A stretch of DNA of 64,000 nucleotides, taken from the NCBI GenBank assembly GCA_963719085.1, contig CAVRAL010000004.1:448001-512000 (forward strand), given 5' to 3'. The notes below the pieces were generated by a model. It was not told the DNA's origin, did no database searches, and was given only the letters and a program-made list of their open reading frames with translations. The stretch's first letter is position 1, and each line of letters starts with the position of its first letter. The stretch comes from a candidate division FCPU426 bacterium. Lineage in GTDB: Bacteria; Oederibacteriota; Muellerivitia; Muellerivitales; Muellerivitaceae. A program made the translations under genes and the position numbers. Below are positions 1-64,000 of the stretch, piece after piece.

Positions 1-2
1 AA

Positions 3-1466
3 ATGACGGATCATCCGGTTAAAAAAATCTCGTTGGACCAAATCGCCCGCGCCGCCATGGCTGAAAACGGCCTGGAGGCCGATTTCCCGCCCGACGCGTT
101 AAGCCAATTGGACGCCATTCAAGGCCCGGCCACGGACGACGCTTTGCCCGACCTCACTTCCCTTTTGTGGTGCTCGATCGACAACGACGACTCTCGGGAT
201 TTGGATCAATTGAGCGTGGGCGAAAAATTGTCCGATGGAAAAATAAAAGTGTATGTGGCGGTGGCCGACGTGGACGCCAAAGTCGCCCAAGGCACGCCCC
301 TGGATCTTCACGCCCGAAAAAATACCACTTCCATTTATACGGGAGTGGAAACTTTTCCCATGCTTCCCGAAAAACTTTCCACCGACCTGACCTCCCTTTC
401 CTTCAATGAAACCCGGATCGCGCTGGTGATTGAGATGCGCGTCGATGCCGACGGCCGGATGGACGATTATCAAATTTACCGTGCCCGGGTCAAAAACAAG
501 GCCAAGCTGGCCTATAACGGCGTGGGCGCCTGGCTGGAAGGGTATGGTCCTTTGCCCGAAGCCGCGGCCCGGGTGCCGGGCATGGAAGCCCAGCTCCAAT
601 TACAGGATGAGGCGGCGCAAAAGATGCGGGCCCTGCGCCACGAGCATGGGGCGCTGGATCTTCAAACCCTGCAGCCCCGGCCCGTGACGGACAAGGGCGT
701 TGTGGTGGACTTGGCCTTGGAAACCCAGAACCGCGCCGGCCAGCTCATTGAGGATTTCATGGTGGCGGCCAACGGCGCCACCGCCCGCTTTCTCACCGCC
801 CAAAACTTTCCCACCCTGCGCCGGATAGTGAAAACTCCCAAACGTTGGGACCGCATGGTGGCCGTGGCCGCCGGGCTGAATGAAAAACTGCCCGCGGAGC
901 CCGATTCCAAAGCCCTGTCGGATTTTTTGACTCGCCAACGTCAAAAAGACCCGCTTCACTTTCCCGATCTTTCTTTGACCATCGTCAAACTCATGGGCCG
1001 GGGCGAATACGCGCTCGACACGCCAGGCCAAACACCGCTGGGCCATTTTGGTTTGGCGGTGCGGGATTACAACCATTCCACCGCCCCCAACCGCCGCTAC
1101 CCGGACCTGATCACCCAAAGGCTTTTAAAAGCCGCCCTGTCAAAAAAGCCGATTCCCTACACCCTGGGCGACCTTTCGTCCCTGGCGTCCCATTGCACGG
1201 AACAAGAAAACGCCGCCGACAAGGTGGAGCGCCAAGTGCGCAAATCCGCCAGCGCGGCCTTTTTGTCGGACCGCGTGGGCGAGCATTTTGACGCCTTGGT
1301 CACCGGCCTGTCGGACAAAGGCACCTGGATCCGGCTTTTGAAGCCGCCGGTCGAGGGAAAACTGGTTCAAGGCGCGCAAGGGCTGGATGTGGGCGATACC
1401 ATCCGGGTCAAACTGATCAGCGTGAATATTGACCGCGGCTGGATCGATTTCGTCAAAACATCCTGA
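3..1466 (+). CDS. RNB-domain (RNase II/R family) exoribonuclease
   Basis: SIDNDDSRDLDQ catalytic acidic motif, HFGLA..YNHSTAPNRRYPDL motif, C-terminal S1-like segment. Confidence 0.9.
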   Translation: MTDHPVKKISLDQIARAAMAENGLEADFPPDALSQLDAIQGPATDDALPDLTSLLWCSIDNDDSRDLDQLSVGEKLSDGKIKVYVAVADVDAKVAQGTPLDLHARKNTTSIYTGVETFPMLPEKLSTDLTSLSFNETRIALVIEMRVDADGRMDDYQIYRARVKNKAKLAYNGVGAWLEGYGPLPEAAARVPGMEAQLQLQDEAAQKMRALRHEHGALDLQTLQPRPVTDKGVVVDLALETQNRAGQLIEDFMVAANGATARFLTAQNFPTLRRIVKTPKRWDRMVAVAAGLNEKLPAEPDSKALSDFLTRQRQKDPLHFPDLSLTIVKLMGRGEYALDTPGQTPLGHFGLAVRDYNHSTAPNRRYPDLITQRLLKAALSKKPIPYTLGDLSSLASHCTEQENAADKVERQVRKSASAAFLSDRVGEHFDALVTGLSDKGTWIRLLKPPVEGKLVQGAQGLDVGDTIRVKLISVNIDRGWIDFVKTS

Positions 1467-1487
1467 TACTATATTTTCTGCGAAAAA

Positions 1488-1662
1488 ATTTCACCGCCAA
1501 GTTCGCCAAGAAAGAACGAAAACTTTTCATCCGAATTTGTGGTTAAACGAAAGAGAAACTGCCGAAATTTTTTAGTTAAAGAATCAGGCTCTTCCGTTCT
1601 TGGCGTCTGCCCCAACATTGTTTAATTGGAACGGGGCCGCCCTTGGGCGTGTGCGGTGAAAT
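1488..1662. repeat. Nested inverted-repeat (REP/MITE-like) intergenic element
   Basis: ATTTCACCGC 1488-1497 pairs with GCGGTGAAAT 1653-1662; CGCCAAGAA 1504-1512 pairs with TTCTTGGCG 1597-1605. Confidence 0.5.
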
Positions 1663-1686
1663 GGTTAAATTTTTAAAGGAGTCTCC

Positions 1687-2304
1687 GTGTCCGATCTTCC
1701 CATCAAAGCCCTCTTCCTCGACGTCGGGGGCGTGCTCTTGACCAACGGCTGGGACCGCAAATCCCGGCAGGGCGCGGCCGAAAAATTCGGTCTCAATTAC
1801 ACCGACCTGGAGGAACGCCACCACTTGACCTACGACACTTACGAAGCGGGTAAGATCACCTTAGAAACTTATTTGGACCGCATCGTTTTTTATGAAAAAC
1901 GCCCCTTCAGCCGGGAAGATTTTCGGGCCTATCTCTACTCCCAAACCCAGGCCCTGCCCGGCATGATCGACTATTTCACGAAACTCAAGGCCGATCATCA
2001 TTTGAAGGTGGGCGTGATCAGCAATGAGGGCCGGGAACTTTCGGAGTACCGGATCAACCATTTTAACTTGGGCACCTTGGCCGACTTTTTCGTCATGTCG
2101 GCCTTCGTGCATTTCCGCAAACCCGACACGGATATCTTTAAGCTGGCCTTGGATATCGCCCAGGTCCCGGCCCGGCAATGCCTTTATTTTGACGACCGGC
2201 CCCTGTTCGTGGAAGTGGCCCGCCGCTTGGGGATGCACGCCATCCATCACAAGGATTTGGCCGCCACTCAAAAAGCCGTGGCCGCGCTGGGCCTGCCCGC
2301 TTAA
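1687..2304 (+). CDS. HAD-family hydrolase/phosphatase
   Basis: FLDVGGVL motif I, KPD motif III, FDDR motif IV; GTG start after AGGAG. Confidence 0.9.
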   Translation: MSDLPIKALFLDVGGVLLTNGWDRKSRQGAAEKFGLNYTDLEERHHLTYDTYEAGKITLETYLDRIVFYEKRPFSREDFRAYLYSQTQALPGMIDYFTKLKADHHLKVGVISNEGRELSEYRINHFNLGTLADFFVMSAFVHFRKPDTDIFKLALDIAQVPARQCLYFDDRPLFVEVARRLGMHAIHHKDLAATQKAVAALGLPA

Positions 2305-2419
2305 AGTGAACTAAAAAAAATCAAGGCAATTGGAACAATGATGCCCCGGATCTCCATAAAGGATTTAAGGAGGCCCGGGACAATGCCGCTCTCCCTGACT
2401 CATATGAATAGCGGCGCGG

Positions 2420-2484
2420 ACGCGGATGGACGCGGATTATAGAAAAAATGATTTTGGGTCGCCCCCATCGGCGTTTATCCGCGT
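2420..2484. repeat. Short palindromic intergenic element
   Basis: ACGCGGATGGACGCGGAT (2420-2437) imperfectly complementary (15/18) to 2467-2484. Confidence 0.45.
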
Positions 2485-2573
2485 TAATCACTACTCAAGA
2501 TGTTTTGAAAATCCTTCCCAAAGCCCCTTTCAAAAGCTAAAGTCTTGGTCGACCACTCACCGGACGGGGGCGC

Positions 2574-4901
2574 ATGAAATTTAAACACATACTGACGGTC
2601 ATCGCCGTACTCGGCGCGTTGTCGGTCCTGGACTATTACTACTATTCCAATTGGTGGACGGCCCGCGAAAATATTTCAGCCCCGCCCCAGCCGCCGAAGC
2701 CCTCGCCCCAACCATCCCAAGCCCTGATCAATGACTTGAAACTGGGCGGTTCCAGCCTGCCCGCCTGTCCGCTTCTATTTCCCCTGCTGGATTCCAAGGG
2801 CCGCGTCACGCCGCTGGGAAGCGCCTTAAGTTACCTCAGCATGAAACAAGCCTCTTATTTGCCCCAGGCGATTTTGAGCCTGCCCGACCTGGACCAAGCC
2901 TTTCAGGATCTGGGTCTTTTCAGCGCCGAATCCTCCGCCGACGCTTTTTACAAAGATCAGCTTCCCTACCGCTTTCAAACCAAAGACTTTGGCGAAGGCA
3001 CTTGGAAAAAAACCTACCAGGGTTGGAAAATTCATTTGCGCTTTTGGGGAACCAAGCCGGAAAAAACCTACAACCAATCCTTCGCCAAAGGCGGGCTTCA
3101 TAACGCGCCAAGCTGGATCGCGGCATGCCTCCAGGACTACATCGGCTTCAAGCCCTCCCCGGAAGAAACCATGGTTTTGACCCAACCCATTTTTAACGAC
3201 GATGTCGATCTTCTGCGCGCCGCCAGTCTGGAATCCCTTTTTAACCAAGGCGGGGCCCGCCTCATCACCCATTGGCAGGACATCTTGGCCAAGAATCCGG
3301 ATCAGCCTGAAATCGTCGGCCGCTGGGCGGCCATCTTGGACTCGCGGGAAAACCAGGGCCATCCCGAAGGGTTGGAGGCGCTTTTGAAAAAACAGCCCGC
3401 CTCCGGTTTAGCGTCCCAAGCCTTGGCCCGGGAATATTTGCGGGCCGGTCGTTTCAGCGACGCTTGGCCCCTTTTCTTTTCCCTGTTGAAAAACGACGAC
3501 AATAACGGCGCGCTTTATTCGAGGGCCATTGACTGCTTGGAAGGCTTGGGCGATTGGCAAGGCGCGGTTCAATTGAGCAGAAATTGGACCCAAAAATATC
3601 CCAACAATCCGGAAAGCTGGATGGAATTGGGCCTGACGCTGGTGAAAGACACGGATTACTTCCTCAAGCGGCAGTCCTCCGGAACCGATTCCACCGCTCC
3701 CGTGACCACCCTATCGCCGGACCTCACGGAAGCTTTCGCGGCGGCCCAAAAGGCTTCCCAGCTCGCGCCCGGCGATGTCCGGGTCTGGACCCTGCTCATC
3801 ACCAACGGGAACCGCGCGCGCCAAGCACAGCCCCTGTTGGATTCCTATTTGCAAAAGGCCATTCAGTTGGACCCGGCCGACGACAAGCCATTTGAGGCTT
3901 ATTTAGACGCCCTCGAAACGCAAGGACTGGTCGATGTCCAGGACGCTTGGAACTTCGCCCGCCAAAACGCGGCCCAACATCCCTATTTGTTTTACACCCT
4001 GGCCGCCTTTGAGCTTTCTTCCACGAGTCCGGCTCAAACCCTGGACAACCTGAAAAAATTCAAGGAAACCGCCGCTTTGGAGCAGGCTTATCGGGATGAT
4101 TTGAAAAAGACTCCGGCTGATTTGAGCCTTTGGCGGGACTATTTGAAATGGACCGACCTAGCCGGCACCACGCCCAAAGCCCTGGCCTTCGCCCAAATCC
4201 TGACGGCGGGCAAGCCGGAACTTAAAAGTTTGCCGCCCACGCTGGTGCTGTTGTCCTGGGAAGCCGCGTCCGCCAACCAAAACCCGGAAGCCGGAAAAGC
4301 GAAGGCCGTTTCCCAAATCGCGGCGGCCGACCGCGCCCTGCTGGTTCTGGATGACGGCAATGAACGGGTGTGGAACGAGTACGCGAAACTTTGCGTGGAA
4401 AATCATTGGGACGCGGAAGCTAAAAAAGCCATGGACGCGGTTGGGGACGATTGCGACACGGGCGTCTGGCCCCAGCAGGACTTTGACAAGGCCCGGGTCG
4501 CCTTGGGGCTCGACCCGATCCCGCCCCAACCGGATGTCACCGAAACGAAAGAGGATGTTTCGGTCACTCCCCCGCCGGCCCAACCCGTTGAAACGCCCAC
4601 TCCCGCGGCGAAAACAAAAATCACGGCTCCGGAAATTTCACCCGGACCGGCCTTGGCCCCCACACCGCCTGAAACGCCGTCCGTTTCTCCTGAAGTTCCG
4701 ACGGCGTCCCCGGCCCCTGGGGCGATCACTCCCACGGCGATTTTGAAAATCCAAACGCCGGTAACGACGGCGGACCTGGCGCGGCTGATCCCACCCTCGC
4801 CTCAGCCCACGGTTCAACCGGCTGTCAGCCCCGTTCAAACGCCTCAACCCATTCTGACCGCCGTCCCCGCTTTATCCCCAACGGCAACCCACACGCCTTA
4901 A
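2574..4901 (+). CDS. Membrane-anchored TPR-repeat protein with Pro/Thr-rich C-terminal tail
   Basis: N-terminal hydrophobic helix, helical TPR-like repeats (e.g. YPNNPESW, AIQLDPAD), low-complexity tail. Confidence 0.7.
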   Translation: MKFKHILTVIAVLGALSVLDYYYYSNWWTARENISAPPQPPKPSPQPSQALINDLKLGGSSLPACPLLFPLLDSKGRVTPLGSALSYLSMKQASYLPQAILSLPDLDQAFQDLGLFSAESSADAFYKDQLPYRFQTKDFGEGTWKKTYQGWKIHLRFWGTKPEKTYNQSFAKGGLHNAPSWIAACLQDYIGFKPSPEETMVLTQPIFNDDVDLLRAASLESLFNQGGARLITHWQDILAKNPDQPEIVGRWAAILDSRENQGHPEGLEALLKKQPASGLASQALAREYLRAGRFSDAWPLFFSLLKNDDNNGALYSRAIDCLEGLGDWQGAVQLSRNWTQKYPNNPESWMELGLTLVKDTDYFLKRQSSGTDSTAPVTTLSPDLTEAFAAAQKASQLAPGDVRVWTLLITNGNRARQAQPLLDSYLQKAIQLDPADDKPFEAYLDALETQGLVDVQDAWNFARQNAAQHPYLFYTLAAFELSSTSPAQTLDNLKKFKETAALEQAYRDDLKKTPADLSLWRDYLKWTDLAGTTPKALAFAQILTAGKPELKSLPPTLVLLSWEAASANQNPEAGKAKAVSQIAAADRALLVLDDGNERVWNEYAKLCVENHWDAEAKKAMDAVGDDCDTGVWPQQDFDKARVALGLDPIPPQPDVTETKEDVSVTPPPAQPVETPTPAAKTKITAPEISPGPALAPTPPETPSVSPEVPTASPAPGAITPTAILKIQTPVTTADLARLIPPSPQPTVQPAVSPVQTPQPILTAVPALSPTATHTP

Positions 4902-4938
4902 AACTCGAAAGGCGCCTAAAACTATTTCGGGCCTTGGG

Positions 4939-5547
4939 TTAGTGTTTTCCCTTGCCCCAAATGCCGTCCAGGTAGGAGTCCCGTCCGGAGGCCGCGTGGT
5001 ACATCTCGTAATGAACCGGATTCTTTTTGTAAAAGTCCTGGTGATAATCCTCGGCCGGGTAAAAATTAGTGAAGGCCTTCACCGGCGTCACGATGGGTTT
5101 GTCGTAAAGACCGGACTTGTCCAACACCGACTTGGATTGTTCCGCCTCCGCCTTTTGTTTGGGGTTTAGGGTAAAGATGACGGCCCGATATTGGGGTCCC
5201 CGGTCCACGAACTGGCCCTCGGCGTCCGTGGGATTAATCTGCTTCCAATAGACCCCCACGAGCTGTGAATAACTGATGGCGGCGGGATCGTAAAGAATTT
5301 CCACGGTTTCGGTAAAACCCCGGTCGGCGTAATCGTCATAGGTTGGATTTTCCCCTTGGCCGTCGGCGTACCCCGCGGTCACCTTAAGAACGCCCTTGAG
5401 TTTTTCAAAAGGCGGCGTCATGCACCAAAAGCATCCGCCGGCGAAATAGGCTTTCTGGGCCTTCACGGGAGCCGAATCTCCCCAAGCGAAAACCGCCGGG
5501 AACAAAGCTAAAACCAACCCCAAACACTTCAGCCAGGAACGCGTCAT
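4939..5547 (-). CDS. msrA: Peptide methionine sulfoxide reductase A, exported
   Basis: GGCFWC active site, FYPAEDYHQD motif, signal peptide. Confidence 0.95.
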   Translation of the reverse strand: MTRSWLKCLGLVLALFPAVFAWGDSAPVKAQKAYFAGGCFWCMTPPFEKLKGVLKVTAGYADGQGENPTYDDYADRGFTETVEILYDPAAISYSQLVGVYWKQINPTDAEGQFVDRGPQYRAVIFTLNPKQKAEAEQSKSVLDKSGLYDKPIVTPVKAFTNFYPAEDYHQDFYKKNPVHYEMYHAASGRDSYLDGIWGKGKH

Positions 5548-5608
5548 ATTTCCCTCCAAGGATTCGTCTGCCTTTATATACGAAGACTTTCAAAGAATAG
5601 TTGCCCCG

Positions 5609-5684
5609 CCAGCCTCGTTCCTCGGCAAAGCCGCGGGACGGCGCCACCAGCCTCGCTCCTCGGCATGGCCGCGGGACGGCGCCA
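5609..5684. repeat. 38-bp tandem duplication (2 copies) in divergent msrA/SDR intergenic region
   Basis: CCAGCCTCG(T/C)TCCTCGGCA(AA/TG)GCCGCGGGACGGCGCCA at 5609-5646 and 5647-5684. Confidence 0.85.
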
Positions 5685-5773
5685 CCCCTTTTAACTCCTG
5701 TTGGGTGGGGTGGCTTGCATTCCCCGGCGGATTTCCGGTTAATGAAAGCATCTTATCCCCACTGGAGAAAAAA

Positions 5774-6568
5774 ATGAAAATTGACCTGACCGGCAAAAAA
5801 GCGATTATCAGCGGCTCCACGGCCGGCATCGGGTTCGCCATCGCCAAAGGCTTGGCCCAATCCGGCGCCTCGGTTGTGGTGAACGGCCGCACCGCCAAAA
5901 GAGTCGAAGAAGCCTTGGGCGAAATAAAATCCCAAGTGCCCCTCGCCAAAGCCCATGGGCTGGCGGCGGACCTGGGAACGGCCGAGGGCGCGGCCAAGCT
6001 CCTCCAAGAATTTCCCGAAGCGGATATTCTGGTGAACAACCTGGGGATCTTTGAGGCCAAAGGTTTTTTTGAGATTCCGGATGAAGATTGGGAAAGGTTT
6101 TTCCGCGCCAACGTCCTCAGCGGCGTGCGGCTGTCACGGGCCTACACGCCCGGTATGGTGAAAAAGGGCTGGGGCCGGGTGGTTTTTATTTCCAGTGAGT
6201 CGGCCCTCCAAATTCCCGCCGAGATGGTTCATTACGGCATGACCAAGACCGCCCAATTGGCCGTCTCCCGTGGTTTGGCCGAAACGGTCGCCGGAACCGG
6301 CGTGACGGTCAACTGCGTGCTGCCAGGTCCCACCCGGTCCGAAGGCGTGGAGGGTTTTGTGGAAGCATTGGGCCGGCAATCGGGTAAGAGCCCGGAGGAA
6401 ATTGAGAAGGATTTCTTTAAAAACATGCGTCCCAGTTCACTGATCCAGCGTTTTGCCACCGTTGAGGAAGTGGCGAATTTGGTGGTTTATGTTTGCTCCC
6501 AACAAGCCTCCGCCACGACGGGCGCGGCCCTGCGGGTGGATGGAGGCGTGGTGCGGTTCATCGCTTGA
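5774..6568 (+). CDS. Short-chain dehydrogenase/reductase
   Basis: SGSTAGIG Rossmann motif, VNNLG, YGMTK catalytic motif. Confidence 0.93.
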   Translation: MKIDLTGKKAIISGSTAGIGFAIAKGLAQSGASVVVNGRTAKRVEEALGEIKSQVPLAKAHGLAADLGTAEGAAKLLQEFPEADILVNNLGIFEAKGFFEIPDEDWERFFRANVLSGVRLSRAYTPGMVKKGWGRVVFISSESALQIPAEMVHYGMTKTAQLAVSRGLAETVAGTGVTVNCVLPGPTRSEGVEGFVEALGRQSGKSPEEIEKDFFKNMRPSSLIQRFATVEEVANLVVYVCSQQASATTGAALRVDGGVVRFIA

Positions 6569-6573
6569 GAATG

Positions 6574-6610
6574 AAAAAGGCTCCGGCGGCAAAGCGTGCC
6601 GGAGCCTTTT
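6574..6610. terminator. Bidirectional intrinsic terminator
   Basis: AAAAAGGCTCCGGC...GCCGGAGCCTTTT between convergent genes. Confidence 0.8.
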
Positions 6611-6622
6611 AAAACTCTTAGA

Positions 6623-6928
6623 TTAGCTCTTAGAAGCGGGCGCCGAAGGGGCCGGAGCCGACTGCGCCGGAGCGCCATAATAACCCGGCTGCCATCCACA
6701 GGCGCGGCCATGGAACAAATGGAAAAGCCCGAAAATCGCCAGGCCCAAAATGAGGACCTTCATAAAACCAAAACCCCAATAATGCCGGCCGCAATGGCCG
6801 TGGCCGCCCCAGCCCATGCCGCGATGGCCCCAACGGCCGAACTCTTCCTGCATGAGCTTTTTCTTGGTCTCAAACCTTAAGGTCTCCTCTTCAATGATGT
6901 ATTGCTTTTCTTCCTCGGTAATCGGCAT
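6623..6928 (-). CDS. Small Gly/His-rich membrane protein
   Basis: AGGAG RBS, charged N-terminus, GH-rich segment, one TM helix. Confidence 0.7.
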   Translation of the reverse strand: MPITEEEKQYIIEEETLRFETKKKLMQEEFGRWGHRGMGWGGHGHCGRHYWGFGFMKVLILGLAIFGLFHLFHGRACGWQPGYYGAPAQSAPAPSAPASKS

Positions 6929-7010
6929 TTTGTTTCTCCTGAATAACCTTTATTTACATATTCGGGCGATGAATTCCCGACACCCCTACCTTAAGAACCT
7001 TTCTTACGGG

Positions 7011-7048
7011 AAGCTTTTCAGGGATGTGTCGGTTTGTAACAGTTTGTA
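7011..7048 (-). promoter_or_regulatory. Putative OmpR-family binding box (copy 1)
   Basis: TCGGTTTGTAACAGTTTGTA (10-bp-phased GTTTGTA repeat) identical to 7602-7621. Confidence 0.65.
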
Positions 7049-7218
7049 GCCATCCTCATTGAAAAAAAATTAGATAAAAGGGATGGCGTAGTTCCGCCGA
7101 TTAGATTGGGCCACCAATCTGGCGGAACATAAACCCTTAGCCCTTCCAAACCTCGAAAAAAACCGCGGCCAGGGAAAAACCCAAGTAAAGAACAAGAATG
7201 AAAAAAAGGGTGCCAAGA

Positions 7219-7524
7219 TCATAACCTCACCAGTGTGATCGCGTCCTCGGGACAAACCGCGATACACAAACCACAGGCCTGGCATTGATCCGCCCGAACC
7301 GCGTAGGCGGTTTTTCGCCCGTGGGCCAGGCTCTTCAACCGCTCGAAGGGGTTTAAAGCGTCGAAATCATCCTTCGACATACGCCGAATCTCAAAAACAT
7401 CATTTGGACAAACCTGCAGGCAGGTCTGCTTACCCTCGCAGCGGGCCCGATTCACCACGGGTTTAAAAGCACCCGGCTCCTCGGGGCAAGCCGGTGAGAA
7501 AGACTTAAAGGGGGACGCGTTCAC
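7219..7524 (-). CDS. 4Fe-4S dicluster ferredoxin
   Basis: CEGKQTCLQVCP and CQACGLCIAVCP motifs. Confidence 0.9.
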   Translation of the reverse strand: MNASPFKSFSPACPEEPGAFKPVVNRARCEGKQTCLQVCPNDVFEIRRMSKDDFDALNPFERLKSLAHGRKTAYAVRADQCQACGLCIAVCPEDAITLVRL

Positions 7525-7583
7525 GTTTTTTTCCTTTCATCAGGCGATATCGTCCGCTTCTATATAGAGGCAAAGGGCCCCGC

Positions 7584-7623
7584 AAGCTTTTCCACGTTGT
7601 TTCGGTTTGTAACAGTTTGTAAC
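7584..7623 (-). promoter_or_regulatory. Putative OmpR-family binding box (copy 2)
   Basis: Same 20-bp core and AAGCTTTTC at the same offset as 7011-7048; lies between ferredoxin and response regulator. Confidence 0.65.
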
Positions 7624-7663
7624 GCTTGGCGTTCGGGCGGGCCTCCCGTGTTAAAATCAGCCC

Positions 7664-8374
7664 ATGAATTCCAAAAAACAAATCCTGATCATCGACGACG
7701 ATCAGAAACTCAACGAGCTTTTAAAAAGCTATCTGGCCAAATTCGACATGACCGTGACCGCCGCCACCCGTTCCGAAGAGGGTCTTTTATGGCTCAAACG
7801 CTCCAGCCCCCATCTGGTGATTTTGGACGTCATGCTGCCCGGCCAGGACGGTTTTTCCGTCTGCAAAGAAATTAGAAAATCCTCGAAGGTGCCGGTCATT
7901 ATGCTGACCGCCCGGGGCGACGTGACCGACCGGGTCGTGGGGTTGGAACTGGGCGCGGACGATTATCTGCCCAAACCTTTTGAGCCCCGGGAATTGGTGG
8001 CCCGCATCGAAAGTGTTTTAAGACGTCTGGCGCCCAAAGAGCCTGCCTCGGGCCAGGTGCTCAAATGCGAATCCCTCACCCTGGATACGGGAAAACGGCT
8101 GGCGCTCTTAAAAGGAAAAGACCTGGGACTGACCACCACCGAGTTTGAGACCCTGGCCTTTTTCATGAAAAATCCCGGGGCGGTTTTGAACCGGGACCAG
8201 ATCATGGAATATTTAAAGGGCATCGAATGCGAGGCCTTCAACCGGTCCGTCGATATCGCCATGAGCCGCCTGCGCAAAAAACTCGGCGATTCCGCGGAGA
8301 AACCCAAATATTTCAAAACCATCTGGGGTACGGGCTACCTCTTTATCGGCAAGGTGGCGACCCATGAATCCTAA
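7664..8374 (+). CDS. OmpR/PhoB-family response regulator
   Basis: REC (LDVMLP, KPF) plus winged helix (RSVDIAMSRLRKKL, TIWGTGY). Confidence 0.95.
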   Translation: MNSKKQILIIDDDQKLNELLKSYLAKFDMTVTAATRSEEGLLWLKRSSPHLVILDVMLPGQDGFSVCKEIRKSSKVPVIMLTARGDVTDRVVGLELGADDYLPKPFEPRELVARIESVLRRLAPKEPASGQVLKCESLTLDTGKRLALLKGKDLGLTTTEFETLAFFMKNPGAVLNRDQIMEYLKGIECEAFNRSVDIAMSRLRKKLGDSAEKPKYFKTIWGTGYLFIGKVATHES

Positions 8375-9476
8375 AAAACTCCACGGACCTTCCCAGCCGC
8401 CCCCGCCGGACGACCGGCCCTTTTGGGCCAGGCGCCCTTGGAGCGAGCGCCATTCCCACGGCCATTGGAATCATGAGGCTTGGGACCATTACCGGCACCC
8501 GCGTTGGCGCCACGGCCACGGCCCCGGTTTTTTCATGAAGGTTTTCATGTTTTTTTTCGTGCTCTGCCTGACCCTGCTGATCACCTTTTGCTCCAGCGAG
8601 GGATTCAGCTGGAAGCATCTGTTCCACCTTCTGGGCTGGATCCTGCTCATCCAATTTTTAGCCTTCATGGGACTGCGGCGTATGTTCGGCCCCTTGCGCT
8701 ACTTGATGCGGGGGGTTTTGGAAATTTCCGAGGGAAATCTGGCTTTCCGTTTCCCACCCAAGGGCCGCGGCGAATTTGATTTTTTGGCCTATAACTTCAA
8801 CCGTATGGCCGACCGAATCCAGGAAATGATTCGATCCAAGGAACAGCTTTTGCTGGATGTCAGCCACGAGCTGAGAAGCCCCTTGACCCGCCTCAAACTG
8901 GCCTTGGAAATGACGCCGCCCGGCGAGATGAAGGAAGCCATGGGCCGGGATATCGTCGAGATGGAGACCATGCTGACGGAGATTTTGGAAACCCAGCATT
9001 TGAGGAGCGCCCATGGCAAGCTTCAACTGAAAACCTTGGACCTGGCCGCGGTCATGCGCGAAATAACTGAAAAATATAAAGACCGCCCGCCGGGCCTTTC
9101 TTTTTCCCCCGGCTCAAAAATTTCCGCCCTTGTCCAGGCCGATGAGGCCCGAGTCCAAACCGTTTTCCAAAATGTTTTGGAAAACGCGTTGAAATATTCG
9201 GCCCACCAAACAAGACCCGTTGACATCTCGATCAAAGCCCTTCCGGGTTTTATGGAAGTCCGGGTCAAAGACTTCGGCGTTGGAATCCCGAAAGAAGACC
9301 AAGAAAAGGTTTTCGAGCCTTTTTACCGCGTGGATAAATCCCGCACCAAGGAAACCGGCGGCTATGGTTTGGGTTTAAGCCTTTGCCGGGAAATCATGAG
9401 GGCTCACGGCGGCGAAATCACGATTGAGGGCGCGCCCGAACCGGGCACCCAAGTCATCCTTAAATTCCCCCAATAA
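8364..9476 (+). CDS. HAMP-domain sensor histidine kinase with His-rich N-terminus
   Basis: SHELRSPL H-box, NALKY, DFGVGI, GYGLGL; two TM helices. Confidence 0.95.
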   Translation: MNPKKLHGPSQPPPPDDRPFWARRPWSERHSHGHWNHEAWDHYRHPRWRHGHGPGFFMKVFMFFFVLCLTLLITFCSSEGFSWKHLFHLLGWILLIQFLAFMGLRRMFGPLRYLMRGVLEISEGNLAFRFPPKGRGEFDFLAYNFNRMADRIQEMIRSKEQLLLDVSHELRSPLTRLKLALEMTPPGEMKEAMGRDIVEMETMLTEILETQHLRSAHGKLQLKTLDLAAVMREITEKYKDRPPGLSFSPGSKISALVQADEARVQTVFQNVLENALKYSAHQTRPVDISIKALPGFMEVRVKDFGVGIPKEDQEKVFEPFYRVDKSRTKETGGYGLGLSLCREIMRAHGGEITIEGAPEPGTQVILKFPQ

Positions 9477-9624
9477 AAACCACCTCGACGTCTTCAAGCG
9501 CGAAAAGTTACAAAAATATTATTTTATTTTTGGGCGGTGAGATTCAATTTCGCTACGGGCTGGATTTTTCAATCCTCCCGGCGCCTAATAGAATCCAAGT
9601 CTTGAACCTTGAAGGAGAAATGAA

Positions 9625-10302
9625 ATGATTAAAAAATCAATCGGCTTTTTAAAAATCGCAGCCCTCGCGCTCGGCCTGGGCGGCTTGGCCCCCTCGCTTT
9701 GGGCGCAAGCCACGCCTACGGCGGCGGCGATCACTCCCGTCGCAACTCCTGGGGCGGCCCCCATCGCCACTTCCAGTGTCGCCGGGCCATCCCCTGTAAC
9801 AACTCCTGGGGCGGATGGTACCATCTACGGTTTCGAAGCCGACTCACTACAGGGCAAACCGGTCACGCTTTCCCAATATCAAGGCAAGGTTTTGCTCATC
9901 GTCAACGTGGCCAGCAAATGCGGCTTTACACCCCAGTACAAGGGACTGGAAGCGCTTTATGAAAAATATAAGGACAAGGGATTCGTGATCCTGGGTTTTC
10001 CCTGCAACCAATTCGCCAGCCAAGAACCCGGCACCGCCGCCCAGATCGCGACTTTTTGCAAAGCCAATTACGGCGTGACCTTTCCGATGTTCGCCAAGAT
10101 CGAGGTCAACGGGCCCAACGCCTTCCCGCTTTACCAGTTCCTTAAAAAAGCCGAGCTGGATCCGGCCGGCAAAACCGAGATAGGCTGGAACTTTAATAAG
10201 TTTCTCATCGACCGCCAGGGGCATCCCCTGCACCGCTACGTATCCCAGGTCAAGCCCGAGGACATCGACGCGGATATTGATAAGTTGACGACCACCCACT
10301 AA
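9625..10302 (+). CDS. Glutathione peroxidase family protein (Cys type), exported
   Basis: VNVASKCGFT, GFPCNQF, WNFNKFL motifs; signal peptide and Thr/Pro linker. Confidence 0.95.
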   Translation: MIKKSIGFLKIAALALGLGGLAPSLWAQATPTAAAITPVATPGAAPIATSSVAGPSPVTTPGADGTIYGFEADSLQGKPVTLSQYQGKVLLIVNVASKCGFTPQYKGLEALYEKYKDKGFVILGFPCNQFASQEPGTAAQIATFCKANYGVTFPMFAKIEVNGPNAFPLYQFLKKAELDPAGKTEIGWNFNKFLIDRQGHPLHRYVSQVKPEDIDADIDKLTTTH

Positions 10303-10333
10303 GAATAAAATGGCGTCAGCCTTTATTTATGGG

Positions 10334-10367
10334 AATCCCCTTTCTCCAACGGAAGGGGATTTTTTTA
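10334..10367 (+). terminator. Intrinsic terminator
   Basis: AATCCCCTT/AAGGGGATT stem followed by T-tract. Confidence 0.75.
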
Positions 10368-10712
10368 TTTGAACCAAAGAAGTGGACAAATTCATTTTAA
10401 GTTCAGTCCCTTCTTCCGACCCCTTCCGGACGGCTTTGAGCCCCCGCCCATTCCCCCAAACAGCCCTAGTTGATTCCCGTTTTCAAAACCCGCCTACAAA
10501 TTCGTCCGTTTCACGCCCCGCGGCGTAAAAAAACCGCTTAAATCTCGGATTCAAAATGAAACTTTTGACCTTTTGAATTATCATTTGAAATTCTAAACAG
10601 CGGCTTAAATCTTCTTTAAATCCCGGGAAATTTTCCCTTGAAGTGGCCCTTTCACGGGAATAGTCTGTTGCCTTCGTAGGGCGACATATCTTCCAACCAG
10701 GAATTCACTGCC

Positions 10713-11678
10713 ATGAACCAAGACGTCATTTTTAATTCGAACGTTGCGACCATCCCCGTCTTCCAGCCGCTGGCCGCCCAACCCGCCGCCATCTCGCACC
10801 TGTTCATTACGGTGTTGTGGATTTGCGCGGGCATCATGGTGGTGGTTTGCGCCATGGTCTTTGGGGCCTTGATCAAGTACCGGCACAAACCGGGCGACCC
10901 GGAGCCCAAGCCTTATTTCGGAAACCACACGGTGGAAATCATTTGGACCGTGGTTCCCAGCATCATTGTTCTCTGGCTGGTATGGCTGACCATCGACGGC
11001 ATGGGCGCCTATTACCCCGACCTTTCCAAAAAAGACCAAGCGGATATCACTGTGATAGGCCACCAATGGTGGTGGGAAGCCCACTATAAAGAAGGCGTGG
11101 TGGTGGCAAATGAACTGCACATCCCCACCGGCAAAAAACTTTACGTCTTCCTGGACTCCGCGGACGTCATCCACAACTTCTGGGTTCCCCAATTGGCCCG
11201 CAAACTGGACGCCATCCCTAACTTTCCAAACGCCATCTATATGGAAGCGCAAAAACCCGGAACCTACCTGGGGGCCTGCGACGAGTATTGCGGACTCCAA
11301 CACGCCTGGATGCGCTTTTTGGTCATCGCCCAGACTCCGGACGATTACGCCGCTTGGGTGAAGGCCCAGAACACCCCGGCCTCAAGCCACCTATCGGCGG
11401 CCGCGGCCAAGGGATCCCAGGTGTTTCATGACATGACCTGCACCAATTGCCACGCCATCAACAACGTGCCTTCGCTTTATCCCCAGACCGCTCCCGACCT
11501 GACCCACGTGGCCAGCCGGCAGACCCTGGGCGGCTGTATCATTTCGAATACCCCCGACAACCTGGCCCGCTGGTTACACGACCCGCAGGCCATCAAGTCC
11601 GGCTGCCGCATGCCGAACCTGAAACTCAGCGATGATCAAGTTGCGGACTTAGTCAATTACCTGGAGACATTACAATGA
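10713..11678 (+). CDS. coxB: Cytochrome c oxidase subunit II with fused cytochrome c (caa3 type)
   Basis: GHQWWW, DVIH, CDEYCGLQHAWM CuA site, CTNCH heme motif. Confidence 0.95.
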   Translation: MNQDVIFNSNVATIPVFQPLAAQPAAISHLFITVLWICAGIMVVVCAMVFGALIKYRHKPGDPEPKPYFGNHTVEIIWTVVPSIIVLWLVWLTIDGMGAYYPDLSKKDQADITVIGHQWWWEAHYKEGVVVANELHIPTGKKLYVFLDSADVIHNFWVPQLARKLDAIPNFPNAIYMEAQKPGTYLGACDEYCGLQHAWMRFLVIAQTPDDYAAWVKAQNTPASSHLSAAAAKGSQVFHDMTCTNCHAINNVPSLYPQTAPDLTHVASRQTLGGCIISNTPDNLARWLHDPQAIKSGCRMPNLKLSDDQVADLVNYLETLQ

Positions 11679-13906
11679 GCCAAACAGCCGAAGCCGTCAT
11701 CACGGACCACGCGTCCGAGCATCACGACCACGAGGGTTTGTGGAGTTGGATCGCCACGGTCGACCACAAACGCATCGGCCTTTTATACCTGGGCACGGCG
11801 CTCTTCTTTCTTTTAACCGGCGGCATCGAGGCCTTGATGATGCGCATCCAACTGATGCGCCCCAACAATGACTTCATCTCGCCCGAACTTTTCAACCAGC
11901 TCTTCACCATGCACGGCACCACCATGATCTTCATGGTCGTCATGCCCACCCTGATCGGATTCGCCAACTATTTCGTGCCGCTGTTGATCGGTGCGCGCGA
12001 TATGGCTTACCCGCGCTTGAACGCCATGGCTTACTGGTTCCTGCCCTTCGGCGGGCTCTTGATGCACTTCAGCTGGTTGGCCGGCGGCGCGCCCTCGGCG
12101 GGCTGGTTTTCTTACGCGCCCTTGAGCGAAACCCCGTTCAACTCCACCCACGGCGTGGACTACTGGGCCCTGGGGCTTTTCGTGATGGGGATTGGGTCTA
12201 TCTCCACTTCCATCAACATCATCGCCACCATCGTGGCCTGCCGCCCGCCGGGCATGACGCTTTTCCGCATGCCTTTGTTCGTTTGGATGACCCTGGTCAA
12301 CTCGTTCCTGATCACCCTGGCCATGCCCATCTTGAACTCGTCGCTGGTCATGCTTTTCGTGGACCGCCTCTTCGCCGCCCACTTCTTTTTACCCGAACAC
12401 GGCGGCTCCGCCGTCATTTGGCAGCACTTTTTCTGGGCTTTCGGCCATCCGGAGGTCTACATCCTGGTGCTTCCGGCCTTCGGCATGGTGTCCGAAGTCA
12501 TCCCGGTTTTCGCCCGCCGCCCGATCTTTGGATACGGCACCATGGTGGGCTCGGTCATCACCATCGCGGTGTTAAGCTTCGGCGTCTGGGCCCACCACAT
12601 GTTCACCGTCGGTTTGGGCAATGCGGCCGACGCCTTCTTCGCCGCTTCCACCATGCTGATCGCGGTGCCGACCGGCATCAAGATTTTCAACTGGTCCGCC
12701 ACCCTTTGGGGCGGCTCGATCAAGCTCAATACCGCCATGCTTTTCTGTATGGCCTTTCTGATCGAGTTCACCATCGGGGGCTTATCCGGCATCACCTTCG
12801 CGGTGGTTCCCATCGACTGGCAGATGAACGCCAGCTACTACCTGGTCGCCCATTTCCACTATGTCATCTTCGGCGGAACTTATTTCGCCATGATGGCCGG
12901 CATCTACTACTGGTTCCCGAAAATGACCGGACGCATCCTGTCTGAATCTTTGGGCAAATGGCATTTCTGGGCCACGGTCATCGGCTTCAACATGACCTTC
13001 TTCGTCCAGCATTTCTTGGGCTTCATGGGAATGCCGCGCCGGGTTTACACCTATCCCGACCTTCCGGGCTGGGCCACCTTGAACCTGATCTCCACGATCG
13101 GCGCCTTTATCCTGGGCACCTCGGCCTTCCTGCTGGTGTGGAACGTCATCATGACGTCCCGCCGGCCGGCCAACGCGGGCAACAACCCCTGGAACGCTTG
13201 GACGCTGGAATGGATGACCACCTCACCGCCGCCGGAGCACAACTTTGATTACATCCCGCCGGTCCACGGCCGCCGTCCGCTTTGGGATTTGGAACATCCG
13301 GAACTTCCGGACGATCCGAAAGCCCAATCTGAACCCTTCTGGGATCCGGTCTTCGACAAGTTCAAGGTCGGCATGGCTTGCTTCATCGCCTCCGAATCGT
13401 TCTTCTTCCTGATGCTGGTCATCGGCTTCGTGTTCTACAACACGTCGTTGCACATGGGCGCCTTCAACGCCCATACCCTGGACGTGCCCAAGAGCAGTAT
13501 CTTCACGGTGGCCCTTTTGGGAAGCAGCGTGACCCTGCACATCGCCGAGCACTATATGGAAGCCAAGCGGCGGGCCGCCTTCCTGGGTTGGTTCATCTTC
13601 ACTATCGCGCTGGGGCTGGTCTTTTTGATCGGACAGGGCGGTGAGTATTACCACCTGTTCACCACCGGCGTTACTTTGAACGCCAATTTGTTTTCGAGCA
13701 GCTTCTTCATCCTGACCGGCTTCCACGGATTCCACGTCTTCGTGGGGCTGGTGCTGCTGTTGATCGTGCTGATCTTCGCCTTCGTCGGGGACTACAATTC
13801 CGGCAAGGGTGAGATCGTGAAGACGATCGGCTGGTACTGGCATTTCGTCGACGCGGTTTGGATTGTGGTGTTTTCAACCGTTTACTTGATAGGACCGCAC
13901 TTATGA
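11675..13906 (+). CDS. coxA: Cytochrome c oxidase subunit I fused to subunit III
   Basis: GHPEVY, VWAHHM, AHFHY (subunit I, A1 type); C-terminal ASES, TGFHGFHV, YWHFVD (subunit III). Confidence 0.95.
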   Translation: MSQTAEAVITDHASEHHDHEGLWSWIATVDHKRIGLLYLGTALFFLLTGGIEALMMRIQLMRPNNDFISPELFNQLFTMHGTTMIFMVVMPTLIGFANYFVPLLIGARDMAYPRLNAMAYWFLPFGGLLMHFSWLAGGAPSAGWFSYAPLSETPFNSTHGVDYWALGLFVMGIGSISTSINIIATIVACRPPGMTLFRMPLFVWMTLVNSFLITLAMPILNSSLVMLFVDRLFAAHFFLPEHGGSAVIWQHFFWAFGHPEVYILVLPAFGMVSEVIPVFARRPIFGYGTMVGSVITIAVLSFGVWAHHMFTVGLGNAADAFFAASTMLIAVPTGIKIFNWSATLWGGSIKLNTAMLFCMAFLIEFTIGGLSGITFAVVPIDWQMNASYYLVAHFHYVIFGGTYFAMMAGIYYWFPKMTGRILSESLGKWHFWATVIGFNMTFFVQHFLGFMGMPRRVYTYPDLPGWATLNLISTIGAFILGTSAFLLVWNVIMTSRRPANAGNNPWNAWTLEWMTTSPPPEHNFDYIPPVHGRRPLWDLEHPELPDDPKAQSEPFWDPVFDKFKVGMACFIASESFFFLMLVIGFVFYNTSLHMGAFNAHTLDVPKSSIFTVALLGSSVTLHIAEHYMEAKRRAAFLGWFIFTIALGLVFLIGQGGEYYHLFTTGVTLNANLFSSSFFILTGFHGFHVFVGLVLLLIVLIFAFVGDYNSGKGEIVKTIGWYWHFVDAVWIVVFSTVYLIGPHL

Positions 13907-14736
13907 CAACACAAGCTTTCTTGCAGTCAGCCTGGAACTGGACGCCCGCGATTTTGCTCGCCGTCGCTTTGACGGGAGCTTATTTGGCGGCCCTCCGGTT
14001 TAAACTTTCCGCCCGCAGCCTTTATTTCTTTTCGGGGCTGGCCTTGTTGACGCTGGCCTTGGCCTCGCCCCTGAACGCGTTGGCGGAAGGTTATCTCTTC
14101 AGCGCCCACATGTTTCAGCACATGCTGCTACTGATGATCATTCCCCTGCTGTTTCTTTTGGGCATGCCGCCCGCGGCCAAGGGAACCAGCTCCGGCCATA
14201 CCGGCGGCCTCTATCCGGCGCTGAACTGGATCGCCGGGATCGGCACCATGTGGTTTTGGCATGTGCCGATGTTTTGCAACGCGGCCGTCGCGAATCCGGA
14301 AGTCCGGGGCCTGCAGATCGCCTCGCTTTTAGCCATGGGCATCTTGTTCTGGACCCCCATTATCGGCTCCAAACTCGGCCAAAAGCTCACCCCCTGGTCC
14401 GGCATCGCCTATCTCTTTAGCGCCTGCATGGGCTGTGTACTGCTGGGGATCGGTTTGACCTTCGCCCCCGTAAACGTGTGTTCCACCTTCATTGATCCGG
14501 TGGACAAGCTGGGCATCCTTTCCACAATCCGCGGCCAATGGGGAATGTCGCCCCGGTTGGATCAACAGATCGGCGGGCTCTTTATGTGGGTCCCTTCCTG
14601 CCTGGTTTACTTGGTCGGCATCCTGGGCTTACTGGGCCGGGGATTCCGTGAAGACGCCGTGCTTGAAACCGTCGATTCCCAGCCGCGTCCGGCCGGGAAG
14701 GCTTTGCCGTTAGTCGCCCATTCCAAGACGAAATAG
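13903..14736 (+). CDS. ctaG: CtaG-type caa3 oxidase assembly factor
   Basis: LFSAHMFQHMLL, WFWHVP, DQQIGGLFMWVP motifs. Confidence 0.85.
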   Translation: MTTQAFLQSAWNWTPAILLAVALTGAYLAALRFKLSARSLYFFSGLALLTLALASPLNALAEGYLFSAHMFQHMLLLMIIPLLFLLGMPPAAKGTSSGHTGGLYPALNWIAGIGTMWFWHVPMFCNAAVANPEVRGLQIASLLAMGILFWTPIIGSKLGQKLTPWSGIAYLFSACMGCVLLGIGLTFAPVNVCSTFIDPVDKLGILSTIRGQWGMSPRLDQQIGGLFMWVPSCLVYLVGILGLLGRGFREDAVLETVDSQPRPAGKALPLVAHSKTK

Positions 14737-14745
14737 GAAAACACC

Positions 14746-14979
14746 ATGTCGAACGAAACGCATGAGCATAACGCGCCACCCCGCCCCGCGGGCTGGAACG
14801 ATCCCAAACCCCTGAAGCTGCCGCCCCCGACGATTTGGCCCATCGCCTTGGCCCTCGCCGTGGTGGCCATGGCTTGGGGCGCCGTGACGTCCTACGTCAT
14901 CACCTTGTTTGGTTTGTTGGGCTTTATTGTTTCCATCATTGGTTGGATTGGAGAACTTCGTCATGACCGCAAAAACTAA
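14746..14979 (+). CDS. Small two-TM protein, putative oxidase subunit IV
   Basis: LPPPTIWP followed by two TM helices ending GWIGE; position in cox operon. Confidence 0.7.
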   Translation: MSNETHEHNAPPRPAGWNDPKPLKLPPPTIWPIALALAVVAMAWGAVTSYVITLFGLLGFIVSIIGWIGELRHDRKN

Positions 14980-15496
14980 CTCGCCCGAACCCAAACAGCC
15001 CGTCTCGGCGGAGCTTTTAAGCCGCCGCGCTTTTTTGGAGAGGATCACTTTCATCCTGGGCGGCATCGGCACTTTAGTGATGTCCGTTCCCTTGATCGGC
15101 TACGTGCTGGCGCCCGTGTTCAAGTTTGACAAGCCCGTCTGGCGCTCCATCGGCAAGGTCGATGACTTCAAGGTCGGCGAGACCGTGGCGATCTCCTTTG
15201 AGAACGCCGCGCCCCTGGCCTGGGACGGCCAAACGGCCAAGACCGGCGCCTGGCTTCGCCGCAACACGGAGACCGAGTTCATCGCTTTCGCGTTGACCTG
15301 CACCCACTTGGGTTGCCCGGTGCGCTGGATGGCCTCGGCCGAACTTTTCATGTGCCCCTGCCACGGCGGGATTTATTACAAAGACGGCACCGTGGCCGCC
15401 GGCCCGCCGCCCAAGCCTCTGCCGCGTTTTCAGACCCGCGTCAATAACGGGATGGTCGAAGTCATGACCCAGCCCGTCGCCATCCAGAGGAGCTAA
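14963..15496 (+). CDS. Rieske 2Fe-2S subunit of bc complex
   Basis: Tat-like SRRAFL, CTHLGC and CPCHGG motifs. Confidence 0.95.
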   Translation: MTAKTNSPEPKQPVSAELLSRRAFLERITFILGGIGTLVMSVPLIGYVLAPVFKFDKPVWRSIGKVDDFKVGETVAISFENAAPLAWDGQTAKTGAWLRRNTETEFIAFALTCTHLGCPVRWMASAELFMCPCHGGIYYKDGTVAAGPPPKPLPRFQTRVNNGMVEVMTQPVAIQRS

Positions 15497-15503
15497 CCGA
15501 CCC

Positions 15504-16928
15504 ATGAAAGACACCTTCAAAAAAATCTGGCAGTGGGTGGATGAAAGAACGGGACTGGGCGAAATGCTCGGCCCCCAATTGACCCATCTGGTTCCCCATG
15601 ACGCCCGTTGGTGGTACGTGTTTGGAAGCGCCACGCTTTTCGCTTTCATCATCCAAATCGTCACCGGTATTTTGCTGGCCTTCACTTACGTGCCGTCCGG
15701 CGGCCAGGCCTACGACAGCCTGCTTTACATCACCCACGTGGAACCCTTGGGTTGGTACCTCCGGGCGCTGCATTTTTACGGCGCCTCGGCCATGATCTTG
15801 ATGATGATCATCCACATGGTGCAGGTCTTCTCGTTCGGTTCTTATAAATACCCGCGGGAAATGAACTGGCTCTCGGGCGTCTTGCTTTTCGCCTTCACCA
15901 TCACCCTGGGCTTCACCGGCCAGTTGATGCGCTGGGACCAGAACGCGGTTTGGTCCATCATGGTGGCCGCCGAGCAAGCCGGCCGGGTGCCTTTTATCGG
16001 CCCCTGGATCGGGCGCTTCATCGTCGGCGGCGACGTGGAGTCGGCCTCGACCTTGACCAAGTTCTACGCCCTGCACGTCTTCATTTTGCCGGGAATCATC
16101 CTGGCCTTCATTGGCCTTCACTTGCAGTTGGTCATGAAGAACGGCATCTCGGAGCCCCCGACGCCGGGCAAAAAAGTCGATCCCAAGACCTATCGCGAGG
16201 AATATCACGCGCTGATGGAAAAGACCGGCGTGCCTTTCTGGCCGGACGCGGCCTGGCGCGACGCCTTGTTCGGCGTGGCCATGGTTTTAGCCATCATGTT
16301 CTGCGCCTGGTATTTCGGGGCCCCCGCCCTGGATAACGCGCCGGACCCGAGCCTGACCAACGCCAATCCCCAGCCGGATTGGTATTTGATGTGGTACTTC
16401 GCCATTTTGGCGCTGATGCCGCCCCAAATTGAGAGCATCGTCATGGTGTTCGGGCCGCTCTTGATGGGCTTGCTTCTTTTTTCGCTTCCCTTTATTTCCA
16501 ACTCGGGCGAGCGTCATTTGCAAAAGCGCCCCTGGGCCTCGGCCTTCATCGTTTTCGCCCTGGTCTTGATCGGCGTGCTTTGGCACGCCGCGGCCAAGGA
16601 AAACTGGTCCCCGCATTTCACGGAAGCGCCTTTGCCGGTGGAAGTGGTCGGCGCCACCGACGGGCCGGTCGCCCGCGGAGCCCATACCTTTTACAGCCGG
16701 GGCTGCATCAACTGCCACGCCATCCAAGGCCATGGCGGCTTGAAAGGCCCGGATCTGACCTATATCGGCAACAAGCTGGACGCCTCCCAGATCATGCTTC
16801 GCATCGACAACGGCGGCAAAGGGATGCCGTCTTTTGCCAGCATCATCAAGTCGGACGAGTTGAGCGACCTGGTGACGTTCTTGCAGACCCGCAAGCATGT
16901 GCCGTTGCCTTATTCCAATAATCCATAA
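15504..16928 (+). CDS. Cytochrome b with fused C-terminal cytochrome c
   Basis: RALHFYGAS, HMVQVF, YPRE, PDWY Qo motif, CINCH. Confidence 0.95.
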   Translation: MKDTFKKIWQWVDERTGLGEMLGPQLTHLVPHDARWWYVFGSATLFAFIIQIVTGILLAFTYVPSGGQAYDSLLYITHVEPLGWYLRALHFYGASAMILMMIIHMVQVFSFGSYKYPREMNWLSGVLLFAFTITLGFTGQLMRWDQNAVWSIMVAAEQAGRVPFIGPWIGRFIVGGDVESASTLTKFYALHVFILPGIILAFIGLHLQLVMKNGISEPPTPGKKVDPKTYREEYHALMEKTGVPFWPDAAWRDALFGVAMVLAIMFCAWYFGAPALDNAPDPSLTNANPQPDWYLMWYFAILALMPPQIESIVMVFGPLLMGLLLFSLPFISNSGERHLQKRPWASAFIVFALVLIGVLWHAAAKENWSPHFTEAPLPVEVVGATDGPVARGAHTFYSRGCINCHAIQGHGGLKGPDLTYIGNKLDASQIMLRIDNGGKGMPSFASIIKSDELSDLVTFLQTRKHVPLPYSNNP

Positions 16929-16937
16929 AGTCGACGC

Positions 16938-16977
16938 AAAAAGCCCCATCGGTTAAATCCGGTGGGGCTTTTTTTTT
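16938..16977 (+). terminator. Intrinsic terminator of cox/bc operon
   Basis: AAAAAGCCCCATCGG...CCGGTGGGGCTTTTTTTTT. Confidence 0.85.
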
Positions 16978-17154
16978 GCATTTTCATCCCCCTCGCCCCC
17001 GGAGGGAGAGGGTCGGGGTGAGGGGGGTAGTTATATTCATTATAGTTATCTCTTTATTTAGCCCTACTTGTTCCCGCACGGACGTCTTAACCTATTGATA
17101 GTCCTTTACGCCCAAGGCAAACTGGACTGGATTTCTAAAACTTGAGGTTTCCCG

Positions 17155-18306
17155 TTGATTAAAAAATTCCTGATTCTCCCACTGTTCTTGCTCTTAAGCG
17201 GCTGCGCCACGATGGCGGTAAATTTCACCCAAGCCACCTCGCCCAACTTTTGGGCCGTTGAAAACAGTTGTCAAACCCAGCTCGCCCAAATTCAAGCTTC
17301 CGTCCAAGCCAACGAGATTCCCTTTACCTTGGGCGACGGGCTCAAAACCAACGACGAGATCATCCGCAGGCTGAACCACCAGTACCGGGATAACTCGGCC
17401 GGTGCCGCCGACCTTTCCACCTCGCAGGCCGCTTTTTTGGAAAAACTTCTGAAGGACAACGACAGCTTTTTGGCCGACGCCTCGCAAAATCCCGACGATT
17501 GGTCCCAAGCCTTTTCAGGCCAGGACGACTATGTCCAATACCACCGCGCGCCGAACCAGGATTTCAGCGACCCGGTTCAACGGGGAATGTTCATTGTTTA
17601 TTTAAATATGCGCCTCAAGGAAGACGGGGACAAGGCCCTGGCCTTGGCGCAGTCAGGCCAATTGAGCGTCGATCAAGCCCAACAATTGCAGTCGAACCTG
17701 AACGATGTCCAGGGCAAGGCGGTTGAGGACTATTACGCGAACAACGCCTTGGATTTAACCGGCGATCAAATTTTTCAACTCCAGCGCATGCTGGCCGACA
17801 GCTATCAGGCGCTTAATACCGCCCCCACCCAGACTTATTACGGTGGCGGCTCTTTTTACAGCGCCCCGGCCAACAGCTGGGCCAACAACCCCGCGCCCGT
17901 GGCCAGCGGAAACAATTATTATCAATCCCCCGCCTCTTCCAGTTATTACCAGCCGCCCGCCCAAACCCAAAATAATCCCGCGCCTTCTGTGCCGACCGCC
18001 ACGCCCACCGCTTCCACCAATGGCGGCCGTGGATCCCCTGAGATCAATAACCGCCTGAATGTAAATCGCCCCGGCAATCCGCCTCCGCCGAATAATCCGA
18101 CCGCCACCGCGACCCCTGTTCCTGCGGTTCCCACCAATACGCCAGTGCCCGCGCCCGTCCCCGCGACGCCGACACCCACTCCCGGTTTCAACAATCGTTT
18201 AAATAGACATTTTCATTCTCGCGCGGAGAACCCATCCGCTCCCGCGACCCCCACTCCCGTTCCACCCGTAGCGCCGATTAACTCAACTCCCACTCCCGGC
18301 AGTTGA
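17155..18306 (+). CDS. Lipoprotein with Pro/Thr/Asn-rich C-terminus
   Basis: Lipobox LSGC; low-complexity tail. Confidence 0.7.
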   Translation: MIKKFLILPLFLLLSGCATMAVNFTQATSPNFWAVENSCQTQLAQIQASVQANEIPFTLGDGLKTNDEIIRRLNHQYRDNSAGAADLSTSQAAFLEKLLKDNDSFLADASQNPDDWSQAFSGQDDYVQYHRAPNQDFSDPVQRGMFIVYLNMRLKEDGDKALALAQSGQLSVDQAQQLQSNLNDVQGKAVEDYYANNALDLTGDQIFQLQRMLADSYQALNTAPTQTYYGGGSFYSAPANSWANNPAPVASGNNYYQSPASSSYYQPPAQTQNNPAPSVPTATPTASTNGGRGSPEINNRLNVNRPGNPPPPNNPTATATPVPAVPTNTPVPAPVPATPTPTPGFNNRLNRHFHSRAENPSAPATPTPVPPVAPINSTPTPGS

Positions 18307-18499
18307 AGCCGCCCAATCCTATTCTTAGAAACTCTTTTTTCTTCTGGATTAATAGGGATATCGAAAACTTGACTTTTAAAACTTGTGGTTTAGACTGACT
18401 CTCCCTCAAAAGCCTAAGGTTTTTGGGGGTTTTTGTTGGTTTAACCGCCAACTCTTAACTTAAAACTTCTAGTTCCGGCCCGATGTTCGGCCGGCATCT

Positions 18500-18574
18500 T
18501 CCCCGGTAGCTCAATGGTGGAGCATGCGACTGTTAATCGCAGGGTTGTTGGTTCGAGTCCAACCCGGGGAGCCA
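18500..18574 (+). tRNA. tRNA-Asn (GTT)
   Basis: Acceptor TCCCCGG/CCGGGGA, anticodon arm TGCGA-CTGTTAA-TCGCA, GTTCGAGTCC T-arm, encoded CCA. Confidence 0.98.
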
Positions 18575-18576
18575 TA
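18530..18576 (+). repeat. att site, left (3' half of tRNA-Asn)
   Basis: CTGTTAATCGCAGGGTTGTTGGTTCGAGTCCAACCCGGGGAGCCATA identical to 50509-50555. Confidence 0.97.
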
Positions 18577-18789
18577 AACGAACCAGACCCCTCGAAAGAG
18601 GGGCCTGGTTTTTTTCTACGCCGTCGAATGGTTTTCCAGCGGAAAACAGCCACAGGTAACAAAAAAATAACTGTCCCCAGCAAGGACAAGAGCCCCCGCC
18701 CCTCCGATTTTGGGAGAACGGGGGCTTTTTTATTTCTGATGGTCAGTGATGGCAATCGAGGGCAAAAAACGGGTTTGAATGGCACTCAA

Positions 18790-18808
18790 TGACACGGGAA
18801 TGACACAG
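18790..18808 (+). repeat. Putative integrase arm-type site (left)
   Basis: TGACACGGGAATGACACAG; 17/19 match to 50385-50403. Confidence 0.7.
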
Positions 18809-19151
18809 CCCAAAACCCTTATTTTTGAAGTGCATGCGACTCAAAACTATTGGCCTTCAGGTCGTGTCGGTTCTAGTTCGACTTGGCCCAATTTCAATCA
18901 GTTTGATAAACGCGTTCATATGGCCCATCTTCCTGACTTTTCCCGGTGTTCTTTTAGACATCCTGATCATAAGGCGGGATTAGAAGGCCGGGGCAACCAG
19001 CCACCAGGGTGCTATTTGCGGAAAGATAAGCGAAGATATTTGTGCGGAAAAAATCCTGATCGCACCTTCCTGCTTGAAGATTGGAATCGTATTAGGCTTG
19101 GACCTGATAGGCCATGTGTAACTGGGATTGTGTGAGGAAGGGGCATTCATT

Positions 19152-21782
19152 ATGCAAGCAACTCCTGGTAAATCCGAAAACGTATCGCCGCTTCCGAAGC
19201 CGGCAAACGCCAAGGTGCCCGACATTACTTCTGAGTCAATACCGGACACTTTGGCGGGACTTCGTGTAAATTCTGAAACCGGACTGACCAGTGCGGAAGT
19301 CGAAACGCGGCGGAAAGAAAATGGTTTTAATGAAGTAGCCGTTAAAAAGGAACATCCGGCCCTCAAGTTTCTTGGGAAGTTTTGGGGATTGTCTGCTTGG
19401 ATGCTCGAATCGATCATGATGTTGTCGGCAATACTGGGGAAAATTCCTGATCTGGTCGTGGTGGGAGTGCTCCTAGTCGTCAACGCGGTGGTGAGTTTTA
19501 CCCAGGAACACCGGGCCGCTGGTGTCGTAGAGACCCTTAGGAAGCGACTTCAAGTCAGCGCCCGAGTATTACGCGAGTCGTCTTGGCGGCTAATTCCCGC
19601 CAGGGAGTTGGTTCCCGGGGATATCATTCGTGTTCGCCCCGGGGACATTATTCCCGCCGATGCCAAGCTTTTGAACGGGGCTTTGAGCATTGATGAATCG
19701 GCCCTGACGGGCGAGTCCAAAGACGCCGACAAAGCCCCCGGCGGAGTACTTTCTTCGGGATCCATCGTCCGGCGCGGTGAAGGCGGTTGCGTAGTGATGC
19801 TAACCGGGGCCAAGACCTTTTTTGGCCGAACCACCGAGCTGGTCCGGGAAGCCCATCCGAAACTTCACCTAGAAGCAGTGGTTGCGAAGGTGGTCCGTTG
19901 GCTCCTTTTGATCGTGGGGGCTTTGCTTATTGTGGTCATCTTGTTGTCCCTTATTCGTGGCATACCTCTCCTCCAGACGCTCCCGCTTTTACTCATACTA
20001 TTGATGACTGCGGTGCCGGTCGCCCTACCCGTCATGTTCGCGGTCAGTATGGCCGTCGGATCCAAGGAACTAGCGAAGGTCGGCGTCTTGGTGACACGCC
20101 TTAACGCGGCTGAGGACGCGGCCACAATGGATGTCCTTTGCGTGGATAAAACGGGGACGATCACCCTTAACCAACTGGCGGTTACCGGCGTGATCCCTCA
20201 GGAACAGGTGTCGGAAGCCGAAGTATTGTCCGCCGGGGCGCTTGCTTCCCAAGAGGCAAATCAGGACCCCATTGACCTGGCATTCCTTGCCGCGTCGAAA
20301 GAACGGCGGCTTTTCGAAGGCAAGGCGGCCTTCGTTCCGGTTTCTTTTGTGCCCTTTGACGCTAAAAACCGGCGGACGGAGGCCGTGGTCGAACAAAACG
20401 GCCAACGGACGCGCGTAATGAAAGGAGCCGTGGAAACAGTCGCCCAAGCTTGCGGTTTCCAGCTCCCCGCCATCCAGGCTTTGGAGGCCAGGACGGGCGA
20501 AGCGGCAGCAAAAGGATTTAGGACCTTGGCGGTTGCGCGGGGTCCTGAAGCAGGTCCTTTGGTATTGCTCGGATTGGTGACTCTTTATGACCCGCCTAGG
20601 CCTGACGCGAAGCAACTGATCTCTGAACTCAAGGACTTAGGTGTACCGGTCAAGATGCTCACCGGGGACGCATTGGCGGTTGCGAGAGAGACCGGCCAAG
20701 GGGTCGGGTTACCCAATATCCGGCCCGTCTCGGATTTGAAAAAGAACTCTTCCCCTACAGACCAGCGGATGGACTTATTGGCCGGGGCGGATGGATTCGC
20801 CGAGGTGTACCCGGAGGATAAATATACGGTCGTAAAGCATTTGCAGACGGCGGGCCATGTGACCGGGATGACCGGGGACGGTGTCAATGACGCGCCCGCC
20901 TTGCGCCAAGCCGAAGTGGGCATTGCCGTCAGCACCGCCACCGATGTGGCGAAGGGGGCCGCCAGCGTTGTCCTCACCGAACCGGGATTGACCAACATCG
21001 TGGCGTTAATCAAGCAGGGCCGGGCTATTTACCAGCGAATCCTGACTTGGATTATCAACAAGATAAGCAGGGGTATTTTGAAAGCCGCTTTCGTCGCCAT
21101 TGCCTTCGTGTTAACCGGAAAATTCGTCATTTCGGCTTTGGCCATGCTGTTACTCGTTTTCGTTTTGGACTTCGCGACGATCGCCTTGGCCACCGACCGT
21201 GTCCGTCCCTCCGGAAAGCCGGAAACCTGGGCCATCGGGGGTTTCATCACCGTTTCCATCGTGATCGGGCTTGCGATGGTTGCGGAAACACTTCTATTCC
21301 TGTGGATGGGTTGGTCGCGGCTGGGTTTGTCGGCGGATAGCTATGCTCTTTGCACCTTTAGCTTTTTGATCCTGCTTTATTTCAGCGTTTTTTCAAGCGT
21401 TTCCCTGCGGGAACGGCGCTGGTTCTGGGCAACCTCGCCCAGTAAATTCTTTATTGCGGCTCTCATGGCGGGAGCGCTAGGCGGAACTCTCCTGACCTTT
21501 GTGGGACTTCCGGGGCTTCCGGCATTACCTGGTTGGCAGACAATCGTGATATTGGTTTATGCCCTCGTTTCGTGCTTAATCGTGAACGATGCCTTAAAGG
21601 TCGGAATTATCAAATGGAGTATTCTAAATAATCCGTTCAAGAAACCTGCTGAAATAACCCTGACAGTTCCCCAGCGCGCTTATGAACTTTACGAACAAGG
21701 CGGCCGCAAGGACGGCCATGCGGCCCAAGATTGGGAACAGGCTGAACAGGAAATTTCGGAAAAGCAAAAACTTCACAAATGA
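19152..21782 (+). CDS. Plasma-membrane proton-efflux P-type ATPase (P3A) with C-terminal DUF2934-like domain
   Basis: [34 protein letters not shown]; tail [24 protein letters not shown]. Confidence 0.9.
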
Positions 21783-21799
21783 TGATTGGAGGAGAATTC

Positions 21800-22714
21800 A
21801 TGAAAATTGATCCTAAGGATTATCGGGTTAAGGCGGGGCGGGCCATCGAACTCAAAAAGTGGCCTACTCGAATCAAGCCCCTTTACAGTTCGCGGGAGGA
21901 TTATCAAAAAGCCTTGGCCAAACATGTGGAAGAGCTAAGCTCATTACAAAGCCTGCTTTATGCGGACAATCAATATTCAGTGCTTTTAATCTTCCAGGCC
22001 ATGGATGCCGCCGGTAAAGACGGGGCCATCAAACATGTCATGTCCGGGGTCAACCCACAGGGATGCCAGGTTTTCAGCTTCAAGCATCCCAGCGACGAGG
22101 AACTCCAGCATGACTTCCTTTGGCGTACCACCCGTGACCTGCCGGAACGGGGAAAGATCGGAATTTTCAATCGCTCTTACTATGAAGAGGTGCTCATCGC
22201 CAGAGTTCATCCTGAAATTCTTAAAGCGGAACAAATACCGGACAATCTTCTGAATGAGGGATCCGTGTGGGAAGGACGTTATCGTTCCATTGTGGAATTG
22301 GAAAATCATCTTCACCGCAACGGCACCCGGATCATCAAGTTTTTCCTGCACCTTTCCAAGGAGGAACAACGAAAAAGGTTTCTGGACCGGCTGGAAAAGC
22401 CGGAAAAGAATTGGAAGTTCAGCCTGAATGACATTAAAGAACGGGAATATTGGAAGGAATACCGGAAGTCTTACGAGGCCTGCCTGAGCGCCACGAGCAC
22501 CCCAACGGCCCCGTGGTTTGTGGTTCCGGCGGACGATAAGAAGGATGCCAGGCTGATCATTTCACAGGTCATCCTTGATAACCTAAAGGAACTGAAGATG
22601 AGCTATCCAAAACCGAACAAGGGACGTCGGAAAGAACTTAAGATTTCCCGGAACCTTTTAATCGAGCAAGGTAAGAAAATAAATCAGGAAAAAGAGGGTT
22701 CAGTCGAAGGTTAA
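21800..22714 (+). CDS. ppk2: Polyphosphate kinase 2 family (class III-like)
   Basis: [11 protein letters not shown]alker [20 protein letters not shown]. Confidence 0.93.
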
Positions 22715-22889
22715 AATTCATAATGCGAAACCTACAAAATCCAATAATTATAACTAATGTTTCAATATACCCGGATGTTCAAAAGCCATACTCAGGGATA
22801 AAGGGGTCAACTTAAAGGCTTTTTCCAGGCTATTTCAAAATCAGGAGGGGGGTCTTGACGCTAATCGGGGGAAGGAGTTAAATATTTTT

Positions 22890-23249
22890 ATGTCCAATTT
22901 GCTTTCACATTTCCGCCGTGTTTCTCTCGCCGGACTGATTACACTCAGTTTGATCCCATTTGCCTGCCAGGCATTGTTAACTATCGTGCTTCATGGGTCC
23001 TGTGTTTCCCAGACCTCCATTTCGAGTGATTCCAGTGGTCACAGGAATGGCGCAAGGACGCTCTTGCGCCAGATTAACTCGCAGGCTCAAGAAGATTCTT
23101 TTAAGGACTTCAAGAAGGTGTTAAACATAATGGCTGTGGCGAACGCCATAGCCATTTTAATTTTATGCAGCGCAAGTTTTTACAGGTTTGTTGTTCTTCC
23201 TAGCTTAAATACCCCTTCGTCGAACCGCCTACTCCCCTTAAGAATTTAA
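22890..23249 (+). CDS. Hypothetical membrane/exported protein
   Basis: AAGGAG RBS, two hydrophobic stretches, ends LLPLRI. Confidence 0.5.
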   Translation: MSNLLSHFRRVSLAGLITLSLIPFACQALLTIVLHGSCVSQTSISSDSSGHRNGARTLLRQINSQAQEDSFKDFKKVLNIMAVANAIAILILCSASFYRFVVLPSLNTPSSNRLLPLRI

Positions 23250-23381
23250 AGTCCAATTTAAATTTTTTTGATTACCCCAGAAAAGGGTAATTATTCCTTT
23301 ATGCATTTATTGCATATCGGTTTTCCGCGTTTCAATTCAACTTACCCACAAACCTATTGTTTTCAAGAAAAGGAACTAAAC

Positions 23382-23660
23382 ATGGAATGGAAATTGACTA
23401 TACCCAACCCGACCGGCCTCCGTTTTGAAATCTTGTCGAATTTATGGAAAATCGCCACCCAGTTCAAAGGCCATATTCAAATTCGAAAAGGGCGGGTTTG
23501 GGCCGATGCCAAAAGTTACATCCAGGTGGTTGCCCTAATCAACGCCACGGGAAAAAAGATGGAAGTAAAGGTCCAAGGCGAAAACGCGAGAGAAATTCTG
23601 GAAACGATTCGAGGCTTACTGCTGGAAAAACATCCTGTCGAAATTATGAACAAGCCATGA
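23382..23660 (+). CDS. HPr-family protein lacking the catalytic His15
   Basis: IPNPTGLRFE replaces the GLHAR motif; DAKS (Ser46 region) and VQGENA retained. Confidence 0.75.
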   Translation: MEWKLTIPNPTGLRFEILSNLWKIATQFKGHIQIRKGRVWADAKSYIQVVALINATGKKMEVKVQGENAREILETIRGLLLEKHPVEIMNKP

Positions 23661-23720
23661 GGCCATTCGATTTCCGGGGGCGGAATTAGTCGCCCCTGAT
23701 TTCTTTCAAAAGGATGTTTG

Positions 23721-23906
23721 ATGGATTGCCGGGAAATTCACTCACTTTACAAAGATTTTGTTCAAGGAAAATTATCCTCCGCTCAAACCGAGTTTATTAA
23801 AGAGCACATCTGGGACTGTCCGGATTGTGTTTTATTGAACGCGGAAGAACGAAAAATTTATTTGGAAGAGCATCGCAATCAACTAAAGGACGAAAACTTG
23901 AATTAG
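23721..23906 (+). CDS. Stand-alone zf-HC2 (anti-sigma zinc finger) protein
   Basis: MDC...EHIWDCPDC (C/HxxxCxxC). Confidence 0.75.
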   Translation: MDCREIHSLYKDFVQGKLSSAQTEFIKEHIWDCPDCVLLNAEERKIYLEEHRNQLKDENLN

Positions 23907-24101
23907 TGACGTTCAGAAAAGATTTCGAGGAATCGTCCGTAGTGATTTTTTTCCATACGTTGAAGTGATGATTTTTTTCGGATTTTTACTTAAACCGGAT
24001 TTTGATTCGGGGTTTTGGTGTCAATCACTCACTTATCGCCGTCTTGAAACGCTGAAAGGTTTCGGTCGATAAGTCTTCGTTGTTCTGTCGGGAGGAATTA
24101 C

Positions 24102-25361
24102 ATGAAGCGGACAAACATTTTTTTGTTTTTTGTTTTTTTGTTCACAACCAGCGCTCTTTTCGCCCAATTTCGCGGCGGGGGAGCACATGCCGGTGGAAGC
24201 GGGGGCGGGTATGGCGGGGGAAGCGGATGGAGCAGCGGCAGCAACCGGGGGGATGGCGAAGCGGGCGGCGGTCATGAAAATTATGGAAACGCTTCCAATT
24301 CGATAAATCGCGGCGTTTCGGGGGGCTATTCGAACCAAAGCAATGGCCGTTTGGGCGGGGTTTACCATCCTGGAACATCTCAAAGTTTTTCTCGAAATCG
24401 GACCCGTTTTTATCAGTCGAATCATCGAGATAGTTGGAGTTATTCCAGGGCTTATTCAGGATCAAACTTTAATGGAACCCACCAATACCAAGCCGCAAGG
24501 AATTATCCCCCCGCTTATTCGTACACCAACAGAAATGGAATTGGTTTTCAAAATTCAAGGAACATTGGCGCTACCAAGCTGGGACGTTCTACCGCCAATG
24601 GGAACCAACTCTTGTCGGCTGGCAACCTCCGGCACACTTCGGTGTTGCTACCGACTCGGGGTTTCGGTGGCGGCGTCCTATCCGCCTCGGTTATCCCATC
24701 CCGAAATATGAGCGGGAAAGCGGTCCGAAATCAAATGTCGGCCATTGCCCATAACTCAAATTTCAGCAGAAACATTAACGCCCACAACGGCTCTGAAAAT
24801 AGGTCGGGACATTATTATTGGCATAACTGGAATGGAGGCCAATATTGTCACTACCGTGATCAGTGGGGATGCAATTGGTATGGATGGTATGCGGGGAATG
24901 ACTGTTTTTGGACCCAATATTATCTGGACAATTGGTGGTGGTATGACCCCTCTTATTCCCGTTGGTGTTATTGGGATGACGGTTGGTGTTGGCAAGATCC
25001 GGCTTCAAATGTTTACGTCTATAACGACGGGAGTTATCTTCCGACGGAAACATCCGTAAATGACGGTTCGGACAGCGATGGCGGGCCCAGCGAAACGACA
25101 AGCGGCGGGGACGCGACTCCGACTTCTTTTCAAAGCCTGGATAATTCACGCACGATCAATTTGGAAGGACCGGACAACGACGCCATTTTGTACAAATCGG
25201 ATGAAAACGATTCATCAAGCCGTCCCATTTTTCTCGCTTCCCATGTCACGGAAGCCAAGTTTTCAAACCCCGATCAGGGCCCGCTCCGCATCCTGCTCTT
25301 TATGGATGATGGAAATTTCGAGTTGTTCAACGCGGATGGAGCGCGACTGGATCGCGACTAG
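24102..25361 (+). CDS. Exported Gly/Asn-rich protein with Trp-rich domain
   Basis: GGAGG RBS, signal peptide, WWWYDPSYSRWCYW segment. Confidence 0.7.
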   Translation: MKRTNIFLFFVFLFTTSALFAQFRGGGAHAGGSGGGYGGGSGWSSGSNRGDGEAGGGHENYGNASNSINRGVSGGYSNQSNGRLGGVYHPGTSQSFSRNRTRFYQSNHRDSWSYSRAYSGSNFNGTHQYQAARNYPPAYSYTNRNGIGFQNSRNIGATKLGRSTANGNQLLSAGNLRHTSVLLPTRGFGGGVLSASVIPSRNMSGKAVRNQMSAIAHNSNFSRNINAHNGSENRSGHYYWHNWNGGQYCHYRDQWGCNWYGWYAGNDCFWTQYYLDNWWWYDPSYSRWCYWDDGWCWQDPASNVYVYNDGSYLPTETSVNDGSDSDGGPSETTSGGDATPTSFQSLDNSRTINLEGPDNDAILYKSDENDSSSRPIFLASHVTEAKFSNPDQGPLRILLFMDDGNFELFNADGARLDRD

Positions 25362-25431
25362 GTTCAAAAGATTGTCATGACACAAAAGTTTAATTTCATT
25401 GGCGGGAATTAATTCAACTTCGGAGGGCAAA

Positions 25432-25803
25432 ATGCGAATGGGCATTGTTGGATTGGGAAAATTGGGCATATATATCACGCGAAACCTCATGGGGTGCGGT
25501 CATGAATGTGTGGTGTTTGACTATCAAGTCAAGTTGGTTAGGTCGCTGGTAAAAGAGGGGGCCATACCAGCGCCTTATTTTGACGACTTACTAAAGAAGA
25601 TTCCGAATCCCAGGATTATTTGGCTGACATTGCCATCGGAAAATCACATTGAAAGGATCTTGAGTATCTTGGCTTTGATTTTAGATCCCGGGGACCTGGT
25701 GATTTATGTTCGCGAATCTCGTTTAGGTAATGCTCCTCAAGGATTGAATAATTCGGAAACTAGCGGTTGGAATTTAATGGGTGGTCTTAAAAGAAGTCGT
25801 TGA
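25432..25803 (+). pseudogene. Truncated 6-phosphogluconate dehydrogenase-like NAD-binding fragment
   Basis: MGIVGLGKLG, GHECVVFD, PRIIWLTLP, LDPGDLVI; diverges where DGGNS is expected and stops at about 123 aa. Confidence 0.7.
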
Positions 25804-25908
25804 ACGAAACGCTTTTCGAAAATATTTTAAAAACATGATCGCAAAATTTCCAAGTTCTTCTAAAAAATAAACCAGTATCACTTGGAAATTTACGGAAGGA
25901 TTTAAATT

Positions 25909-26910
25909 ATGCTTAGCCTGTCTCATGAAACCGTTTTAAAGACGTTCCTACTTTTGGCGGGGTTGGCCTTGGGCCATTCGTTTGCCTGCGCCGGTGAGCT
26001 TGCCTTTTCTAAGCCTGAGCAATTAACGACCATTCCCTGGTTCAACGGTTCTAACCAGGGCGTTTCCCCCAATGGACCTGAGTGGTTAGTAGTGGACAAC
26101 CAAAGACGTTATTGGCTGGAAGAGGGCACGGATTTTAGACTTTACACCAGCAACGGACATTATCTCCGGACTGTCTCCCCTCTTGATAAGCAGATGGATT
26201 TCTACGGATTGGCGTCGACGGAAGCACTACCAGATGGCCACATCATATTGTTACAACGACAGGAAACACGATCGGAACAAGAGCGGAAGTTTAATTATGA
26301 GAATCGATCACAGCCGGGAGTCCTATTGATCGTTCTCAAAAACGATGGAACAGTTGAAAAGGAGAAGGTGGAAGTTGACCCTCACGAACCCCATTCGGAT
26401 TATTACTTGGAAGGCCGAACCCTTTACAGCATCCATGATGACGGAACCTATGAGCAATTGGATTCCATTGGCTCCCGCTCCATAGACCATCATTTCGGAA
26501 ACTTCGCCGCTGTTGATGACCCAAAGAATTGGCTGGCCCATGTGAAGACACTACCGATCTTCCATTCCGAAAACAGGTATTACCAGGATATGAGCGGAAA
26601 ACTTCATGCGGACAAAAACGCGAAATCATTCCTGATGGGTCAGCCTTTTGTTGAAGGGACTTCCCCTTTGGCGGAAAGAAACGGGATTATCTATTACCGA
26701 GTGGTGTGTTGCCCTCTTGGCAATTTCACTCATAAGGTTTTCGTGGAGGACCCAATCCATAAGAACTATGCCCTTATTGACCTAGTGGCCGAGGACGAGG
26801 ACCTGGACGCCGCCAACAACCGTGCCCTTTTCGTAAATGAAAAGGGAGACTTGTTCGAAGGAGTCGCGGAAAAAGAAGGTTACAGGATTTATGAGTGGAA
26901 AATCCTCTAA
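25909..26910 (+). CDS. Hypothetical exported protein
   Basis: Signal peptide, 333-aa ORF with RBS. Confidence 0.65.
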   Translation: MLSLSHETVLKTFLLLAGLALGHSFACAGELAFSKPEQLTTIPWFNGSNQGVSPNGPEWLVVDNQRRYWLEEGTDFRLYTSNGHYLRTVSPLDKQMDFYGLASTEALPDGHIILLQRQETRSEQERKFNYENRSQPGVLLIVLKNDGTVEKEKVEVDPHEPHSDYYLEGRTLYSIHDDGTYEQLDSIGSRSIDHHFGNFAAVDDPKNWLAHVKTLPIFHSENRYYQDMSGKLHADKNAKSFLMGQPFVEGTSPLAERNGIIYYRVVCCPLGNFTHKVFVEDPIHKNYALIDLVAEDEDLDAANNRALFVNEKGDLFEGVAEKEGYRIYEWKIL

Positions 26911-27060
26911 TGAAATGCAGATCGAATTATTTTTCCACGGACCGGAACAAAAGCACCGTTTCTTTTCTCTCGGAATTCATGTCTACCCCCGGGTTAAATG
27001 GTTGAATATCCGATTTCAGGATAACCGGTTAATAGGGCCATCGATATGACTTCGGTCATG

Positions 27061-27453
27061 TCAGCCTTCCCACAATAGGTAAATGGCCATGGCCATACCT
27101 ACTAAAATGAGGCAGGAGGCCGTGACCAAGCCCAGCCATGAAAAGCTGGGTTCGGGGTTCTCGCCCCGGTGGAAGCGTGAAATGAACCGGTAATAATCCA
27201 CCGTGGATCCAACCTGTATGAGGACACTCAAAAACACTAAGCTTGTGCCGATCCACATGGACCAACTAGGTTGGGCGGCGGCCTGAACGGGTTCGTTGAG
27301 CCGAATCATGCGCAGGAAGAGGCCGAAGCGGGCCACCACGAAGCCGAAACCCATCAGGGCCAAGCCGGTTCGTAGCCAAGCAAGGAAAGTGCGTTCCTTC
27401 GCCCAGTAGATCCGGGGGTCTTGGGTAGCCGAATTCTTTTTTTGTACTTTCAT
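27061..27453 (-). CDS. DUF202/YidH family membrane protein
   Basis: DPR..AKERTFLAWLRTGLALMGFGF motif, three TM helices. Confidence 0.9.
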   Translation of the reverse strand: MKVQKKNSATQDPRIYWAKERTFLAWLRTGLALMGFGFVVARFGLFLRMIRLNEPVQAAAQPSWSMWIGTSLVFLSVLIQVGSTVDYYRFISRFHRGENPEPSFSWLGLVTASCLILVGMAMAIYLLWEG

Positions 27454-27645
27454 GAGACTATTTTGAGGCCTGGACAAGCAAAAGGCCACTTTCTTTTTAA
27501 AGAGCCGAATAAAATAAGACAGCAGTCTCGATACACTTAATTTTTTGAAAAACGGAAACAGCATTTTTAAAACAAGCGCTTTTGAACGATATGGCGAGGT
27601 GTTCAGCGGGGCTTTCAAAACGCTCGTCGGTTTGGTGTTCTGGGT

Positions 27646-28290
27646 ATGGCCTGTTCTTTAAAGGAGTTCCTGGTGCCGAATCGGGAAGAGCATTGGGAAA
27701 AGATCTATTCCGAGAAAAATCCGGATGAGGTGAGTTGGTTCCAGGAAGTCCCAAAAAAATCCCTCGACCTGATAAACCTGTCCGGAGTTTCAAAGGACGG
27801 GAATGTAATTGATGTTGGCGGGGGGGCATCGGTCTTGGTGGATCGCCTCTTGGAAAACGGGATGAAAAACATCACGGTTTTGGACATTTCCAGCAAGGCT
27901 CTCGAATATGCGAAAAAGAGGCTTGGAAACCGGGCCCAACAGGTGAAATGGGTGGTGGCCGACGTAACCCAATTCAACCCTTCGGAAAAGTTCGATTTAT
28001 GGCACGACAGGGCGGTTTTTCATTTTTTAACGGAGGCATCCGACCGTAAACGATATGCCGAAATAGTCGGCCATTCCATTAAACCCGGGGGCCATTTGAT
28101 CCTGGCTTCGTTCGCGTTGGACGGCCCGGACAAATGTAGTAACTTGCCGGTTTGCCGGTATGACGGCGAAATGATCGAACACGAGCTTGGAAATAATTTC
28201 AAATTGATTAAAGAAGATTCTGAAACCCATTTAACACCTTGGAAGAAAGAGCAAAAATTCAGGTATTTTTTATTCTCTAAAACATTATAA
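27646..28290 (+). CDS. Class I SAM-dependent methyltransferase
   Basis: HWEKIY..EVSWFQ, IDVGGGAS, WHDRAVFHFL, GPDKCS. Confidence 0.9.
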   Translation: MACSLKEFLVPNREEHWEKIYSEKNPDEVSWFQEVPKKSLDLINLSGVSKDGNVIDVGGGASVLVDRLLENGMKNITVLDISSKALEYAKKRLGNRAQQVKWVVADVTQFNPSEKFDLWHDRAVFHFLTEASDRKRYAEIVGHSIKPGGHLILASFALDGPDKCSNLPVCRYDGEMIEHELGNNFKLIKEDSETHLTPWKKEQKFRYFLFSKTL

Positions 28291-28416
28291 GACTGCTTTA
28301 GAACTGTTGTTTTCAAGCGATGGCCTTCCCCTGGCCTTTGCCTGCCTTTGTTGGTCCCTGCAACATCCTTCTCCGGGGCTTCGTCCCGGGTCCCCCACAA
28401 AACCCCTAAAAGCCCC

Positions 28417-28448
28417 TTGACCCTGAAGTATACTCCAGCATTTATACT
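28417..28448 (+). promoter_or_regulatory. MerR-type promoter/operator (20-bp spacer)
   Basis: TTGACC 28417-28422, dyad CTGAAGTA/TACTCCAG 28423-28438, TATACT 28443-28448. Confidence 0.85.
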
Positions 28449-28465
28449 TTCCCCCGGAGTCGAAA

Positions 28466-28843
28466 ATGAAAATAAACGGATCGTTCTTACAAATCGGGCA
28501 AGTGTCCAAGCAAAGCGGGATGTCCATTGACACCATCCGGTATTACGAAAAGGAAGGCTTGCTGAAAAAACCGTCCCGAAGCGCGGGGGGATTCAGGCTT
28601 TACCCCAAGGAAGCCGTCGATCAATTGGTTTTCATCCGGAAGGCCCAGGGAATGGGCCTCACACTTGGCGAGATCAAGAAAATAACCTGTTGTGGGGACA
28701 AAGGGCTGGGGCCCTGTTGCGACCTGACCGTTGACCTGTTCACCAAGAAGATCAACGAGTTCGAGGCGAAGATTTCTGAAATTCAGGGGATGAAAAAGAA
28801 GTTAAAGACGGTTTTGGGCGGTTGGGTAAAAAACAAGAAGTAG
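28466..28843 (+). CDS. MerR-family metal-responsive regulator with two vicinal Cys pairs
   Basis: IGQVSKQSG..TIRYYE..GLL, GFRLY, FIRKAQGMGLTLGEIK; C75-C76 and C84-C85. Confidence 0.92.
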   Translation: MKINGSFLQIGQVSKQSGMSIDTIRYYEKEGLLKKPSRSAGGFRLYPKEAVDQLVFIRKAQGMGLTLGEIKKITCCGDKGLGPCCDLTVDLFTKKINEFEAKISEIQGMKKKLKTVLGGWVKNKK

Positions 28844-28854
28844 GGGGAATGGCT

Positions 28855-29268
28855 ATGCGGGCTCACTTGTCCATCGATGTTGAGAATGTCGAAAAATCGG
28901 TTGAATTTTACGAGAAGGTTTTTGGCGAAAAACCCCAAAAACAATCCGATCACTACGCCAAGTTCGACCTCAAGAATCCCGCCCTGAACTTCTCCATGCA
29001 AAGCCATGTAGGGCATCCCTCCAGCCGGGTAAACCATCTTGGCATAGAGGTTGATTCTCCCCAGGACTTGGCCAATTGGCAGGCAAGACTGCAAGCCCAA
29101 GGGCTTGTGAAAAGGGTGGAAACCCAAACATCCTGTTGTTTCGCGCGGCAGGATAAGCTTTGGTTCGAGGACCCGGATGGCAATGCCTGGGAAGTCTTCC
29201 ACGTCTATGAACAACTGCCCCTCCACGCTTCCGCCATGAAAGACAGCCAGTGTTGCCCCAAACCCTGA
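28855..29268 (+). CDS. arsI: ArsI/CadI-family VOC metalloenzyme (putative C-As lyase)
   Basis: HLSIDV, YAKF, NHLGIEV, CCFARQDK, DPDGNAWEVF. Confidence 0.85.
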   Translation: MRAHLSIDVENVEKSVEFYEKVFGEKPQKQSDHYAKFDLKNPALNFSMQSHVGHPSSRVNHLGIEVDSPQDLANWQARLQAQGLVKRVETQTSCCFARQDKLWFEDPDGNAWEVFHVYEQLPLHASAMKDSQCCPKP

Positions 29269-29942
29269 TTCTTTGGAAAAAATCTCTGGCCGAGGGCGTT
29301 GGGACCTTCACCCTCGTTTTCGCCGGATGTGGGGCCATCATGGTGGCCGAGAGGTATCCCGGAACCCTTTCACACGCTTCCATATCGATTGTCTTCGGCT
29401 TGGCGGTGGCCGTCATGATTTACGCCGTGGGCCATATCTCAGGGGCCCACTTTAATCCCGCCGTCACCCTAGCCTTCGCGGTCGCTAGGCACTTTCCCTT
29501 CCAGGAAGTCCTGGCTTATTGGACGGCCCAGCTCTTGGGCGGCTTGGCCGCGATCGGTGCCCTAAAGTTGATGCTCCCTCCCGGCCATTCTTACGGGGCG
29601 ACCGTCCCGACCGTGCCCCTCATACCGGCCTTGGCGTGGGAAATCATCCTGACTTTTTTCCTCATGTTCGTGATTGTGGCCGTGGCCACCGATACCCGGG
29701 CCGTGGGAACCATGGCCGGGGCGGCCATCGGGGGCACGGTCATGATGGCGGCTTGGGTTGGCGGGCCGATCACCGGTGCTTCCATGAATCCCGTCAGGTC
29801 GTTCGCCCCGGCGGTATTTGAGGGGCAGTTGGGAGTGATGTGGATTTACCTTTTGGGGCCTTGTCTGGGGGCGGTTCTAGCCGCATTGTTTTACGAGGCC
29901 ATCCGAATGACACCTGGCAACGGGAAAAACAATAAGGAGTAG
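29250..29942 (+). CDS. MIP-family aquaporin/aquaglyceroporin (putative arsenite channel)
   Basis: [10 protein letters not shown] and ASMNPVRS (NPA/NPV) motifs; within ars cluster. Confidence 0.92.
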
Positions 29943-29946
29943 GCTT

Positions 29947-30351
29947 GTGAAAAAGATTCTTTTCATGTGTGTGGCCAATTCGGGAAGAAGCCAAATGGCT
30001 GAAGGGATGGCCAAAAAGCTCTTTGGGGACCGAGCTTTAATCCAAAGCGCCGGTTCTAAGCCTTCCGTCGTAAATCCTTTCGCCATCAAGGCCATGGCTG
30101 AAATCGGCATTGATATCACGGGCCAACGGTCAAAATCAGTGGATGAGATAGATCCGTCCACGGTGGATACGGTCATTACACTTTGTGCCGAAGAAGTGTG
30201 CCCTGTTTTCCTCGGAAAAGCTGAACGCCTGCACTGGCCCCATACGGACCCTGGGCATGGCAAAACCACGGACGAGGAAAAACTCCAAAGCTTCCGGGAG
30301 GTAAGGGATCAAATCCAAAACAGGTTAAAGGTTTTTAAAGAGACGTTATAA
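29947..30351 (+). CDS. arsC: Arsenate reductase, LMW-PTP fold
   Basis: [14 protein letters not shown]-loop, [25 protein letters not shown]. Confidence 0.92.
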
Positions 30352-30363
30352 GACCTAATTTTT

Positions 30364-31119
30364 TTATTTATTCTTTTGGTCGGGGCCCCATGTCCAATAA
30401 AGGGCTAAATACGAAACGGTTGTGTTCTGTCCGACTATGGAATGGCCCCCAGAAAACAGGAGACTGAAGTCCGGAGAAAAATTAAACTGCCCACCGATGT
30501 TTGCCAAAAGAAAGCCTTGATCTGCGTCCGTGTCCTGCCCTTGCGCGAAAAGTTCCCCTCCCAGGGTTAGTTGGCCGCTTAGGTCCCTTTGGAGAAGCCA
30601 ACCGCCAAAAGGATAATCGCGGGCACCGGGTGCCGAATTGAAAACATATCCCCCGCCGCCATAGGTGGTCCAAGGTCCCCAACTTTTCTGAATCCAGAGG
30701 GGCAACCTATACCAGATGAGTCCGTTTCCTAAACCCTTTGAAACGTCGCCGGTTGGGATTTCCACCATGGGGAAGATTCCAACCTGGGGATTGTCGGACC
30801 CTTCTTCAATAAACCTGAACTTAATGCCTGTTTCCGTATCCCCCAGTCCGTAAGCCGATCCATTGCCGCCGGGAGAGAAATAAGTAAGCGAAGTCAAAAT
30901 GTGGAGTTGGACGTCCGGCATTGCCCCCCAATTGAATTCCACGGCGGGCCCCTGGACTAAGGAATCTCCACCCGACTTATTCAGGGTCGAAAAAAGGTAA
31001 AACTCGTAATGGCCCGTGTCCACCGGTTCAGGGTCATCGGTTAAGAAGGGGGGACCGGCCCAAGCGGGGATAGCGCAGATGATAAGGGCACCAATGAATA
31101 GGCCATAAAATTTTCCCAT
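30364..31119 (-). CDS. Exported/outer-membrane protein (transporter-like)
   Basis: Signal peptide, GPPFLTDDPEP motif, amphipathic beta strands. Confidence 0.7.
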   Translation of the reverse strand: MGKFYGLFIGALIICAIPAWAGPPFLTDDPEPVDTGHYEFYLFSTLNKSGGDSLVQGPAVEFNWGAMPDVQLHILTSLTYFSPGGNGSAYGLGDTETGIKFRFIEEGSDNPQVGIFPMVEIPTGDVSKGLGNGLIWYRLPLWIQKSWGPWTTYGGGGYVFNSAPGARDYPFGGWLLQRDLSGQLTLGGELFAQGQDTDADQGFLLANIGGQFNFSPDFSLLFSGGHSIVGQNTTVSYLALYWTWGPDQKNK

Positions 31120-31138
31120 GAACCACCCCCTGCTTTTT

Positions 31139-32368
31139 TTAAACAATTCCAAATCCGGCCAATATCCCGGCAAGGACCACGACCAACCAGGGCGGAACCT
31201 TCCAAACAAGCAACGCCAAAAAGGCGATTAGCGCCGCGCAGAAATCCCGGGGACCAAGGATGGCGCTTTTCCAAACGGGGTTGTAGAAAGCCGCCAAAAG
31301 GAGCCCGACCACCGCCGAATTGATCCCCATCATCACTTTCTGCATCCCCTGGTAATGCCGCAGGCGGTCCCAAAAGGGGATGATCCCGATCACCAGCAAA
31401 AACGAGGGCAGGAATATTGCGACGACGGCGATGGCCGCTCCCAGCCAGCCCGAAGGGGTTTGGGTGGAAATGGCCCCCAGGTAGGCGGCAAAAGTGAATA
31501 AGGGGCCGGGAACGGCTTGGGCCGCTCCATAACCGGCCAGGAATAAATCGTTGGAAACCCAACCGCGAGCCACCACTTGTGATTGAAGCAAAGGGAGCAC
31601 AACATGCCCACCGCCGAATACCAGCGAGCCTGTCCGATAAAAAACGTCAAAAAGTTGAACCGTGTAGTTATTGAAATGGGCCGCCAGGATAGGAAGTGGA
31701 AAAAGAAGAAGAAAGAAAAGGGAAATTAATATGGCTCCCGTCGTTCGGCTGGTCCTTGTTTGGAGAAATCCTTTATGCGTTTCAGGTGAAAAAGGAAGGA
31801 GCGCCCAACCCGCAAGACCGCCCACCACAATGATTCCGATTTGGGCCAGGGGGCTTGGGATGAAAATGACGAGGGCGGCGGCGCAAACCGTGAAGGTGGC
31901 CCGAATTATATCCGGACTAAGCGTTTTACCCATGCCCCACAGGGCCTGAGCCACTACCGCTACGGCGACCAACTGAAGCCCGTGCAACCAGCCGGTTCCA
32001 AGATGAGTCCCGAAAAGGGATAAGCCGTAAGCGAAGAGAACCAGGGCAACGGCGGAAGGAAGCATAAAACCGAGCCATGCCAGCAAGGCTCCCCAAACGC
32101 CTCCCCGCGAAAGACCGATCGCGATGCCGACTTGACTGCTGGCCGGGCCCGGAAGGAACTGGCAAAGCGCCACCAGATCGACATAAGACTTTTCGCTAAA
32201 CCACTTCCGGCGGGCAACGAATTCCTGCCGGAAATACCCCAGATGGGCGATTGGCCCGCCAAAAGAGGTCAGCCCAAGCCTAAGAAAAACCAGGAAGATT
32301 TCGATTGGGTTGGAATCTGCCGCCTGTTTGGATGCGCTCATCGGATATTTCTTTTTTCTTTCGGCCAT
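31139..32368 (-). CDS. chrA: Chromate efflux transporter
   Basis: SFGGP, QFLPGPASSQ, VFGGGHVVLP, AQAVPGP duplicated CHR motifs. Confidence 0.95.
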   Translation of the reverse strand: MAERKKKYPMSASKQAADSNPIEIFLVFLRLGLTSFGGPIAHLGYFRQEFVARRKWFSEKSYVDLVALCQFLPGPASSQVGIAIGLSRGGVWGALLAWLGFMLPSAVALVLFAYGLSLFGTHLGTGWLHGLQLVAVAVVAQALWGMGKTLSPDIIRATFTVCAAALVIFIPSPLAQIGIIVVGGLAGWALLPFSPETHKGFLQTRTSRTTGAILISLFFLLLFPLPILAAHFNNYTVQLFDVFYRTGSLVFGGGHVVLPLLQSQVVARGWVSNDLFLAGYGAAQAVPGPLFTFAAYLGAISTQTPSGWLGAAIAVVAIFLPSFLLVIGIIPFWDRLRHYQGMQKVMMGINSAVVGLLLAAFYNPVWKSAILGPRDFCAALIAFLALLVWKVPPWLVVVLAGILAGFGIV

Positions 32369-32453
32369 TTAAACGCATCCTATGTTTCATATCAAAACCT
32401 AGTATAAAGTATCGGGGTTGGCCATTTCCTGCAATGACGTAGAGGGGGCCCTT

Positions 32454-33023
32454 GTGTCTATTTTCCAAAAAATTGATGTTTCCATCTTTCGGTGGATAAA
32501 CAGCGATTGGTCCAATCCTTTTCTCGATAAGGTATTCAGCCTCTTTAGCGACCTTCCAGTTCTTCTCGTTCCTGCCGTTGTTTTAATCGTTTGGCTTTTG
32601 ATGAAAGGTGGAAAGGATGGGAGGGTTTTCGTATTGAAACTTGTCTTGGCGGTAATAGCCGCCAACGAAATCACGGAACTTCTGATTAGGCCTTGGGTAG
32701 GCCGGGTGAGACCCTGCGTAGCCTTGCAGGGCGTGCATACTCCTGACGGAATATTGACGTCCTATTCTTTCCCTGCCGGCGCGGCGGCATTGATCGCAAG
32801 CGTCATGTTTCTTTTAAGTGTCCGTTATCCCCGGTACAAATGGGTTTTTATTTTCATGGCGGCGATGGTGGGGCTTTCTCGGATCTACTTGGGCGTCCAT
32901 TACCCGACGGATGTTTTGGGCGGATTCGTTATTGGTATTTTGGCGGGATCGGTCGTCCTGTTGGTTTTCCGGGTTGTTGGAAAAGCAATAACCCGAAAGC
33001 GCGGTTCCGACATTTCCCATTAA
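32454..33023 (+). CDS. PAP2-family protein with degenerate C2 motif
   Basis: RVRP, SFPAGA (normally PSGH), SRIYLGVHYPTDV. Confidence 0.85.
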   Translation: MSIFQKIDVSIFRWINSDWSNPFLDKVFSLFSDLPVLLVPAVVLIVWLLMKGGKDGRVFVLKLVLAVIAANEITELLIRPWVGRVRPCVALQGVHTPDGILTSYSFPAGAAALIASVMFLLSVRYPRYKWVFIFMAAMVGLSRIYLGVHYPTDVLGGFVIGILAGSVVLLVFRVVGKAITRKRGSDISH

Positions 33024-33089
33024 CGCCGTCATCTTTTGTCGCCGGGACATCCGTTAAGTTCGCCAAACGTGGCAATCCGGGGGTATAAT

Positions 33090-33121
33090 TTATCGGCAGT
33101 TTAACGGCAGGTATTCGGCGG
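33090..33121 (+). repeat. Three 11-bp-phased repeats upstream of fic
   Basis: CGGC cores at 33094, 33105, 33116 between TATAAT (33084-33089) and the RBS. Confidence 0.75.
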
Positions 33122-33128
33122 AGGACTT

Positions 33129-34223
33129 ATGGCTTATCAACCGATATTTAAAGTGACCTCCCCCATGCTCAAGCTCCTGGGAAAAATGGAGGCGGCGCGA
33201 GAGATCGTCGAAACCCTGGACCTTCCATTTGACCTTGAACAAGAATTCCGTCAGGACGCCTCGGCGAGGATGACCCACTACTCCACAAAGATCGAGGGTA
33301 ACCGCCTCACCTTGAAGCAAACCAAGGAGCTTTTGGCGGGCCAAACGGTCATTGCCCGTGAGATTGATAAACGGGAGGCCATGAACTATTACGACTGCCT
33401 GGACTTGGTTCACCGGCATTCCAAAACCCAAAAACCGGTCACGGAAGCCCTTATCAAGGAAATCCATAAGACCGTCCAAAAAGGGATCGTGACGGGCAAA
33501 CTCCGGGGGGAATATCGTGATGCCCAAAATGCAATCTACGATTCGGCTACCCGGAAGCCGGTCTATTTCCCCCCTGAGGCCAAGGAAGTCCCCCCCCTGA
33601 TGAAATCATTCGTGTCCTGGCTCAACAGCGATAAGGATACTCATCCTATTTTGAAAGCGGGTGTGGCGCATTATCAGTTCGTCACGATCCACCCCTTCAT
33701 GGATGGTAACGGGCGGACGGCCAGGGCAATTGCCACCCTCCTGCTTTACCAAGAGGGATACAGCTTGAAGCGTTTTTATTCCCTTGAGGAATATTACGCG
33801 GAGGACTTGAAAGGTTATTACAACAACCTACACCTTTGCCAGGGTGTCCATTACTACAACAACCCCAACCCGGACATAACCCGTTGGTTGGAGTACTTCC
33901 TTAACGGTGCCGCCATCGTGTTTGAAAGGGTCAAGGAAAAGGCCTTGGCCGCCGCCAAAAAACGCCCGGCCCCGCAAAGCACTAGGGACGTTAAGCTCCT
34001 TCAAACCATTGGACCCAGGGAAAGGCGTGTGCTGGATTACTTTGGAAAGAATCTACAACTCAGGACCAAAAACCTCAGTTCCCTGTTCAACATCAAGGAG
34101 CGGGCGGCCCGGGACTTGTTGACCAAATGGATGAAGCAAGGCTTGGTTAAGAAGCAGGGTTCAGGCAAGCGGGACGCCTACTACATTTTATCGGCGGAAT
34201 ATCGGCGTCTTATCGGCAGTTAA
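33129..34223 (+). CDS. Fic-domain protein (class II) with C-terminal winged helix
   Basis: HPFMDGNGRTAR catalytic motif, STKIEGN inhibitory motif, C-terminal wHTH (ERAARDLL..GLVKKQG). Confidence 0.93.
   Translation: MAYQPIFKVTSPMLKLLGKMEAAREIVETLDLPFDLEQEFRQDASARMTHYSTKIEGNRLTLKQTKELLAGQTVIAREIDKREAMNYYDCLDLVHRHSKTQKPVTEALIKEIHKTVQKGIVTGKLRGEYRDAQNAIYDSATRKPVYFPPEAKEVPPLMKSFVSWLNSDKDTHPILKAGVAHYQFVTIHPFMDGNGRTARAIATLLLYQEGYSLKRFYSLEEYYAEDLKGYYNNLHLCQGVHYYNNPNPDITRWLEYFLNGAAIVFERVKEKALAAAKKRPAPQSTRDVKLLQTIGPRERRVLDYFGKNLQLRTKNLSSLFNIKERAARDLLTKWMKQGLVKKQGSGKRDAYYILSAEYRRLIGS
34188..34221 (+). repeat. Three 11-bp-phased repeats at the 3' end of fic
   Basis: TATCGGC units with CGGC cores at 34192, 34203, 34214; TTATCGGCAGTT identical to 33090-33101. 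Confidence 0.75.
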
Positions 34224-34465
34224 AGAAGTGACCGTTTTTCAGGGAGGCGGCAAGGCAAACTTGGCAAGTTGGACGCCCAATGATAGGCTTTTCTTGAAGA
34301 GTCTTTAAGTGGCTTTCATCCAGGACCGATGATGTTCCTGGATGACCTTAAGGAACGAAAGTTCATAGGGCTCCAGGATTCTTTAAAGGGCCTCCTTCGG
34401 GGGCCTTTTTTATTTGCTAAGCAAAGAAGGCCGGTTGGAAGATAGACAAAACAGGGGTGACTCAA

Positions 34466-34900
34466 ATGAAGGGCAACTTATTAAAACTTCAGGATTTAAA
34501 GGCCAATAACGAATAGTGCGACAAGGACCGGGTATTACTTTATGCCTGTTTCCAAATCCTTGTGGACTTCATCGATAAGGAAAAACCCCAAACGATCGTG
34601 GACTATAAGCACGACCGGGAACATCGGCGTCAATGGAAAGAACTTCAAACCCTTTATAAATATTGGAAACAGGATCGTCCAAAGCTGGAAAAAGAAAGCA
34701 TAAAAGCCTTAATGAAAGCGGGTCTAAGGATGGTGGACAAGCCCTCTAAAAGAAGCTCGGGGGCAAACACTGAAGTTCAAATTACAATCAAAGACAAACA
34801 GGCCTATCGTCTCCATAACCGCGTGGACAACAAGCTTCACAGGTTAGATGACGAAATGCTTCAACGACTTGTTAATATCAGAAATAATCTTTGGTGTTAA
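34466..34900 (+). pseudogene. Hypothetical gene interrupted by in-frame TAG
   Basis: ATG 34466 in frame with ORF 34562-34900; single TAG at 34514-34516 (..NE*CDKDRVLLYACFQILVDF). Confidence 0.55.
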
Positions 34901-35087
34901 AAGCTTCGATTTAAAGGCTGATAAGTATGCAACCAAAATTTCTAGCCCAATTAAAAGAAAAATTAAATCGTGACGGTTCGTTCATGCCGCCATATATCAC
35001 ATCTGGCTTTCTAAATATTTTCCAACTCCGGATTTTCTCAATAAAGAAGATTGTGATCGAAAAAATTGGAGGAGGTGTTATGGAATA

Positions 35088-36974
35088 ATGCAAAATCAAT
35101 TTGAAAATTCATCTTGGAAATCTTTTCCCCGAATATGGAATCATAAATCGACGATTATTTCGGTCTTTACAGTATTGGCCCTTTTGTTACATCTGGTTTT
35201 TCGCTATGGAATTCATTCCACAGCCATTGCCTATCAGACCCCTTTATTCGCAGTGTTCATCCTTGGAGGATTGCCTCTTCTTTACGACCTGATTCAAAAA
35301 CTCTTAAAACTGGATTTTGGCGCCGATCTTTTAGGCGGTATTTCTATTATTGCTTCTGTCCTATTGGGGCAATATTTGGCCGGTTCAATAATCGTGTTAA
35401 TGCTGTCGGGCGGCGAAGCCTTGGAGAAGTACGCGTTGCGCAACGCTTCTTCGGTTTTGGCGGCGTTGGCAAAACGGATGCCATCGATTGCTCATAAGAA
35501 ATTGGATGGTGTAATTCAGGACGTGACGCTTTCTGACATCTTGGTCGGAGATACACTTATAATTTTTCCTCATGAAATTTGTCCTGCGGATGGCGCCGTG
35601 ATGGAGGGTCACGGTGTAATGGATGAATCCTATTTAACGGGAGAGCCGTTTCAAATTACGAAAACCCGTGGCTCGACAGTTATCTCGGGTTCGATCAATG
35701 GCGAATCACCATTAACGATTCAGGTTACCCAACGGGTCGCTGATTCCCGTTATGCGAAAATTATGGAGGTTATGCGGCAAACGGAGGACAAACGGCCGCA
35801 ATTGCGCAGGCTCGGGGATCAATTGGGCGCAATTTATGCCCCTTTCGCGCTAATCGTTTCCATCTTGGCCTGGGTTTTAAGTGGTGATCCAATTCGCTTT
35901 CTTGCGGTCCTAGTGATTGCGACTCCCTGTCCGTTGCTGCTGGCTATTCCAATCGCCATCATTGGTTCGATCTCCCTCTGTGCCCGTCGTTCAATCATCG
36001 TAAAAAATCCGGTCGCGCTCGAACAAATCGCAGGGTGCCGAACGGCGATTTTTGACAAAACAGGGACGCTCACTTATGGAGAACCTAAACTAACGGAGCA
36101 GGAAGTCGCGCCGGGATTTAAACAACACGAAGTCTTAATTCTCGTAGCCAGCTTAGAACGTTATTCTAAGCATCCCTTGGCACGGGCAATTCTTTTGTCG
36201 GCAAAGGAGCAGAATCTCCAACTTCCAGAAGCCACCGAGGTGAGTGAAAAACCCGGCCGGGGCTTGCAGGGGATCGTTTCTGGCCTTCATTTGCAGATCA
36301 CGAGCCGTAATAAGCTCGAGGGCCAAGGCGTCATTGGATTTGACCAAATTTCGCCTGTTGGCGGCGGGCTTGAGTGCGTTGTGGTGATAGACAATCACTT
36401 CGCGGCCTCCCTACATTTTCGGGATGCGCCCCGAACCGAAAGTTTATCCTTTGTGAAACACTTAGGACCCAAGCATCAATTCCAAAAAGTCATGATTGTA
36501 ACAGGTGATAGAGAATCCGAGGCCCGGTATCTCGCCGAACAGGTTGGCATCACCGAGATTTTCGCTCAGAAGAGTCCTGAAGAAAAACTAGAAATCGTCC
36601 GAAGGGAAACCTCGGTTGCCAAAACGCTTTACGTGGGGGATGGCATCAATGATGCGCCCGCCATGATGGCGGCCACTGTGGGAATAGCGATGGGTCAAAA
36701 CAGCGAAGTAGCGGCAGAAGCCGCGAGTGTTGTAATCATGGATAACTCACTCAAGAAAGTAGATGAGTTTATTCATATCAGTCGCCGGATGAGGATGATT
36801 GCGATTCAAAGTGCGGTTGGTGGAATGGCGCTGAGTGTCATCGGCATGGCATTCGCGGCAACAGGACATTTAGCCCCGGTCAGCGGGGCTATTATCCAAG
36901 AAGGAATAGATGTCTTTGCGATCTTGAACGCCCTGCGGGCGGCTTTGCCCCCTAAATTAATTAATGATCTTTAA
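35088..36974 (+). CDS. Heavy-metal P-type ATPase, P1B-5 subtype
   Basis: TPCP, DKTGT, SKHP, GDGINDAP, QSAVGGMALSVIGM, QEGID. Confidence 0.9.
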   Translation: MQNQFENSSWKSFPRIWNHKSTIISVFTVLALLLHLVFRYGIHSTAIAYQTPLFAVFILGGLPLLYDLIQKLLKLDFGADLLGGISIIASVLLGQYLAGSIIVLMLSGGEALEKYALRNASSVLAALAKRMPSIAHKKLDGVIQDVTLSDILVGDTLIIFPHEICPADGAVMEGHGVMDESYLTGEPFQITKTRGSTVISGSINGESPLTIQVTQRVADSRYAKIMEVMRQTEDKRPQLRRLGDQLGAIYAPFALIVSILAWVLSGDPIRFLAVLVIATPCPLLLAIPIAIIGSISLCARRSIIVKNPVALEQIAGCRTAIFDKTGTLTYGEPKLTEQEVAPGFKQHEVLILVASLERYSKHPLARAILLSAKEQNLQLPEATEVSEKPGRGLQGIVSGLHLQITSRNKLEGQGVIGFDQISPVGGGLECVVVIDNHFAASLHFRDAPRTESLSFVKHLGPKHQFQKVMIVTGDRESEARYLAEQVGITEIFAQKSPEEKLEIVRRETSVAKTLYVGDGINDAPAMMAATVGIAMGQNSEVAAEAASVVIMDNSLKKVDEFIHISRRMRMIAIQSAVGGMALSVIGMAFAATGHLAPVSGAIIQEGIDVFAILNALRAALPPKLINDL

Positions 36975-37055
36975 TAAGGTTATAATTGATTCCTGGATAT
37001 GCCAACCCTTTAAGCAATTTTGGGAATACTCTAAAAAAATAATCGGATTTTAAAC

Positions 37056-38012
37056 TTGAACCAATGGATTCAAAAAGTATTGGAAGGATACTCATTGCAA
37101 GGGAACCGGCTGGCTAATCGATTATTGGCTAGATCCAATTTCATTGAGAAACACAATCGCAAACCCAGAAATCCATTTTCAGCAAAAGCCACATTCGAGG
37201 ATTATATTTTTCAAAAGATGATCGGCCCTTGGACCCCTTTTGAAGAAAGTTGTGTTGATAAAGAAAGCGCGAAGGCCACGGCCACTAAGCTTTCCAGCAG
37301 GATTAAAACCACACCAACCATCACGGTGTTTCCTATAAGCTCCGACTACACTTTGGAAAAAGTTGGAAGTTTACTTTATCCATATATTGGCAAAAACATT
37401 TTGGCCAAATGTACCCATGCATCGGGTGGGATCGTGTTTCTTGGATTGAATAATTTAGAAAGAATCGTTAAACAAACAATTCGGATTTTTCAATTGGCAA
37501 AACAAAATTATTTTTTATTCGAATATGAATCCCAATATCGACGGTTGGTCCCCAAGATAATCCTTGAAGAATGCTTGCCAATGACCGGCATCCTGACAAA
37601 TGAAAGAATAGAGTACAAACCACCGCCTGATTTTCGATTTTATTCTACCCGGGGAAAGGTATTGTTTTGCCAGTACGACGATGGACGGTTTTCCGATCAT
37701 CGCCAAGCGCTTTTCACTGTTCCAGAACACAACCACATTCCCATTCTGAATATTTTTCCCCTTCCCGATCAATTGCCTTCTAAACCTGACCATTGGGTAG
37801 AAATGCTTCAAATCGCTTCGGACTTATCAAAACCTTTTGATTTCGTTCGAGTAGACCTTTATGACCTTCCTGATGGCGTTTATTTCAGCGAATTTACTTT
37901 TACGCCGAACGCATCATTTTTTCCATTTCAGGACAAAGCCTTTAGTCGACGTTTATTGGAAGACGTTTTATTGGCTTCAGGAAAAAAGTCAGGTGATACT
38001 TTCGTCGGATAA
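37056..38012 (+). CDS. TupA-like ATP-grasp amidoligase
   Basis: VDK, KCTHASG, PKIILEE, DFRFY, FDFVRVDLY..YFSEFTFTP. Confidence 0.85.
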   Translation: MNQWIQKVLEGYSLQGNRLANRLLARSNFIEKHNRKPRNPFSAKATFEDYIFQKMIGPWTPFEESCVDKESAKATATKLSSRIKTTPTITVFPISSDYTLEKVGSLLYPYIGKNILAKCTHASGGIVFLGLNNLERIVKQTIRIFQLAKQNYFLFEYESQYRRLVPKIILEECLPMTGILTNERIEYKPPPDFRFYSTRGKVLFCQYDDGRFSDHRQALFTVPEHNHIPILNIFPLPDQLPSKPDHWVEMLQIASDLSKPFDFVRVDLYDLPDGVYFSEFTFTPNASFFPFQDKAFSRRLLEDVLLASGKKSGDTFVG

Positions 38013-38148
38013 ATCCGCTTGTTGGGCCATTTTAAACGTCTAACGAGCGGCTTGTTCTTGGGTATCGGGACCCGATTGTTATGATACGGTTACCCTTTTC
38101 ATATCAAAATTTCACCGGATTTTTTTAAAAACAAACACAGGAAATGCC

Positions 38149-39252
38149 TTGGAGCCCTACACGAGCCTAAATTTTTCAGGTGGTCCTGGCGCTTTACCTC
38201 AAGAGGTCCTGGAGGAAGCCAGTGAGGCAATACTCAGGGCTCCTGGAACCAATCAATCCATCTTGGGTATTAGTCATCGCTCTGATTATTTTAAAAACCT
38301 ACTGAAGGAGTCGGAGGGAATATTCCGAGAACTTTTAAATATACCCCCTGATTACCACGTGCTCCAACTTCAAGGCGGAAGCAGTCTCCAATTCTCTATG
38401 GTTCCAATGTTGCTTCTTCGAGGTAAAGAAAGACCGGCAGAATATTTGAAAACCGGATACTGGAGTTCAAAGTCCATACCAGACGCGCGGCTGGAAGGTT
38501 TAGTACATGTCCTTTATGACGGACAGAAGGAAAATTTTACTCAATTGCCAAACGAAGGAGAACTAACCTACGATTCCAAAGCATCCTACTTTCATTATGT
38601 TTCTAATGAAACGGTGGAGGGCCTCCAATTTCATTACCTTCCAGGCTTAAAAAACGTTCCAAGAATATGCGATATGTCCTCCGACTTTTTGAGTAAACCC
38701 ATGGATATCAATAATTTTAGCCTTGTCTATGCTCATGCACAAAAAAACCTGGGCCCCGCAGGTCTAACCTTGGTCATCATCAAGGATGAATTGTTAAACA
38801 ATGCTCCCGATCATTTACACAGCATTCTGGACTACCGAAATCATGTAGAAATGGGATCTATTTATAACACTCCCCCAGTTTTTTCCATTTACGTCACTTT
38901 GTTAGTTGCCCGTTGGCTAAAAAATAAAGTTGGCGGCCTTAATAAAATGAAAGATCTAAACAAAGAAAAAGCAAATTCCCTTTATGGTCTGTTGGACCGG
39001 TATCCGGATTTCTTTCGGATTCACGCAGTCCAAAAAGATAGGTCCCTCATGAACGTGGTATTCCATTTGCCGAGTCCTCTACTGGACAAGGCTTTTCTGG
39101 AGCAAGCCTCTGCCGCTGGTTTTTATGGTCTAGAAGGCCATCGATCCCTCGGCGGATTGCGGGCTTCCCTCTACAATTCCGTCACCCAAGAGGACGTTGA
39201 TCGACTTTTGGAATTCATATCTGATTTCCGGACAAAAAATTTAAATTTTTGA
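38149..39252 (+). CDS. serC: Phosphoserine aminotransferase
   Basis: NFSGGP, ISHRS, SNETVEG, DMSSD, AQKNLGPAG, NTPP, GHRSLGGLRASLYN. Confidence 0.93.
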   Translation: MEPYTSLNFSGGPGALPQEVLEEASEAILRAPGTNQSILGISHRSDYFKNLLKESEGIFRELLNIPPDYHVLQLQGGSSLQFSMVPMLLLRGKERPAEYLKTGYWSSKSIPDARLEGLVHVLYDGQKENFTQLPNEGELTYDSKASYFHYVSNETVEGLQFHYLPGLKNVPRICDMSSDFLSKPMDINNFSLVYAHAQKNLGPAGLTLVIIKDELLNNAPDHLHSILDYRNHVEMGSIYNTPPVFSIYVTLLVARWLKNKVGGLNKMKDLNKEKANSLYGLLDRYPDFFRIHAVQKDRSLMNVVFHLPSPLLDKAFLEQASAAGFYGLEGHRSLGGLRASLYNSVTQEDVDRLLEFISDFRTKNLNF

Positions 39253-39270
39253 CTTACTTAAGGAAATGTT

Positions 39271-41190
39271 ATGGAAGAACTAAAAACCAAAGTCCTTTTG
39301 GCGGAAGCCTCAAATGATGCCAGGGAATATTGGAGTAATGTGCTTTCCGAGATTCATGATTCAGACATCGAGTTTCTGCGTTTTACAAACAAGAACGAAA
39401 TTGACGAATCAATTCACGATTGGATTCCTGATATCGTCGTCCTTGATTTGACAATGGCGGGAGATAGAGGCCGGGAGGAATTTTTAAATCTTTATAAATC
39501 TAATTCCGACATTCCATTCATCGTTATTGTCGGAGCCGAAAACCATGAGTTGAGCATTCAAGCCGTTCAGGCAGGGGCTCGGGATTGTTTGATCAAAATT
39601 ACGGACGATGTTTCCGCAATGAGCCGTTCCCTGCGGACTTCCATATGGAACCAAACCCACTTGAAAATGCTTCGTTCAATTATGGGAATCGATCAATTGA
39701 CGGATTTGAATAATCGAAAAAAATTATTGTTCCAAGTCGAACAAAAACTTAAACAGGCGAGCAAAACCAGGCAGATGCAGTTACTCAAGTTAAGAAAGGC
39801 GTTGCTTGAAGAAGCCGAGATTCGAATTACTATCGATCCCTATGACATCGAAGCTTATTTTTATAAGGCCAGGATATTACGGGAGCTCGATAGGATTGAA
39901 GAATCGCAACTGGCCTTCCAAGAGATTCTCAACCGTGGCCCTAAAGTGTTGGGCCCCAAAAGGGCTACCGAATCAATCTATTTTAAGGCCTATGCGGAGG
40001 CCGTATACCGACACCCCGATGATCCCGATGGACATTTAGTCCTGGCTGGGTTAATGCGAGAAAATGAAAATTTTAAATCTGCGCTCGCCGAATATGAACA
40101 TGTTTTAAAATTAATTCCGAACCATCCAAACGCGACTATTGAAAAAGAAAATTTGTTGCAATTGATTGGTAAAAAATCAGAGTTAGCTTTAAGACAGATT
40201 GAAATCCAAAGGGTTGCCGACAATTCAAAAATAAAATCTAATGCTAAGCCAATCCCAACGATTTTGCTCTCGACTTTGTCTGATTGTAATGCCCCATTTA
40301 AAAGGTTTCTGGATGAAAAAACATTTCAGGTAACCGAAATCATTTGTGAATTTTGCGATCCAAACTATGTTTTGCCCCCACATAAGTTATTCGTTAATGC
40401 CATTGGTGATGCGGATATGGGTGCGAGCGCGCTTACAAAGGCAGAGGCAATTGTAGCGAGTTCTCAATCCCCGGTAATTAATTACCCTTCTTTGGTCAAG
40501 GTTACAAGTCGTTTGGAAAACGCGAACCGGCTTTCAAAAATTAACAATGTTATAACTCCACGCATTATTGAATTGCCGAGAGATCTGCTTTCGAAATCAG
40601 CATGGCAAGAAGTGGCAAGCAATTACGGCTTCTCCTTTCCGTTTCTTTTGCGTGCCCCCGGATTTCACACTGGGCGTTACTTTCAATTGGTTTCAAATGA
40701 AAACGAACTTTTAGCGGCTGTCAAAAGTATGCCGGGCAACACCTTGTTGATGATCCAATATTTAGAAACTGTTGAATTGGATGGAAGCCTCCGAAAATAT
40801 CGGGTCATGATGATTGACGGTAAGCTTTATCCCGCCCATCTGGCTATTTCGCACCAATGGAAAATTCATTACTTTTCCTCGGATATGTTTGATAACGCGG
40901 ATTTTAGAAAGGAAGAAGCGGAGTTTTTAAGGAACATGGAAAGAACTCTCGGCCCCAAAGCCTTTAACGCGTTAGGTGATATTTGCAAGGAACTTGCCCT
41001 TGATTACGCTGGGGCCGACTTTGGTTTAGACAAAGAAGGGAATCTTGTCTTATTTGAAGCGGATGCAACTATGAATATTCCGCCATTGGGATCGGACCCC
41101 CGTTGGGATTACCGTCGCCCCTATGTTTCCAATATCATGGAGGCGGCTCGAAAAATGTTACTGGATAGGGCTTTGGCTGCAAGGGGTTAA
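39271..41190 (+). CDS. Multidomain REC + truncated GGDEF start + TPR + ATP-grasp protein
   Basis: PDIVVLDL REC; DQLTDLNNR; TPR helices; LLRAPGFHTG, RKYRV, DYAGADF, LFEADA ATP-grasp motifs. Confidence 0.75.
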   Translation: MEELKTKVLLAEASNDAREYWSNVLSEIHDSDIEFLRFTNKNEIDESIHDWIPDIVVLDLTMAGDRGREEFLNLYKSNSDIPFIVIVGAENHELSIQAVQAGARDCLIKITDDVSAMSRSLRTSIWNQTHLKMLRSIMGIDQLTDLNNRKKLLFQVEQKLKQASKTRQMQLLKLRKALLEEAEIRITIDPYDIEAYFYKARILRELDRIEESQLAFQEILNRGPKVLGPKRATESIYFKAYAEAVYRHPDDPDGHLVLAGLMRENENFKSALAEYEHVLKLIPNHPNATIEKENLLQLIGKKSELALRQIEIQRVADNSKIKSNAKPIPTILLSTLSDCNAPFKRFLDEKTFQVTEIICEFCDPNYVLPPHKLFVNAIGDADMGASALTKAEAIVASSQSPVINYPSLVKVTSRLENANRLSKINNVITPRIIELPRDLLSKSAWQEVASNYGFSFPFLLRAPGFHTGRYFQLVSNENELLAAVKSMPGNTLLMIQYLETVELDGSLRKYRVMMIDGKLYPAHLAISHQWKIHYFSSDMFDNADFRKEEAEFLRNMERTLGPKAFNALGDICKELALDYAGADFGLDKEGNLVLFEADATMNIPPLGSDPRWDYRRPYVSNIMEAARKMLLDRALAARG

Positions 41191-41223
41191 GTACTATATT
41201 CAAGTGTTAAAAGGTGGATAGAA

Positions 41224-41754
41224 ATGATAAGAGGAATATTTTTTGGAATTTTGATTACCTTAGCTTTGGGATTGGTCGGCTGTTACGTTTTTGTCGTCAA
41301 GGGTTGGATGCCAGCCAACGCCGATAGCAAACCCAGCTTGCTGGAAACCTGGGCGGCCCATAAATCCCTTCATGCTCTCATCAAACGGGAAGCGCCCCAG
41401 GGTCCCAATCCCATATCGTTGACTGACGCCAATTTGATTTCAGGAATTAAGTTCTACTCGGTTAATTGCGCCGTTTGTCATGGGACTTCGGACGCCAAAG
41501 CCTCGAATATCGCCGTCGGGCTTTACCAACACGCCCCCCAGTTGGCTCAAGATGGCGTGGAAGATGATCCGGATGGCGTTACTTATTGGAAAATTAAACA
41601 TGGGATACGCTTGACGGGGATGCCGGCATTTAGCGGAACATTGAATGATCAGCAAATTTGGCAAATCGCGCTTTTCTTGAAACACATGGATTCTTTGCCT
41701 GTTGCCCCGGAAAAGGCGTGGAAGAATTTGCCCAGCTCGGCTTCCATGAATTGA
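41224..41754 (+). CDS. Membrane-anchored c-type cytochrome
   Basis: CAVCH, GIRLTGMPAF. Confidence 0.9.
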   Translation: MIRGIFFGILITLALGLVGCYVFVVKGWMPANADSKPSLLETWAAHKSLHALIKREAPQGPNPISLTDANLISGIKFYSVNCAVCHGTSDAKASNIAVGLYQHAPQLAQDGVEDDPDGVTYWKIKHGIRLTGMPAFSGTLNDQQIWQIALFLKHMDSLPVAPEKAWKNLPSSASMN

Positions 41755-41855
41755 TGCAGTATTATTGAATTTACTTTTTTTGAAGAATTAAAATTCTTAA
41801 TACAGGACTGGATGCCTTTCAGAGTTTTAGAATGTCAAAAAGGACTAAAACGGTT

Positions 41856-42452
41856 ATGAAACTAAAGAGCTTTTTAGTGCTGTTTTCGTTCCTGTTGACT
41901 TCAGGAACGACTTTTGCCGACACCATATCCGAAACCAAAGGTACTCCGGAAAGCCCCTCGCCTATGTCGTTGGAAGACCTTGGTTTTTCCCAGGCGGACA
42001 TTAAAAGCGATCCTCAATTCCAAAAGGAAATGGATACCCGAGAGGACATGCTGAAAATCCACCAGACATTGGCCCTCCTTACTGCGGTTCCCATGACAAC
42101 CGAATTCGTCCTCGGCTTAACAACAGCTGGAAATGTATCCAAAGGAAGTACGGATACGGGTCTTCACACCACTTTGGGATTGGCAACAGTAGGCCTTTAT
42201 GGGACAGCGGCCCTTTTTGCCATACTCGCCCCGAAACCAGAAGGGCTAACCCCCAGCGGGAATACCAAAAATCACGAGGATTTGGCCTGGATTCATCTTC
42301 CGTTAATGATTCTCGTCCCTTTAGTCGGGGATATGATGAATGATCGAATTGTTAATCACCAACCCTTAGGCAATTTACCCGTGGTTCATGGCGTCATGGC
42401 AACAACCCTGTTGGTTTCCTACTTAAGTTCGGTAACGGTTATGACATTTTGA
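41856..42452 (+). CDS. Hypothetical membrane protein with His-bearing helices
   Basis: Signal peptide, several TM helices carrying His. Confidence 0.65.
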   Translation: MKLKSFLVLFSFLLTSGTTFADTISETKGTPESPSPMSLEDLGFSQADIKSDPQFQKEMDTREDMLKIHQTLALLTAVPMTTEFVLGLTTAGNVSKGSTDTGLHTTLGLATVGLYGTAALFAILAPKPEGLTPSGNTKNHEDLAWIHLPLMILVPLVGDMMNDRIVNHQPLGNLPVVHGVMATTLLVSYLSSVTVMTF

Positions 42453-42465
42453 GGGAGAAGCAACT

Positions 42466-43029
42466 TTGAAAAGAATAATGGCCTTTTTGGCATTACTGAT
42501 GCTTCCAGGCGCGGCTTTTTCGACCGATTTAACGGGTAGCTGGGTTTTGGAAAAGTCCGAATTGACCTATACCGTCACCCATCCTTTGCATGTGGTTTAT
42601 GGAAAAAGTCTATCGGCCAAGGGCAAAGGGGAATGTTTTAAAGGGCATTGTGATTTTTTGGTCGGTGTTCTGGTGAAATCATTCGTTTCCGGTGACGATA
42701 ACAGGGACTTCCATATGCAGCAAATTACAAAGGCGGGTCTTAATCCCCTGATTGAAGTAAGGGCCAAGTTTTCAGGAGACCTAAAAGAGATTCCGCCGGA
42801 AGTACTAGCAGATATGGAAATTCATTTTGCCGGCAAGGTGATGGAATATTCAAATGTAAAACTGGAAGTTACTCCTTGGCAAACAGATGGGGCCCATGTC
42901 ACAGGAACGATTCCTTTAAATCTGAAGGATTTTGATATAAATCCCCCCTCGCTCCTGACCCTTCCTATTAAAAACGAAGTCCCCGTTTCGTTGGATATGT
43001 ACTGGAAAAAAGACAAGTCCAAGAATTGA
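42466..43029 (+). CDS. YceI-family exported protein
   Basis: HPLH, FVSGDDNRDFHM, DFDINPP motifs. Confidence 0.85.
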   Translation: MKRIMAFLALLMLPGAAFSTDLTGSWVLEKSELTYTVTHPLHVVYGKSLSAKGKGECFKGHCDFLVGVLVKSFVSGDDNRDFHMQQITKAGLNPLIEVRAKFSGDLKEIPPEVLADMEIHFAGKVMEYSNVKLEVTPWQTDGAHVTGTIPLNLKDFDINPPSLLTLPIKNEVPVSLDMYWKKDKSKN

Positions 43030-43089
43030 AAAATATGCAATTCATTTGTGACGAAGTAAATCGGGTTTGGCAAGTTGCCGGTGAAATTT

Positions 43090-44454
43090 ATGAAAATTAA
43101 AGGTGGTCACTTGCGCTTTAAATATTCATTGGCAGTTCTATTTTTTATTAATTTTTTAATTCTTCAAAATGCTTTCGCTTTGGAAAACAACGATTCTTCA
43201 GTGGACCATGCGGCTTCTAACGAAGCCACTCTTTCTGGCCAAATGGGTTCTGAACCGAACGGAATATTCCCTGACCCAACCGCTTCTTTAAGCTCCACGG
43301 AAATGTGGAATGTGGACCAAGGGAAGGCGGTGCCCTTTCCAACGTCCCATCTTTCTCCCTTATCACTAACCTTGCACGGCTATGGATTTTTTGACGCTAT
43401 TGCGGAAGAAGGGGTGGACCGTGGGCGGGCTGATTTTTCAGGCCCCAATATGTTCCAGTCTGATTTAGGCTCGCCATTGGGGGATTCCCAATATTTGAAC
43501 CTGGATTTGGTTTTAACCAGCGATCTCTGGACGGTGCCTTCCATTGGAACACCGCAACTTTTTCAGATTGGGGAAAACCAGGCCAACTCCCGTTCCTTTA
43601 TTGACGCACAACCTCCCCTTAGTTCACCCATTTTGGGACTTGCCTTGAGCGACACTATCGCGTTGGTTCAGGGGGATAAAAGTTATTTAAAGCTTTTCTT
43701 CGCGCCCCGAGGCCCATCAACCGACGGGCCCATTCCTTATCTTTACCGTCTGACAGGCATGGTGAATCCGGACACCCCACTTGGTTCTATAGTTGGACAG
43801 GATTCGGGGCTTGTTTCCAGTACGGTGCTGGGCGGTGAATTGAAATTAGGCGGATTTCATATTGAAGGATCGACTTTTTATGGGAAAGAACCTGATCCCA
43901 CGCAAGTGAACTTACCTTTTGGAACTCCTGACTCTTATGCCATCCGCTTCATCCAGGAATTTTCTTCCAGTTTTATGTTGATGGCATCTTATGCCTACGT
44001 GGCGAACCCCGGAATTGGAATCTCGGGAACCAACCGCTATTCAGCTTCTTTTTATTCAAACATGCCGATTTCAGAAAACTGGAAGCTGTATAGCACCTTT
44101 ATTTATGGGGGCATTAACAATACGAATAATTCCGAGCTGCTTAATTCCTTTTTAGAAGAGTTTGCGTTAATGAATCCAAAATCAGCCATCTATGCCCGAA
44201 TCGAAGCTGTTCAGAGAACCCCCAATGAATTAGCGATCACCGGCCTGCCTAACCCTGATTCAGGCCGTTGGATTACCGCCATAACCCTTGGGTACAGCCA
44301 TCAAGTGACAACCTGGGACGGTTGGGAATTACGGGCGGGCGCTGAGGTGGGCAACGACCAGACGCCTGCGGATTATTCGACGGCTTATGAAGGAAATCCC
44401 ATTTCGTATAAGTTTTTCTTTCAGCTAGGTGGATCGCAAATGTACCACCTCTAA
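43090..44454 (+). CDS. Hypothetical outer-membrane beta-barrel-like protein
   Basis: Signal peptide, amphipathic strands, aromatic C-terminus. Confidence 0.6.
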   Translation: MKIKGGHLRFKYSLAVLFFINFLILQNAFALENNDSSVDHAASNEATLSGQMGSEPNGIFPDPTASLSSTEMWNVDQGKAVPFPTSHLSPLSLTLHGYGFFDAIAEEGVDRGRADFSGPNMFQSDLGSPLGDSQYLNLDLVLTSDLWTVPSIGTPQLFQIGENQANSRSFIDAQPPLSSPILGLALSDTIALVQGDKSYLKLFFAPRGPSTDGPIPYLYRLTGMVNPDTPLGSIVGQDSGLVSSTVLGGELKLGGFHIEGSTFYGKEPDPTQVNLPFGTPDSYAIRFIQEFSSSFMLMASYAYVANPGIGISGTNRYSASFYSNMPISENWKLYSTFIYGGINNTNNSELLNSFLEEFALMNPKSAIYARIEAVQRTPNELAITGLPNPDSGRWITAITLGYSHQVTTWDGWELRAGAEVGNDQTPADYSTAYEGNPISYKFFFQLGGSQMYHL

Positions 44455-44569
44455 AAAAAACAGGTTAAATCCAGGGACATTATTTCTCCGACAAGATAAT
44501 ACCTCCCTTGAATACGAACCAATGAACGCCTTCTTTTAAGAAACGGGTAAAGTTCCGAAAAGGAAATTA

Positions 44570-45319
44570 ATGAAACTGAAAACATTAAAGTTTTATTTTA
44601 GTTTCATACTTCTTTTCCTAGGAGTAGTAACTTCCGTAGCCTGGGCTGATGAGATTTGGCAACCAGCCGATACAAATGTTTCGCTAGTTCATTTGCCCGA
44701 AAAGATTTTTGACGACCTTCCCCATCTTTTTATCTCCGAGAACCTTATTCCATTTGCGGTGGGAAGTGTGGCCACGGCACTGGATTGGAGTGTTTTTGAC
44801 AAGCAGGATTCCTTGGCCGGTTCATTAGACAGGTTGAATGTTGAACCAGTATTCGATTTTGGGACCTTTTACGGCGCAGGCTGGGTTGAAGGTGGGGGGG
44901 CTTTGGGTACCTGGGGTTTTGGGGCGCTCACGGGAGACAAAAGGCTACAGGAGTTTGGCCGGGATGCTACCGAATCCCTAATCATGGCAACCGTAACAGT
45001 CACCGGCCTCAAATACGCGGTTGACCGGACAAGGCCCAATGGCTCTTCTTATTCATTCCCTTCTGGCCATACAATTACGGCTTTTTGCGTAGCTCCCGTC
45101 ATCGATAAATACTGGGGCGGAGAACTTGGGGTTCCGGCTTACGCTTTGGCCACGGTGACAGCCTTCGCACGGGTGGAAGACTATTGGCACTATTTATCCG
45201 ATGTGATTGCCGGGGCGACATTGGGGATTGTTATCGGAAACGCAGTGGTTTATCCGTCGAAGGATTTATCACTTTCCGCAAACCCCACTGGTTTGGAAGC
45301 GACCTTGAAATTCAATTGA
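44570..45319 (+). CDS. PAP2-family phosphatase
   Basis: KYAVDRTRP, SFPSGH, ARVEDYWHYLSDV. Confidence 0.9.
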   Translation: MKLKTLKFYFSFILLFLGVVTSVAWADEIWQPADTNVSLVHLPEKIFDDLPHLFISENLIPFAVGSVATALDWSVFDKQDSLAGSLDRLNVEPVFDFGTFYGAGWVEGGGALGTWGFGALTGDKRLQEFGRDATESLIMATVTVTGLKYAVDRTRPNGSSYSFPSGHTITAFCVAPVIDKYWGGELGVPAYALATVTAFARVEDYWHYLSDVIAGATLGIVIGNAVVYPSKDLSLSANPTGLEATLKFN

Positions 45320-45624
45320 TCTTCTTTCAACCTTCTTTATAAAACTAAAAATTCAACCTGGATGCAAACCGGATCGAGGGCGGCTATCGCCGTCGGGGTC
45401 GGTCAGCGCCTAAAAGCCAAAACGGGTCGGGCTTCGTTCCTCGCTGATCCGACCGCACGGATGTTTTGGCTTTTCCCCCGATTCTGCTAACAGAACACCG
45501 CACGACCCCTCGATTTCGATTTGCCATAACCAACACCTCTGTCTCTCCGTTTGGGCCCCCCAGATTTCATGAGGGGGCCCACCCGGAGGGTGGCTCTCCT
45601 CAATTACGAATGCGGAGCGCAACC

Positions 45625-46110
45625 ATGAAAAAGGCCAGACAAGAGGAGTTGAGTTTTGAAGGGATGTTCAAGATACCTCCGACGGTTCCCCCGGTGAGCT
45701 GGGCGGAAGCTAGGTCAGACTATAAAAGGGGTCCAGTGGTGGGTAGCCCGAATGAAGCCACGGAATACTTTAAGAAGTATATCGGAGGCAGGGAAACTGA
45801 AGCTTTTCTAGTCATGTTTTTAGACCATAGGAACCATGTTTTAGATTGTGTTTGTATGGGCGAAGGGACTGTGGACCAAACAGCGGTTTATCCTCGGGAA
45901 GTGTTCAAGAAGGCCTTTGAGCTGAATGCTGCGGGGATCATCCTTTCCCATAATCATCCGGGCGGAAGCCTGGAGGCATCAGAAGGGGATAGGCAGTTAA
46001 CCCGTCAAATCTGTACCGCCGCAAGGGCTTTAGGAATATCAGTCCATGACCACTTAATTGTGACTCATGAAGGGCATTTCTCGTTTCGACAAGCAGGACT
46101 TTTAGCTTAA
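45625..46110 (+). CDS. radC: RadC-like JAB-domain protein (mobile-element type)
   Basis: ETEAF, VYPREV, SHNHPGG..S..D, DHLIV. Confidence 0.92.
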   Translation: MKKARQEELSFEGMFKIPPTVPPVSWAEARSDYKRGPVVGSPNEATEYFKKYIGGRETEAFLVMFLDHRNHVLDCVCMGEGTVDQTAVYPREVFKKAFELNAAGIILSHNHPGGSLEASEGDRQLTRQICTAARALGISVHDHLIVTHEGHFSFRQAGLLA

Positions 46111-46114
46111 ATCC

Positions 46115-46140
46115 AAGGCCCCATTCTTAGGGGCCTTTTT
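46115..46140 (+). terminator. Intrinsic terminator after radC
   Basis: AAGGCCCC/GGGGCCTT stem followed by T-tract. Confidence 0.7.
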
Positions 46141-46319
46141 GCGTCCGGCAGGGAGGGTAGGACACCTCCCCTGCACCCCACCCCTTTTCCATCTAGAATC
46201 AATCCAAGGCTCAGTTTAAAAAGGAATGAGCGATATAATTTGCTTGAAAAATAGTCCGGAAGTTTTCCAAACAACTTTGATTGTGCGACTAATTAAACGG
46301 TTTTTGAGAAAGTCTTAAC

Positions 46320-47330
46320 ATGCCAAAAACTTGGGTATTTCCATTTGGGTATTATTATTACAGTAAAGAGGATGTTGAAAAATGGTTTAAAAAAGGCAAT
46401 GTGCTTTCCTGGATTCTCGCAATAAATTCTGATTATGATAATTTTAAGGGAGTACTTGAAGCGGCCAATTGCGAATATACGGGGTTATTGGAAAAGGGAG
46501 ATGAGGTTTACTTTTGGTCTGGTCGGAATGAATTAAAAGAAGAAGATGGATTTTTTGGATTTGGATTAGTTGTTGAAAAGCCAGGGGTTTTTCCTTTTGA
46601 GGGAATTATTGGAAAATTTTTTCGAAATAAGCAATTCGAAGTATTTCCTGATTGGGCCAGGAAATGTGATGAAGGAATCGAACCATTTATTTACGATAAA
46701 AGTAAAATGAATGGGGTTTATTATCACAGGCGTTTTAGGGTTGGAATTGAAGTTATAGCCAATTTTAAAAATATTGAATTTATACATAAGCGAAGGATTG
46801 AAGAGGACCAATATTTAAGTTCTTTAATACAACTACTTCGTGACGATAACACTCATCTATTGCTTTCGGAAGAACAGGCAAATCGGTTAAAAGTTCTTTC
46901 TGAGAAAGAGGTTTTTGGAAATAAAACTCTAGGCGGCCAAGGTTTTTCTCAAGACCCCCAATTTATTCGCGCAGTTGAGTTGCATGCAGTTGAATTGGCT
47001 AAGACGCATTACCTTAAGAACGAATACGTTGTTACTGATACCGGAAATTATGAATCTTACGATTTATCTTGTGTGAAAGATGGGGTTGAAAGGCGAGTAG
47101 AAGTTAAGGGTTCTACTACTAAAAGTTTAACAATTATTCTTACTAGGGCCGAGGTGGAACATGTTCGTAAGAAAATTACTCCTGTAGACTTAGTTTTAGT
47201 CAGCGAAATTGACATTAATAGAGGCATTGACGGGCCCAAAGCCAGTGGTGGGAATTTACGAATAGTTGAAAACTGGATGCCTTTGGATGAGAACCTAACT
47301 GTTAGAACGTACGATTATAAAATTCCTTAA
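46320..47330 (+). CDS. EVE-like domain + DUF3883 PD-(D/E)xK nuclease
   Basis: GDEVYFW..GFFGFGLV (EVE/PUA-like); AVELHAV..YDL..VEVKGST (DUF3883); AT-rich. Confidence 0.7.
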   Translation: MPKTWVFPFGYYYYSKEDVEKWFKKGNVLSWILAINSDYDNFKGVLEAANCEYTGLLEKGDEVYFWSGRNELKEEDGFFGFGLVVEKPGVFPFEGIIGKFFRNKQFEVFPDWARKCDEGIEPFIYDKSKMNGVYYHRRFRVGIEVIANFKNIEFIHKRRIEEDQYLSSLIQLLRDDNTHLLLSEEQANRLKVLSEKEVFGNKTLGGQGFSQDPQFIRAVELHAVELAKTHYLKNEYVVTDTGNYESYDLSCVKDGVERRVEVKGSTTKSLTIILTRAEVEHVRKKITPVDLVLVSEIDINRGIDGPKASGGNLRIVENWMPLDENLTVRTYDYKIP

Positions 47331-47541
47331 AACTGTTTAGTTGATGGGCAACTCTCAAAATTATTTAAAAATCATTGAAATCAAGATGTACTTCTCAAAT
47401 TATTTTTTAAAGTATGCCTTTTAATTGGCCCCGTCTTCTAAACCCAATGAATAACTAAATCCAAATAATGTCCCTTAGAATAAACGTCATACGTTATTTT
47501 GCTGATTATTTTTGACCTTTTTTCAAAGGAGGAATATACCT

Positions 47542-47784
47542 ATGCCCATGAAAAAGAAACCGGGTCGCGGGCGTCCAATGCTTGAAGGGGAAGGTGGGGT
47601 GAGGCTAATGCTCCACGTAACCCCCGAGTTATTGGGAGCGATCAACGAAAAGACGAAGGCAGAGCAGTTGAAGGACCCGAAGATTAAAAGGGCGGATGTT
47701 ATTAGGACAGCCCTAAGAGCCCATTTTTTCCCTCCCGGGAAAAGACGGGTATCTGATCCGAAAAGGGAACCAGCCAAGGAATAG
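47542..47784 (+). CDS. Ribbon-helix-helix (CopG-like) DNA-binding protein
   Basis: GRGRP, LMLHV strand, RADVIRTAL; AGGAGG RBS. Confidence 0.75.
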   Translation: MPMKKKPGRGRPMLEGEGGVRLMLHVTPELLGAINEKTKAEQLKDPKIKRADVIRTALRAHFFPPGKRRVSDPKREPAKE

Positions 47785-47844
47785 CTTGGCGGTGCCCCGC
47801 CAGGCTTGCTGATCCGAGGAAGATTCCGGAAAGCCAGGTGCGGT

Positions 47845-48750
47845 ATGTCGAAAGAATCAAAGAAAGTCCTAAATCTCCTAACCTCAAACCAACCAATAAC
47901 TGAATTAGAACCCAGGGACATAGACCCCCTGGCCTATATCCAGGCCAACAAGTTCATCACGACCAAACTCTTTCACCGCAAGTTTCACCCCTCCCAAAGC
48001 TATACAACGGCCTGTATTCATTTGCGGGGATTGGTTAGCCGGGGACTTCTTCTGAAGACCCAAAAGCTTCCAAACGATGACACCTACTTTTACCTCTCCC
48101 GTCCGGCTATCAAATATTTATCGGGCCTTGCCCGAATCCTAACCTCCCCGGAAATCCGCTCCCCCCATATCAACCCCTTTGAACGGGAACATGACAAACG
48201 GGTAATGACCTTGCGGGTTCAAATTGAGCAGGAAGGGGGGATCGGGGGCATGACCTGGCTTTCGGATTACGAAATGCGTTGTGGCCTGCGGATGGACTGG
48301 AAAAGGGCCCTGGCCGAGGGCCGGGGTTGGGACCTCGCCGGGCAAAAACTGCGCCGGGTTCACCACCGCACCCCGGACGGCTATTTCGAGGGAACCCTGG
48401 ACGGTAAGGCCTATGCCTTTGTCCTGGAATACGAACACTCCTCTTACAACCGGGACAAGATTACCGGAATGGTTCTTAACCTGACCCGGGACTTCCCCCA
48501 AGCCTTTCGCTTGGTGGTCAGCCGGGACAGGGACCACGCGATCCGGATGATGAACGGAATGGAAATCTTCCTTAGGTCGGATCTTCAGGAAAGGGCCCTC
48601 TGGGCCTTTTCCTTTTTCGACAAGGTAGACCGAGTCCCCTTTGTCCGGGTGCCTTGGGCCACCCTGGACGGAACCTACCTGCCTTTCGTCAAAGACCCAA
48701 TCCTTAAGGCGGTTCCGGCCCGAGACAAACGGGAAGAGGTGGCCTCATGA
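47845..48750 (+). CDS. Replication-relaxation-like protein (wHTH + PD-(D/E)xK fold)
   Basis: N-terminal wHTH (LRGLVSRGLL..YFYLS), EHD, TPDGYF..VLEYEHS. Confidence 0.7.
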   Translation: MSKESKKVLNLLTSNQPITELEPRDIDPLAYIQANKFITTKLFHRKFHPSQSYTTACIHLRGLVSRGLLLKTQKLPNDDTYFYLSRPAIKYLSGLARILTSPEIRSPHINPFEREHDKRVMTLRVQIEQEGGIGGMTWLSDYEMRCGLRMDWKRALAEGRGWDLAGQKLRRVHHRTPDGYFEGTLDGKAYAFVLEYEHSSYNRDKITGMVLNLTRDFPQAFRLVVSRDRDHAIRMMNGMEIFLRSDLQERALWAFSFFDKVDRVPFVRVPWATLDGTYLPFVKDPILKAVPARDKREEVAS

Positions 48751-48795
48751 AGTGTAATGAGAACCATAAGCAGGTTATTGCGAAAAGGGGTGAAA

Positions 48796-49045
48796 ACGCC
48801 CGCGCCCACATGATGGTTGGTTGTTCGTCGACGCCAGCCCCCACTCCCACTGGATCAGATAGGAGTACCAGTAATAAGGGAGTGGGGGCTGGCCTCTATA
48901 ACAACCAAGTGGGCGCGGGCGTGAGGATGAAAGAAGTAAAGATTAAAGGCGTAAGTCAACACCGTGGAAAACCCCCCGATTCGTCCCTGTCGGGCCGGGC
49001 GGGGTTTTCCACACCTTTCTCCGATGGGTGGACCCTGAGGGGTCC
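48796..49045. other. Structured nested inverted repeats, candidate origin (oriT/oriV) or ncRNA
   Basis: Stems of 14, 9, 16 and 5 bp nested in 48796-48922; 12-bp stem 48964-49012; 6-bp stem 49030-49045. Confidence 0.7.
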
Positions 49046-49075
49046 TTTATTTTCAGTTTATTCAGGAGGCCGGTA

Positions 49076-49339
49076 ATGACGGAACGCAGAAGGAGCGACC
49101 GCCGGACGTTGAATCAAGACTACCTTATGACGGATGACCAAGTGGCGCAGATGGCCGGGGTATCGGTGCATACGGTCCGCTATTGGAGACAGGTAGGGGT
49201 GTTGCCTTTTGTGAAGGTCGGGCGGCATCCCCGGTTCTGGTTTTCCGAGGTTCAAAAAGTTTTTAAAAGACCGCTTCCCTTTGGCATGGGGGGTGGGGAT
49301 AAAATAGAAGGCGCTGGGGACATTAGGAGGGTTTCATGA
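49076..49339 (+). CDS. Helix-turn-helix excisionase-like protein
   Basis: LMTDDQVAQMAGVSVHTVRYWRQVGVLPFVKVG; AGGAGG RBS; overlaps integrase start. Confidence 0.85.
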   Translation: MTERRRSDRRTLNQDYLMTDDQVAQMAGVSVHTVRYWRQVGVLPFVKVGRHPRFWFSEVQKVFKRPLPFGMGGGDKIEGAGDIRRVS

Positions 49340-50439
49340 GTAAACCTAATGTTCATGGATTGCCCAACCATCTTCGCAAGGATGGGAAGGGTTACTTCCT
49401 TGATTTTTTTATCAAGGAAGACGGGGTATCGAAGCGCAAAAGAGTCCGGTTGGGTGAGATCCCCTTGGCCCAGGCCAAGTTGATCCTGGCCCAAAACCAC
49501 AGGGCCATTTTGGAGCAGAAGTTTTTGGCTCCCGAAAAGCCGAAGGCCTTGTTCTTCAGCGCGGCGGAATCCTTCCTTGCCTATTCCAGGGCCAGGAAAA
49601 AAACCCACTACAGCGACGAGCTGACGGTGGGCCGGTTGAAGGCTTTCTTTGGGGACCGTACCCTGGACAGTTTTTCGCCGGATTTGGTCGAGGCCTACTT
49701 GGTGCATCGGAACCAGAGAAGCCAAGGCCGCCAGGGGAAGTTGAAGGGGGCGACCCTTAATCGGGACGTGGCTTGCTTGAGGACAATCCTGAGGCGGGCG
49801 CTTTTGAACCGGCAGATTGACCGCAATCCCATTGAGGGGGTCAAAAGGTTCAAGGAAGAATCCCGCAACCGCACCTTGGAGCCGGAGGAGTACCAGAAGC
49901 TTATCGCCAATTGCCCCAACCATATTCGGCCTATTATCCAGGTCGCCTATGTGACCGGCATGAGGCGCGGGGAAATCATGGGTCTTCGTTGGGATCAGGT
50001 GGACTTCAAGAACAAAGTGATTCTCTTGGAGGCCGACGATACCAAGACCCAGGAGAAACGGGAGATTCCGCTGGATAGTGAGTTGGCGGCGGTTCTTCAG
50101 CGCATCCCCAGGGTTTTGGGGTGCCCCAATGTGTTTACCTGGAAGGGTAAGCCCATCGAGAGTTGCAGGACGGGTTTCTATGACGCGAGGCGGAAGGCCG
50201 GGATCAAGGATTTCAGGTTCCACGACCTCAGGCATTGCGCCATCACCAACCTGAGAAAGGCCGGGGTAGGCGATTCGGTCATCATGTCGATTTCGGGCCA
50301 TAAGACCTATGCCATGTTCCGCAAGTACGACCGCGTGGACCGGCAGGACCGCCAAGCGGCGGTTCAAAGGGTCAGAAACCTGATTGACACGGAAATGACA
50401 CGGGCCGAAAATCCCGCCGAAAAAAGAATCAGCGGGTAG
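49336..50439 (+). CDS. int: Tyrosine recombinase/integrase
   Basis: TGMRRGE, KT, FHDLRH, SGHKT, Y catalytic residues; adjacent to att repeat. Confidence 0.97.
   Translation: MSKPNVHGLPNHLRKDGKGYFLDFFIKEDGVSKRKRVRLGEIPLAQAKLILAQNHRAILEQKFLAPEKPKALFFSAAESFLAYSRARKKTHYSDELTVGRLKAFFGDRTLDSFSPDLVEAYLVHRNQRSQGRQGKLKGATLNRDVACLRTILRRALLNRQIDRNPIEGVKRFKEESRNRTLEPEEYQKLIANCPNHIRPIIQVAYVTGMRRGEIMGLRWDQVDFKNKVILLEADDTKTQEKREIPLDSELAAVLQRIPRVLGCPNVFTWKGKPIESCRTGFYDARRKAGIKDFRFHDLRHCAITNLRKAGVGDSVIMSISGHKTYAMFRKYDRVDRQDRQAAVQRVRNLIDTEMTRAENPAEKRISG
50385..50403 (+). repeat. Putative integrase arm-type site (right)
   Basis: TGACACGGAAATGACACGG. Confidence 0.7.
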
Positions 50440-50508
50440 CCTGAAAGCCTTTGTGCGAAAGGGTTTCAGGGCAGTTGAAGAGTCAGTTTGAAAAGGAAGT
50501 GAGACAAG

Positions 50509-50555
50509 CTGTTAATCGCAGGGTTGTTGGTTCGAGTCCAACCCGGGGAGCCATA
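50509..50555 (+). repeat. att site, right (duplicated tRNA-Asn 3' half)
   Basis: 47-bp identity to 18530-18576; tRNA 5' half absent. Confidence 0.97.
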
Positions 50556-50561
50556 TAGATC

Positions 50562-50596
50562 AAAGGCCATTCGCTTTTTAGGCGAATGGCCTTTTT
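50562..50596 (+). terminator. Intrinsic terminator (probably the original tRNA terminator)
   Basis: AAAGGCCATTCGC/GCGAATGGCCTTT followed by T-tract. Confidence 0.8.
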
Positions 50597-50796
50597 GTTT
50601 ATAGGAGCTCCCCGGGTAAGGGTGCGGGGCGGAGCGTCAGGGCCGCCCTGCTCTTTGAAGGAATGGGGCCAAGGGGGAACCCTAAGGTTCCACCCTTGAG
50701 CGGAGCGAGGCATTGTGGTGAGCTAGTTGAACCATTCGATGTTCCCCGGAGAAACCGGGCCGGACTTGGGTGAAGTCTAAACGAGTGAAACCGTTT

Positions 50797-52002
50797 TCAG
50801 GGCGAAGACGCGTACCCATTGGCGTCATCCACCGCCACGAACAATCCGTTCCCATAGGCCACGCAAGACCAGTACTCCGTACTGGGGAGGTTTTGAGCGG
50901 TCCAATTGACGCCGTCGGGCGAATTCGCCGCGGTTGAACTGTTAAACGCGATCGCCACGAACTCCCCATTCCCGTAAGTCACCGAATCCCAGGGCAGTGA
51001 AGCGGGGAGGGTTTGGGAAGTCCAATTGACGCCGTCGGTGGACTCCGCGGCCGTCGAGCTGTCATAAGCAACCGCCGCGAAGACCCCGTTCCCGTAGGCC
51101 ACGGACCACCAGTCCTGCGCGCTGGGCATGGTTTGGGGGGTCCAAGTGACGCCGTCAGGCGAGGTCGCCGCCGTTGTTGAACCAGCGGCGATTGCCACGA
51201 ACTCCCCATTCCCGTAAGTCACCGAATGCCAGCCCTGTGAAACGGGGAGGCTTTGGGCGGTCCAAGTGATACCGTCCGGTGACGTCATGGCTTGATTGCC
51301 CGCGGAAGGGATCACCACAAATACTCCATTGCCGAAGGCCATGGACAGGGAGGAGCCGGGGAGGGTTTGGCCGGTCCAGGTACTGCCATCGGGTGAGGTC
51401 GCGTCCTCATAGTGATCTTGAGTGATCGCCACATAGACCCCATTCCCATAGGCGGCGGAAACCCAGGTCGCTGAGGTGGGCAGATTTTCAATGTTCCAGT
51501 AGGGTCCATTCTGAATCAGGAGCTGATCGCCATTTTGGGGAAGCACCAAAAGGGTGTTGTTGGCGTAGGCCACCGTTATCCACCCCAATATGTACATGGG
51601 GGGGAAGCGCTGAGCGGACCAGGACGACCCCGGCACGGGGGTCGTGGTCGGCGTATCCGTCGGAGTGAAGATGTCGGTCGGAGAATCGGTGATCGTCGGT
51701 GTCTGGCTGGGACTGTCGGTAAAGCTAGGCGTGGGGGTAACCGAAGGGGTGCCGGTCGAAGTCGGTGAAATGGTGGTCGAAGGCGTGATGGTGATCGTGG
51801 AGGTGGCGGTTTTGGTAGAGGTCGGTGTGGCTAAAACCGTGGGCGTGCCCGAAACGGTGCTGGAAGGGGTGGTATCGGGCGTAACCGAAGGGGTAGAGGT
51901 GATGGAGCCCTTGGGTTCGAAGGGCTGCTGCTTGGAACTGCAGGCTGTAAATAAAGAAGCGGTGAAGACCAGGAGCGCCAAAATAAAGACCGCGAGGTTC
52001 AT
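50797..52002 (-). CDS. Lipoprotein with Thr/Pro linker and ~40-aa BNR/propeller-like repeats
   Basis: FTAC lipobox; repeated W.SV.YGNG.FVA...SPDG..WT.Q.LP. Confidence 0.8.
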   Translation of the reverse strand: MNLAVFILALLVFTASLFTACSSKQQPFEPKGSITSTPSVTPDTTPSSTVSGTPTVLATPTSTKTATSTITITPSTTISPTSTGTPSVTPTPSFTDSPSQTPTITDSPTDIFTPTDTPTTTPVPGSSWSAQRFPPMYILGWITVAYANNTLLVLPQNGDQLLIQNGPYWNIENLPTSATWVSAAYGNGVYVAITQDHYEDATSPDGSTWTGQTLPGSSLSMAFGNGVFVVIPSAGNQAMTSPDGITWTAQSLPVSQGWHSVTYGNGEFVAIAAGSTTAATSPDGVTWTPQTMPSAQDWWSVAYGNGVFAAVAYDSSTAAESTDGVNWTSQTLPASLPWDSVTYGNGEFVAIAFNSSTAANSPDGVNWTAQNLPSTEYWSCVAYGNGLFVAVDDANGYASSP

Positions 52003-52430
52003 GGAATTTTTCAGGAATTTCTCTCTTGAACTAAATTGGGTCGAACCTTCTGTGACGGGAGGATAACAGGTTTAAGGCACTATTCTTATTGGCAAATCAA
52101 CCCTTTGGCGTGGTTCAGGCGGTAATACCATCGAATAACAGATGGTATGGGGCGGGCCTATCCTGTAATAAAACAGAAGGGTCTAGTTTTCATTTTACCC
52201 GGCTAAAAGTTGGGACTCGTCAAGGCGGCCGGTTTATTCCCCGATTCAAACATTAGCCCGAAAAAGGATCCGCTCCATTTTCGCTACCCACAAAAACCGA
52301 CCAATTTCTGACCGGTTTTTTCACCTTGCTTATCCTTTTTTCGTTTCCATTCCTTTTTTGATAAAATCATCCCAGCCGCTCCAAACGCGGGTCCATCGGA
52401 ACAGACCCGTTTTTTCCCCAGGAGAAACTC

Positions 52431-54866
52431 GTGTCCGACTTGGTTCCCGAACCGGACTTCCAAACCATCTTCGATTCCCTGCCCGGAATCTATCTTGTCC
52501 TCAAGCCCGACTTCACCATGGTGGCCGCCAACGAGGCGCGCCTGAAAGCCACCATGACCACGCGGGAAGGCTCCTTGGGCAAAAACCTCTTTGACCTTTT
52601 TCCCGACAATCCGGACGACCCCGCCGCCACGGGCGTGGCGAACCTGAAGGCCTCCCTCCAACGGGTGCTTCAAACCAAACAAGCCGACACCATGGCGGTC
52701 CAGAAATACGACATCCCGAAGGAACGGGGCGGCTTCGAGGCGCGCTACTGGAGCCCCATGAACTCGCCCGTGCTGGACGAAAAAGGCGAGGTGGCCTACA
52801 TCGTCCACCGGGTCGTGGATGTCACCGACTTCATCCGTCTTAAGCAAGAGGGCGCGGAACAATCCAAGCTCACCGAGGAACTCAAGGCCCAGGTCCAAAA
52901 AACCGAGACCGAGATTTATCTGCGGGCCCAGGAGATTCAAGAGGCCAACCAAAAGCTACTGGAGCTGGACCGGCTCAAGACCGATTTCTTCGCCAATGTC
53001 AGCCATGAGCTCCGCACCCCCTTGACCCTGATCCTGGCCCCCCTGGAAGCGCTCCTGTCGGACAAGGCCCTTTCGGAAAACCCTCCCGCCTTGGGCATGG
53101 TCCAGACCGTCCATAACAACGCGGTGCGTCTGCTTCAAATGATCAACGGCCTGCTGGACTTCTCCAAGGTTTCCGCCGGCAAGACCGAGGTTCACCGGGA
53201 AGCGGTTAATATCCTGGACCTGACCCGTTCGCTCTTCTGGGATTTTAGGCCCGTGATGGACCAGAAAAAAATCCAGGCGGATATTTCGGCCGACGCGCCC
53301 AAGCCCTTCGTGGAAATGGACCGCTATCTCTATGAGCGGATCCTTTTCAACCTGCTTTCCAACGCGGTGAAATTCACGCCTGCCGGGGGCAAGGTCACTT
53401 TGCGCCTGGAAGCGGGGGATGGAAAACTTACCCTTTCGGTTTCGGACACCGGTATCGGCATCTCGGCGAAGGACCAGGAGCGACTCTTCCAAAAATTCCA
53501 TCAGGTGGAAGGATCGGCCACCCGCCGCTTCGAGGGCACCGGCTTGGGGCTGGCCCTGGTAAAAGAATTCGGCCAACTGCTCGGCGGCGACATCCGGTTA
53601 AGCAGTGAGCCGGGCAAAGGCAGTACCTTCACCTTGACCTGCCAAGCCCCCGAAGCCAAGACGCCCCTCGAACTGCTGGAGGATTCGGCCCCGGCGCGGC
53701 GTCCACCGGCGGCGGCTGTCCCGGCGGGGCTTACCCCAATCGCTAAGACCAATGACGAAAATACCGACCTTCCCAAAATACTGGTGGCCGAGGACAATCC
53801 GGAACTTCGCGCCTTCATCGCGGCGTTGCTTTCGCCTTTCTGCCGGGTCAAAACCGCCGATGACGGCGTCGAGGCCCTGGACTTGGCCCGCCGCTGGAAA
53901 CCCGACCTGGTCCTGTCCGACGTCATGATGCCGGGCATGAGCGGGTTCCAACTGGTCCAAGAGATGAAAAAAAACCGGGAGACTTCGTCCATTCCTTTGG
54001 TGCTCCTGACCGCCATGACCAGCCGGGAATCCATGATGAAGGGTTGGGAGGCCGGCGCCGACGACTATCTTTTCAAACCCTTCCACCCTAAGGAATTGGA
54101 AGCCCGGGTGAAATCCATCCTGTCGGGGCTCGAGTGGCGGCGCAAGAGCGAGGCCTACCGCCGGCAAAGGGACGCCCTGGAGCATTTCACCCACATCGCT
54201 TCCCACGACCTGCGGGAACCCCTGCGCAAAATCGTCACCTTCGTGGAGCTTTTCCAGGGTTCGCAAAAGGACCTGGATCAGGAATCGGAAAATTATCTTC
54301 GGGCCATCTCAGGCGCGGCCATGCGCATGTCCCGGCTCTTGGATTCGCTTATTGAGTATTCCCGCTCCGGGCAGGAAGGGGGCGCTTTCACAAAAAGCCC
54401 GCTGGATAAGATCCTGGTCCAGGTCCTGGCGGGGCTGGAGGGGGACATCCAGGCGGCCAAGGCTGAAATCACCGCGGACCCCTTGCCCGAATTGGAAGTC
54501 CATCCTTCCCAGATCGCGTCGGTTTTCAACAACCTCATCGGCAACGCGCTCAAGTACCGCCGGGAAGACCGCCCGCCCCAAATCAAAATTGAGGCTAAGA
54601 GGCTGGAGTTTGAGTGGCTTTTTACGGTAACCGACAATGGAATCGGTTTTGAGCCAAATCAAAGCGACAAAATTTTCCTGATGTTTGAGCGCCTGCACGG
54701 CCTGGGCAAATACCCGGGTGAGGGTATGGGGCTTGCGATTTGCCGCCGCATTATTGAATTCTATGGGGGCCGTATTTGGGCCGACTCAAAACCCGGACAA
54801 GGTTCCACCTTTTCATTCACCCTCCTGGCGGAGCGGGAAAAGGCCGGGTCCTCTAAAAAAGATTGA
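52431..54866 (+). CDS. Hybrid sensor kinase PAS-HisKA-HATPase-REC-HisKA-HATPase
   Basis: SHELRTPL and SHDLREPL H-boxes, two G-box sets, LSDVMMP receiver. Confidence 0.93.
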   Translation: MSDLVPEPDFQTIFDSLPGIYLVLKPDFTMVAANEARLKATMTTREGSLGKNLFDLFPDNPDDPAATGVANLKASLQRVLQTKQADTMAVQKYDIPKERGGFEARYWSPMNSPVLDEKGEVAYIVHRVVDVTDFIRLKQEGAEQSKLTEELKAQVQKTETEIYLRAQEIQEANQKLLELDRLKTDFFANVSHELRTPLTLILAPLEALLSDKALSENPPALGMVQTVHNNAVRLLQMINGLLDFSKVSAGKTEVHREAVNILDLTRSLFWDFRPVMDQKKIQADISADAPKPFVEMDRYLYERILFNLLSNAVKFTPAGGKVTLRLEAGDGKLTLSVSDTGIGISAKDQERLFQKFHQVEGSATRRFEGTGLGLALVKEFGQLLGGDIRLSSEPGKGSTFTLTCQAPEAKTPLELLEDSAPARRPPAAAVPAGLTPIAKTNDENTDLPKILVAEDNPELRAFIAALLSPFCRVKTADDGVEALDLARRWKPDLVLSDVMMPGMSGFQLVQEMKKNRETSSIPLVLLTAMTSRESMMKGWEAGADDYLFKPFHPKELEARVKSILSGLEWRRKSEAYRRQRDALEHFTHIASHDLREPLRKIVTFVELFQGSQKDLDQESENYLRAISGAAMRMSRLLDSLIEYSRSGQEGGAFTKSPLDKILVQVLAGLEGDIQAAKAEITADPLPELEVHPSQIASVFNNLIGNALKYRREDRPPQIKIEAKRLEFEWLFTVTDNGIGFEPNQSDKIFLMFERLHGLGKYPGEGMGLAICRRIIEFYGGRIWADSKPGQGSTFSFTLLAEREKAGSSKKD

Positions 54867-54902
54867 GAGCCGAAAAAAAGCCGTCTTAACTACATTCGGA
54901 GG

Positions 54903-55367
54903 ATGGTTATGGAAACTCTTTTAAAACATTGTTCCATTTTGGTGACGGATGACGACGCGGATGACCGGCTCTTGATCAAGCGGGCCATGACTGAAGGCGG
55001 GCTGAACGCCGACCTTCATTTCATGGAAGACGGCCAGGCGCTGGTCGACAGCCTGGAGGACCACTTGAAGTCGGTTCAAGGCCAAGCCAACCCCGCCATG
55101 CCTTGCCTTATTTTGCTGGACCTCAACATGCCCCGACTCGACGGCCGCTCGGCCCTCAAGCTGGTCAAGGCCCATTCGGTTTTGAAAGAAATCCCGGTGG
55201 TAGTGCTTTCCAGCTCCAAAAACCCGGACGACATCGCCGGTAGTTACAAGGACGGGGCCAATTCTTTCTTTACCAAACCCATGGACTACCGGGGGCTGGT
55301 GCAATTGATGGAACTCTTGAAGGCCTATTGGTTTCAAACCGCGAAATTGCCTTTTGAAAGGGCTTAA
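54903..55367 (+). CDS. Single-domain response regulator
   Basis: DDDADD, LLDLNMP, GANSFFTKP. Confidence 0.93.
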   Translation: MVMETLLKHCSILVTDDDADDRLLIKRAMTEGGLNADLHFMEDGQALVDSLEDHLKSVQGQANPAMPCLILLDLNMPRLDGRSALKLVKAHSVLKEIPVVVLSSSKNPDDIAGSYKDGANSFFTKPMDYRGLVQLMELLKAYWFQTAKLPFERA

Positions 55368-55565
55368 GGGACACCCGTGGGGTCCGGCCGAAAGAAAGCC
55401 GATTCCCATGGGATTTTGGCCAAAAATTTAATGCATAGGCTCAACCCGCCATCTTCGAAAAACATGCTTTAAAACTGTCGATTATACGTCATTAACTCTT
55501 GACGATTTTTAAACGTGGTATAATTGAAAACATATCGCTTTAATCATTTATTAATTGAAGGCTCT

Positions 55566-56135
55566 ATGAAAAAACAAACGGTTTACGCTTTTTTAGGTCT
55601 CTTATTCCTGGTGTCCTTACCGCTGGCCTGCCAAAGGCCTTGGCCGGTGATGCCGAATCCCGGCCCTGCCCCAACCATTACCCCCACCATTAACCTGACC
55701 CCGGTTTGCGGTTTCACCCAGATTAGCTTGGGGATGCACGCCTTAAATGCCGGCCCTTCGGTTATCCGAAGCCTGGCTGATTGGAATACTTTTTGTAGCT
55801 ACGGTTCGGGAACTCTGACGTTAACTCCTGTACCGACCCCCACTTCCTACCCGGCGCCCCCAGTGGACTTCTCTAGTCAAATGCTGATACTTTTCGAGCG
55901 TGCCATGTGTGACTTTTCCACCTATGACTTTATCAGCGTTTGTGAAGGTCCGACCCAAATTACCGTCACCGGAAATATCATCGACGCTTGCTTTACCTGC
56001 AACGCGGGTTCTTCCTGGGCAAACTACACCGCGTTGGTGGTTCCCCAATCCAGCCTGCCCGTGGTGGATAACTTCACCAATATTCCTTGCTCACCCAGCT
56101 ATTGGTATACGGCGACTCCAACCCCGACGCCTTAG
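55566..56135 (+). CDS. Cys-containing lipoprotein
   Basis: PLAC lipobox, PPVDFSSQM motif. Confidence 0.65.
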   Translation: MKKQTVYAFLGLLFLVSLPLACQRPWPVMPNPGPAPTITPTINLTPVCGFTQISLGMHALNAGPSVIRSLADWNTFCSYGSGTLTLTPVPTPTSYPAPPVDFSSQMLILFERAMCDFSTYDFISVCEGPTQITVTGNIIDACFTCNAGSSWANYTALVVPQSSLPVVDNFTNIPCSPSYWYTATPTPTP

Positions 56136-56156
56136 CGGAAAATAAAAAAACACCTG

Positions 56157-56930
56157 TTATTTCCCTATCCGAAGCGATGTCTGGATCATCTGGTTACGGC
56201 CCTTTTCCTTCGCGTCATAAAGCGCCCGGTCCGACAAGGCGATCAACTGCCGGTAATTAAATCCTTCTCTCTCATAGCTGGTCACCGCGCCCAGGCTGAC
56301 CCTCAATTGGACGGGCTTGTCGCAAGGGTTCAGCACGCAGCGTTCGGTTTCCCGGCGGATGCGCTCCCCCACCTCGCGGACCTCCTCTTGGTCGCAATTG
56401 GGCAGAACCACCAAAAATTCCTCGCCGCCGTAACGGGCGGCCAAGTCCCCGACCCGAATACAGTTTTTGATCACCCGGGCGAAGCATTCCAACACGTGAT
56501 CCCCATAAGGATGCCCGCAATCGTCGTTGATCTTTTTGAAATGATCCAGATCCATCATCAGACAGGAAATCGGCAAACCGTTTTCCCGGTGTTTGCTGAA
56601 TTCGTGGCGGAATTTCTCGTGTAAAAAACGGTGATTGCCCAAGCCGGTGAGGGGATCGGTTAGGACCTCGTGGCTCAATCTTTTATTTTTTCGGGTGAGG
56701 ATGTCGGTCCGGCGGCCCAAAAAATAACCGAAGATGGGGAAAAACAACCCCGACACGACAAGGCTGATCACGAAAATATGTAAGTGATTCTTCAGTTCCC
56801 CCTCAATATAGCCGGTTATTTCCTGGGCGGCATGGGGCGAGCACCAAAGCAAAAACAGACTGCTGAAGGGAGACCAAAGCGTTAAGAGTAAACCGATAAG
56901 GGTATAAAGCCAAATTTTTTTCACGCGCAT
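56157..56930 (-). CDS. Membrane-bound diguanylate cyclase
   Basis: DPLTGLGN, DLDHFKKIND, ARYGGEEF, AKEKGRN. Confidence 0.93.
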   Translation of the reverse strand: MRVKKIWLYTLIGLLLTLWSPFSSLFLLWCSPHAAQEITGYIEGELKNHLHIFVISLVVSGLFFPIFGYFLGRRTDILTRKNKRLSHEVLTDPLTGLGNHRFLHEKFRHEFSKHRENGLPISCLMMDLDHFKKINDDCGHPYGDHVLECFARVIKNCIRVGDLAARYGGEEFLVVLPNCDQEEVREVGERIRRETERCVLNPCDKPVQLRVSLGAVTSYEREGFNYRQLIALSDRALYDAKEKGRNQMIQTSLRIGK

Positions 56931-57148
56931 GTTTATAGTGTAGGCATAGCCGCCGGAAATAGAAATGAGCGGCGTGAAATCGCGCGAGAAATAAAATTTT
57001 TCCCAAAATGATAGGAACTTTTATCATTTTGAAATTGCCGGACTATTAAAAATAAGATTCTTGTTCGAACACCTCATGCCCGCGCGAGGCACGTTCCTTG
57101 CTCTTATCACCCTCGACAAACCAATCTTTCATTCAAGGAAAAACAAAA

Positions 57149-57268
57149 ATGGCGAAAAGAACCCGAGGCGCGAGGATGGTGGCGGCGAAAAAGAGGGCGG
57201 CGAAACGGCATGGCGGCAAGGGTCCGATTAAGAAAAGAGCCGTCGGCCGCCACATCATGAAGACCTAG
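57149..57268 (+). CDS. Small highly basic protein (39 aa)
   Basis: AAGGA RBS; MAKRTRGARMVAAKKRAAKRHGGKGPIKKRAVGRHIMKT; below the ORF-track cutoff. Confidence 0.6.
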   Translation: MAKRTRGARMVAAKKRAAKRHGGKGPIKKRAVGRHIMKT

Positions 57269-57320
57269 AGAACAGCCATGGCATAAGAAAAAGGTTGGCG
57301 GTTTCGGAAGTCACGTCCGT

Positions 57321-58598
57321 CTAATTGTCCCAATCGAATACATTTTCGATTTTTTGTCTGTCTCGGTAACCAAGACGCGGAAGAATTTTTCGAAGTGCCT
57401 CCTTGTCCTTTTTTAAAATTCGATAGGATGGATAAACACGGGGAAGTTCTCCGCCCGGGCCAACTGTTCCAACTCCGTGCCCCATTCCCGTAGGCTCCAC
57501 CAAACCCTCTTTGATTAGCGCTTCAACATTTTCGATGTGTTGAAAATGACCGTCCAAAACCGTCAGCTTCGCCCCTTCAATCATTCTCATTATTTCTTTC
57601 GATGCGTTGATTGGAGTGAGCTTGACATTGGGATGTTCGCTTTTATAAACACGGAAAATTTCATCGGCGAAAGCTGGGCCGATACTTTGAATTCCCTCAA
57701 AATCTAACATTGCTTTTCTAAATTCTTCGACACGAGCCATCAATCGTTTGGCTTGTGACCGCGAGAGTAACGATTCACCCTCGTATTGTACCAGCTTGAC
57801 CGAAACAACCGTTTTATCGAATAGAAAATTGCCGTCCGTTGGATCCGCGAACTCATCAAAGACACCCGTCAGCCTTTTTTTAGACTGAATTTCCATCGAC
57901 ATATAAACTTCCGTCCCGTTTACTTTCTTTTTAGAGTCATATAAAAAATCATCCAGTCCATCCGAACGATGGCTAAAAACCAATCCATAGGATTGAATGA
58001 AAAAATCGTCGAACGCCCTCGACGAAAAGAAGATGCCTTGACCAGAATGCTTTTCCGGATCAGTCGTGAGCTTGCCCTTGGAAAGCTCAAGAATAGCTTG
58101 GCGTTCGTCCGAAAGATTTTTGGCTTCTTTGATTTTTCTAAAAATGCCGATACCATCGTCAACAATTATGATTGAAATTTCTTTTAAAGACCGACTCATC
58201 ACTATTCTCAAAATTTTTCCACCGGAATGGTCGATGGCGTTATTGACAATTTCCGTGAACCCGTATTCGCATATTTTAACGACATTTTCCTTTAGTCCCT
58301 CGCATAGCCCCTTAAAGTCCCGCGACCAAATCTCCGATTCTTGCAGCGGCCCGCCGAGGTCATAACTTTTCTCAATTAATCGTGATACACCAGGCTTATA
58401 GACCCGGTCTTTAGTCGCCCCTTCGGCTGTTATTTGTCCGTCTTGGACCATCTGTGTTAAATAACGAGTGGCCGCCTGCCGGGAGATTTTGAATTGCTCG
58501 ACAATGGCCGCGGTAAGGCCCTTGGGATCTTTTTGAACTTTGTCCAAAATGAAGCGTCGAATTTCATCGCTTCTTTTTAGGATTTCTTCCCGCCTCAT
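57321..58598 (-). CDS. wHTH + HATPase + STAS-like (DUF4325) protein
   Basis: ISRQAATRYL HTH; EIVNNAIDHS, DDGIGI, SGQGIFFS; SRSQAKRL..LDFEGI..AFADEIFR. Confidence 0.85.
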   Translation of the reverse strand: MRREEILKRSDEIRRFILDKVQKDPKGLTAAIVEQFKISRQAATRYLTQMVQDGQITAEGATKDRVYKPGVSRLIEKSYDLGGPLQESEIWSRDFKGLCEGLKENVVKICEYGFTEIVNNAIDHSGGKILRIVMSRSLKEISIIIVDDGIGIFRKIKEAKNLSDERQAILELSKGKLTTDPEKHSGQGIFFSSRAFDDFFIQSYGLVFSHRSDGLDDFLYDSKKKVNGTEVYMSMEIQSKKRLTGVFDEFADPTDGNFLFDKTVVSVKLVQYEGESLLSRSQAKRLMARVEEFRKAMLDFEGIQSIGPAFADEIFRVYKSEHPNVKLTPINASKEIMRMIEGAKLTVLDGHFQHIENVEALIKEGLVEPTGMGHGVGTVGPGGELPRVYPSYRILKKDKEALRKILPRLGYRDRQKIENVFDWDN

Positions 58599-58618
58599 GA
58601 CTTGGCTCCAATTGTTTT

Positions 58619-58688
58619 TGTAAACTTATCAGAATTAATTGTAAACTAAATAAGATTAAATGTAAACTTACTTATAGAGATTGTAAAC
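58619..58688. repeat. Four TGTAAAC boxes at exact 21-bp period
   Basis: TGTAAAC at 58619, 58640, 58661, 58682 with AT-rich spacers, directly upstream of 57321-58598. Confidence 0.9.
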
Positions 58689-58759
58689 AACAGCACTTAG
58701 ATCTTAAAAGAACCTTTTAAGGGAAATATGGCCTATTTGAAATACATTTACTTCAGATA

Positions 58760-61084
58760 CTAGGAAAATGGCAGGTATTGATCCAGCGCCCGCTCGCCCA
58801 CGCCTTTGGCCCCCAGGGTATTGAGTTTGCCCCCCGGGCCATGGAAAAAGCCTTCCAGATCGGCGTGGACCCCATAGTCGAATAAGGCCTCCGGGCCGAT
58901 GGCGTCGCGCTTGAACAAACCCTTTTCCACCATATGAATGTACTGCTCGATGTCGGTGATAATTTCCACCCGATAGGTGTTGTCGCTGTTGGCCCGAATC
59001 ACTTTTAAATTATAGAGATGCTCGTTTTCGGCATTTTGCGGCAATACCACCCACTCGGGCACCCGGTTTTCCTCGATCAGCGCCCGCTTCAGCGCGGCCC
59101 CTTGCAGTTTGGCCAGCTTGTCCGTTTCGGCTTGGTCCAAGATAAGCACATAGGACAGCGTGTATTTGGCGTCGGGCGAAGTGACATCCTGAACCATAAA
59201 CCGATCCACCAGGTTGTCCCGGGCCGCGTTGCGGGAGGCCAGCGGAAACTTGATGTGCTTGTCCACCACGATTTTAGGATTCAGGCCCCTTAACTGCTTG
59301 GCTTGCCGGGCGCCGAGCCGGGACAAGGCGTCATCGGGGGCGATGCCCCGGTCGATGAGCTGTTTTCGCCGCTCCGGGTCATGGACAAAAAGCGGGGCCT
59401 GGGCCGCCAGCACCGAAACGTGATAGCCCTTTTCCTTGAAAGCTCTCGTGATCTTGTCGTTGCGGCCCTCGTAAGGGATGCCCGAGCCGTCGATATAAAG
59501 ATTGTGCCCGCCTTCCAGCGCCCGCGAGGTGATCAAATCCCGGACGGCGTTGCCGAACTGTTCGGCGGATTTGTAGTCGTCGTTGTGGTTGTTGGTGGCC
59601 GGATAAAGCCAATAGCGCTCACACTCGCTTCGGGCGTCATCCAGCGACGCCACCACCAGCGACCGGCCCTTGTTGCATTCCCGGTCCGCTATTTTTTTCA
59701 GGCCGCTTTTGCCTGAGGCCGAGCCCCCCATGGTCATATACATCCGTTTTTCACCCGCCGGGAGTATGTCCAAGACGAACTGCTGATCGGCGACCTCATC
59801 CACCCGGGGCAGCATGGCTTCCAGGTGGGTTCGCGCGATCGCGACGATCTTTTCGAGCGCCGGATCCTTTTGGGCCGACGCGGCCTTGCCGAGCTTCCCC
59901 ATCATTTGACGGACATGATTTTTCAGTTCCTCGCGTTTGAGTTCCCTCGTCTTCTCATTCGCCCGTCCCCGGCTCAGCGTGGTGAAATGGACGGGCACTA
60001 GGTCGGCGAAGCTCTCCACCCCGATCACCTCGGCCATCAAAACCTTTAAGCGGGCCAATTCACTTTGGGTTTGTCCGGGCAGGGCTTTTAAGGCAAGCCC
60101 GGTTAAGAAATCAACGTCCATGCAAAGAAGCCGGACTTGTCCCTTTTCATCCCTCGCCGGCAGTCCGTCCACGCTGGGGTTTTCCGACATGCTTTTAATT
60201 TTCGCCTTCACCGTGGCCCGAAGGTTTTGCTCGTCTTGGCTGGGAGCGAACCCTTCCACAAAATCACTTAAGGGCCGGGCTTGATCCAGTCCCACCCTCA
60301 ATTCGTCCATGGGCCGCGCCGAGGCCACGTGTTGCTCGATTTGTTTTTTTAAATCCTCCGTCAGGTCGACCAAGTGGCCGGTTTGGGTCACCAAATGCGT
60401 GCGCCATTGATTCACGGTTTTGGCGGCGAAGCGGAGCCCCGCGATCTCCACGTTGGATTCGGGCGGGTTGATGAACTGACTGCTGGAGGGGAAATGGCCG
60501 GGGCCGAAAAAGGCGGCGTTAAAACGGGCCTCGAGAAACTTGGCGGGCTCCTTTTCGAGGATCGGCTCGCCCCGGGTGAAATCGATCCCGCTGGGGAAAA
60601 GTTTCCGCCATTTCACGCCCAGGCCCATCTCCACGAACAGCGCGCCGCAGGCCAGGCTGGAGTTGTGCAATGGCACCTTATCCCGAAGATGCTCATAGAG
60701 CGTTTTAAGCGCTTCCGGGCCGTCCTCGGGCGAAAGGATCAACTGGCCCTGCTCGCCGTAGTTTTTTTGAACGAATTTGCGGAAGATGTCCCGCAGTTTG
60801 GTGCGGTTCTCATCGGTCATGTCGCGGGTATTGCAAAACTTGCCGCCGACCACTTTATGATGCTGGGAAGAATCCTCAAAGGCGTAATCGTAGATCCGGG
60901 TGAAGGCGGTGGCCAGATTCTCCGCCACCTCCTCACGCCCGCGGCCCCGGTCCGGGTCCGCCACGCTGACTTCCCGCGCGCCTTGGGCGTCCGTCAGCAT
61001 GACGACTTGGCAACGGTAGACGAATTCCAGCCGGACGGCGGCTTCGGTAGCGACCAGTTGGTCAAAGGGCGAGAGTGGGGCCAT
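58760..61084 (-). CDS. Large zeta-toxin-like P-loop kinase protein
   Basis: MTMGGSASGKS Walker A, SLDDAR, NLYIDGSG, FKEKGYHVSV; ~440-aa N-terminal extension. Confidence 0.7.
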   Translation of the reverse strand: MAPLSPFDQLVATEAAVRLEFVYRCQVVMLTDAQGAREVSVADPDRGRGREEVAENLATAFTRIYDYAFEDSSQHHKVVGGKFCNTRDMTDENRTKLRDIFRKFVQKNYGEQGQLILSPEDGPEALKTLYEHLRDKVPLHNSSLACGALFVEMGLGVKWRKLFPSGIDFTRGEPILEKEPAKFLEARFNAAFFGPGHFPSSSQFINPPESNVEIAGLRFAAKTVNQWRTHLVTQTGHLVDLTEDLKKQIEQHVASARPMDELRVGLDQARPLSDFVEGFAPSQDEQNLRATVKAKIKSMSENPSVDGLPARDEKGQVRLLCMDVDFLTGLALKALPGQTQSELARLKVLMAEVIGVESFADLVPVHFTTLSRGRANEKTRELKREELKNHVRQMMGKLGKAASAQKDPALEKIVAIARTHLEAMLPRVDEVADQQFVLDILPAGEKRMYMTMGGSASGKSGLKKIADRECNKGRSLVVASLDDARSECERYWLYPATNNHNDDYKSAEQFGNAVRDLITSRALEGGHNLYIDGSGIPYEGRNDKITRAFKEKGYHVSVLAAQAPLFVHDPERRKQLIDRGIAPDDALSRLGARQAKQLRGLNPKIVVDKHIKFPLASRNAARDNLVDRFMVQDVTSPDAKYTLSYVLILDQAETDKLAKLQGAALKRALIEENRVPEWVVLPQNAENEHLYNLKVIRANSDNTYRVEIITDIEQYIHMVEKGLFKRDAIGPEALFDYGVHADLEGFFHGPGGKLNTLGAKGVGERALDQYLPFS

Positions 61085-61213
61085 AATCGTTTTTCCACGA
61101 TTCCGCGGATTTTATCCCTGGGTTTGGACAAGGCGGGCGAGGACGGGACTGGCGTCATCATAAGCGTGGAGATTCCTGAATTCCAAGAGGGTAGAATAGG
61201 AATCGAGGTTCCA

Positions 61214-61759
61214 TTGAAACGAAAAAGAACATCCCCTGAAACGCGAAACGTTATCCGCCTGGACCGGAAGGCCATCTGTTCCATCGACCACCAATGCGTG
61301 GGCTGTTCCGAGGTTTCCCAATCTTGCTGTGCTAAATACGACGTCTGCGTCACGGACGCCGAGCTTAAACGGATCCTGCCCGTTTTGCCGGAGGCCGCCG
61401 AGCTCTGCCCCCACCTCAAAACCGAGGAGGGTTACGCCAATGTCTTTGAGGAAGCCGAAAAAGGCTTTCACACCATCGACACCCACGAAAACGGCCTTTG
61501 TGTTTTCGCCCATGTGGAAAAAGGGCTCATCCGCTGTTCACTGCATAGCGTTGAAAAGAAACTGGGACTGCCCTTAGGAACGGTCAAACCCGCGGTTTGT
61601 ATCCTATGGCCCCTGACCTTCGAGGAGCCGGGGAATGTTTTGACCCTGCATGACGACGCGCTGGGTTGCGCCTGTAGTTCGCCGAGAAAAGAACCTTCCG
61701 ATCTTATCTCCCCTGATTTGATGGCCACCATCCGGCATTTCGGCGGCCAACTGCCGTGA
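61214..61759 (+). CDS. Cys-cluster protein (YkgJ/DUF3109-like)
   Basis: CVGC..SCC, CVF, CSLH, KPAVCILWP; TTG start after GAGG. Confidence 0.7.
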   Translation: MKRKRTSPETRNVIRLDRKAICSIDHQCVGCSEVSQSCCAKYDVCVTDAELKRILPVLPEAAELCPHLKTEEGYANVFEEAEKGFHTIDTHENGLCVFAHVEKGLIRCSLHSVEKKLGLPLGTVKPAVCILWPLTFEEPGNVLTLHDDALGCACSSPRKEPSDLISPDLMATIRHFGGQLP

Positions 61760-62346
61760 AAAAAAACGCCGTCGATCCCGCGAAGCGAATCCTGATGCTG
61801 CACAAGCCCAAAGAGATCGTGGTCACCCGCCCGAAAAGTCCCGACGCGAAAACCGTTTATTCGCTTTTACCCGCGGAATTTCACGGCCAAGGTTGGGTCC
61901 CAGTGGGACGGTTGGATAAAGATTCCACGGGCCTGCTCCTGTTCGTTCGGGAAGGGTTCCTGGTGAGGCTTTTACAAACCCCCAAAAACATCGAGAAGGT
62001 TTACGAGGTTTGGGTCAAGGGACGTTTGAAGCCGGAACATCGGGTTAAAATTTTAGAGGGCGTTGAGTCCCCGCTCGGGCTGCTCAAAGCCAAAGCGATT
62101 TTTGTTCTGGGCGAAGTCGGACCCAATAGCTTGGTTCGAGTGGTTTTGGACGAGGGCAAGAACCGGCACATCCGCCGGATGTTCGCCGGGCTCAAAGACG
62201 TCGAGCGGAAGCGGTTCTTCAAGGTCCGGGACCTATCCCGCGTTTCCATCGGGCCGATTGAGTTGGATCTGGAACCGGGGCAATGGCGGTTCCTCAGCGA
62301 AGCCGAGTCCGAGGCCCTTGTGAATCGCGTCATGGAGAAAAGATAA
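61756..62346 (+). CDS. RsuA/RluB-family pseudouridine synthase (no S4 domain)
   Basis: HKP, VGRLDKDSTGLLL, KVYEV, EGKNRHIRRM. Confidence 0.93.
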   Translation: MKKNAVDPAKRILMLHKPKEIVVTRPKSPDAKTVYSLLPAEFHGQGWVPVGRLDKDSTGLLLFVREGFLVRLLQTPKNIEKVYEVWVKGRLKPEHRVKILEGVESPLGLLKAKAIFVLGEVGPNSLVRVVLDEGKNRHIRRMFAGLKDVERKRFFKVRDLSRVSIGPIELDLEPGQWRFLSEAESEALVNRVMEKR

Positions 62347-62396
62347 ATTCATTCTCCCCAAAGCCTCATTTTAGGGAATGATGGGGCCTAGCTGTG

Positions 62397-62537
62397 TGTC
62401 ATTGCGAGGGGCGTTTTTCATTAGTTTTAGCGACGAAGCAATCCCAGTTTATGGCTCCTGATACGCCGTATGATTTAGGCCTCGACAACCCACGAACTAA
62501 GATTGCTTCGTCACAAAATTCGTTCCTCGCAATGACA
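62397..62537. repeat. Palindromic REP/RPE-like element
   Basis: TGTCATTGCGAGG/CCTCGCAATGACA outer stem and GACGAAGCAATC/GATTGCTTCGTC inner stem. Confidence 0.8.
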
Positions 62538-62576
62538 GACTAACGCGCTACATTTAAGGCCGAAAAGGGGTTAACC

Positions 62577-62855
62577 ATGGGAACGAAAGCGAACCGAAAT
62601 TCAGGCATCAGCGGTTTTGTGTCCGATTTGTTGGAAAGCGACGGCCTCAACCTTTATGAAAAATGGTTCGCGCGTTTAAAACAGCTCAAATCCGCCGACG
62701 AAAAGGTGACGGATTTTGAGGTCCGGGATGAAATGCTCCAAGAAATCATCGCCTTGGCCGCCGAAGGCAATTCCCTTATTTTCGGCAAAAAGGATAAACT
62801 TTTGATCGAGGATCTTTTAAACCGTTTCTTGACGAAAGCCCATCTTTTACAATAG
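62577..62855 (+). CDS. Hypothetical protein
   Basis: 92-aa ORF with AAGGGG RBS. Confidence 0.55.
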   Translation: MGTKANRNSGISGFVSDLLESDGLNLYEKWFARLKQLKSADEKVTDFEVRDEMLQEIIALAAEGNSLIFGKKDKLLIEDLLNRFLTKAHLLQ

Positions 62856-62963
62856 TTGAAACCCCGGATTTCCCATTGAAAACCACCCCGGTTTCGGGAT
62901 AACCCTCAGTTTCCCCGCCTTTTTGCCGTTAGGGTATGATCTGTCCAGGAGACCCTAAGCCTT

Positions 62964-64000
62964 ATGCGGCCCATGCCATTCAAACTTTCAATCAGCCTCA
63001 AGCCGGCGTTCTTTTGCTTGGCTTTGCTTTGGCCCGCCGTCGGTTCGGCCCAATCCAACTATACCGTCGGTGAAACGGTGAGTTTCGTTATCACCGCGAT
63101 CAACAGCACCGGATCCAATTGGACCAATGTCACCATCGTGGACACCCTTCCCGCCAACCTGACTTATGTTTCCTGCTCGGGGGTGAGCACCTGTGGTTTG
63201 GTGGGGTCCGCCGTACACTGGCCCTTTCCCGTACTGGTGAATGGGTCGACCACCTCGGTCACTTTTATGGCCACGATCAATTCCTGCGTCCCCAACACTT
63301 ACGTGGAAAAAGCCTCGGTGGATGTGGGCTCCCCAATGGAGCAGCTTTTCACCAACGCGGTGACCGACACGATCGCCTGCCTGACCAACACGCCGACCAA
63401 TACGCCCACCCGCACCAATACGCCCACGGTCACCTGGACCGCCACCACGACGCCAACCTCAACCGTCACCCGAACAGCGACCGCCACTTTGACGCCCACT
63501 TGGTCCCCGACCTGGACCTCTAGTTTCACGCCGACCTTGACCTTTACGCCGACCTATTCTCCCACGATCACCAATACCCCCACCGCTTCCGGAACACCCA
63601 CCCCGACCCGCACTTGGACTTTATCCCCGACGCTGACGCCGACCCCCACGCCGACCTTGTCCCCGACCGAAACCCTGTCGCCGACCATGACATCGTCCCC
63701 CACCGTGACCTCCAGTTTTACGGTCACGTCCACCCCCACCGCTTCACCCACGGTGACCCTGACGCCGTCGGCCACCTTCAGCCCGACCCCCACCGAAACC
63801 GCCACTTGGACTCAAACCCGGACGCCCACCTCGACACCGACCGAAACCGCGACTCGGACCCCCACGAAGACGCCCACCGACACCTTAACCGCCACCCCGA
63901 GTTTCACGAGAACCTTCACGCCGACTGAAACCATGACGCCGACCATCACCTCCACGCCGACGATTACCTCGACCCCCACCGAAACCGCGACGCCCGGACC
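62964..64000 (+). CDS. Exported DUF11-like domain protein with long Thr/Pro repeat (runs off window)
   Basis: Frame open from ATG 62964 to the window end: signal peptide, [15 protein letters not shown], then TPT repeats; absent from ORF track for lack of a stop. Confidence 0.8.

Follow-up and report, generated by a model that had tools for sequence, protein, structure and literature searches.

What switches on an arsenic-resistance operon whose first gene encodes a member of the MerR family in place of an ArsR/SmtB repressor? The question arises from a stretch of bacterial DNA of 64,000 nucleotides (here called the window), for which it had been proposed, in what we call the original prediction, that merR, arsI, an aquaporin gene and arsC are tightly coupled behind a MerR-type promoter consisting of TTGACC, a 20-bp spacer and TATACT. 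The coordinates and the gaps between the genes match that description, as follows:

28417 to 28448, forward strand: merR-type promoter, with the -35 element TTGACC (28417-28422), the 20-bp spacer (28423-28442) and the -10 element TATACT (28443-28448)
28423 to 28438, no strand: operator dyad CTGAAGTA/TACTCCAG inside the spacer (8+8, 7/8 pairs), the predicted MerR dimer site
28466 to 28843, forward strand: merR, gene of a short MerR-family regulator of 125 aa without the C-terminal metal-binding loop
28688 to 28720, forward strand: codons of C75-C76-x7-C84-C85, which flank the helix 4/helix 5 hinge; the predicted As(III) site is C76, C84 and C85
28855 to 29268, forward strand: arsI, ArsI/CadI-family VOC enzyme (NF041414, 142.9 bits, cut-off 116)
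29250 to 29942, forward strand: MIP/aquaglyceroporin channel (PF00230, 187 bits)
29947 to 30351, forward strand: arsC, LMWP-fold, arsenate reductase-like (PF01451; C8-x5-R14, C80, C85)

The merR start lies 17 bases beyond the TATACT element, 11 nt separate merR from arsI, the arsI and channel genes overlap by 19 nt, and 4 nt lie between the channel gene and arsC. We call this an ars operon on the basis of an arsenate reductase-like protein of the LMWPc family (C-x5-R plus two further cysteines) accompanied by a MIP channel; the NCBIfam model nearest to the arsC product, TIGR02691, scores 123 bits, under its cut-off of 174. The arsI product has His4, His61, Cys94-Cys95 and Glu113, and shares its Cys pair with its best matches among solved structures, 5d4f/5c4p, which we take to be an ArsI. 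The MIP channel is likely the exit route for As(III), and its three top plasmid relatives examined are all located inside or next to ars clusters that include an ArsR gene. No gene in the window matches the ArsR family, in agreement with the original reading that the surrounding island has no ArsR/SmtB gene.

A weight matrix built from 45 other loci was used to search the whole genome (3.04 Mb) for the promoter and gave two sites, at 50.1 and 39.5 bits, the next best reaching 10.0 and the 50.1-bit site scoring on the reverse strand as well. Because these two sites lie directly before the two merR copies of the genome, the operon promoter is not a chance match. A scan for sigma-70 promoters with spacers of 16–18 nt gave no match at the operon promoter, since a 20-bp spacer falls outside its range. 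The dyad columns of the operator are kept across loci, and the 20-bp-spacer layout is found upstream of all 68 listed distinct loci of the short and long forms compared below. The likeness to the E. coli zntA promoter that had been pointed out is borne out, with 24 of 32 positions identical by hand count, and E. coli ZntR would probably recognise the window operator because it is so nearly that of zntA. This likeness does not carry over to the ligand, since 112 of 127 canonical MerR controls have the same zntA-like promoter; it indicates mechanism, and we rejected it as evidence for arsenic. Judged from the sequences compared, the zntA-like promoter and the merR-first layout are ancestral and common to mer/cop-type relatives, and the layout supports self-regulation by what would be the twisting mechanism of MerR proteins.

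The other merR copy (G000:C4:333611-333982) is 82% identical to that of the window and belongs to a paralogous merR-aqp-arsC operon (locus L001, 6484-7998; G000:C4:332483-333997), flanked by polA-like and tatA-like genes that were labelled from sequence reading. Its promoter has a perfect operator dyad and is identical to that of E. coli zntA at 27 of 32 positions (hand count), and both MerR copies probably bind both promoters.

The regulator and its cysteines

The window regulator scores above the cut-offs of the MerR Pfam families PF13411, PF00376 and PF09278, and profile searches gave no match to PF01022 or NF033788 (ArsR/SmtB). Its scores against the NCBIfam equivalogs for Hg-MerR, CadR-PbrR, CueR and ZntR range from 76 to 85 bits, below cut-offs of 143 to 168; it thus lies far under the thresholds that define MerR, CadR-PbrR and CueR, and even its highest score, the 85 bits for ZntR, falls short of the 143 required. 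On these profile scores it is a member of the MerR family outside every named metal-sensing subfamily. Its predicted fold, with a winged HTH at the N-terminus and a long helix 5, is that of the metal-sensing MerRs CadR (6jgx), PbrR (5gpe) and CueR, with CadR giving the top Foldseek matches, and its best sequence match among solved structures is the Bacillus MerR 4ua1 (E 3.7e-18).

The only cysteines in the chain are 75, 76, 84 and 85. The chain ends five residues past W120, a nearly invariant residue that adjoins the site where canonical relatives have their first loop cysteine. The absence of the C-terminal Cys loop, described in the original prediction, extends to other short homologs, 104 of 107 listed having no cysteine after the PCC motif. 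The two vicinal pairs that it described fared differently. C76, C84 and C85 are present in 120/120 homologs (the best 120 of 209), whereas C75 is optional, being present in 81 of those 120 and in 23 of the 37 listed short-form loci, so that the expected conservation of CC-x7-CC holds for C-x7-CC and fails for the first cysteine of the CC. All 37 listed distinct short-form loci, all sources pooled, have C-x7-CC. This conservation may be overstated because the homolog search depends on exact words in common and the Cys motif was one of the two seeds of the locus scans; genome searches without motif seeding gave the same C-x7-CC conservation. The idea that the conserved site consists of two vicinal pairs was therefore dropped; as far as these alignments indicate, the conserved unit is one cysteine plus one vicinal pair (C76-x7-C84-C85).

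In the structure model a helix spanning residues 67–76 is followed by a loop and a second helix spanning 86–124, so that helix 4 ends with C76, and C84/C85 immediately precede helix 5. Within the inner part of the model, confidence is lowest at the hinge loop (pLDDT 67–69). In the alignment, C84/C85 correspond to the helix-5 cysteine of Bacillus MerR. The Hg(II)-responsive Bacillus megaterium protein (PDB 4ua1; described in part in PMC4551924) is like the window MerR in its fold, in its cysteine at the start of helix 5 and in its long-spacer promoter. Unlike it, the window MerR has no counterparts of loop cysteines 114 and 123, since Trp120 adjoins the place of the former and the chain stops short of that of the latter, and has in addition Cys76, the vicinal Cys84-Cys85 and ars neighbours. 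When 1.84 billion representatives were searched by a method that needs no shared words, 13 matches at E up to 1e-30 were obtained, of which two are short forms, most others are long or truncated, and two are unrelated tandem MerRs; with two short forms among so many sequences, the clade is narrow.

Neighbourhoods, descent and alternation with ArsR

Loci were collected from scans of genome and metagenome contigs (best 80 each) and from two phylum searches. Once identical proteins and two loci with less than 300 bp downstream (L122 and L213) had been dropped, 37 distinct short-form loci remained, one of them (L098) with a frameshifted merR. In all 37 listed an ars gene is the first one recognised downstream, which is the linkage that a comparison of homologous neighbourhoods had been expected to reveal. 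The cargo listed for these 37 loci comprises arsC in 35, an aquaporin in 21, acr3 in 12, arsI in 11 and arsM in 6, arranged in 16 gene-order strings of which five are partial strings of one or two genes, and the arsM and acr3 calls in relatives are above NCBIfam cut-offs. The long-form relatives, in which the C-terminal CPxI cysteine is kept, have none of the five ars genes downstream in any of the 29 listed, many of these loci being readable for only about 1.4 kb downstream; they adjoin merT-HMA, merC, GDCCVxC, CopZ-like and YHS/ICMT genes. The nearest to exceptions are L223, where a gene of the ArsR family lies some 960 bp downstream, and L208, with a weak methyltransferase match upstream. 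An ars gene adjoins none of 114 canonical controls (duplicates retained, each with 400 bp or more downstream); four of them have a match within -2.5 to +2 kb. One genome, G103, carries both forms 23 kb apart, the short at acr3-arsC and the long at thioredoxin-like/merC/GDCCVxC genes.

The three cysteines are not confined to the short forms. All 13 listed long homologs, which lie at mer/cop-type genes, also have C76, C84 and C85; the triad alone therefore does not specify arsenic, and selectivity must also hinge on loss of the tail. A tree was built from 58 of 88 rows, after long branches and close copies had been taken out and the alignment stripped of the Cys columns and the tail; in it the 26 short rows fall into a single group (98/88). 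Given this single origin, the ars linkage in 37 of 37 loci does not represent 37 independent events; it has one origin and has been kept through many rearrangements and with two unrelated exporters. None of 200 bootstrap trees contained a single long-form group, favouring nesting of the short forms within the long, but an AU test did not reject a tree with short and long forms as sister groups (p 0.41), which leaves nesting as a candidate order of events. Putative intermediates are extant, with either CC or C-x7-CC alongside the tail cysteine. The short clade was not found in 351 genomes of Nitrospirota, the phylum of L027 (23 matches, all without the motif), nor in plasmid records, where the best match was 44% identical; the five plasmid MerR relatives examined all lie beside copper/heavy-metal ATPase genes.

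Several other features of these loci were observed. Genes following the long forms (L010 6426-6596, L013 6426-6596 and others) encode a conserved protein of 57–62 aa with the motif CPxCGxCP, possibly an undescribed metal-binding partner; the one copy scanned had no Pfam or NCBIfam match. In L226, L227 and L234, long forms with CC plus the tail cysteine lead YHS/HMBD genes and ICMT-like ones, which are typical of copper clusters, and for this reason the long forms may not all sense mercury. The same zntA-like promoter precedes operons that are headed by acidobacterial three-Cys MerRs (L015-L081 and related metagenome loci); there the next genes are often one for a thioredoxin-like protein (the single one scanned being of the DF family) and merT-like ones. 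In L242 (3535-5180) aqp-arsC has no upstream regulator and is followed by a canonical-type MerR. In L098 (1604-2043) the short merR is split by the frameshift, which may be an assembly error, and the promoter and arsC-aqp are intact.

It is informative to compare the regulators used within the family to which the host belongs. Of 31 genomes, all of which have arsC, 22 carry the short MerR and 6 carry a CVC-type ArsR (C-V-C in helix 3); no genome has both, and all six with ArsR are among the nine without the MerR. The probability of such exclusion by chance would be 1.1e-4 if the genomes were independent, which they are not. In G051, G052, G053 and G057 the CVC-type ArsR directly heads arsM/arsC/acr3 genes, and those of G051 are 69–91% identical to the MerR-led genes of L002, L190, L191 and L198. 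At these four ArsR-led loci the MerR site is missing and a 16-bp dyad of another kind is present, while the ArsR-type dyad is present in 0/38 listed short loci; from these sites it appears that each regulator comes with an operator of its own. The ArsR and arsC matches of G061 and G064 are on different contigs, and in G058, G059 and G071 ars genes are present with neither regulator found. One short locus, L008, has an ArsR-family gene 690 bp upstream of merR on the same strand; this Cys-rich gene, with CC and CEC motifs, lies together with a 58-aa Cys-rich ORF at 5300-5865, upstream of merR-acr3-arsC. The host genome has four PF01022 matches, all outside the window and none beside an ars gene, and no match to the ArsR-type dyad of the family within two mismatches; trans control of the operon by one of these four proteins accordingly found no support as a candidate explanation. 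This is a real and conserved system in which a MerR subfamily likely stands in for ArsR, and the alternation of the two before closely related ars genes in one family agrees with the original reading of a MerR in the place of ArsR.

A proposed arsenite switch and its rivals

We consider it probable, on comparative sequence evidence, that the short MerR is an autoregulated activator of the ars operon that is triggered by arsenite (and antimonite) and replaces ArsR. In the steps that we envisage, the MerR dimer would sit on the dyad that lies between the -35 element and the -10 element and keep its own operon nearly silent. As(III) would be produced from arsenate by ArsC and set free from methylarsenite by ArsI. 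It would then be bound by three thiolates, probably all of the same subunit: that of C76, where helix 4 ends, and those of C84/C85, where helix 5 begins. Clamping of the hinge would shift the DNA-binding heads, untwist the 20-bp spacer and turn on merR-arsI-aqp-arsC, and As(III) would leave by the channel (Acr3 in relatives). The ligand, the activation and the geometry of the site are all predicted here from sequence and models. They have parallels in systems that are better characterized: MerR proteins remain on long-spacer promoters and activate by underwinding them (PMC11672702, section 3.2.3), and Cys79 of Bacillus MerR, at the equivalent position, is described in a portion of PMC4551924 as lying in a flexible H4-H5 loop that becomes helical on metal binding. 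Likewise, the As(III) sites consist of three cysteines in AfArsR (CCx5C; PMC11672702, section 3.2.2.3) and of C36/C37/C157 in MarRars (as given in part of bioRxiv 2021.08.12.456183). A broader, evolutionary reading is one toward which we lean: this would be the first metalloid-sensing MerR, descended from a mer/cop-type ancestor in which the site moved from the inter-subunit loop to an intra-subunit three-Cys hinge clamp, after which the tail was lost and the protein traded places with ArsR.

The alternative with the most in its favour, though an unlikely one, is a broad sensor of soft metals or thiol stress (Hg, Cd, Cu or oxidation, in the manner of NmlR), with the ars genes answering a general signal. 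The same C-x7-CC does occur in long-form relatives at merT/merC/HMA genes, ZntR selectivity is called modest in a section of PMC11672702, and NmlR, which has no sensor region, relies on Cys54 and on a helix 4 cysteine close to the hinge, Cys71 (PMC5001606). However, among the short loci listed, none of the downstream genes identified belongs to a family for metal transport or redox repair, and the non-ars extras seen there are a C-GCAxxG-C-C protein and an ArsP-family permease; in addition, the short MerR alternates with a CVC-type ArsR and has no cysteine near position 54–58. The available description of NmlR/AdhR (PMC5001606) shares with the window MerR the missing C-terminal sensor and a helix 4 cysteine near the hinge. 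Unlike those proteins, the window MerR is without Cys54, has its operator between -35 and -10, where that of NmlR/AdhR flanks -35, scores 48 bits against a cut-off of 175 for the NmlR/AdhR profile and has no aldehyde-detoxification genes among the neighbours listed.

We give little credence to an arsenic-sensing repressor that loosens from DNA, or to weak constitutive expression, with allosteric activation having been lost along with the C-terminal loop. According to passages of PMC11672702 and PMC5001606, canonical activation uses contacts of this loop with the DNA-binding domain of the partner subunit, and the loop is missing here. Against this stand the 20-bp spacer, retained in 68 of 68 listed loci, and the account in part of PMC4551924 that such promoters are poor without twisting, so that simple release would yield little expression; moreover, NmlR activates without a sensor region (PMC5001606, in part).

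An arsenite-triggered activator is also preferred to a sensor mainly of methylarsenite or other organoarsenicals acting through the vicinal Cys pair, the least probable of the three, for although arsI directly follows merR in the window and C75 is present in 11/11 arsI-bearing loci against 9/21 without arsI (raw Fisher p 0.002), this co-occurrence is not significant once kinship is considered (3 independent pairs, sign test p ~0.5), the three cysteines are invariant, and arsI is found in 11 of the 37 listed loci, the constant parts being arsC and a channel or Acr3. Methylarsenite, which the original prediction had put beside As(III), is thus probably not the main signal (arsI in 11/37 versus arsC in 35/37 listed loci), and because arsC and an exporter are the constant cargo, inorganic As(III) is the likelier one.

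How does such a protein compare with known regulators? With E. coli ZntR/zntA it shares the 20-bp spacer and nearly the same dyad; unlike ZntR, whose CCx3Hx4C loop is described in part of PMC11672702, it has no such loop, heads its own operon and has ars targets. With ArsR repressors (AfArsR CCx5C, CgArsR and canonical C-V/A-C) and Achromobacter MarRars (C36, C37, C157) it shares its place at the head of an ars operon and a three-Cys set with a vicinal pair, and MarRars is a precedent for a family other than ArsR taking over ars control (bioRxiv 2021.08.12.456183, in part). It differs from both in fold family, and those repressors leave DNA, whereas the layout of the window promoter points to activation by twisting. 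The papers cited here describe repressors as the regulators of ars operons (ArsR, PMC11672702; MarRars, bioRxiv 2021.08.12.456183). Full-text literature searches, with most subscription journals outside their coverage, returned no arsenic-sensing MerR, and a mention in print is possible. Section 3.2.3 of a 2024 review (PMC11672702) includes neither arsenic nor antimony in its list of MerR inducers, the available text of PMC9909328 does not contain 'arsen', and that of PMC6741143 (Slr0701) leaves arsenic unmentioned. If our reading is correct, an As(III)-switched MerR would add a metalloid to the signals of the family and show that allostery can take a new route, by way of the hinge, and the long and short forms would provide a natural series for examining how sensing of the Hg/Cu type becomes As sensing. 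One can also imagine applications, as a 125-aa protein with a 32-bp promoter of sigma-70 type lends itself to direct trial in E. coli and could yield a low-background, activator-based arsenic biosensor.

The island around the operon

The operon lies within an island, which is delimited as follows:

18530 to 50555, no strand: tRNA-Asn island of 32 kb with the operon inside, bounded by 47-bp direct repeats (18530-18576 and 50509-50555)

The repeats correspond to the 3′ end of tRNA-Asn, and an integrase-like ORF, a label that comes from sequence reading rather than a family scan, is present at 49336-50439. Other genes of the island encode a chromate transporter, two P-type ATPases (one of them of the heavy-metal type), a PAP2 phosphatase and a Fic-domain protein. 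A second integrase-like ORF (G000:C4:254362-255582), with an N-terminus closely like that of the first, suggests a related island elsewhere in the genome. Elsewhere in the window, probably secreted proteins with Pro/Thr-rich repeats are encoded at 17155-18306, 50797-52002 and 63001-64000, and an ORF of 774 aa (58760-61084) has the P-loop GGSASGKS in its C-terminal half and presumably resembles a zeta-type kinase. GC skew is strong at the end of the window.
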